DNA of 63,608 bases, the filler included, from Albugo candida (Eukaryota), in assembly GCA_040437565.1 (NCBI GenBank). It is 8 parts of 8 records of this genome, joined end to end, with 100 filler letters (N's around TTAATTAATTAA, not from the genome) between each part and the next. Parts side by side here need not be neighbours in the genome. Positions count along the whole stretch, not along the records: positions 1 to 8,417 come from JBDOQK010000123.1; 7 more parts are not named here. One strand, given 5' to 3'. Below the pieces are notes generated by a model. That model searched no databases and was not told the DNA's origin. It saw only the letters and a program-made list of their open reading frames with translations. Below, piece by piece: positions 1 to 63,608 of the stretch. How positions within the stretch are numbered: the first letter of the stretch is position 1; each line of letters starts with the position of its first letter. A program made the position numbers and the translations under genes.

Positions 1-2042
1 ATTGAATTAATCTTGAAAAAAAAAATAGCGGATTCTAAACAGATTTTTAAGTTTTTGTTATCACTGTGGTCCATCTCTGCACTGTTTTTTTTGACATCGA
101 TTTTTATACGAGTGCATTTGGTTTAGTTTAATTTGGTGTACGATAGTGAAAATTCAACAGTAATAACCAGAGAACGATTTTTAGCGTGGATGTACTGGAG
201 ATATCTGTTAAGCCTGCTTGGCCTCACTCAAATTTCCGAAAAACAAAGCTTTACTCTTGATTAACAGTTACCAATAGTCTTCCTAAATACAAAATTTTCT
301 GCTTCAAGTTGATTAATTTTTTTGTTGCTAGTATTTTATTTGGTTGGATTATATTAGGTGAATGTTTAAATAGAAAGGAAATTCCAAGAGACACGAAAGT
401 CACCTATCATGTACCTTTTACATTCAATATTACAAATAAAATTAAAGTAGATGAACGATAGTTTTTATTAAGATAAATAAATTGGAAGCTGTTCACAAAA
501 TATACTTGTTCCACGGTATAAATGAGTCGGTAGCACACGAGCCTAGATTTTAACCAGTAAAAACTTCAAATTTACGGTTCACAACAATTTCAGTTTTTAC
601 GTTGCAAAAGCATCTAGTTTACGAAACAGGTCTCTGATTTATTGATACGCTACTTGTAGTATAGTGATACATAATGTGATTAGTAAAACACTTTAAGTTT
701 CGGTTTATCGGAACAATTCTGGTGGTTTACTTAAAAACACATGACAAAAGACAAGAGCAAAAATTTAACATTATATCAATGTTTATTAGCAAAAAATGTC
801 GCTTCGGCACATGATTCTCATTTTCGAAGAAAGAAGATTGATGAAATGGAGTGCCATAGGGCTTTGAAGTCATTTCTTTGTTGTCAAATAAGTTATTATA
901 AAAAAAGGTAATAATTTTGAACGCGAAGACAACACCTTTGAAGAGCGCTGTATTGAGTTGTTGAACGATGACAACGCGAGAAAACTGTGAGAATGTATCC
1001 TGTATTGCGACAAATTTGTCATGTCCTAAAGTTTTTTTACGTTGCTAAGTTTCGGAAAGGATGCCTTTCCTTAACGTGTCACAAAGGATGTCTTTTATTG
1101 AACGGTTTCGAAAGAATGCCTCATTCGCTCTCGCGAAGAATTCCAATTTAGGTCTTTGGAAAAGAGAGTAAGATTTATGCATGCTATCTATCTTAGCAGG
1201 AGGATCTTGTGTCGCGTTCCGGATTTTTTTTTCACCAAACATAATACAGCAATTTATTTTGTAATGACTTAACGACTCAACAAATATCACATATTTCGTT
1301 CTCTAGCTGATACTACTGATTGATCCCGTAATAATATATTATTCTTTTTTTCCTTTACTGAACTTTTGTTAGTCTCGATAACTAAAAGCTAGGGTTGCTT
1401 ACGAGCCGACTTGTGATCCTTGAATTGAAAGCTCTTAGTGCTTAAAATGTTACGGACCTTTTGGGTTCGTTATAGGATAAATCAGTTTTTGTACAATACT
1501 TCCGCAGTTATTAAAATACATATTTAAAAAATCCGGTTTTAAATTTAGATCTTTCTTCTTCCAAGTGAAGGCGGTTATCTTGAATATTGTATAATTTTCT
1601 GTACCACTGATTAGGGAAAAGCGTGGATTCGAAGGTGAAAATACTTTATTAACTGTTGAAACTCACTGACTTTTTGTGGGACAAACCAAAAACAATCCTG
1701 ACTCTTTGTTAACTCTATTAAAACAAATCACACTATTCTGAACAATTTAAAGGTATCTTGAGATATTAGCTGATCAAATCGTTGTAGAAAAAAGCAATAC
1801 ATAGTTATAAATTTAGTTTCACAGCGAATAAAAATATGAATGAACACATGTTTTGACGACTCATAAAATAAAGTTGTAAAAAAAGCTATGGTAACTTTGT
1901 GGTATGCTTACAGTCTAAAAGTTAGCAATTCAGATTGTATAAAGCAAACTTATTTATTTATTTTAGACAATTATTTATAGAGCAAAATAGATGTTGGCTT
2001 TTTACTGAAGAAAAACAAAGCGATATAAATTTTTTATTTAAA

Positions 2043-2752
2043 CTACTCGTAACTCTTACGCAAGGTATCTACAACAATCCCCAACTCTCTCCAGTATCTA
2101 CAAGTGTTTTTTGTTAGTCCAAAGGTGTTTTTGATCTATCGATGATATTACTTACGGCAACATATCTTTCTTTTTGTATTTTACCGAGGCAAGGGTACCT
2201 GGTAAAACGCAAACCCAGTGTTGTTCTTCTATGTTTTGGTAATCCGAAGTTATTTTACCTCTTTGGAGACCATAGTTTGGAAGTCTTTTTTTTTCAAAAA
2301 AGTGTTCGTATGTTTTTCTTCCTACAAAACAAACAACTTTTGGACGATAATTATTGATTGCATTAATTAAACTAATTTTTCCTTCTTCCATTTCCTCATT
2401 AGTAATGTCATCATCACCACCGTGTTCATCAGCACAGTAGTACATAAAACTAATACGATGTTTTTCATTAAGCACTGTATCATCTAGTGGGGTAAGGGTG
2501 TCGGTAGAGTTTATAACTGATCTTCCAGCTATGTCTTTGTAAGGTAAATGTTTTAGAAAATCTTTGTCTATATGAAATATTGTAGTTTTTTTACTTACTG
2601 TATTCTTTTATAAGTTCCCAAAAAACGTCTTTGTGGCGAGCAAAAAAATGGTTGCGGAATTCTTTGTTTCTAGGTCTCTCCCAAACACTTGTTTCAACAA
2701 AAAGAACAAAAGATTTATGTTTCAAGAGCACACTAGGTTCTTCGCGGGTCAT
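2043..2752 (-). CDS. Divergent MUG/TDG (family-2 uracil-DNA glycosylase)-like protein, predicted catalytically altered; 3 exons (2752-2599, 2528-2156, 2097-2043), 193 aa
   Basis: Spliced model MTREEPSVLLKHKSFVLFVETSVWERPRNKEFRNHFFARHKDVFWELIKEY...INNYRPKVVCFVGRKTYEHF...VCVLPGT...YWRELG. GT-AG introns 2529-2598 and 2098-2155 (ACTAAC branch point in the latter) lie at the same positions and phases as in the neighbouring paralog. GINP is replaced by ETSV. Confidence 0.75.
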
Positions 2753-3497
2753 GTTGTGTTGGTTTAAGTTGTTGGAAAAAGGGTTTAATATTTCAATGAA
2801 CTAAAATAAAGCTTACTTATATATTTCATTTGTAGTACAGACACAAATACTCTGAGGCGTCTTTTCGGGCCGATTACTTGCCTAAAAAGTAAATTTGTAT
2901 TACATTGTCGTCGGTATAATAAAGAAGACATTTCACGTCTTCTGCGGAGATCATGTTTGACGTATGTGTATTCTTTTAACTTATAAAGTTTGGTACCTTG
3001 TGAGTTAAAAAAATGGGCCCGATTTTGGATTTTAAGCAGTGAAAAAGTGTGACCCCAGATTTTTTTTTTAAAGCTAGTGTTATTACTAAAAAAAAAGTAT
3101 CCTTAGAAAGAAAGCTTTATTTGTCACTTAAGCCATAATCTTAGTATCAATACATTTGTTAAGCTATGGTGTTTCAGGTGATTTACCCATACGTCTTTTA
3201 TTTTTCAACAAGAAAATGTGTTTCAGGAGCTCTGTACTGCAGTCTACAGATTAAATTGAACCGGCTAATTTTTATGTTCATGAAATGATGGTACAATGTA
3301 TTTAAAATCATTTTCCCCAGAAGAAAAATTACTTCATATTCAGCCGTTTTATATTTACAATAATTAGCAAAACCATTTTATATCTTCTAACAACGTCAAT
3401 TAAAGTCTTTATTTATTAAAATTAATACGAGATATTATTTTCAAAGATCAATAAGAGATTTCATGTACCAGAATAATAGGCTGTTTTATTTACCAAA

Positions 3498-4212
3498 TTA
3501 AAGAGCCAGATGGATGTTGTTTTTTGTGATGTACTTGGCAAGATCCGAAAAAAATCTGGTGGTTTACAAATTGATTAATTGGTATTCAGATAACATGTGA
3601 CTGATATCAGCATGACTATACCTTTTCTTATCAGCGTGAGAATATTTAGTGCCAAGATTACTTGTAGATGGTAGGACAAATACACGACAAGTTTTTCCTG
3701 AACTCAATTTTAGTGGTTTTTTTGGACCAACTTTAATTTTGGCGTTGGGGTTATTTGTAAAGTGTCGATACATTTCGAGACCTACAAAACAAACTAATTC
3801 TGGAATGCATTCTTCAATGCATCGCAATAGTTTCTGTTTACCATGTTGGTACTCTTGCTGAGTCAAGTCATTTGCACGTCTTGTAGGTCTTTCCACTAAA
3901 TTAGTAAAACCGACATCATAGTATTTATGCAACCATGTATCATCACAAGGAAAGTGTGTGTTTGGGGGTACAATACCTATTTAGGAACGTGTTATAGTTT
4001 ATTTTTAAATTAAACAAATGAGCATGGCTGTTCTTACCACTTTCGGACAGGCATTTCCAAAACATGTTTCCTCTTCCACAAAAAAAATGCCCCTTGTACA
4101 CTTGAACAGGTGAACTTGTTGGATTGATGCCTACAAATAGTATCTTTGTTCTCTCATTAACCAATGAGGGTATGAGTAAGTCTTCCTCAAAGCTTTCGTT
4201 TCCGTTTTGCAT
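3498..4212 (-). CDS. G:T/G:U mismatch-specific DNA glycosylase (MUG/TDG family); 3 exons (4212-4038, 3976-3622, 3555-3498), 195 aa
   Basis: Motifs ILFVGINP, GHFFCGRGNMFWKCLSESG, GFTNLVERPT, PELVCFVG and VLPSTS match TDG/Mug. GT-AG introns 3977-4037 and 3556-3621 restore one continuous frame. Confidence 0.9.
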
Positions 4213-4413
4213 TACTTTCAAGAGTGGGTCCACTACAAATTCAAGGGAAAGAGAAGGCTTTGTTTTCGGTCAAAATAAATGTGTATTTATAACCAATTTA
4301 ACACAATAATATGCAGCCTGATTTGTAATTCGTAGGAGAATGCTTTATATTTTAGTACTACCAAAACTGTGGGAACTGGTATCAATACTCGTGTTTGTGT
4401 AATTAATACTAAA

Positions 4414-4473
4414 TAATTGATTATTGTCTCTTTATTGAAATAAAACTAATTGATTATGTCTACTTTATTGAAA
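4414..4473. repeat. Imperfect 27-bp direct repeat, each copy containing a minus-strand AATAAA
   Basis: taattgattattgtctctttattgaaa (4414-4440) and taattgattatgtctactttattgaaa (4447-4473), just 3' of the 4509-5908 gene. Confidence 0.6.
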
Positions 4474-4508
4474 AAGTGAATCATTGAAGAGAGGAAAAAT
4501 AAAATGTA

Positions 4509-5908
4509 CTAAGTAGACTTTTGCTTGCCTTTGTTCTTTTTTGGTTTTGGTTTTGGTTGTGTAGGCTTTGGTTGTGTAGGCTTCGATTTAGCTGAATTTG
4601 ATTGGGATGGCTTTGATTGGGATGGCTTTGATTGGGTGGGCTTTGATTGGGTGGGCTTTGATTGGGTGGGCTTTGATTGAGTTGTTTTTTTTTGAGTGGG
4701 TACGGCTCTTTTTCTTTTCTTGGGCTTAGGTTCAAAAAAATTGTCATCATCATCATCACTATCATCATCATCCGCACCTCCTAAGTGTAACTCATTCAAA
4801 CCCAATGTGGATGTAGTTGAGGCTTAGTTTACAGTTGCACAAGTAAAAATAAGATTAGATGCTGAGAAAATGTATTAATCAAAACTAATTACCTTGTGAC
4901 AAAGAAGATTGGATACTATTTTTCGAGATGTCTGTATGATCACTCAAAACTGAAGTAGATCTTTCCCTCGCTTCTTCTTCCGCAGCTGCAGCTGCACGTG
5001 CTCTTTTCTCCTTATTTCTTGCCATGAAATTACTAATGTCACGTTTTGGTATTTCGGGAGTACGAGAACGATCCAAAGATGGTGTCAAAGATGGTGCTAA
5101 TGAAACTGATCTACTACGAGTTGCAGTTTGTTGTGTAACGGTAGAATTACTCGAACGTTCGCTATTATTGTCATCATCACTTTCTTGTGTGTTTTCTGAC
5201 TCGCTTCCATGCATATTTTCTTCCTCGTTTTCATCTGTATCTTCTTCGTCCGAAGAGCTTTCATCCACTGTATAAGTAAAGTCGAAGTCAGTCAAGTTAA
5301 TTTTTTATGGGGATATTTACGGAACTTACAATTGAACTGCTCTCTAGCATCAGCATTTCTTGTTGATCTTCTTACAAATTCCTCATTTGTAAAATTAAAT
5401 CGAGCGTGTACGTTGGTCATGTTGATTGTTTCATCCGCCATACTATCGGTACGAGCTCTTGCTCTGTCTCTTATACGTGTGGGTACAACCGGGTCACATG
5501 CGACGATGTACAATTGAAGAGCCCTAATAGAGTGTCTGACATCGTTAATATCACCAAGAATATCTGCATCTACTCTCACGGGGGTAGAAAAGCCGCTAAC
5601 GATACCAAATAATGGCGATCCTGATGTTGTAGTAGGTAACTCAATTGGCGTGAGTGCTACACGATTGTGCGCAGTTAACGCGGCGTTCAATACATCTCGT
5701 GTAATCTCAACTCTTGTGGCCGATAATCTACATGACATAATCTTTTAGCGATATTGTGTAATTACTTAAATTACGTTACTTACAATTCTGTGTGGTGCAA
5801 CTCAAAAATGTAATCTTGTTGAATTGAAGTATTATCGGTTCCTGTACCTTGCAAATGCAGTTGTCTAGGGAAAAAAATGCCCCATGAGGTAGTATAATTA
5901 CTTGTCAT
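4509..5908 (-). CDS. Hypothetical nuclear protein: globular N-terminus, acidic tracts, NLS-like motif and (TQSKP)n basic tail; 4 exons (5908-5784, 5727-5330, 5267-4893, 4822-4509), 403 aa
   Basis: Three GT-AG introns of 56, 62 and 70 bp join the listed ORFs 5292-5738, 4885-5295 and 4509-4805 in frame with an upstream exon MTSNYTTSWGIFFPRQLHLQGTGTDNT. Contains DESSSDEEDTDENEEE, PKPKKRKR and pentapeptide repeats. Confidence 0.7.
4545..4685. repeat. 15-bp coding minisatellite encoding TQSKP/SQSKP/TQPKP
   Basis: Tandem gattgggtgggcttt-like units. Confidence 0.85.
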
Positions 5909-6283
5909 CTGTGCGAAATGTAATGTGTAAGTTTTTCTATCGAGTAACATTCTCGATTTCGTGAGGCGAAGCCCATTACTCGATTTTGATTTATTTTTTG
6001 ACTCACCTGAAAAAAAATTGATTGTGAAAAAGTTTCAAGTGCGATATACTGTGCTTTCTCTTATACTTTTTTACGGGGTTAATTTTATCAACTGTTACAC
6101 TTGGTAATATTAGTGTGGGTACGTAAAAAGAAATCACAAGATAAACTTAAATTAATGTGGGTACACGTAATATTCGGTATCACAAATATGTATAAATAAC
6201 TTGAGACAACTTTCCCATCGTTTTTGAAATCATCTTTCACGATAACCTTTCACTTTTCAAAAATACTTTTATTAATTTTTATC

Positions 6284-7005
6284 ATGCTTAACATCGAAGC
6301 CGAAATTCGTCTTTACAACGGTGGTAAATTTACTGTTGGAACGGATAACACTGTCAACTATGAGATTAAAGGCTCATGCGCTGGGGGAACTGTCACTCTC
6401 TATACCACGGACAACAATTTAATTCTGTATGCAATTAAACATGCGGAAAAACACGTGAACATGCTTGTTCAAGGTAATGATTATTTTATTTGCACGTTTT
6501 TGTTAGATACTTATACTCACCTTAATTTGGCTATTATTTAGGACCTGTGGTTATGAAGGCTTGGGTCTCTGACAACAACCAAGCTAGACCACGCTTGCAA
6601 GGTACCTGCGAGCAAATGCAGCGTTTGCGTTCTCGGGTGAACCGTGTCTGGATGCCTATGGTTTCAACTGAAGCTGTAGGTTCTCTTCCCATCTCCAAGT
6701 TGACGGATTACTTGGTCATGAGACATGTTGCTTCCAAGTGGGGAACTGATGCCGTTGTTGTCCGAGGACACAATTCCCTCGGTAACTTTTGCATACCCAT
6801 GCAAGCTCTTCACAACGAGCTTGTTGAAGAAGAAGTTATTGCTGATGGTCCTCTTGTTGTTTCTGGTGTCCTCCCGGATGAGAATGAGATGGAAGAAGAT
6901 GAAGAGAATGACGATTTTGCTGAGCAGTTACGCCGCCGTCGTGAACGAGAGCAAGAGGCCAGCGATCTCGTCATTTCTCCCATTGACAATATTGTCATTA
7001 ATTAA
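6284..7005 (+). CDS. SSB-like OB-fold single-stranded DNA-binding protein with acidic C-terminal tail; 2 exons (6284-6473, 6542-7005), 217 aa
   Basis: Splicing out 6474-6541 (GT...TTAG) creates MLVQGPVVMKAWVSDNNQARPRLQGTCEQMQRL, which aligns without gaps to the SSB consensus as I recall it ([33 protein letters not shown]). Acidic tail DENEMEEDEENDDF. Confidence 0.6.
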
Positions 7006-7143
7006 ATTTTAATTAATAAAAATTATTTCTTCTGTTTTTCCCCCCAAAAATTATTTTTTTTCTCAATAATTAATTTTGCTCTTTTCCTCTTCAATTACTT
7101 TTTTTTTTTTACTAATTGCTTTATTATACAATTAACTTTTCCA

Positions 7144-8417
7144 ATGTCATTTTCTTTTTCCCGTCAATCTCGAATGGAAGCTAATGCTCGTCAACCCAAT
7201 GCTCGTGTTCGTGAAGAATTTGTAATGGACAATCGCATGAAGCGACATGTCGAAGCTTTTCATGAATTCAAAAATGAAAAGATTTCATTCTATTGTGCTA
7301 TTTGTACTAAGCTCATGTACAAATCCGATTGCAAGGAACGTATGTGTGCTACACCTCTCCATTTGTTGCCTTGTAACGAGTGGGGTCTTGCCCCTATTGT
7401 GACACGTTTGACCAATTTGGTCATCGTTTGCTCTTCTCACGTGAGTGGTGCTGAGTCAGGTCCCTACAACTATCCCGGTCCCTGTGTTGAAGGTGCATCT
7501 GCTTTGAATTACCGTGAATTGTCTATGCTTTCCCCTGTAAAGATCATGTCTCAAATTACTCGCAAGGGATCAATCTCTAGAGGTATTCTTGGTCATTATT
7601 CCGTTGGTGGTAGCATGTGGTCCGAGCACAACTACGAGTTTGCTCAAATGCTGTACAGTGGTTCTCTTGGCTTGACCTACAGCCGTGAAAAAAAAGGGTC
7701 CGTCAAGATCAACATGGCAAAAGTCCGTGGGGTTTATAATCGCTTGAAAAAAATTAACCCTCTTGTTCGCGACTTTGAACTTCCTGAAGTCATGGAAAGT
7801 TTGATGGAGTACCACATGGTCACCAACGAAAAGCGCTTTCCTGGTTGGAACATGAACATGTTGATGCCCGTAGGTGATGTTCCTGCTACTGCTAGTGGTG
7901 TAGCGTTAAATAATCTTGTCATTGGTAAGTTTGCGTTACAATGTTTAATCAAGGGCATAATATTCAATTAGTTTTTATTTTGTAGGCCGTGATCTTGTCA
8001 ATAACAGTGACATTTACTTTTCACACCCTGCTTTAATGGCATTGTGCTTTCCCTGGTTGTTTACCACAGGTTCAGGGCACTACTCTATGTGCTCTGTTCC
8101 TAGAGACTACTCTGGCCCCTCTGAACGCGAAGGTGGTATTGCACGTGCTACCTTGGAAGGTGAAACTTTGAAAGGGTTTGCTAAGAGGTACCTTAATTTA
8201 GCTGATCGTCGCTTCGCACGGGATCCTCTTTTTCTCTTTTTTGTACTTGATGCCGTCGAGAAACACAATATTGCCAGTAGTAACAGACATGTTGTTTCTA
8301 CTCGTGGTAGAGAACTCACACAAGGTGATGTTTACAACAATTCAACAAAAAGCCATCGTAAAGATAATACCTCCTTGGTCAGCCATGTCATAAGATCTTC
8401 ATTTGCGTACAAGCGTA
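7144..8417 (+). mobile_element. Helitron2/Helentron-type Rep(-helicase) gene, N-terminal part (Zn-binding, DUF6570-like, Helitron_like_N); intron 7925-7985; truncated by gap
   Basis: CAICTK...VCSSH; LNYRELSMLSP; INMAKVRGVYNRLKKINPLVRDF (cf. V..KV..AL.WLK.NNPLY.DI); ALCFPWLFTTGSG; LNLADRRFARDPLFLFFVLD. These are hallmark motifs preceding the HUH domain. The frame stays open to the gap. Confidence 0.8.
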
Positions 8418-8517
8418 NNNNNNNNNNNNNNNNNNNNNNNNNNNNNNNNNNNNNNNNNNNNTTAATTAATTAANNNNNNNNNNNNNNNNNNNNNNNNNNN
8501 NNNNNNNNNNNNNNNNN
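8418..8517. other. Artificial contig linker (N-run + TTAATTAATTAA + N-run); also at about 16870, 25025, 32997, 40711, 48410 and 56082
   Basis: Identical six-frame-stop spacer embedded in Ns at seven places. Confidence 0.97.
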
Positions 8518-9399
8518 GCTGTCCGACTTCAGATGAGCTTGGGTTTAAGTTTCAAGGTTGGAGGAGCACAGAGTCCGAAGAACACTTACTCATCTGCCCC
8601 CAGCTTCTGTGATTGATCACTTTATCCGAAATGTAACAACTTTCCTGCTCTCCTGTTTTTCGTTTTCACTCACAAATCCTTATTTGCGTTTTTCTCGGCA
8701 ACGGGGCTGTTTCAGAGCCCCTCCTTCACACATGAATCAACAAACAGCAAAAAATGGCTGAGATGTTGCCCTTTGCTCACAAAACCCTATCCTTGTGGGT
8801 GGCACATTTTTGATACATGAATTTCAAAATGTACCAAATGTGTACCCATTGTACGATACGTCGGAGGGTCGGACTTTTCATGCTTTGGCTCTCAGTGTAT
8901 ATCAGACATGCTTTATATCAAATTAGGCGAATCTTCCAGTTGCTTTTGCTTGATCGTGAAAATGATTTATTTTTAATTTTCAGAAAGCAATTACTAATCT
9001 ACATTCAAGGAGCCAATGTAATCTTGAACGAGCATTTTGTTCGGTTTCTTTGCGTGTCTATAAATCCCAATACGTTTCCTGTAGACTCACATAAAAGCCC
9101 AAACATTTATCAAGACACAAAAAATGCACACAAAACTTTATAAAAGCTACAGAGAATTCTAGATTTGTCTATCTATCTATCTATATATATCTCCATTTGT
9201 TGAAAAAAAACTATGGATCTCTCTATCTTGGTCAGGTCTTAATGTTGTTCCCTATTCGACCACACCTTCTACACCCTCTGTGTCTGGTGTCACAAATCAT
9301 GCAATGAGGGCTTCTTCTTGTTGATTAATGATATCAATTTTGTGCATGAGGTGGTCTGCCATTTATGCGCTTTATATTGAGGCTCATTGGAGCTCAAAA

Positions 9400-11060
9400 T
9401 CTCTGTAAGTCCATCAAAATAGCTTTTGTTCCAGCTTGCTGGTGTGGACCTAAGGTACAATAAATCTCAGCAATACTGCTGGTTACAGAGATGATAGAAA
9501 AGGTTGGTGCATCAACGTGAGCCTTTTCAATAGATTGCAGTTTGGGAAAAGGCAAGGAGAGGTATTTCAAGGTGCCAGTGTGCATGGAAATCGTTTATGG
9601 ACAATGTTGAATTAGCTGCTATCTTTTCAGAAGTTGGCGGAGACAAGGCAATCAAATAGTCGTTGAAAATTGACTCAGACGTGGTCAGTGCACACCTAAT
9701 TGTGCAATTCCATACAGACGAATATTGAAGTCTTATTGATTACTTGATCATAAAATCTGTCATCCAAGTCCAGCCATTGTCGGATCTTTCCGTAACCTAT
9801 CTTTACCTGCAATATCTTTGCTTGGTGCGCAACATCGTGTGTGATCCTGCTATAGACTTGTTTCAAATCCATTGTTAAAACCTGCAACCATCGTTTTGAT
9901 GCTGAATGATTTCTGCTACCCTGAAAGTTTATATGCTTCCCAGATGTAGGAAACGCAAGTTCAGTACGTAACAAAATTTTCTTTGTAAGGCTTCCATGTT
10001 GTCGGAGTATAGCTGATGATTGCTGGATGGTGTGCATATATCTGCGTAAATTCCGTCCTACTTGCCTTGAAATCTCCAATGCTGGCGCGTCTGATCATTC
10101 CATTCTAATCCTCCATAAACTGCGTCCATTAGTCGGCAAAAGCATTGATTGGATTGGGAGAGCATATTTTCTGAATTTGCCAAACAAAGAGAATATCTGC
10201 TGTATCTGGAAATACCGTCCTGAATGCTGTCATGAGTGCAAGATCCCTGTCTGCGACCATTGTGAATGGTGCAATTCCATCGGCAAGAAGTATAGATTTC
10301 TTTTCAAGTTACCATTTGTAATCTGCTCCCTTTTCCCTTTCCTGCTTTAAAAGTAAGCAGGATGAGAATAAGGTGTATAGTGATATCACACCCACTGTAT
10401 GCAACAGAGGCATATAGAATCTGTTTGATCTATAGGTGAGATCCGAGAAAAAGACATAGGGATTACTTCAGGTAAAATTGATAAATGTGGGATGAGCAAA
10501 AAACAACCTTGTAATTGCTTGGAGTCTCATTACAGTAGTAGTCAAGCTGGTAGTTGGAATTTCGGATGTCAACGGAGGTTTTCGCGTCCCATAGAAATCC
10601 TTTCATTGTAAATACTACGGTGGTTTGCCAGAATGATTGAGTTATGCTCTTTGGTATACAATGCTGCAGCCGGTCTGGTGCCTGTTGCGATGAGTTGCCC
10701 TATATTGCCACTTGTCTTAGCTGGCATTCTTCGGATAGTTTCAAGGAAAGGAATTTCTTGAGTAGGAGGAGGGTTGGGAATAGGATTATGAATTGTCGTA
10801 ATACACTTTTCACGAGAAGCTTTTGTCATCCTTGCATAGAATCCAAAGGGACAGCGGCAAAGACGTTTATATGGCCTTCAGTCACGTTTTGTACTTCTTC
10901 CCTGGTGGAAACCACGTCTGTCTTAGTTCAGCCAGATCCTGGAGCCAATTTGGGAAGCTTTTGGTATCAGAATAACCGTGCGCATGAGTGTGGGATTGAT
11001 TTTTTCGGAAGAGCTCTTCAGTTGTTGAATACTGGTAATTAGGAGGTAGTAGCATGCTGA
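9400..11060 (-). mobile_element. Degenerate Mutator-like (MULE) transposase
   Basis: Minus-strand remnants in order: YSTTEELF..HAHGY (FAR1-like), IYNER, NPYVFFSDLTYRSNRFYMPLLHTVGV, VADRDLALMTAFRTVFP, TWKPYKENFV, HSASKRWL..DLKQV, DFHAHW. Many stops and frameshifts. Confidence 0.8.
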
Positions 11061-11289
11061 GAAAAGGAATAGATGATAGGAGTAGAGGAATAAAGGAGTA
11101 GGAGACTACAAGGGTAGAAGTTTGATATATCATTCACTCTTGAACAAGTCTTTTCTTCTTTAACCGCCGACGGCTTCGGGGCTGTCCGACTCCGATGACT
11201 GCAAATCAAAAAGTGTATTATATAAGGTTCTTTCGGTACCAGTTTTTATGGAAAGATATGAAAGATATGCTTGAACTAACCATGTGATG

Positions 11290-38760: not shown

Positions 38761-39049
38761 AACAACCCTCCCCAGATTGCGGATCATTGTCGCTCGACAG
38801 CTTTCCAAACAATTGCTTTGGTCCCTGCCGATCGTTTACGGAAAAGCCGTTCATGCAAAGTCACAATGGTAACCGACTTCTGTAGGGTATTTGCGTCATG
38901 ATCCGAGTCTGTATGAATGCCCAGTGGATCTGACGCGATTTCGTGGAATAACATATATATTCCTGGCCACATTACCCTCAGAATCGTGTAGAGAGAAAGG
39001 GATTTTGCGTGGTGTTGCGATCGTTTTCACAGATGACAATTAGCCGCTC

Positions 39050-40000
39050 ATCTGACTCTGGAAGGATTCAGAAATGTGATTTAGAGTGGTGTCATTTACA
39101 GCTTCAAGGTAGCCTTTGGCCGACTTTGGTTTACATAGACAAATATGGTAGAGTAACGCTAGGCGGCACGCAGAGCACAGGATTTCAGATTGGACGATAT
39201 GCAGTGAAGAAATACTTTGTAGAAGCCATTTCCATATAAAATCGCGGCGTCAAGACGACCCACGGATTCGTATGCGCTGAAAAGTTAGATCAGCAGTGTG
39301 GCCAGCTGACGGGGATCCAACTGCGTGCAATCACAATGGTTGTGATATATTTTGATGGCTCGTTTAGGCTCACACATGGACATGAGTCGTATATGTTGCC
39401 ATATAAATAAGAGGCTTGGTTGTTGGTATCATACTTTCCATACACATCGATCTCAGATTCTTTACGTTTGCTGGTTTCACAACTTGTCTCAAAGTATCAA
39501 GTTCCAAAACCAATTCAGCAGTCGTTGCATAGTTTTGCTTCGAGTCAAAAGCCTTCACAGGGTCGAATATCTAGCATACTTCTTCCCAAGCGCATAAGCT
39601 GCGAACAAGTACGCCGTCGTGCTCGGTAGTTTAATGTAAAAGCTTGATGATCCATCGAAACTGCTGCTGAACAGCGCGCTGATAGCGGCCACATATCAAC
39701 CAGGCAGTATGGGGGCGACTCGGATCTGTTTTGCAACGTCAAAGGCATCGACATGCTTTTGATGAAAGACTGTAAGTGCAATGAGAGCGCTAACTCGCGA
39801 GTTTGTTGAGAGATCCGTCCACGCCAATGTTTCACGATCAACGACATATGCGACAGCCTCAAAGTGTTCTCAGGATGCGGTCACGCTGTTGGATCAAAAC
39901 TCGATCTGTCGTTTGCTTTGTTGGCCCATTTGGATAGCGCAAGATCCGAATGCTGGAATGAGATCAAGAGCAACACTGCGGCCTGTGATGCCGAGAAGAT
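39050..40000 (-). pseudogene. TRF4/Cid1-like non-canonical poly(A) polymerase remnant
   Basis: LSLHLQSFIKSMSM..SPPYCLVDM (cf. LK.FL..LN...GGLSSY.L..M) and QLATLLI*LFSAY (PAP-associated motif), with stops. Confidence 0.45.
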
Positions 40001-40823
40001 AGCGACATGCTCGAGAAGAAATTCCTCTAATCAGCAGTTTTTAGTAAGCCCTCGAGCCCCCAAAGAGCTTCCTATTCATGCTGGGCTCCATCCTACACCA
40101 GCACAGTCGCCATTCCAAGACAACTCACATTGGATAACAGCGAACGATGTTGCTTAAGGCACTCGATAGCCTTTTTCGGCTGATTTTCCTTCAAACTGGC
40201 CATTTCCAATCGTTCTCTCTGTGAATTTTGCTGTAAATTATTTCGAGCGAGAATCATTGCAGATATCCGATTTCCATCAATCTGACTGATCCATCCCCCG
40301 TGGGAATCACTAGAAAGTAGCTTTTCTGTCCTATTGGATGCCTGTGCACTTTGTCCATGTTAATATAATTCCGAGTAATAAAGCTCAACGCTCAATGTAT
40401 TTCAAGTGATTGCATTGAATGGATCGCTTTCGAGAAGTTTGTGAAGATAAGACACCACTTTTGCGCGACTACCGAGTCCATCCTCAATTTCTAAGTCGTT
40501 TGCTCGATAGAGTAGTGAGAACGCAAGACCCAATAAGGCTTCCGTATCAAAGTCTACTCTAAGAGCACATGCGAACGCTTGGATGGTGAGGTGAGCTGCT
40601 TGATCTGATTTTTCGAATTGATGAAAAAGCCATTGCCGAGCCACATTCCCGTATGATCAGAATTCACATCTTGCAGCTTGAGAAACACATCCTTTTCTAA
40701 AGCAAAAGACNNNNNNNNNNNNNNNNNNNNNNNNNNNNNNNNNNNNNNNNNNNNTTAATTAATTAANNNNNNNNNNNNNNNNNNNNNNNNNNNNNNNNNN
40801 NNNNNNNNNNTCGTCGATAAAGA

Positions 40824-43013
40824 TTAGACACAAGGCCTAGTACAAGCAAAATATAATGCCCAAGCGCGACTTAGTCCGTCGTCAAGTGCGCATTCTAGAA
40901 GTACTTTGCATGCTTCGTGCTTATCAATGAGGCTGTAATTCGTAAAAAGTAGAGACGTCCAGCCGGAATTACATTCTCGCCATTTTTTGACTGCATCAAG
41001 CTTACACAGAATGGTTTTCCATTCTTCCTGAACAAAACCCCTTCGACGAAATGCTTCCATTGCCGGTATGACGGGGAGCATTTGAATGCCATGAATACAC
41101 TCTTTATTTGGACTGAACCAGGTCGCATAATCACACTTATTATCAAACATGATACCTGTGACTTTATTGTTTCGAAACTCTGGAGGATGTGTGACGTTAT
41201 CTTTGGAGATAAGAAAGTAGGTTGAAATTGTCAAGGCTTCCAGCTTCATCATCAAACTACCAGCAACTTGTAAGCGCACATTGTGAACAACTCGACCATA
41301 AAGTGCAAGTCCATAGAAGAAATTGATATCCTCTGACATGCTTTCCACATCTTTTCCATCAGCCATCGGTGTGATCCCATGAGAGTACGAATGCCCATAG
41401 TACCAGTTGAAGTTTCGAAAGGATGGAAAATAAGGATTGTGGTGGGAATCTGTGTTTGCGACGTCATTAATTAGGCTCTCAGTCACACTTTTGAGTAGAT
41501 CGGCTTCGTGGGATTGAGCCAATTCCGAATCCAGGAATAACAAAATGGCCACCGCTGTGATAAAATATCCGTAGTGGTAATGATGGTCATTATAAGCCAA
41601 GCTGCCAAAGTCGACATGGATATCATTTTTCTTAAGACCCTCACTAGACACGATCCCTTTGTATAATGTGTCGTAAACAAGCGGAAAAGATGATTTATTC
41701 TCTGCAAACAGTAAAAGATATTGTTTCAATTTCTGTCGTATCGCCACGCTGAGATTTACCATCGCGGGGTTTTCTGTTAGAATTGCCAATTTGGCGGACA
41801 ATAAACATAAACTTCCGATCTTTTGCAGTGCTTTGCCTCGAAAGTAATAGCTTGCTTGTGGATTCTTTGCATTCGGCCAGTCTTCAGCTTCAATTTCGCT
41901 TCGTAAGATCTCGCACAATTTTAGCTGCGTGATGTCTTGCATTGATATCTCACGTGGCGAATAAAATTGAAGGCATGCATCCACCGTTTGGTCGATATCA
42001 CAAGGAATGACAAAGTGCCATTGTAAGGCATTACGAGTCAAAAATGCTCGCATGAGACCTCGAGTATGACTGTATAACGATAGCATAGGCATCAATTGCA
42101 GATTACTACCACATAGTGATTTCATATGGTGTTCCAGTGCGAAATGCAGAAACTGAGATGCATTATGTCCATCGACACAGTTCTGAACATCCCATACAAT
42201 ATTGTAGCTCGTGGTAGATCCACCCTCATCGAAGCAAAAGTTTCCTCCATTCACATATACGCCAGCAACAGAGTCATATATTTCATCAACCTGCTCGAAA
42301 TTCTCATAAGGCAGAATTGCGGCTTGCACGGCGCCAGTGAATTTTTCTCTTGTGGTAAGGTGGTCACCTTGGAATATGAGTTCATGATCCACAGTGCTGA
42401 AAAGGTACAAACACCAATGCTGATTGTTGTTGAGGGATATAACCAGTTTTTTGCCGCAATAGACGTTCCCCACAATCCCGGGCTTATGATTGATTGACAA
42501 GATAGCGTGTCCAAATGAGATTTTTGCGTGTAAATTTACGTAGTGTACTGTCGTAAATGCTGACCCCGTTGCCAAATATGTTTCCATTGATTGTGCGACC
42601 TCACTCGAATGAGCCTCATGAGACCATTGTAATCGAACTCCGATATCGTCCCATCCATTTATTTTGAAGTTTGTAGTTTCATCGAATTCTACTGCTCCAA
42701 AAATCACACCTTTTATAGTTGCTGGGAAGAAGTAGTATTTAATAGCATCATTATCGTTTTTGGGACCTTTAACCATGTACTGAAACAAGTAGCTTGTTGA
42801 GAGGCTTGTCACTGAAACTTGTAGAGTGTAAGGGCTTGAAAAGACAGGGTCGCTCTCTTGTCGATCCTTCCAGGCTAGCAAATTACCCCACCAATCATTT
42901 GTTGGAATAGCAATCGCATCTCCGAGATGCTTTACAAAATGAGGATATATAATTTTACACAAATCTCCGGTCTTTTGAAAGACCTCTGAGGGTGGGGAAG
43001 CGAACAGAGTCAT
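40824..43013 (-). CDS. Endo-1,3(4)-beta-glucanase, glycoside hydrolase family 81
   Basis: IPTNDWWGNL, DFG..YNDHHYHYGYF, FRNFNWYYGHS, DGKDVESMSEDINF, IHGIQMLP. Intronless; first ATG at 43013. Confidence 0.93.
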   Translation of the reverse strand: MTLFASPPSEVFQKTGDLCKIIYPHFVKHLGDAIAIPTNDWWGNLLAWKDRQESDPVFSSPYTLQVSVTSLSTSYLFQYMVKGPKNDNDAIKYYFFPATIKGVIFGAVEFDETTNFKINGWDDIGVRLQWSHEAHSSEVAQSMETYLATGSAFTTVHYVNLHAKISFGHAILSINHKPGIVGNVYCGKKLVISLNNNQHWCLYLFSTVDHELIFQGDHLTTREKFTGAVQAAILPYENFEQVDEIYDSVAGVYVNGGNFCFDEGGSTTSYNIVWDVQNCVDGHNASQFLHFALEHHMKSLCGSNLQLMPMLSLYSHTRGLMRAFLTRNALQWHFVIPCDIDQTVDACLQFYSPREISMQDITQLKLCEILRSEIEAEDWPNAKNPQASYYFRGKALQKIGSLCLLSAKLAILTENPAMVNLSVAIRQKLKQYLLLFAENKSSFPLVYDTLYKGIVSSEGLKKNDIHVDFGSLAYNDHHYHYGYFITAVAILLFLDSELAQSHEADLLKSVTESLINDVANTDSHHNPYFPSFRNFNWYYGHSYSHGITPMADGKDVESMSEDINFFYGLALYGRVVHNVRLQVAGSLMMKLEALTISTYFLISKDNVTHPPEFRNNKVTGIMFDNKCDYATWFSPNKECIHGIQMLPVIPAMEAFRRRGFVQEEWKTILCKLDAVKKWRECNSGWTSLLFTNYSLIDKHEACKVLLECALDDGLSRAWALYFACTRPCV

Positions 43014-43121
43014 TGCTAACCGACAAAAATAGAACGTGCACGCTGGACAGTCCAAGATACGGTAGAATCAGATCAACTCAATTTTTATTAAATGGTGTGC
43101 ATTCAATGTCTGATTATCAAG

Positions 43122-43688
43122 TCATGTCTCAAGAAAATGAGCTCGTAACTTTTGTATACTTTTGTATCGATGCGATAGCGTGTTTTTCATCTCTTTGTCC
43201 ATTTCTGCGTACGTTTGTGAGTACCCGTGCGGTTGGAAAATTGAATCCCAGCCAAAGTTATTTGACCCTCGAGCAGGAACAATAATGCCTTCTGTTCGCC
43301 CGATGAAAAGTTTGGGCTCCAAATCATCGGAGCCGTCGGCATATGCGACTATCGTTTGCGCGTATGCGGATTTGTCTTCATATGCTTGCAATAGATTATT
43401 AAGCCCCGTGTGCCCAATTTTCTCTAAGAACCATTTGATGTAAGGTCCAGGAAGACCCCCTAAAGCATTGAAGCAAAGTGATGTATCCTCCACAAAAACT
43501 GGCCCATTGATTCGTTGTGCTGCTTGCTTGCATTTTGCGATTGCAACATCAGTTGGGTCACCTTGCAATTCCGGTAAATCGAGTTCTTGACTGCGCAATA
43601 CAAAGGGGACATCTGACCCAAGGATCACAGAGATCTCATTCAATTTGTTTCTGTTTCCAGTTATAAACGTAATGATTGGTTTAGACAT
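43122..43688 (-). CDS. ITPA: Inosine triphosphate pyrophosphatase (HAM1/ITPA)
   Basis: [44 protein letters not shown]. Confidence 0.95.
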
Positions 43689-46600
43689 ATTTCCAAAGCG
43701 ACTATTGAGGTTGCATGAAAGTAGCGTGTCAATTGATGACATTCTCATCAGACATCGCTTACGCAAAGAGCAGTCGAAGACACTCAGTAACTGTACGGCG
43801 ATGTACCGATCATGTTCGTTTTAGATCTCCTGTATGTCTTTGAACGTGAGAAAACGTTTGCTTTAACATGTGGAGCTTTAAATTTCCAGTCGGGCACTTT
43901 CTTAATCAGTCGGGGCGTATGAGTTGGCTTGTGGCTTGCTGGCAGATTCGTGATCTCGAAGAAAAATGACACCACAGTTTTTGCAGTGTCTATAACTAGG
44001 ATTCTTTGGTTTGGATCCCCGACCGCGAGCAGGAAGATTCGCTGCAGAATTGTGGATTTCGAGGGATTTTATCTGTTAAAGAACTGCAGATGCGTTCTAG
44101 TGAGTGCTCGCACTCCGTAAACATGAATTTACTCAGCAGGACTGAAGTCTGAGAATTTGTGTAGGGCGTCATAAGAAAGCTTCACACGTTCTGCCTGAGG
44201 TGTTTAAGTGATTCGGGGAACTCGTTTGGGGGCCGTAAACTCGATATAACCAAGCATGTTGGCACTGATTCTGTCTATAAATTGACCTGAAGCCATACTA
44301 ACTCATTGTGTCAAGTCGCATACTCTTCCAGTAGCATCTTGCTTCTCTTCTTCTTGCGTAACATTGTAACATCCAAGAATCCCTCCTACTCGAATCCGAC
44401 CAGTCTACGCCCCCATGCACTCTCGTACATTATTTGAACCAAATGGCGTCTATTCATATACATACAGCGAATTTAGTGGGCCGTAGATCTACTATGCCTT
44501 GATCATCCTTGATCCTACGTACAGGAAGAATTCAAGTCAGTTGTAACCATGCTTTGGATATGCTGAATAGCTCATTGTGTATAAATCACGGTGACAATGT
44601 ACCATAGCCGATGGAAAAGTCTGATTCGAGCATCCTTGTTCGCCATTTATTTGGGCACTAAACATTTATTTGAAAATTCCAGTTTGCCGAATGAATGATA
44701 ATTGAACTTTTCTGTACTCTACATCGAACAAGCAACATGCTCGATATACGCTTGATACAAGATCGAGGGCAACATCTTTGTTTAGTATGCATTACCTCAC
44801 TGATATTTGGCCAAGCAAAAATGTAAGCTTTTCTATTAGTTAACCCATATCAATATTCTAGTTCTGGTTGGCTCAAAAAAATGTTGCGCATGTGGTAGTC
44901 TAAACCAATTACAACAAATAGCATTAGTTCTACTGTACTTGTTATACTTGGAACGCCTAAGAAAAATGACGCACTACATAGTCAATCGATGCTATCTTTC
45001 AGATATGCAAATATATGTGTAACAATTGGTTATGGTATTCTTGAATAGTGTCTGGATCATGGGACAAAGTCAGTTTCAATGTGTAGGCCTAAGTAAACGC
45101 AATTTCATTCTAGTGCTGTACTTCATCAGACACAGGAATGGCGTGTGACATTGAGCGATTCGTCGTTCCATAAAGTTGTGATTCACCTTACAATTTTTCC
45201 TTTCTAGCAACACGCTTTCCATGTTCAAAACTGTACACTTGATTGCAGATGGTCACAATGATTCGAATCATATTGTCATTGCGTTCTCAAATCGAAGCTA
45301 ATTGTTTCCATGTCAACAGATGAAGATGTCTTTCACAACGAGTAAAACAGGACAACTTCTTCATTCTGATCTCGATTGAGTGAATCTGATAGGTGATGCC
45401 AAAATTTAGAGGTTGAGGCTTTTGCAAAATTTGCACAACTTGGAAACACCTCTGTTTTTCTCCTTCAAATGATATATTCCTGCACTCTCACAACTGAATA
45501 GGCATTGAATTTCACCTCATGGTCCCATTTGTCTCAAGAGGTACCAAGCTCTGCCTTTCGCATATATCCAACTTCTTTGTAGATGGCAAACTTTTAAGCT
45601 CGATTATAGACACCGGCTCAGAGGAAAAAGTCAGGAAATTTCTCACCGCAGCCGGCAGTATCACTTTCCAGTAGTGTGCACTTTTCGAGTGAATGATTTC
45701 AAACAGAAAAGATTCTTCGGCCTCGGGTATACCTAGCAATGTGGTCAACAAAGAATGCAAATCGTGTAGCGGGTGTGAGTTTTGACTTTGGGCCGGAGCT
45801 CGGTTTATATGCTTTTCGATCCTTCAGACCGGCAGAAATATCTTTTGAGGCATGCGATAGACCTAGAAGCACTAGTTTCCATTAGCGCGAAGATAGAAAT
45901 GAATTGTAGAGGACTCATCAAGAGCATGTGGGGAGATCTTTGAACTTTGCATACCAATGACAAACCTCAAGCACTGACCGTTCTCTTAAAACGGCATTGA
46001 GAAATGAAAAGAGCTCACGCAGTACATGCTCAACACGGTAATTCTAGCAAGGATGGCGATCAGTACCTTCCTGATCAATATAATGAAAAGCCTCCTTTTT
46101 TTCTCATTGAACCCACATTCCTCTTGTATATCTAGACAGGAGGCATGTATCAAGACATGCAATTGCGGACAGTGCTTCACCGAAGCCCTACTTGGAGTCT
46201 GAGATCGGCATCTTGAGAATGCGCATGGCTTCTATCATAACGCATAATCAAATTCTAGGACTTCGAATGAGTCTAATTTCAAGGACCAGCAGTGGACTTG
46301 TTAGACCTGAGATGGTCGCAACAAACGATCACTGCAATTAGAACGAGGGAAACGACGTATCAATGGAAACTCTTGCCCACAGCTTAAGTGCTAGCTTTGC
46401 ACCCATGCTTTAGTGTAAGTTGGATAAAGGCGGGTATGGGAAGATTTTCCACATAAGCGGACAAGAGTGGAGCCGCCCCAGCTCAAGACGCTCGAGTAAA
46501 ATTGTTCAAATGTAGTACTCATGTTTCAACACCGTTTGTTTCTACAGTTTGGTGGTTATCTACTACATTCTAATCACAAGTATTGTTGCTCTGAGAAACT

Positions 46601-47923
46601 TTTGTACAGTTTTTCTCTGGTGTAGTTGCCAGCGGTCTTGGCACGTCCATAGCTTTCATTAAGTAGGGTGACATTTACGTGGAATTTGAGGAATCTTTGC
46701 CTCCGCCGAGGGGTCCCACCGCAGTCCATGGTGAGTCAGTCCAAATGGTGGAACAAGCCGGCGTCCCCGCTGGAAATCGCTGGTTCGATCTCCGATCTGG
46801 GCAGCGATGAACTCACACAAGCGGATGCTTGAAGAACTTCTGTCTCCCCAGGTTTGCAACAAGACTAAAGTGATATTACACGGTCAAAGGCTAATGATAG
46901 GTTAACGAAAATAGTTGAGGAGCCAGATAAACAGTGTAATGAAATCTACGGAATAAAAGCTGACAAGAAAGCAAGTAAATTGGCTGACAAGAAAAGGATC
47001 ATCGTTTGGGATTCGATGAAGAAAATAGTATCATAGTACGCTGATCGAAGTTTACATCCCATAATCGTGCTGGGCGGAACACTACTATCTTGTGGCATTG
47101 AGAATTTTTGGCCGAGGTTCTGGGCAATGCGCTGTAAGAGAAAAAAATTTGGGTCCGTTTTCTCCCACGATCGAAGCTGATATCAACCAGAACCTTTATT
47201 TATTTTATCAGCATGCATTTCAGTATGCACTTATCACTGGTATCCGATTATCAGCGGATGCCTAGTTATGATCGGAAAGGAAAGATAGGCGCATGACTTG
47301 TAACACATGCTAAACACAATAGATTTGTCCGTCACAATAGCTCTCTAAAAGTATACAATCACGGGATGATGAAATGGGATTATAGCTAGATTGCATCATA
47401 TATGTCTCCCGGAAGGATGCTGATAAGTATCGGGCGTAGGAACGTCAATGCTGAATCTAAGACGGACCTAGCGACGATTCCTTCTGACTTGTAGTCAAAC
47501 TAGTAATATCAATGTTTACGCAGGTGAAGTACTGGCCAAGAACATATGGGTATATCGTAGGAGATGATTATGTGACAAGATAGAAATCATCTCTTCACGT
47601 ATTACCATCGGTCAAATTATGATTTACTTAAGTCAAACTAATCATGCTACCGTGTCATCTACTTTTGTATTCGACGCTTCGAGGAAAGGAAAGCATTGTG
47701 CAGATGCGTTATTCAAACGGTTCTGTATAATTTAGCTAAAAGGATCGAATGGAGAATGAGTACAGTAGTGTCATTCACGACTGCATGCATTTCGGTGGAG
47801 CTAGAAATGCAAAAACACACTGCAAGACGAAATGGACACACTCAATTTGATAAGTGATCTGTACGTCTGCAGGAAATGTGGTCAAATATAGTCATGAATT
47901 GGCTAATTTTATGCTTCCATAGT

Positions 47924-48107
47924 TGTAACGCCGGCAGGAGGAAGTGAGAGGAAGCAAAGGAAGATATTTGCTGGCGGAGCTTTGTTTGATAAAAAATAAA
48001 AAGTGGGATTGTTTTGATTAAAGAATCCTAGTTCACCTATCTGATTGGCTAATCCGGTTTTCCAACAATATAGAAGTATGCATGCATGTACAATGGAGGT
48101 TGTTACA
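47924..48107 (-). repeat. 3' LTR (184 bp) of a Gypsy element
   Basis: Bounded by TGTAAC...GTTACA and preceded on the minus strand by purine run GGGAGGA, directly after the chromodomain stop. Confidence 0.7.
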
Positions 48108-48409
48108 TCCTCCCGGAATTGACTTCTCGTTATCGCTTCTCGAAATCGGCGATGAGAACATTCCAATGAGAAACATGACGAATATCTTGCTCCCGCTCAC
48201 ATGCAGCTTCGTGCTCGAGTAATCCATGCCATTTCACGAGCCATTCAGGTTTACGATTAAATTGACGCTTCTGAACAAGCTGTTCTATGATGTGCATCGT
48301 GTCGCCACTGTCCTCGTCGAAACAAAAGTCGGGATGATTTCGAAATCGGACGAGTTTGAAATCGCGGTAGATTTCCCACATAGTGACTCAGCACGTCAAT
48401 ATTGAAAGT
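48108..48409 (-). mobile_element. Gypsy chromodomain-bearing pol 3' end
   Basis: HIIEQLVQKRQFNRKPEWLVKWHGLLEHEAACE (chromodomain). Confidence 0.8.
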
Positions 48410-51149
48410 NNNNNNNNNNNNNNNNNNNNNNNNNNNNNNNNNNNNNNNNNNNNTTAATTAATTAANNNNNNNNNNNNNNNNNNNNNNNNNNNNNNNNNNN
48501 NNNNNNNNNCATGCATGCATGCGATACTATTTTTGCATCATTATTGCAGCATCTTTCAGAACCTATTATCATACAGATGAGATGTCCTTTAATGATAGAT
48601 GCTTAGCGAGACTGACTTTGCTTTATGCTCGTTTCCGGCAGATCATTTCTTATTAATGTTTTTTTTTCGCATTGATACGAATTTGTTCCTCAGCGAGCGT
48701 AAATATTATCAGAGCTATGATTCGACCTGTTTCGGCAAATAACCATTTTGAAGTGATGCTCAAATGTCTGATAGGTGTTCGCATTACTGGGATACAAAAG
48801 CTCGAGGAATTGTAGTTGCGTGATAATATTCTCCAAGACTCGATCGTTTTCCTCAGTAACAGCCTTTCACTCGGATGTCAGGCGAGTAATATAAGCGCAA
48901 CAGATATTCACTCCACGATGAACTTGCACAATTTGATTTGTATAAAATGTGCTTCATGAGCTTTCTTGTTATGCCTTTTCCAGATCCTTTACTCCAATTT
49001 ACGAATTTTGCTTTAGTACTTCACATATTCATAATCGAATGTATGTTATCAAAGATCATGAGCGCGCAACATTCGCAGTAGCCTGCAACTATAAGTAAAC
49101 ATTCTGTAGCTGCTTCTCTAACCTTCTGACTCGTCCATGTTTCATTTTATAAAATCAATAAAAAAATTACCTTCCTTGTGCAGCTCATCATCATCAGTAT
49201 ATCTTACTCGAATCTCGACTACATGTACAACATTCCTTTTTTCCTTTCGATTGATTTATGTGGTTGACGTTGTAGAGCACCCTCTTGCAGAGTCGGCTTT
49301 ATTTTGGCTGTCTAAATAGTATCTGAGAGGTATTTTGATCTTTGCCTCCCAGTAAACCACCTGTATGCCTGGAGCTACTTTCTGTCAGGTTTTGAAACCC
49401 ACTTGTTGTGCAAGTTTCATCATCCTCCAATTCTATAATGTACCTACACTTGAACATCAGAAATTAGTTATTTCTATCTACCGAATGTAACAGTGCGTTC
49501 CGTGCGTCGATCTCACGATATATGCATACGGGCCAAAAAAGCGGCGAAGTGATCGCTTGCTTCACAGCATCCAGGCAAGCTGAACCATTGCTTTCGGTAC
49601 TGCAGGAGTGATACCCACTACTATTCGTTGCATCGAAACGGAAAAGGAATTTGCAGACTCAAAGCACTGAATAGCACTTAATTCCGAAAATCAAACCGAC
49701 AGCGTGGTCGGAGCAGGTACCAATACTCAACATCGTGATGGAGTAGTATTGGGTCTTCATGCTGTGGTTCGTTACTGGAATCCGGGTCTTGTTCGCCATT
49801 TTCGGTGCACGATTATGCGTTGGTGCCACTCATACTAATAGCAATATTTCAGCTGTGTGAAGCATTTGATCAACTCCCCGCTTTTTGCAGTCCCTTGGTA
49901 AATCGTGAGATCAACACACGCAATGTTTTGATATATTAGGTCGATGGAGTTGAAATAATTGATTCCGACTGGACAATTTATTCGATTGTGTATCTTAGCA
50001 TTCATAGTTGCTGAATCGTGAACGGCAAAGAGACTTGCATTAGAAATCACTCTTGGTGGAGACGTCTTTGAGCTCTCTGATTGGTTTCACTGCAGACTTG
50101 TATGTACATTTGACACGTACCGATCACATAAGAGCATTTACTCCTGAAAAGTAATCATCGTTTATATTTGTGCTTTCGTGATGAAGGTCCCACTGAGAAG
50201 GACTACCACCTGGATATATCTGTTCATCGCGTGATAATGACAAACTTGGAACCCGCGAAGCCAAGAAGCTGAAGCACGGCTACATGCCTTTTCAATTTAT
50301 CCCAAAATCAACAGATTGATGAGGCAAATGAAAGAATTCATCGTCAAAGGCCAAAAGCGGGTGTCTGGTTGCAAAAAGACTCGAGTGCTTTATGGTTTAC
50401 GGACACAGTATCAGTAAAAAAGCGTCGACTGCACTACAGTGCTATTGTGGACGGCTTATGCGATTGCTGCCACAGGTATCGAACATCAGTTTGAGTACTC
50501 GATGTGATTAAGCAAAACTTCATTCAAATTCGTAAAGTGCAATTGTACTGCTTGTAGCGTATGTTTCCATTGTAAGAGTCTATTCGATGAACTCCTAAAG
50601 GATCCGGTCCCTTATACGATCGTCTGCTATTTACTAACCAGAGTCAGAAGTAATACCAGTGTGATTGTGCCAAGATGCTGGAAGATACGAGCCGCATGTG
50701 AAATGTGGCAGAGCATGCGACGACTTCCAATATATTTACCTATAAGGTATGCGAAACGCCGTATCGTACGTCTGTTTGGATATGGCGGTAAAAAATCCCA
50801 TTGCAAAAGAAAAGAAATCTATTGCAAAATGATAAAATAAATGCGTTGGAACCTGAAAAGGAATGCCTAGAGTCTGGCCCCGATAAAACCGAGCTGTCGA
50901 GTACCTGCGAATCGCATCAACGATCGGTAATGCTGCCGATTATTACCAATTAGACGACCTCCTCTCGCAAAGGCATGAGAACGCATCAAATGCTCTCACG
51001 GAGGCGCTTGTTCCGATGAAGAAATTTAATGCACACAATAATGCGACAATGACCCAAAAGATATCCGCAAAAAACGTCATACGGTGCATCAAAAATTTCA
51101 AAACAAACAATCAACTGAGTGTCCAACGCGTCGAAAAACATTTTGATTC

Positions 51150-51990
51150 TGTTTTTGGGATCACAATACAGAAAATTCGGATACTATGGAGAAAGAGGTC
51201 GAGGGAGTTCATCTGATTCGAAACGCATCCATCAGCAATCTGATTATCAATCAAGTTCGAATGAGAAATATTTTCTTCTCTCAGCGCACTCCGCTGCCAA
51301 ATTTTGCTGTGAAGTGGTATGAAGCCGCTATGAAGCAACACGCTTCTGCGGTAAATCTACCCAGCAAGTTGAAGGAGGTGCAGGGTGAAAGATTGTAATG
51401 CTTCCTTACGACGGCGTAAGTACTGCTGAACCTGCGTTTCTCAGAATCGAGCATTTTTCCGTTCAATACTTTGTCAAAGTCGCCGAGTTACCACGGCTTA
51501 GAAGAGTGTCATGTTGCAGCGGATATTCTCAGCGCTTTGATGATGCTCGAAACTGCAGCGAAAAAGGGCGTAGGGTGGTGTGTTCTTCCAGGCTCGATTG
51601 TACCGTTTCGCGATACTAAAAGAAACGTTGCAATCGATACTCTCAAGTTTCGATTTTTTTTGGATACAGCAGTTGATCGAAAAGATAGGGATGATCTTTT
51701 CTTCTTGGCTGATATGTACTACCATGGAATACATGACGCTGCGCAACAATTGTACCAACAAGCTATCATCGTTGGAAATGTCGATGCATATTGTTTTTTC
51801 GGATCCATTTCCTATCACGGAGAAGGAAACGGAGTCGAGCGGGATTAGCATGCTGCATTTCAGTACTATAAGCAATCTGCCGATCGTACTTCACGCCAGG
51901 CCTGGAATAATTTCGCTAAAATGCACGATTTTGGTCGAGGCGTTCTAGAGAATCCAGACTGGGCAAATTAAATACAAAAGATGCTTATAA
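51150..51990 (+). pseudogene. Sel1-like repeat protein remnant
   Basis: AVKWYEAA, LADMYYHG..AAQQLYQQA..GNVDAYCFFG..GEGNGVERD*HAAFQYY. Confidence 0.6.
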
Positions 51991-54900
51991 GTCGGGTCGT
52001 GAAATTGAATTAATAACTCATTGTGTCAGCTTCAAATACCTTGTGTAGCGATCGGGTCGTCTGATATTTTCTCAATCGTAACGGAGTGATAGCTTTTTGT
52101 GATTACTAGAGTTTTATCATGCGCAATCAACTGCTTCCTCAATTACATTACCGGACATCAGATCGCTATTTTTTCATGAGGCAGTTTTCAAATGAGTGGT
52201 TCGAATGAGTGGTTCGCAATCAATGAGGATACATGTAAAAGACATCGGTAGCGACTTCTGCACCCAAAACGCCCTGCCAACTCCAGTTTTTGATATTCAA
52301 GTGAACGATAAGTATCTCGTCGTCTTCACAGTTAAAGTACGCCATTGAGAGGCTCTCAATTCACTTGAGAACGTAATTGTACACAAAGCAAGGGAAGGAA
52401 GCTTGCAAGTGAAATGATACAAATCGTCCAAACCGGAGGCACTCAGAATGACCAGTTATGCTTGATGTAAAAATAAGACTTCCTACCTCTGAACTCTATC
52501 TTCGGGGTACCGAAAAGTAGTCGGAACCGATCCTAGGCAAGCTTCAGTTGCTGGGAAGCCGGGAACCACTTTCTAAATCAAGTCTAGATCAAAAGTCAAG
52601 TTGCGTGGGAATGTACTTGCACGTAAGGGTATCACCGTAACATGAAGAAGATGATTCTTTGCATCCCGGAAACAGTCGAATCGAACGATTACTCACAGTA
52701 GTCTTTCCCGGTCATTTTCTCAAGGGTGTGCGTTGCACCGCTGTTGTACCGAAGTCATGCAAGTCTCCGCTAGAAATAGTGGCGGTAGTCACCTCAGGTC
52801 ACCCTAAATTCCTTGACGCGATCTTCATTTCCAGTAATGAGTTCCATTAATACTGTATTACTCAAAGCTCAACGAACAGAAGCTTGTGCAGGTATGCGTA
52901 ATTCACTCAAAAGCGCACCAAACATACGCTATTGGCCTCGATTATAAAGTCAAAGAAGAAAGCAAAGCCAGCCTTGATCCGAGCGATTCTTCCTGAAATC
53001 TCAACACACGAAATCGGACGTTAGAGAAGCGATTTGCGCAAGTTGACGTATCATATTTGAGGAGCGTCACTTCTTCTGGTGCAGCACGGGAGTTTTGGAT
53101 AGTGATGACTTGGTCGTTCCCATTGTTACGCGTTATCCGCTGATGAAAGCAGAGGTATAAGAAGTAAGAAAATAGCAACGTTCACGGTATATTGAAGATG
53201 ATATTTCCTCAGATTTCTGAGGTTCCTACAAGCCAAATGAAAGGCGCTTTCAGTAGAACGAAAGTGAATAAAAAGAGGATGCGCATTCCACAAACTAGAT
53301 TACCAGTGTAGGGGTGTCTTGGATGCGATATCGAGCTGCTGCGACTTCCAAAGAGTTATTCTTCATTGAACTTACTATACACGCATGATCAGGTAAGAAG
53401 CATAATGTTGCTCACAGCTTCCAAAGAAACTCATACAAGAGGTGTCAGAAATGTATCAGCTCTTCACCACTTTTTATCATTCGCTCAAACCATATCGAAT
53501 GCTACATGCTTTCTCAGCAATCAAAAGCCAAAGATTTTTGTCCTTATAGTTCTGATGGTATTCCGATATAAGTTCACCAATGAAAGCAACAGTAATGATG
53601 TTTTAAAGTCGAGTCCAATGATCGAGTCAATGATATTAAACCGGTGACCCTGTGGTCTGGTAACGGTCAAGCGATGAATATCATGCACGCCTTAATCTGA
53701 CGATGGCATTGGTTGAATATACGTCTAAGATATAGTATGAACTGTTGAGAAGATATCAATATGAACTTGTAATTTTGAGTCAGGGACTGTAACCGCAACT
53801 GTCACATATTTGATTGCGTTTGTATCGCTTTTTACGATATCAGTGAGCTAGACAGCATATCCTATATCAAATGGCTCTATTTTCGACTTATTAGGGTACC
53901 GACATCCCAAGATCGAACTTCTCCGAGTAGATCTTTATACAGTAGTAATCTACAATGTCACTCGTGATAAACGGTTGAAAACTGTCTCGGTCCATACGCC
54001 AGGCCGCTGAGAAGCTATATTTACGTTCCATTTCAACAGTTGGTTGTTCACTCAGCTATATTTGTGGTATCGAGCAGACATGCATTTATGAAGTCGAGGG
54101 TTCATACAACCTAAATTGCTTATATAGCGGAGTCGATAGTTTGTTGAAAAGCTATCGTTCAATGCGTACCCTTGTGAAAGACTAGTAGTTCAATACACAA
54201 CATCAACGCTCCAACAAGAAAAGTACAGATCTCAGTACTAGGTGCATTTCCAGCACCATACTAATCGATTAAACGCTCTTGAGCTATCAGTCACGTAACT
54301 TCGATATACATAAGTGATGTATCTCGGGAAAAAGAACATCTTTGAAAGACATAACCATCCAAGCAGTAGATGTGAGACGTAGCAGTAGAAAGATGTACGA
54401 TAAGACCATAGCCCGAAGCGAGCTCTCCTCAAACGAAAGCTGTATTGTGCGCTGTCTTTGTGCCAGTCATGAGCGAAATGACTTTTGGTTTTTTTCGGCA
54501 CGCTCCACCGTAGCATTCTTGTGCACTGCACACATGGTTGATCCTTCTGACAAACCTAGCCAGATGTTGTGACAAGCTTCGAACACTGAGTAACATCGCT
54601 GTGTTATATCAGCGTCATTTATTCTAATACGAGCGAGATGTTGATGCATTTATGTCCGATTATTTGAGACACATACAGCATGATCTATCCTGTTTATCAT
54701 CAAACGGTACTAAACAGCGAACTTAAATGTAGATCAAACGATCTAGCGAAGAAACAATTTATGTGTTGATCCCGATCGATGCAAGTAAAAACACGGATCG
54801 CGTTGGTGATGGCTTCTTCAACTCGAGCACTGTCATGCGCGACTCTGAAACGCTATTGCATCAAGAGTATGTGTTTTCCTAGTTAACGGCTTTACGAAGG

Positions 54901-57148
54901 CTATCAAAGCCTAAAGCCTTCATGCTCCCAAAGTACGATTAAACGTTACCAATTTGTTTACTTACAAGATTTGCAAGGAAGATGTGCATTCTATTACATG
55001 AAATTGCTTATTTGCAGGAATAAGAAAGTACTGTACACCTATGTGTCTCACCTTAGGTTTGCTTCTATGCTCGCAAAGTACGGTTCCGATGCTTTAAAAA
55101 CGTTGTGCCTACAGCCTCCATATTAAATCATCAAGGAGTTCTTACTCATAATCAAATATTCGACGAACCTTGAGCACAGTCAAGATGTATCGATTCAAAG
55201 CGGATTGTATCGCCATGCTTGAATTTTCGACAGCGTATCATCAATCCGTGAGCGGTGATTACACAGAACTGTATAAAAGAAGGATAGGGAGGCTTGAACA
55301 TTGCCATTCGGGATGGCTGTAGAAACAGCAAGGGTTCATTATGAGAAGAGTGAGACGTCAGAATTAGTGATGGCATTTTACCAAAATGATACTAAGGACC
55401 CAATCCTTGCTTTAAAACAATGCTGGCCCCAAAAGGAAGTTAGCGTGCGCTATGATGACAATATAAAGTCTCGCTCTGATCCTGATGTATTGATACAGAT
55501 GGATGTAACGGTATCAGGCGGCTCTGATGATTTATATACACCAGAAAACGCGTTGGCAAGGACCTACCTCTATGATCCAAACGAAGGTAAGCATACACTA
55601 GAATACATGAAGCCTTTCCATGAATTGAATCTGGCTGGTAAATTTGGTGCGTGTTGAAAAATCTACGGGAACTTCTTGCATCTTCATTCATACTGAGCAT
55701 ATGTATTCCCCATGTGCATGGGAGAAAAGGAGGCGAGAAGAAGATGACTTAGCCCGCATGATGCTCAATCCTGACTCGTTCATCACAATAGCACCAAACG
55801 GAATGTATTCTTATGAATAATGGATGAGTATCAGAAAATATATGCAGGAGCCATTTCAGCGAATTTAAGAACACCCGGTCAAGCTGAATCCCGGAGAGCG
55901 AGCTCAAGTCCTCAGAAGTTATTCTGAACGGTGCGTCATTGAAAAACCAAAATTTCCGTTTCTCAGCTGACAATGAATGGCCTCGAATGCCAGGTGACGT
56001 TCATGAGGTGTGGAAAGAGCAGCTGGAAAAGATAGGGTATACGATCGATAAAAGAAACGTGTACCAACGTACAACGGATTCNNNNNNNNNNNNNNNNNNN
56101 NNNNNNNNNNNNNNNNNNNNNNNNNTTAATTAATTAANNNNNNNNNNNNNNNNNNNNNNNNNNNNNNNNNNNNNNNNNNNNCCTTCAATTGAACCAATTA
56201 CTTCGGACGCTTTTTTTTCTTCGGTGCAGCAGGCGGAGCTAGGCTCCATCGACTCGCTTCATGTTGCAAAATGCGTCATCAAATTGCTGCGGGCTGTTCG
56301 AGAGCTTGATTGTTCCATTTCTTTTGTATTGTGCGTTATACGAAACAAATGATACGTACACCACTTGTTAACCTGTGCGAGCCTCTCGGCAGAATATCCG
56401 GTGGCATGCGACTTCAACAAAAGATAGCCGTTGGGTCGGAGCTACTAGATCGAATAGGTCGAACATTGCGGCATCGAGTGAACAAAGGTGCGGGTGATGT
56501 ATTCTTCGACATCGGCTTTGCGATCCACCAATCGTGGCCCTTCTTGTTTCGCCGTTGTTCTGCTGTCGCATCATGTTACTTAATTTCATTGTGTTTAATA
56601 AAGTTGACGAACGTGTCGAAATACAAAGGTGCATTTTTCCAACATACCTGATATAAACGTCTTTGAACACCGTGAATCTTATTGTTAGACTGGCATTTTC
56701 TAAGCTATTTCACTATCCGACCCAAGGAAAAACGTTATTTATCATGTAGCCGCACTGATGTGATGTGGCATCAAGTTATATACTGCAAGGTATTTCTTAC
56801 TTTTTGTAACCACTTAACGATGAGTAATTTCGAACAATAGAACCTGCCACGCAAGTTCAATCTCTAACAGATAAGTCGGCTCGAAATTAGTCGATCTAGA
56901 TTAAAACGATTCTGGACTCATAACAGCATCCCAACTGCGCGGGTTACGTGGCACTTTGACTGTCCAATCATAATCGTGGACAATTTCCAGAAGTATTTGA
57001 CTGGCTTAGGATTGAATGACGCCAACAAGAGCTTCGATTTTTTTCTAGTATTCGATAATCCATTAGTGGACCAGAATCATTTAGTATTTGGAAAACCTAA
57101 ATATGGTCATAATCAAATCTGTTGACAACTGGTGACGTCAGAAGCGAT

Positions 57149-58690
57149 ATGTCTCCAACAATACGAATGGGATTGAAATCGCAACTTGTCACCTTAGATG
57201 CAACCAAGCCTGTGGTGAACCCACCCGTCCCAGATGCCGTACACCCAAAACCTGAGGCTACAAAGCCTGTGGTGAACCCACCCGTTCCAGATGCCGTACA
57301 CCCAAAACCTGTTGCTACAAAGCCTGTTGTGAACCCACCGGTCCCCGACGCAGTACATCCGACACCTGACGTAAAACCCACCACCACCGATCCATCGAAA
57401 CCCACAGCCCCAAAAGCGGATGCAGTAGCCACAAAATCACCGCCAGCTGTTGCATCCTCAAAAGCTGCTGTCCCCAATGCTATTCCTGGTGGGCCAGTCG
57501 CAGCATCAAAGCCTTCGCCAAGTTCTGTTCCTCCAACACCAGCATCCCCACAATCTCCTTTGCCAACGCTTCCCCATGAACACTCGAAACATTGGCCAAA
57601 CGATGTCACAATGCTCCAAACAGGTGTACTCGTATCGTTGCCAATCGTTTTTTGTGCGGCATTTTTCATCGTTTTGAAGATTGTTTGGAAGAGTTCGCGA
57701 TCATCACCACGATACGCGCCAACGTCGACCCATGGTGCTGACAATGAATCGACTCCGCTTAATCAAGGTCAAAATGTATTGCTCAGTCAAAAAGGAGCGA
57801 ATTCTTATGGCCAAGGATGCTTCCAAAAGTTTGAAATCATATTCTTGGTCGGTATGGCCTTACTTGCTAGTGTGTTAACACTTCTCACCTATTTCTATGA
57901 GCACGAATTGCTGCACTCTACGCATTTCTGGTTGATGCAAGTGCTTAAATTCGCTGTGCTTATGGTGGTCGCATTATGTTGTGGGAGTGTATGTCGGCAT
58001 TGTTGCGAGATTGATGTGCGAGGCTACACTGCGATGAGCAAGTCGAATCGTTTCAGAGTGGTTTATACTCAGAAATTTCATCTTTTTGCCACCTACTTGA
58101 TTTTTCTTGCGGTCAAGGCAGAACATCGAACATTACTGGGTCTGGCATGGGGAGCATTCTTTTGTTTATTGACATTTGTGGTTCTTATCAAACCCATTCG
58201 TGAAAAGTCTACGTTCTTTATGCTGCAATTTAATTCACTGGATTGCCCTGAAGATCGACCAAATACTTTGCAACGAATCATTGCTTTTAATCTCGTCCCC
58301 GGGATGCTTACCCTTCTGTTTTTTGTGTGGCTTCTTGCTGAAAAAGCTTCATTGCTGTTTATCCTTGTGCTTATAACAGGTGTTGGTGTTGGACTGGCTG
58401 ATACAATTGGCACGACGCTCGGAACGCATGCGTTCAAATCAAGGGAGTGTTTTTCGTGGCGCGTACATATGCACACTTTGGAAGGCAGTGCATACGTTTT
58501 CTTGGCAGCAATGATTTTCCCATTGCTTCAATATGCTTACTTTTCCAGTTTTCTCCAAGTATTGCTGGCTATGCTCATTTTGCCTCCAGTCATGACATTA
58601 GTCGAGGCTACATCAGTACAAGCGTTCAAGACTCCAGCTCTAATCATCTGTGGTGGTGCGATCATTTACACCCTCAGCGTGTTTGCTTGA
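57149..58690 (+). CDS. Multi-pass membrane protein: Pro-rich repeat N-terminus plus degenerate CTP-dependent kinase/cytidylyltransferase-like domain
   Basis: Shares LIKPIREKSTFFMLQFNSLD.PEDRPNTL with 60540-61709, but family motifs are altered. Confidence 0.8.
   Translation: MSPTIRMGLKSQLVTLDATKPVVNPPVPDAVHPKPEATKPVVNPPVPDAVHPKPVATKPVVNPPVPDAVHPTPDVKPTTTDPSKPTAPKADAVATKSPPAVASSKAAVPNAIPGGPVAASKPSPSSVPPTPASPQSPLPTLPHEHSKHWPNDVTMLQTGVLVSLPIVFCAAFFIVLKIVWKSSRSSPRYAPTSTHGADNESTPLNQGQNVLLSQKGANSYGQGCFQKFEIIFLVGMALLASVLTLLTYFYEHELLHSTHFWLMQVLKFAVLMVVALCCGSVCRHCCEIDVRGYTAMSKSNRFRVVYTQKFHLFATYLIFLAVKAEHRTLLGLAWGAFFCLLTFVVLIKPIREKSTFFMLQFNSLDCPEDRPNTLQRIIAFNLVPGMLTLLFFVWLLAEKASLLFILVLITGVGVGLADTIGTTLGTHAFKSRECFSWRVHMHTLEGSAYVFLAAMIFPLLQYAYFSSFLQVLLAMLILPPVMTLVEATSVQAFKTPALIICGGAIIYTLSVFA
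57197..57376 (+). repeat. Three 60-bp coding repeats (ATKPVVNPPVPDAVHPKPx)
   Basis: Directly visible in both DNA and protein. Confidence 0.9.
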
Positions 58691-60539
58691 GAATTTTTTT
58701 TGATACGAGTAGATGAAGCACAATAAAAATTGATCTGATTCCGATCGCAGCGATGTTTGTATTCCTGTTATATACTCGTGATTCCCGATATAAATACTAA
58801 CATGTAATGGATCGAACTGCGGGTTTGTTAATGATATATCGGATATTTTTGGTCAACTGCCACAATGTCAATGAGAGTGTTTGGGATGAATACTCACAAA
58901 TAAGATCGCAGGGAACGGAGGAGGTGGCAATAAAATGGATTTTTCTAATTTGCAAGAACACTTTGTGTGTGACACATATCGATCTGTACTTCTCCTGTCC
59001 ATCTAGATGATCGACTTAGGTCCTGCACAATGAAGCCCAACTTTGAGGGACAGAGGGAGCGGTGATACCTTTTACGAAATACTATCGAGACGGGTCCTCT
59101 GGTCATGTACAACAAACCTCATCAAAATCTACTTTATATTTATTTATTCACCATTCTATGTACCGCATCAGAAATGCAAGTATGTAAAGTCACCGACTGA
59201 GCGTTACAGAAACATAAAGACTTCAATCCATGCATTCCTCCCAATTGAACCTTCTTCCAAATCGTCTTTCCTACTGTGCAAATAAAGTGGTAGTTGATAG
59301 TCCCGTCTGATTGATCGGCGGCTATTGTGATTGTAGCCATACTCTCATGATCCTCATTAGCGCATCTGCAATCGTACAATTTGGTCGCAGATAGAGTCAA
59401 TCGTACAATCGAGTGTGTGAGTTCTCGTAGTTTATATAATTACCAATGATCAATTCGGTGCCTGCTTTTCGGATCACACGATACTCACCGTATTTCGACA
59501 CAGATTTAGACAATCGGATGACGTCTACTTTTGCTGAACCTTAATGCATGGGACAAATCCCTAGATTTCGGTGATTTTCACTCAGATAATTGTGCAGTAT
59601 GATATCCAAAATGACCTTTATAAAAGTACAGCCTTGATCTAGCCGATGATGGCTGCGAAACATATGTATCGATTTGTATGGATTCTGACTCAGCACGGAA
59701 AGAAGAACACCAAGTAAATAAGTCTTGTCGATGAAGCGAGTTGGCGGTGTTAGGCTAGGTGAGAGGCTTTACAATCGATCCGATGCAAGGGCCAGTTGAA
59801 TGTAAGCGTCTTGGTCTTGTCCATATACTCGACAGTGCTGTTGTCTTCATCCAGAGATGATGCCTATCAAGCTCATGCCTGCTTTAGACCATATCTGATA
59901 GAAGCAAATGGTATCTTTAGACCATAAGTTTAGGCTATTGCCATGCTGTTTATAAATTCGCGACCATTGATTATCTTACTTCTCGAAGCCGTAGCAAACT
60001 TGCTTGATAGCAGCTAAGGGAGAGCCACAATAGATTTAAATTAAAGGTTGCAGCGACGAGATCGAGATTGTTGTTCTTCAAAAATGTAAATGGAAAAGAG
60101 AGAAGCATGATTGTGCAACTGGACGTCATAGAAACTCAGAAAAAAGTTGGAAAGGCTGTCTGCGTTCCTATGACGCACACTCGAAAGAAGCAGTGAGGTG
60201 GACATAGCAGCATCAGGCATATAGTTTGGAGTGCCAATTGATTGACTGTCCAATGAGATCAAATTACGCTCTCGAGCTTCTGCAGGAAAAGCTCCATAAT
60301 ACTTGTTGGCGCTTTATTTGCGGCTCAAATACTCAGTAGGCATATAGTATAGACTTGAAAACATGCGTATCTCATTCTTTTGTATATATCACTTGCGTCG
60401 TCAACGTGGTTTCACCTTTAGGTCGTCCTTGAATCGTCCGAGGCAAGTGTGAATAAGATGTTGATTACACAAGCATCAAGGCAACACCAAACAAAAGATC
60501 TCATTGTTATTATTTTTTTTCATTGCTTACAGCAGGCTT

Positions 60540-61709
60540 CTACACGAACGCAGTAATCAGGTACAGAATGACACCACATCCAATCATCAAGACTGGGGTG
60601 TCCATAGTGTGGGGCGCTGTTGCTTCTGCATACGCCATCGTTGGCGGTAAAATTGTGATTGCCAACAAGACTTGAGTAAAGTTGGCAAAATCAGCGTATT
60701 GCAATGCAGGGAAGATCATTGCCGATAGGAAGACACAAGCGCTGCCCTCCAAACTTCGAGTGTATTTTCGTTTCGAGAAGCAGCCACGCGATTTGTACTT
60801 GTGACGCCCCCAAGTAATTCCAATTGGTTCTGCCAGTCCGTCACCGATACCAGTGATGAAAACAATGATGAACGTTATCGCACCTTGTTCAGCAAAGAGC
60901 CATTTGAAAAACAATAAAATGAGCATTCCTGGCGCGATGTTGCCAGCAATAATCCATTTCAGAGTGTTTGGACGATCTTCAGGTCGGTCCAATGAATTGA
61001 ACTGCAGCATGAAAAACGTTGATTTTTCACGAATTGGTTTGATTAGCACCAAAAAGCCCAACATGCTGAAAAAATCGCCCCATGCCAGTGACAAAGGACC
61101 ATGGAATTCGGATTTGATCACCATTGGAACCAGATATGCTGCAAAATGCTGCAATTTTCGAGTGTAATTTACTTTGAAAAACGAAGATCGGTTGGTTATT
61201 ATATAACCTTTTTCATCCACTTCGCAATAGTGGCGGCAAATAAATCCGCCACATAATGATACCAACATCATTATTCCGAGTTTCGGAAGTTGTAACAGCC
61301 AAAACACGCCCGAATGAAAGAGATACGGTTGAGTGAAATATGTCACAACTATCAAACACAGTGCGAATAGAATGACTCCGATAACAAACACGAAATCAAA
61401 AGTCTTTGTCCAATCTCTTTCATAGTTTCCAGCAACTTCACCTTCCTCAACAAGTGAGGTTTTCACGTGTTGTAATTTATTCAGTGGTGTAAGTTCATGA
61501 TCACAATTAGAAACTGACGATGGTACTGGCACATATCGCGGTATCGACCTTGGAACTTTCCAAATTACGCGCAGTAAAATGTATATAAGAACAAAGCTGA
61601 CCACGGGTGAGAGAATCAAGACCAATGACTGAGTGGTTGTGATATTTACAGGCCATTCTGGTGACGAATCCACATTATGTTCCGGTAAGGGGGATTCGCT
61701 CATTGACAT
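60540..61709 (-). CDS. CTP-dependent polyprenol/diacylglycerol kinase-like membrane protein (dolichol kinase/phytol kinase/DGK1 superfamily)
   Basis: TRKLQHF, GIGDGLAEPIG..WG, RSLEGS, AEA...MDT; many transmembrane segments. Confidence 0.75.
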   Translation of the reverse strand: MSMSESPLPEHNVDSSPEWPVNITTTQSLVLILSPVVSFVLIYILLRVIWKVPRSIPRYVPVPSSVSNCDHELTPLNKLQHVKTSLVEEGEVAGNYERDWTKTFDFVFVIGVILFALCLIVVTYFTQPYLFHSGVFWLLQLPKLGIMMLVSLCGGFICRHYCEVDEKGYIITNRSSFFKVNYTRKLQHFAAYLVPMVIKSEFHGPLSLAWGDFFSMLGFLVLIKPIREKSTFFMLQFNSLDRPEDRPNTLKWIIAGNIAPGMLILLFFKWLFAEQGAITFIIVFITGIGDGLAEPIGITWGRHKYKSRGCFSKRKYTRSLEGSACVFLSAMIFPALQYADFANFTQVLLAITILPPTMAYAEATAPHTMDTPVLMIGCGVILYLITAFV

Positions 61710-63076
61710 TCTCTATCGAAATGAGTCAAAATGATTCGATTATATTGCAGAAGAACACACTCGTCTTTCTTATCTCCGATCCACTCAATATCAGCAAATT
61801 ACAACGCTCCGTGCGGCAAAAGCAACCAATCAAAATCAAGGTCAACGCTGCATCAATCACAGAAAATTCATTCTTTGTTTCCATAGAACGTCGTGTCCGT
61901 GAAGATTTCTTGATTGAGAAGAACTCAGTACTTGTATGCCAGGATTGATTTCTCGTATATTGCGTATTTACTCTCCTAGCATCGCGCAAGACATATCTCA
62001 CTTGTTCGGTCGCTATTCAAAGTCCTTTCGCTCAACTTGCGACAAATGTACCTGACAAAAACCGACAATTATTCAGTCAGATGAGAGAATGTGGATGTCA
62101 TACTGCTGAATCGGATTGGGGCATTCATCATTACCATTTATACGCAATCGAAAGGCAACTCTCTGGATGTTGTGAGTGTATGTATGTACTTGAGATGGTC
62201 AATAGCGCTGTATCAGCCGGCTTGCGGTTCTTCGACTGGCGATCGCGAAATGGTACAATTTCTATATCAGTCGTATGGCTTGGTTTTATTACTTTAACAT
62301 GCTCTCGAAGACCTCATCATAGTGTGTGAAGATTTTGACGCAGGTTCAGCAGAAGAAGAATGATATTTTATTCATTTCGACAATCACATTGACACAAACG
62401 CTCGATAACATAAATATCTAATTGGGATGTCGGCACTGATCTGAAGCAAAAGTACAAAAAGAAGTAGAAGCAGTCAGAACCGTATGCAATAGAATGTTGA
62501 ATGGTTTGCGTAGTATCGTACATGCAGACGCAATGAAAATCGGTTGTTTGGGGCTCATCAATTTTGACGCTTATATATATTTCGCAAAATCAAGCAATCA
62601 CTCGACACGCGAGACATTGGAAGAACAGCTGGATCGGTTATGTAGAACGTTGTAACGTTTGCACATGGTGAATTCACTGATGCACCATTGAGTCACTAGT
62701 GTCGTGATCATCTTCTCAATCTTAGCGGCTTACTCGATTACAATGCACTTGACGAAATGGATTCTGGTCTTTTATTTACAAAAGCCAATTTGAGCAAGTT
62801 GAGAATAATGAATGAGTACATGATAAATAGAAGTTTGCCTTCTTTGGCTTGGCTGCTCGCTGCAAAAATGTGTACCAATAGAAAATTACCACATTTATGT
62901 CCAATTTGCTGTTCTGTGTGTCGTACTGACTTTTGCAAATCGATATCCTTTGTAATGAATGTAAAGTCGGAGCAAAAGTGACAAATAATCCGAATCGATC
63001 GACTGAAATGCCAAAACGTATTTAGAACAGCGCTGCAAAAGTGACCAATCGAACTTCGAAGCAAGACGCTCGCGAA

Positions 63077-63608
63077 ATGGACTTGTCGTCCTTTGCAAGT
63101 CTGAATGCGTCATCCAACTTTTTTCGCAGCGAATTCTACAGCGATAAAAGAACACGAGAGTTTCGGCAGGTTCTGTATACCCGTACGTCACATTGCTTCG
63201 CGATAGTGTCTTTCCTGGTTCTGAGTTTCGACTTTTTATAGCCACAAGGCGTGGATGTATCGGCAAAATAATCTTTGTAATTCATGGAGAACGCCAAATT
63301 GCTTTTGTGAAATCGATATACATAGACAAAGAATGGCGTGGAAGAGGATTAGCTCGTGTTTTGTTCTTACTGTGTTTGATGACAATTTGCGAAGAAAAGA
63401 TGGTCAAAGAATTACATCTCGAAGCCGAAGAAGATGAACTCCGATTCGGCAAACTCGTTCATCTTTATGAATGCTGGGGGTTTGGAAAAGCGAACAATGC
63501 TAAAGTCGACTATATTTATAACGATATGGAATGCTATCGGAGGGTTCCTATGGTTTTGGCTCTCACTGTAAGTTTAGCTTTCTCTCTATCGAGTCAATGA
63601 CACTCATC
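63077..63608 (+). CDS. GNAT-family N-acetyltransferase; intron 63183-63241; probably continues past the window end
   Basis: VKSIYIDKEWRGRGLAR (motif A), LVHLYECWGF; GTAAGT donor near 63568. Confidence 0.8.

Follow-up and report, generated by a model that had tools for sequence, protein, structure and literature searches.

A probable Mucorales-type Helitron fragment beside a tandem pair of TDG/MUG-family genes on a contig filed under Albugo candida

We found that the first contig of a 63,608-nucleotide stretch of DNA filed under Albugo candida (referred to here as the window) most likely carries, judging by its sequence, the left-hand portion of an autonomous Helitron (g4 and g5) of canonical type, belonging to a family that is otherwise found in Mucorales only. 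Next to it, on the opposite strand, lie a tandem pair of TDG-family genes, of which one is predicted to be active (g2) and the other dead (g1), and a gene for a repeat-tail protein (g3). The recognition of a new, intact-looking member of the Mucorales Helitron family and the active/dead nature of the TDG pair, as predicted from its motifs, are solid. The contig itself probably originates from a fungus, and we see about an even chance that g1–g3 are host genes that the Helitron merely adjoins.

Organisation of the contig

The window consists of 8 scaffolds (9 N-free pieces) separated by spacers of the form N44-TTAATTAATTAA-N44, and positions 1–8417 represent a single N-free contig. Five stop-free spliced gene models could be fitted between positions 2043 and 8417 (Table 1), in agreement with an earlier note on this DNA that had described five intact, spliced and tightly packed genes on a gap-free contig. 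The eight introns listed in that note were likewise recovered in these sequence-based models, all of them with GT..AG boundaries and lengths of 56–70 nt. For the first intron of g1 three in-frame acceptors are possible (31, 37 or 64 nt); we adopted the 64 nt version because the other introns are of similar size and because it removes the sole long gap relative to g2. The stop codon of g1 finishes precisely at position 2043, which is the start coordinate given in the earlier note, and g5 corresponds to the partial NCBI model P0002. Neither a tRNA nor an Rfam family was found in the left flank (1..2042), in which the contig depth is equal to that of the gene cluster.

Table 1. Coordinates of the features on the contig, counted from the first letter of the window.
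Feature	Position	Strand	Description
Left flank	1..2042		32% GC; without long ORF
g1	2043..2752	-	exons 2752-2599, 2534-2156, 2097-2043; 195 aa
g2	3564..4212	-	exons 4212-4038, 3976-3564; 195 aa
g3	4509..5950	-	exons 5950-5784, 5727-5330, 5267-4893, 4822-4509; 417 aa
15-nt tandem repeat coding the g3 tail	4533..4697		8 register copies, 15-nt spacing
g4	6284..7005	+	exons 6284-6473, 6542-7005; 217 aa; = NCBI model P0001
g4-g5 spacer	7006..7143	+	138 nt, 18.8% GC
g5	7144..8417	+	exons 7144-7924, 7986-8417; intron 7925-7985; truncated by contig end

The truncated RepHel gene and its upstream ORF

The g5 product begins with a Cys-rich zinc-finger-like stretch that leads into the start of a Helitron_like_N domain (FPWLFTTGSGHY ... 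DRRFARDPLFLFF), and the contig ends before the HUH motif. Exon b of g5 by itself reaches no better than E 0.055 against Helitron_like_N, and this domain (PF14214) is present in 10 of the 13 relatives aligned to g5, with a best value of 6e-29. Altogether 128 relatives were recovered at E <= 1e-3, including 22 at <= 1e-30, with identities to g5 of 33–54% for named Mucorales or JGI proteins and 74–75% for two Logan proteins. In the alignment these relatives continue into FFTxTCDDF and RGSPHIHCVLW, the latter being the HUH motif, which is present in P0009, P0138, P0015 and P0137. A further locus, L001, is 41% identical to g5 and encodes a complete RepHel with HUH plus YLAKYLAK, in which both Helitron_like_N (4.5e-31) and PIF1 (5.4e-13) were detected. 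By its sequence, then, g5 is the N-terminal third (approximately 400 codons) of a Helitron RepHel. The suggestion in the earlier note that Rep is cut off by the contig end was borne out, since the relatives run on into HUH and L001 adds PIF1; the corresponding contig of the source run extends 3051 nt beyond position 8417. If the complete protein behaves as shown for its relatives, a HUH/Y2 Rep would nick the Helitron, a PIF1-type helicase would unwind it, and a single-stranded circle would form that is then pasted between host bases.

The element had also been described as Helitron2/Helentron-like (HLE2), a label for which we found no support. The mark of HLE2 is a DUF6570 N-terminal region (PMC11417382), with an AP-endonuclease (Exo_endo_phos) domain in addition for Helentrons, and DUF6570 was found neither in exon a of g5 (E <= 1) nor in the 13 relatives (E <= 0.01), nor in L001, P0012, P0071 and P0044. 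No endonuclease domain was found in the complete RepHel of L001.

Ahead of the Rep start lies g4, which shares the reading frame of g5 and encodes a protein with an acidic tail. The earlier description of g4 as SSB-like found no support: a search of 5.8 billion proteins (62 candidates) matched only its own record, P0001; no Pfam family was found at E <= 1, only a sub-threshold DUF4611; the best PDB match (E 6) was to an unrelated protein; and the Atlas gave no usable match. An AF2 single-sequence model (pLDDT 35.6) was too poor for a structure search. An OB fold of the SSB/RPA type is thus without support, though conceivable at the level of structure, and we regard g4 as an orphan. In end-free global alignments, g4 scored z 3.6 against the upstream part of the Parasitella model P0071 (3/1000 shuffles) and z 2.7 against that of the Zychaea model P0044 (11/1000 shuffles), compared with z -1.0 for the control P0012. 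These similarities to the Mucorales upstream parts are marginal, and a family HMM and hhalign show none.

The spacer between g4 and g5 is free of stops in their common frame and contains no AG dinucleotide; as the frame was also open in 2029/20000 mononucleotide shuffles, its openness is merely mildly unusual. In L001, a plus-strand ORF stops approximately 250 nt ahead of the Rep start. Because of the short (138-nt) spacer, the matching GC3 and the weak resemblance to what precedes Rep in two Mucorales gene models, g4 looks tied to Rep, and it is probably the small, fast-evolving upstream ORF of the Helitron itself.

The glycosylase pair and the repeat-tail gene

The two exons of g2 match Pfam UDG at E 2.7e-5 and 2.4e-5 (24.7 and 24.9 bits, both barely above the gathering cut-off of 24.3 bits) and human TDG at E 4.2e-8 and 9.3e-7, and g2 matches E. 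coli MUG at E 2.3e-7. Its nearest Atlas clusters are UDG in every case (score 0.95). A separate search for relatives covered proteins of 75–242 aa, a range below that of the usual eukaryotic TDGs of 300–400 aa. The product retains GINP, which contains the catalytic Asn, as well as the G-N-x-F-W motif, GFTNLVERPT and LPSTS, and the alignment around the catalytic Asn places LFVGINPT of g2 opposite IIGINPG of TDG. On these sequence grounds we assign g2 to the TDG/MUG family of glycosylases (UDG family 2), with its catalytic Asn kept. Given the kept motifs, the enzyme would be expected to flip out a U, a T or some other damaged pyrimidine that is mispaired with G, and to cut the glycosidic bond using a water molecule held by the Asn of GINP.

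With Pfam UDG, g1 scored 19.4 bits (E 1.2e-3), under the 24.3-bit cut-off, and it matches human TDG at E 1.4e-4. Its paralogy with g2 is evident from a z of 21.7, with a score reached by 0/1000 shuffles and 51/205 alignment columns identical, and the intron of g2 coincides with the first intron of g1 in position and phase. In g1, GINP has become ETSV and FTN has become FMY, so that LFVETSVW occupies the catalytic-Asn columns; lacking the catalytic Asn, it belongs to the family by ancestry but is unlikely to be an enzyme. From its sequence we conclude that g1 is a degenerate tandem paralogue of g2, UDG family 2 by descent, which would be incapable of glycosylase chemistry and, if expressed, could only bind DNA. 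The proposal of two MUG/TDG-family genes was thus upheld, for g2 by the Pfam, TDG and MUG matches and for g1 by the TDG match and paralogy, and their description as twins applies to the fold and not to catalysis. Both genes are strongly diverged, with 25% identity to each other and approximately 30% to TDG, in the catalytic domain alone.

As the earlier note had observed, g3 ends in a tail of KPTQS/KPSQS units encoded by the 15-nt repeat. Ahead of this KPTQS-type tail lie, in order, an N-terminal part of approximately 190 aa, an acidic Ser/Asp/Glu-rich stretch and a KPKKRKR basic patch; the GT..AG introns measure 56, 62 and 70 nt. No Pfam match was found at E <= 1 for g3 in three pieces or for its first-exon ORF, no PDB match was found under E 0.6, and comparison with g1 and g2 showed no resemblance (z -0.05 and -0.45, respectively). 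An AF2 model of its largest exon had a pLDDT of 35.0. The protein is most likely a disordered nuclear-type protein of no known family.

Origin of the contig

We looked up 30 clusters of g5 relatives, of which 21 had an organism name, and all 21 were assigned to Mucorales genera (three lineages were checked); P0003, from Radiomyces, is an additional Mucorales relative. The contig has a GC content of 35.7%, compared with 41.5–44.4% in the other 8 pieces of the window, and its tetranucleotide correlation is 0.61–0.76, compared with 0.73–0.91 among the other pieces. The five small genes of the contig contain 8 introns, and on the other contigs we noted ORFs without introns that reach 746 aa (GH81, GMC oxidoreductase, Ras, Ham1). 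Taken together, the exclusively Mucorales names of the relatives and the outlying composition and intron density suggest that the contig entered the Albugo assembly as fungal contamination, probably from a Mucorales-like fungus that was carried along with the Albugo sample.

It is unlikely that the contig is genuine A. candida DNA into which a Mucorales-type Helitron was horizontally transferred, alone or together with its neighbours. In favour of this stand the filing of the contig under A. candida, the known ability of Helitrons to move horizontally (PMC11417382) and the intact ORFs, which would suggest a recent arrival; however, the compositional outlier is the whole 8.4 kb including the non-coding flank, not the element alone, and fungal-style intron density is seen in all five genes. 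A weaker point against it is that the contig is listed for no second run, being listed in the probable source run alone. The probable presence of fungal contamination in the assembly is a warning for the mining of A. candida sequence for oomycete genes or horizontal transfers.

Relationship between the Helitron and g1–g3

The most likely reading, to which we give about an even chance, is that a Mucorales-type Helitron (g4 and g5) adjoins g1–g3 as host genes of the same fungal genome, in which case these would be AT-richer, divergently transcribed neighbours and not Helitron passengers. The GC3 values of g1–g3 (0.27, 0.30 and 0.31) resemble the 29–32% GC of the flanks, and those of g4 and g5 are 0.44 and 0.40; the split between g3 and g4 favours neighbours over cargo, and as a difference among just five genes it is weak evidence. 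In the source run the region is covered by two contigs of uniform depth (27.8 and 30.5) that break solely at the 15-nt repeat of g3 and at no would-be element border, which also favours neighbours, although depth here is a single figure per contig and not a copy number, and the same picture would be given by an element of 11.5 kb or more that is repeated in its entirety. Two further observations argue in the same direction, namely the absence of a second copy of any of the five genes within the window and the absence of g1–g3-like sequence from 140 Rep-family proteins (best blastp E 0.26). No similarity to g1–g3 was found in L001, the single related locus compared as DNA, in which 565 bp precede Rep. 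The contig showed no repeat or hairpin marking a Helitron end, which places the left border at any point between positions 1 and 7143.

In a reading that we consider unlikely, which is the cargo proposal of the earlier note corrected for host and family, all five genes lie within one Mucorales-type Helitron and g1 (dead), g2 (active), g3 and g4 are stable cargo. Such a module would guard the ssDNA intermediate, or copies that have been silenced, against deamination of cytosine, or would assist in removing a silencing mark. The indirect evidence on this proposal is mixed. Five intact genes fill 6.4 kb beside an intact Rep start, and g1–g4 are all orphan-like or strongly diverged; the divergence of g1 and g2, together with the two orphan genes, resembles rapidly evolving selfish cargo more than it does genes for housekeeping repair. 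Helitrons are known to have accessory genes on either side of RepHel, with 20 stably included domains listed by HELIANO (PMC11417382), and TDG removes the products of the TET/JBP dioxygenases that are found in fungal Helitrons (PMC12730594). One paper reports that, in Mucor mutants, genes for a PIF1-like helicase and for a TDG rise together, which would fit a single derepressed element, as a lead and not a test. Against the inclusion of g1–g3 stand the GC3 split, the lack of either a copy-number step or a contig break, the lack of termini or of repeats that would mark an end, the orientation of g1–g3 opposite to g4–g5, and the lack of glycosylase-like sequence in L001 and the 140 Rep relatives; moreover, a count of "Glycosylase" and "UDG" in the HELIANO main text gave 0 (PMC11417382).

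Least probable is that g1–g3, and perhaps g4, stem from some other mobile or accessory unit that the Helitron entered or landed next to, which would make the glycosylases genes of a selfish element and not Helitron cargo: g1–g3 are diverged or orphan and the flank is AT-rich and gene-poor, but apart from Rep the contig yielded no sign of a transposase, an integrase, a repeat or a terminus.

Comparison with known systems

The g5 product shares its N-terminal Cys-rich stretch and Helitron_like_N start with the canonical (HLE1-type) RepHel proteins of Mucorales, such as the Rhizopus "Helitron helicase-like domain-containing protein" clusters. These go on to HUH, the Tyr motifs and PIF1, whereas the contig holds just the first ~400 codons. 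Identity to the named relatives is no higher than 33–51%, and the closest proteins, at 75%, are from Logan. The position of g4 immediately upstream of RepHel is also that of accessory genes described with HELIANO (RPA, Ssb-like_OB, OTU and EN; PMC11417382), although g4 matches none of those named there, and the Rep family yielded neither EN nor DUF6570.

The alignment of g2 with human TDG and E. coli MUG extends across both domain halves, with GINP, G-N-x-F-W, GFTN-VER and PS-S in common; the catalytic Asn of both is wholly absent from g1. In contrast to human TDG, which has regulatory tails, g2 is a bare 195-aa domain, and it has F-F in place of the H-Y that follows the conserved GH, and a residue other than Arg opposite the insertion-loop Arg.

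A precedent for a transposon-borne cytosine-modification or repair enzyme is provided by DNA transposons of fungi, among them Helitrons, with TET/JBP dioxygenase genes, and TDG acts just downstream of TET (PMC12730594). Those elements are defined by their termini and many copies, and are described in Dikarya; the contig examined here has no TET/JBP gene, and its glycosylases are candidate passengers at most. It seems unlikely that a Mucorales-type Helitron has its own base-excision module, in which an active TDG/MUG, a dead paralogue and two fast-evolving nuclear proteins form a stable cargo that shields the ssDNA intermediate, or copies that are both methylated and silenced, against C-to-U or 5mC-to-T decay; the dead g1 may then serve as a lesion or mark reader. 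A literature search found no rolling-circle transposon with DNA-glycosylase genes, and the terms are absent from the HELIANO main text (PMC11417382), so this would be the first such element seen to carry its own. If true, it would extend an emerging theme of cytosine-modification-pathway enzymes on fungal transposons, and the cargo module would represent the repair-side counterpart of the TET/JBP genes.

Gene content of the contig

The eight scaffolds in the 63.6-kb window (nine N-free pieces) are each approximately 7.4–8.4 kb long, stand in descending length order and are joined by N44-TTAATTAATTAA-N44 spacers, so that pieces lying side by side are not genomic neighbours; a further 100-N run at 35893–35992 falls within a single scaffold and is not a joint. 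On the first contig (1–8417) we read both strands, scripted the splice choices and rebuilt five stop-free genes, g1 to g5, with eight predicted GT..AG introns of 56–70 nt. The three-exon model of g1 stops exactly at position 2043, where the earlier note had begun its element, and the spliced five-gene anatomy described there was therefore reproduced and is real. The contig's own annotated products, filed as Albugo candida, are P0001 (217 aa) and P0002 (partial, 363 aa), corresponding to g4 and g5. No tRNA genes or Rfam families were found. In the left flank, a 45-nt stretch at 534–582 resembles, with 3–4 mismatches, very short contigs of 256–465x depth from the sequencing run probably behind the assembly (the source run), and is a short repeat abundant somewhere in the sequenced sample.

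Coordinates of genes and scaffold joints along the joined stretch
Feature	Position	Strand	Description
g1	2043–2752	-	195 aa, three exons
g2	3564–4212	-	195 aa
g3	4509–5950	-	417 aa
g4	6284–7005	+	217 aa; identical to P0001
g5	7144–8417	+	truncated by contig end
Intron-free genes of other scaffolds	18709–20689, 23208–23963, 28570–30417, 40824–43820		GMC oxidoreductase (two ORFs), Ras-family GTPase, HEAT-repeat/cohesin-associated protein, GH81 glucanase, Ham1 NTP pyrophosphatase
Joint spacers	8418–8517, 16870–16969, 25025–25124, 32997–33096, 40711–40810, 48410–48509, 56082–56181		

g5 and the Helitron Rep family

The second exon of g5 gave by itself only a weak Pfam match to Helitron_like_N (E 0.055). 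A search of 1.84 billion representatives with its annotated protein, P0002, recovered 128 relatives at E <= 1e-3. In an alignment of 13 of these, the longer ones extend beyond the contig end to include FFTxTCDDF and RGSPHIHCVLW, the HUH motif; Helitron_like_N was detected in 10 of the 13 (best 6e-29). Using a pattern set built from five Rep sequences, since the 13-sequence set was too diverse for patterns, a metagenome scan returned one related DNA locus, L001, a 5.2-kb contig (1–5186) that is 41% identical and includes 565 bp upstream of its Rep. This locus holds a whole RepHel, made up of a Cys-rich N-terminal part and Helitron_like_N (4.5e-31) together with the tyrosine stretch YLAKYLAK and a PIF1 helicase (5.4e-13), split over at least five ORF pieces by introns or frameshifts, with 435 nt beyond the helicase stop that show no obvious CTRR hairpin end. 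Searches of viral contigs with the Rep alignment, g2, g3 and g4, and of genome contigs, gave no match.

Because the longer aligned relatives continue into the HUH motif and L001 holds the whole gene, g5 is by homology the N-terminal third of a Helitron RepHel, as the Rep call in the earlier note had it. The right-hand contig of the source run, 6,819 nt long, extends 3,051 nt beyond 8417, about the length needed to complete a RepHel like that of L001. The Helitron2/Helentron label was not supported: DUF6570, described as the HLE2 marker in the HELIANO paper (PMC11417382), was not found by Pfam in g5, the 13 aligned relatives or L001, nor was an endonuclease domain found in the complete RepHel of L001. 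A side observation concerns P0012, a 1146-aa gene model from Absidia glauca in which a RepHel belonging to the g5 family is fused to an N-terminal CCHC zinc knuckle; the model is probably a chimeric prediction spanning a retroelement gag fragment.

Origin of the contig

Organism names were sought for 30 clusters of relatives of the Rep, and no oomycete appeared among them. All 21 that carry an organism name are from Mucorales (Rhizopus, Mucor, Parasitella, Absidia, Radiomyces, Zychaea, Benjaminiella, Syncephalastrum, Choanephora, Apophysomyces and Dichotomocladium), a placement that was checked for three lineages and that we take to hold for the remaining genera; the other nine are without an organism name. 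The contig is also a compositional outlier, with a GC content of 35.7% versus 41.5–44.4% in the other eight pieces, and a tetranucleotide correlation with them of 0.61–0.76, the worst in the set, compared with 0.73–0.91 among the others. Its five small genes contain eight introns, while long ORFs run without introns on the other contigs, as is typical of oomycete genes. Finally, among the subset of runs that could be searched, which makes this weak evidence, its sequence was present only in the probable source run, with no RNA run among those containing it. Because of this combination of Mucorales-only named relatives, outlying composition, intron density and source-run-only presence, the contig most likely derives from a Mucorales-like fungus present in the sample, a reading we hold with fair confidence, and is probably a fungal contaminant in the assembly of Albugo candida; the alternative is horizontal transfer into Albugo. 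Separately, minus-strand ORFs at approximately 11300–11900 on the second scaffold look, by eye and from their translations, like the terminal part of a Gypsy-type retrotransposon, from integrase to chromodomain.

The TDG/MUG pair and g3

Both exons of g2 scored above the Pfam gathering threshold for UDG, and the gene matched human TDG (4e-8 and 9e-7) and E. coli MUG (2e-7), keeping GINP, G-N-x-F-W, GFTNLVERPT and LPSTS in the alignments to TDG/MUG. A homologue search with g2 gave one candidate and none that scored, within a 75–242-aa length window that excludes ordinary eukaryotic TDGs and so does not imply that g2 is an orphan. The match of g1 to TDG was 1.4e-4. Compared with g2, it scored z 21.7, a score reached by none of 1000 shuffles, with 51 of 205 columns identical, and judged from this alignment g1 is a clear paralogue of g2. 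The first intron of g1 lies at the same place and in the same phase as the sole intron of g2, which places the duplication at the DNA level. In g1, ETSV replaces the GINP of g2 and FMY replaces its FTN, by which the predicted catalytic Asn is lost. The twin MUG/TDG glycosylases of the earlier note hence retain their family membership, on the Pfam scores, the TDG/MUG matches and the similarity of g1 to g2, but comprise one probable enzyme (g2) and, since g1 has lost the catalytic Asn, one probable non-enzyme.

No known family was found for g3, whose structural model was poor (AF2 single-sequence model of the N-terminal part, pLDDT 35.0); its tail passes from acidic to basic and contains a KPTQS repeat of 15-nt period. 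The possibility that g3 is a third, degenerate TDG paralogue, raised by a shared WGIFF/KGHFF word, was rejected at z -0.05 and -0.45. The word GTGGGTAC occurs three times, at 5477–5486 within g3 and at 6113–6122 and 6156–6163, some 50 nt apart, in the divergent g3–g4 intergenic region, and may be a promoter element.

g4 and its association with the Rep

The description of g4 as SSB-like was not supported: no Pfam family, PDB relative or Atlas neighbour was found, its AF2 single-sequence model had a pLDDT of 35.6, and among 62 word-sharing candidates from 5.8 billion proteins it matched itself alone. A gap of 138 nt lies between the end of g4 and the start of the Rep, and the GC3 of g4 (GC at third codon positions) is 0.44 versus 0.40 for g5. 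The two genes are in the same frame, with one TAA and then 46 T-rich codons free of stops between them (7003–7146). A fusion by readthrough or splicing was rejected and the genes kept separate, because approximately 10% of shuffles are equally open, the spacer contains no AG dinucleotide to serve as acceptor, and M-x-F-x-F-x-R, with which the Rep begins, is seen again in L001 and in another relative, P0008. Weak similarity was found between g4 and the upstream parts fused to the Rep N-terminus in the Parasitella model P0071 (z 3.6; 3/1000 shuffles) and the Zychaea model P0044 (z 2.7; 11/1000), versus z -1.0 for the Absidia control P0012. In L001 a plus-strand ORF ends approximately 250 nt before the Rep start, with no detectable likeness to g4 (z 0.3). 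Taking the spacing, frame, GC3, weak similarities and the upstream ORF of L001 together, g4 looks attached to the Rep.

That g4 might be a divergent duplicate of the NYEF..GTLGL segment at the N-terminus of the Rep was considered and not accepted. One pairwise match of g4 was obtained, to the relative P0089 (E 5e-5), but shuffles scored nearly as high (best score 59 versus a shuffled-g4 maximum of 48 +/- 5, highest 57, against the same 140 proteins), and neither the Rep family HMM (score -2.9) nor hhalign, at a probability of 0.15%, detected any relationship.

Cargo or neighbouring genes

Whether g1–g3 travel with the Helitron is the central question, and simple adjacency, which we rate at about even, is likelier than carriage as cargo. 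The source-run contigs tiling the region are two, of the same depth (27.8 and 30.5), and break solely at the g3 repeat, at no possible element border; no repeats, hairpins or second copies marking an element end were found in the window. The GC3 of g1–g3 (0.27–0.31) is that of the flanks, compared with 0.40–0.44 for g4–g5, and nothing resembling g1–g3 was found in L001, with its 565 bp upstream of the Rep, or among 140 related proteins. These observations speak against the glycosylases and their neighbour being Helitron cargo, which we regard as the less likely reading. In favour of cargo, the genes on the contig are intact, tightly packed and fast-evolving, and there are precedents for Helitron passengers.

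In the titles and abstracts of the literature found, no Helitron with a DNA glycosylase is described, the pairings being host glycosylases acting on Helitrons or otherwise unrelated work, and the main text of the HELIANO paper has no occurrence of 'glycosylase' or 'UDG' (PMC11417382). On the side of cargo, Helitrons keep accessory genes (PMC11417382) and fungal Helitrons carry TET/JBP (PMC12730594). Two mutants of Mucor affected in a 6mA methylase also show a joint rise of a gene for a PIF1-like helicase, protein ID 1601498 (PIF1/RRM3), and one for a TDG, protein ID 1452591 (PMC11258239), a coincidence that would be striking if the two genes prove to be neighbours.

Follow-up and report, generated by a model that had tools for sequence, protein, structure and literature searches.

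The genome of Albugo candida (assembly GCA_040437565.1) carries two neighboring genes for proteins of the MUG/TDG type, one with the motifs of a working DNA glycosylase and the other with an open frame in which these motifs are replaced. The locus raises the question of whether the second gene is a relic, an enzyme with a rebuilt pocket, or a protein kept for a role other than cutting. The window, i.e., the whole stretch of DNA analyzed, measures 63,608 nucleotides, filler included, and joins parts of eight records of this genome; all positions given here count along it. The right-hand gene, termed R, is read as the active enzyme and the left-hand gene, termed L, as a maintained non-catalytic module with the UDG fold. 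This explanation, taken as a whole, is preferred at slightly better than even odds (a probability of about 0.55).

Both genes lie on the minus strand in a head-to-tail arrangement and contain three exons each, with the start ATG being the first in the respective open frame. R, a canonical family-2 (MUG/TDG) UDG, extends from position 3498 to 4212 and encodes a protein of 195 aa. The gene model, built from the sequence, places the exons of R at positions 4212-4038, 3976-3622, and 3555-3498, with the TAA stop codon at 3498-3500. Intron 1 of R (positions 3977-4037) comprises 61 nt with the borders GTAAGA..TAG and interrupts the codon of Gly59 in phase 1, and intron 2 (positions 3556-3621) comprises 66 nt with the borders GTATAG..CAG and interrupts the codon of Arg177 in phase 2. 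L, a degenerate family-2 UDG-fold paralog, extends from position 2043 to 2752, with a TAG stop codon at 2043-2045, and is modeled in the same way, with the best acceptor, as exons 2752-2599, 2528-2156, and 2097-2043, giving 193 aa. Its introns measure 70 nt (positions 2529-2598, GTAAGT..TAG, phase 1) and 58 nt (positions 2098-2155, GTAAGT..TAG, phase 2, in the codon of Pro176). For intron 1 of L, three in-frame acceptors exist, at positions 2529 (TAG), 2535 (AAG), and 2568 (TAG). The TAG at 2529 is preferred and leads to the protein of 193 aa. The AAG at 2535, a poorer acceptor than this TAG, would give an intron of 64 nt and a protein of 195 aa. The acceptor at 2568, which would give an intron of 31 nt and a protein of 206 aa, was rejected since the other three introns measure 58 to 66 nt. 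The stop codon of R and the start codon of L are separated by an AT-rich spacer of 745 nt (positions 2753-3497; GC of 0.30), in which codon-usage scoring detects no coding signal in any frame. A tblastn search reveals no third MUG/TDG copy within the window. With short GT..AG introns and a GC content of 0.32 to 0.45, the window has a eukaryotic style, and the surroundings of L are AT-rich with transposons on the flanks.

Both proteins are assigned to family 2 (MUG/TDG), as derivatives with the UDG fold, because the catalytic domain of human TDG and E. coli MUG are their top sequence and fold matches and the mug model TIGR00584 is their top profile match. The exons were scanned singly and not as spliced proteins, and under this regime exon 1 (5e-5, 23.9 bits) and exon 2 (4e-5, 24.0 bits) of R fall just below the cut-off of 24.3 bits of the Pfam UDG profile (PF03167), while exon 2 of L also stays below it (1e-3, 19.7 bits) and exon 1 of L gives no match to this profile. 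TIGR00584 is the top NCBIfam model for exon 2 of R (8.5e-11), exon 1 of R (4.1e-8), and exon 2 of L (1.6e-9). Among solved structures, human TDG is matched by both exon 2 (1.5e-7) and exon 1 (2.8e-6) of R, and E. coli MUG is matched by exon 2 of R (2e-7). Exon 2 of L matches TDG at 1.1e-4 and MUG at 7e-3, and a profile of the clade of L-type proteins described below reaches TDG at 8e-7. Exon 1 of L finds no UDG among the solved structures and is recognizable as part of a UDG solely through its similarity to R. Profile or fold matches place both proteins within the UDG superfamily.

An AF2 model was built for exon 2 of L only, a partial domain, on an alignment of seven rows. The model is weak, with a mean pLDDT of 60 and about 78 over residues 42 to 113. 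In Foldseek, the confident part of this model yields 16 matches at an E value of ≤1e-3, and among the matches listed, all are TDG or MUG chains. The top match is 3ufj (2.2e-4), aligned over about 80 columns with an rmsd of about 2.7. The model supports retention of the UDG fold by exon 2 of L and is silent on the pocket.

Motif 1 of this family bears the water-activating residue, Asn18 in MUG, as given in the available part of PMC4333384. According to the portions of PMC9800633 at hand, the corresponding Asn140 of TDG is strictly conserved in TDG and MUG and positions the nucleophilic water. The exchange N140A costs TDG more than 10^4-fold in activity, with measurable activity left on some substrates, and N191A causes a 6- to 3800-fold loss depending on the substrate (PMC9800633). 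Arg275 of TDG acts as the flipping finger, and the variants N140A and R275A retain mismatch recognition, as stated in the accessible text of PMC4357730. The TDG numbering used here is taken from printed TDG alignments, with the Asn of GINPG as residue 140 and the Asn of GFTN as residue 191.

R shows all of the defining elements of family 2. Residues 28 to 32 read GINPT and align with GINPG of TDG; the GINP motif lies at positions 4120-4131 of the minus strand, and Asn30 corresponds to the water-positioning Asn140. The loop GFTNLVERPT (positions 3882-3911, minus strand, residues 81 to 90) contains the equivalent of Asn191. Motif 2 with the insertion loop reads PSTSNLG (positions 3651-3671, minus strand, residues 161 to 167) and has a Leu at the position of Arg275, a feature that R shares with MUG and not with TDG. 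In common with both enzymes, R possesses GINP, GxxF..GN.FW, GFTNxVERxT, a VCFVG-type strand 3, and the PSxS loop.

In L, each of the three functional loops is replaced. Residues 20 to 24 read ETSV(W), with ETSV (positions 2684-2695, minus strand) in place of GINP and Ser22 at the position of the catalytic Asn. SFMYYCADEH (positions 2422-2451, minus strand) takes the place of GFTNLVERPT, with a Tyr at the position of Asn191 and an Asp at that of the Arg of ERPT. PGTLASV (positions 2182-2202, minus strand) takes the place of PSTSNLG, with a Leu at the position of Ser273 and a Ser at the wedge position, so that the wedge residue is gone. Unlike TDG and MUG, L has no equivalents of Asn140, Asn191, ERPT, and the PSxS loop with its wedge, and it therefore lacks the motifs that define family 2. 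The core strands LFV, VCFVG, and VLP are preserved, and L shares with TDG the strand core, the FW helix, and a YGLQ motif (FGLQ in TDG) that is absent from R. Both Albugo proteins differ from TDG in being bare catalytic domains of 193 to 195 aa without disordered arms. The net charge of L is 0 (pI of 7.06), compared to +8 for R (pI of 9.14), and a segment of 26 residues starting from the replaced GFTN loop carries a net charge of -8 in L, as opposed to +1 in R. With the loops for catalysis and DNA contact exchanged, L is most likely non-catalytic by the mechanism of the family.

The relationship between the two genes is evident and distant. In BLASTP, R and L share 26% identity with an E value of 3e-15, and in a global alignment, 53 of 183 aligned residues are identical. 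Exon 1 contributes to this similarity with a local score of 54, compared to 19.6 ± 3.5 for shuffled sequences, none of which reaches 54 in 5000 trials. For exon 3, no significant similarity between R and L is found, with 4678 of 5000 shuffles scoring equally high. At the DNA level, similarity is limited to 46 nt with 72% identity around the VCFVG codons. Intron 1 lies in phase 1 in both genes, at the 7th codon past the conserved Trp of the FW motif, and intron 2 cuts the aligned codons 177 of R and 176 of L in phase 2. At the intron 1 junction, the proteins differ in length by a few residues in the global alignment, with the gap falling exactly on the acceptor side. An unrelated fragment of the canonical type, P0013, reads "..ASG KRR..", as would result if a donor with the sequence G|GTAAGA in the corresponding codon were read through. 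Intron 1, at least, may on these grounds be older than the duplication that gave rise to R and L.

A recent duplication was rejected, since hardly any DNA similarity is left between R and L and a phylogenetic tree separates them. This maximum-likelihood tree was calculated from 25 rows and 126 columns of the exon-2 region, with the best matches of L forming the L-type rows. It groups L with distant L-type fragments and places R among canonical eukaryote-like rows, and the split between R and L is therefore judged to be old. The shared introns and the adjacency of the genes are best read as the trace of an ancient tandem duplication whose products are still linked here. The earlier note had described a tandem, same-strand MUG/TDG pair of highly diverged proteins of 195 and 193 aa with common phase-1 and phase-2 introns. 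The gene models and the BLASTP match bear out the pair, both lengths are reproduced (193 aa with the acceptor at 2529), the donors do lie at the same codon and in the same phase in both genes, and the low protein identity together with the single short stretch of DNA similarity confirms the divergence. That note also took the introns as a sign of tandem duplication. The pair and its introns agree with this, but a local copy that simply decayed afterwards does not fit the old split, to which the tree points by grouping L with the L-type fragments (support of 89/85).

L has relatives of its own. An HMMER scan of 1,835,955,588 protein representatives with L returns 21 proteins at an E value of ≤1e-3. 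The top match is P0002, encoded on a Logan contig, which is 54% identical to L over 110 aa (E value of 1.8e-29) and carries the same altered motifs, with FMCYC..DE and PGTVES compared to FMYYC..DE and PGTLAS in L. Further fragments of the L type are P0003, P0004, P0005, P0007, and P0009, with lengths of 100 to 152 aa, which stem from JGI metagenomes and Logan and of which some are annotated as "hypothetical." Where canonical enzymes have GFTNxVERPT, the members share the pattern F-x-[FY]-Y-[VCIT]-x-D, and where canonical enzymes have PSTSG, they show LP[SG]x with a hydrophobic residue after it; a YG[LMI]Q motif is likewise common to them. The SFMYYCADEH-type pattern of L recurs in P0002 and, as variants, in the remaining rows of the L type. 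Conserved features are an invariant Tyr, an aromatic residue at the position of Asn191, and a hydrophobic one at that of Ser273, and the Arg of ERPT is exchanged for Asp in L and in 5 of the 6 other L-type rows. The strongly acidic segment is confined to L and P0002; by hand count, the four other L-type rows that span it have a net charge of 0 to -3, and P0009 does not include its start. All relatives of the L type are fragments of the size of exon 2, so that the loss of the catalytic Asn is documented for L only.

In the tree, a single clade with a moderate support of 89/85 contains all seven L-type rows and excludes R. The pairings of L with P0002 (97/90) and of R with P0001 (99/96) receive higher values, and P0006, a canonical row on a long branch, attaches beside the L-type clade. 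From these groupings and the shared motifs, we infer that L belongs to an old, rare, and conserved clade with motifs of its own. P0001, a Logan fragment of 96 aa, is the nearest relative of R with 53% identity. The path lengths in the tree amount to 0.91 between L and P0002 and 0.90 between R and P0001. Should P0001 and P0002 stem from one organism, this is suggestive of a rate of evolution of L that does not exceed that of the canonical enzyme. The two fragments end in "..SR YVI" and "..MKK" followed by a stop, as if the same phase-2 donor had been read through in both.

These relatives bear directly on whether L is merely a pseudogene, a relic that is not expressed and has kept an open frame by chance. 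L does lie in the AT-rich, transposon-flanked stretch noted above, and neither L nor R is returned as an existing database protein by the word-indexed search, as such a relic would have it. Against this stand three open exons with canonical splice sites, intact at an identity to R of only 26%. Stop codons make up 6.7% of the codons in local non-coding DNA, and with this composition, the chance of an open frame is about 2e-4 for 124 codons and about 1.6e-6 for the 193 codons of L. The in-frame codon-usage scores of L are +0.08 for exon 1 and +0.01 for exon 2, compared to -0.36 to -0.91 in the other frames. R shows a pattern like that of L, and scores of about -0.5 are obtained for the spacers in whichever frame they are read. 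P0002 shows that an open fragment with these motif changes also exists elsewhere. A relic of this kind is accordingly regarded as improbable. The open frame with the exchanges of GINP for ETSV, GFTNL for SFMYY, and PSTS for PGTL is just as the earlier note had read it. Its statement that L is maintained gains indirect backing from P0002, with its 54% identity, its identical motif changes, and a divergence equal to that between R and P0001. A maintained L could also serve as a secreted decoy for a glycosylase inhibitor made by the host, an idea that is far-fetched: inspected by eye, the N terminus of L is charged and has no hydrophobic leader, and L-type fragments occur in environmental metagenomes as well.

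If L is maintained, it may still be a DNA glycosylase or another DNA-modifying enzyme with a rebuilt pocket, relying on a different catalytic residue or on unusual conditions and showing a new specificity. The fold core is kept, the L-type motifs are conserved in their own right, and the replaced motif 1 (ETSV) offers a Glu. The residual activity of TDG N140A on some substrates (PMC9800633, in the portions at hand) points in the same direction, and DR0022 provides a precedent, being active only at acid pH according to the available part of PMC9796141. Set against this are the replacement of the pocket, water-positioning, and DNA-wedge loops, all three at once, and a net charge of 0 with a segment of -8 where the family contacts DNA. 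This alternative is considered unlikely. L could instead be a non-cutting reader that has kept its binding to lesions or modified bases in DNA. The mismatch recognition retained by TDG N140A and R275A shows that loss of catalysis alone spares recognition (PMC4357730, in the text accessible), and UdgX is a tight binder of uracil-DNA with a UDG fold (PMC4787834, in the part available). In L, however, the losses go beyond the catalytic residue and include the ERPT loop and the insertion loop, the Arg of ERPT has become an Asp in L and most of the L-type rows, and the protein is neutral overall. The idea of a reader is weakened because the DNA-contact loop has turned into the segment with a net charge of -8 and the wedge loop is lost, and it is held to be rather improbable.

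The preferred reading of L as a maintained non-catalytic module beside an active R can be put as a sequence of steps. R would be an active mismatch-type glycosylase that initiates base excision repair. L would be under purifying selection, would have lost base flipping and hydrolysis by the mechanism of the family, and would bind DNA more weakly than R. A protein with both of these deficits would therefore be a non-catalytic module with the UDG fold. L would most plausibly act by contacting other proteins, within base excision repair or close to it, with the adjacent R as one candidate partner. A wider proposal regards the L-type proteins as a conserved eukaryotic clade of dead MUG/TDG-fold "pseudo-glycosylases" that are kept beside an active family-2 enzyme and work with it, perhaps as a subunit for regulation or hand-off during base excision repair. 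This extension is put forward as speculative and would, on balance, be doubtful.

Relatives of enzymes that have lost activity and taken on regulatory or scaffolding roles are known across many enzyme families. Within the UDG fold, the poxvirus uracil glycosylase D4 is a subunit conferring processivity on the polymerase, and its essential role is structural and exerted via protein contacts. D4 has the UDG fold in common with L, but it belongs to family 1 and has its catalytic residues intact. L also resembles two proteins that combine the UDG fold with non-classical motifs and a function other than ordinary turnover excision, UdgX (PMC4787834) and DR0022 (PMC9796141), as far as these are described in the available parts of the two papers. 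UdgX and DR0022 come from bacteria, still work on uracil in DNA, and represent other branches of the superfamily. L, in contrast, is a eukaryotic derivative of family 2 in which the DNA-contact loops are replaced. The literature searched, which consists of the main texts of openly available papers, describes no MUG/TDG clade lacking the catalytic motifs and neither of the two genes in oomycetes.

If the L-type proteins are maintained and do not cut, they represent an experiment of nature on which regions of the TDG fold serve roles other than excision, and they might point to a new accessory factor for base excision repair in one eukaryotic group. An active L would instead represent a new catalytic solution within the UDG fold.

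Further searches complement the HMMER scan. Among metagenomic DNA, a scan for L-type loci gives 27 loci, and 27 of 27 are of the canonical MUG type with RPT-containing loops, none being of the L type. A scan of viral contigs matches 271 patterns, with none confirmed. The ESM Atlas returns only generic bacterial UDG clusters. In the word-indexed protein search, exon 2 of L finds nothing at an E value of ≤1e-3 among 2 candidates, and exon 2 of R finds 1 protein, likewise from 2 candidates. The same search with the alignment of the L type adds no new L-type members and returns 9 proteins from 412 candidates, which consist of 4 of the known L-type fragments and 5 canonical MUGs of the bacterial type.

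The first intron of R, the canonical family-2 uracil-DNA glycosylase gene, and of L, its degenerate paralog, may be older than the duplication that separated the two genes, because P0013, a canonical-type protein fragment from Logan, fits the read-through of an equivalent donor. The fragment contains the sequence ..ASG KRRDW.., the pattern that reading through a G|GTAAGA donor would be expected to produce, and this expected donor matches that of intron 1 of L and R in both codon and phase. The YGLQ motif of L (residues 137-140, window 2263-2274) is also retained in its clade, and human thymine DNA glycosylase carries FGLQ at this site. In contrast, KVGPKK occupies the position in the canonical-looking R (compared over R residues 137-146).

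Both genes lie in the AT-rich start of the window, with a GC content of 0.32-0.37 over positions 1-6000 (approximately the first 6 kb) compared to 0.38-0.45 elsewhere. L and R show a GC3 of 0.31, compared to 0.39-0.47 in eight other long open reading frames (ORFs); the adjacent ORF 4885-5304 has a GC3 of 0.26. Together with ORF 4509-4823, also on the minus strand, this ORF belongs to a neighboring gene in which a 15-nt unit occurs in eight tandem copies (window 4533-4697). The unit encodes pentapeptide repeats of the SKPTQ type; acidic and serine-rich stretches precede the lysine-rich tail in which these repeats are located. A Pfam scan of the two ORFs matched no family.

Long plus-strand ORFs at 7006-8473 terminate in a run of N's (gap at about 8430-8505). 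The second shows a weak, subthreshold match to Helitron_like_N (E value of 0.059; 14 bits, with a cutoff of 28.9), and these ORFs may represent a transposon fragment adjoining an assembly gap. Two adjoining minus-strand ORFs (18712-20689) contain the N- and C-domains of a GMC oxidoreductase and probably constitute a single gene with an intron. A further minus-strand ORF of 747 amino acids (40827-43067) encodes a GH81 endo-beta-1,3-glucanase.
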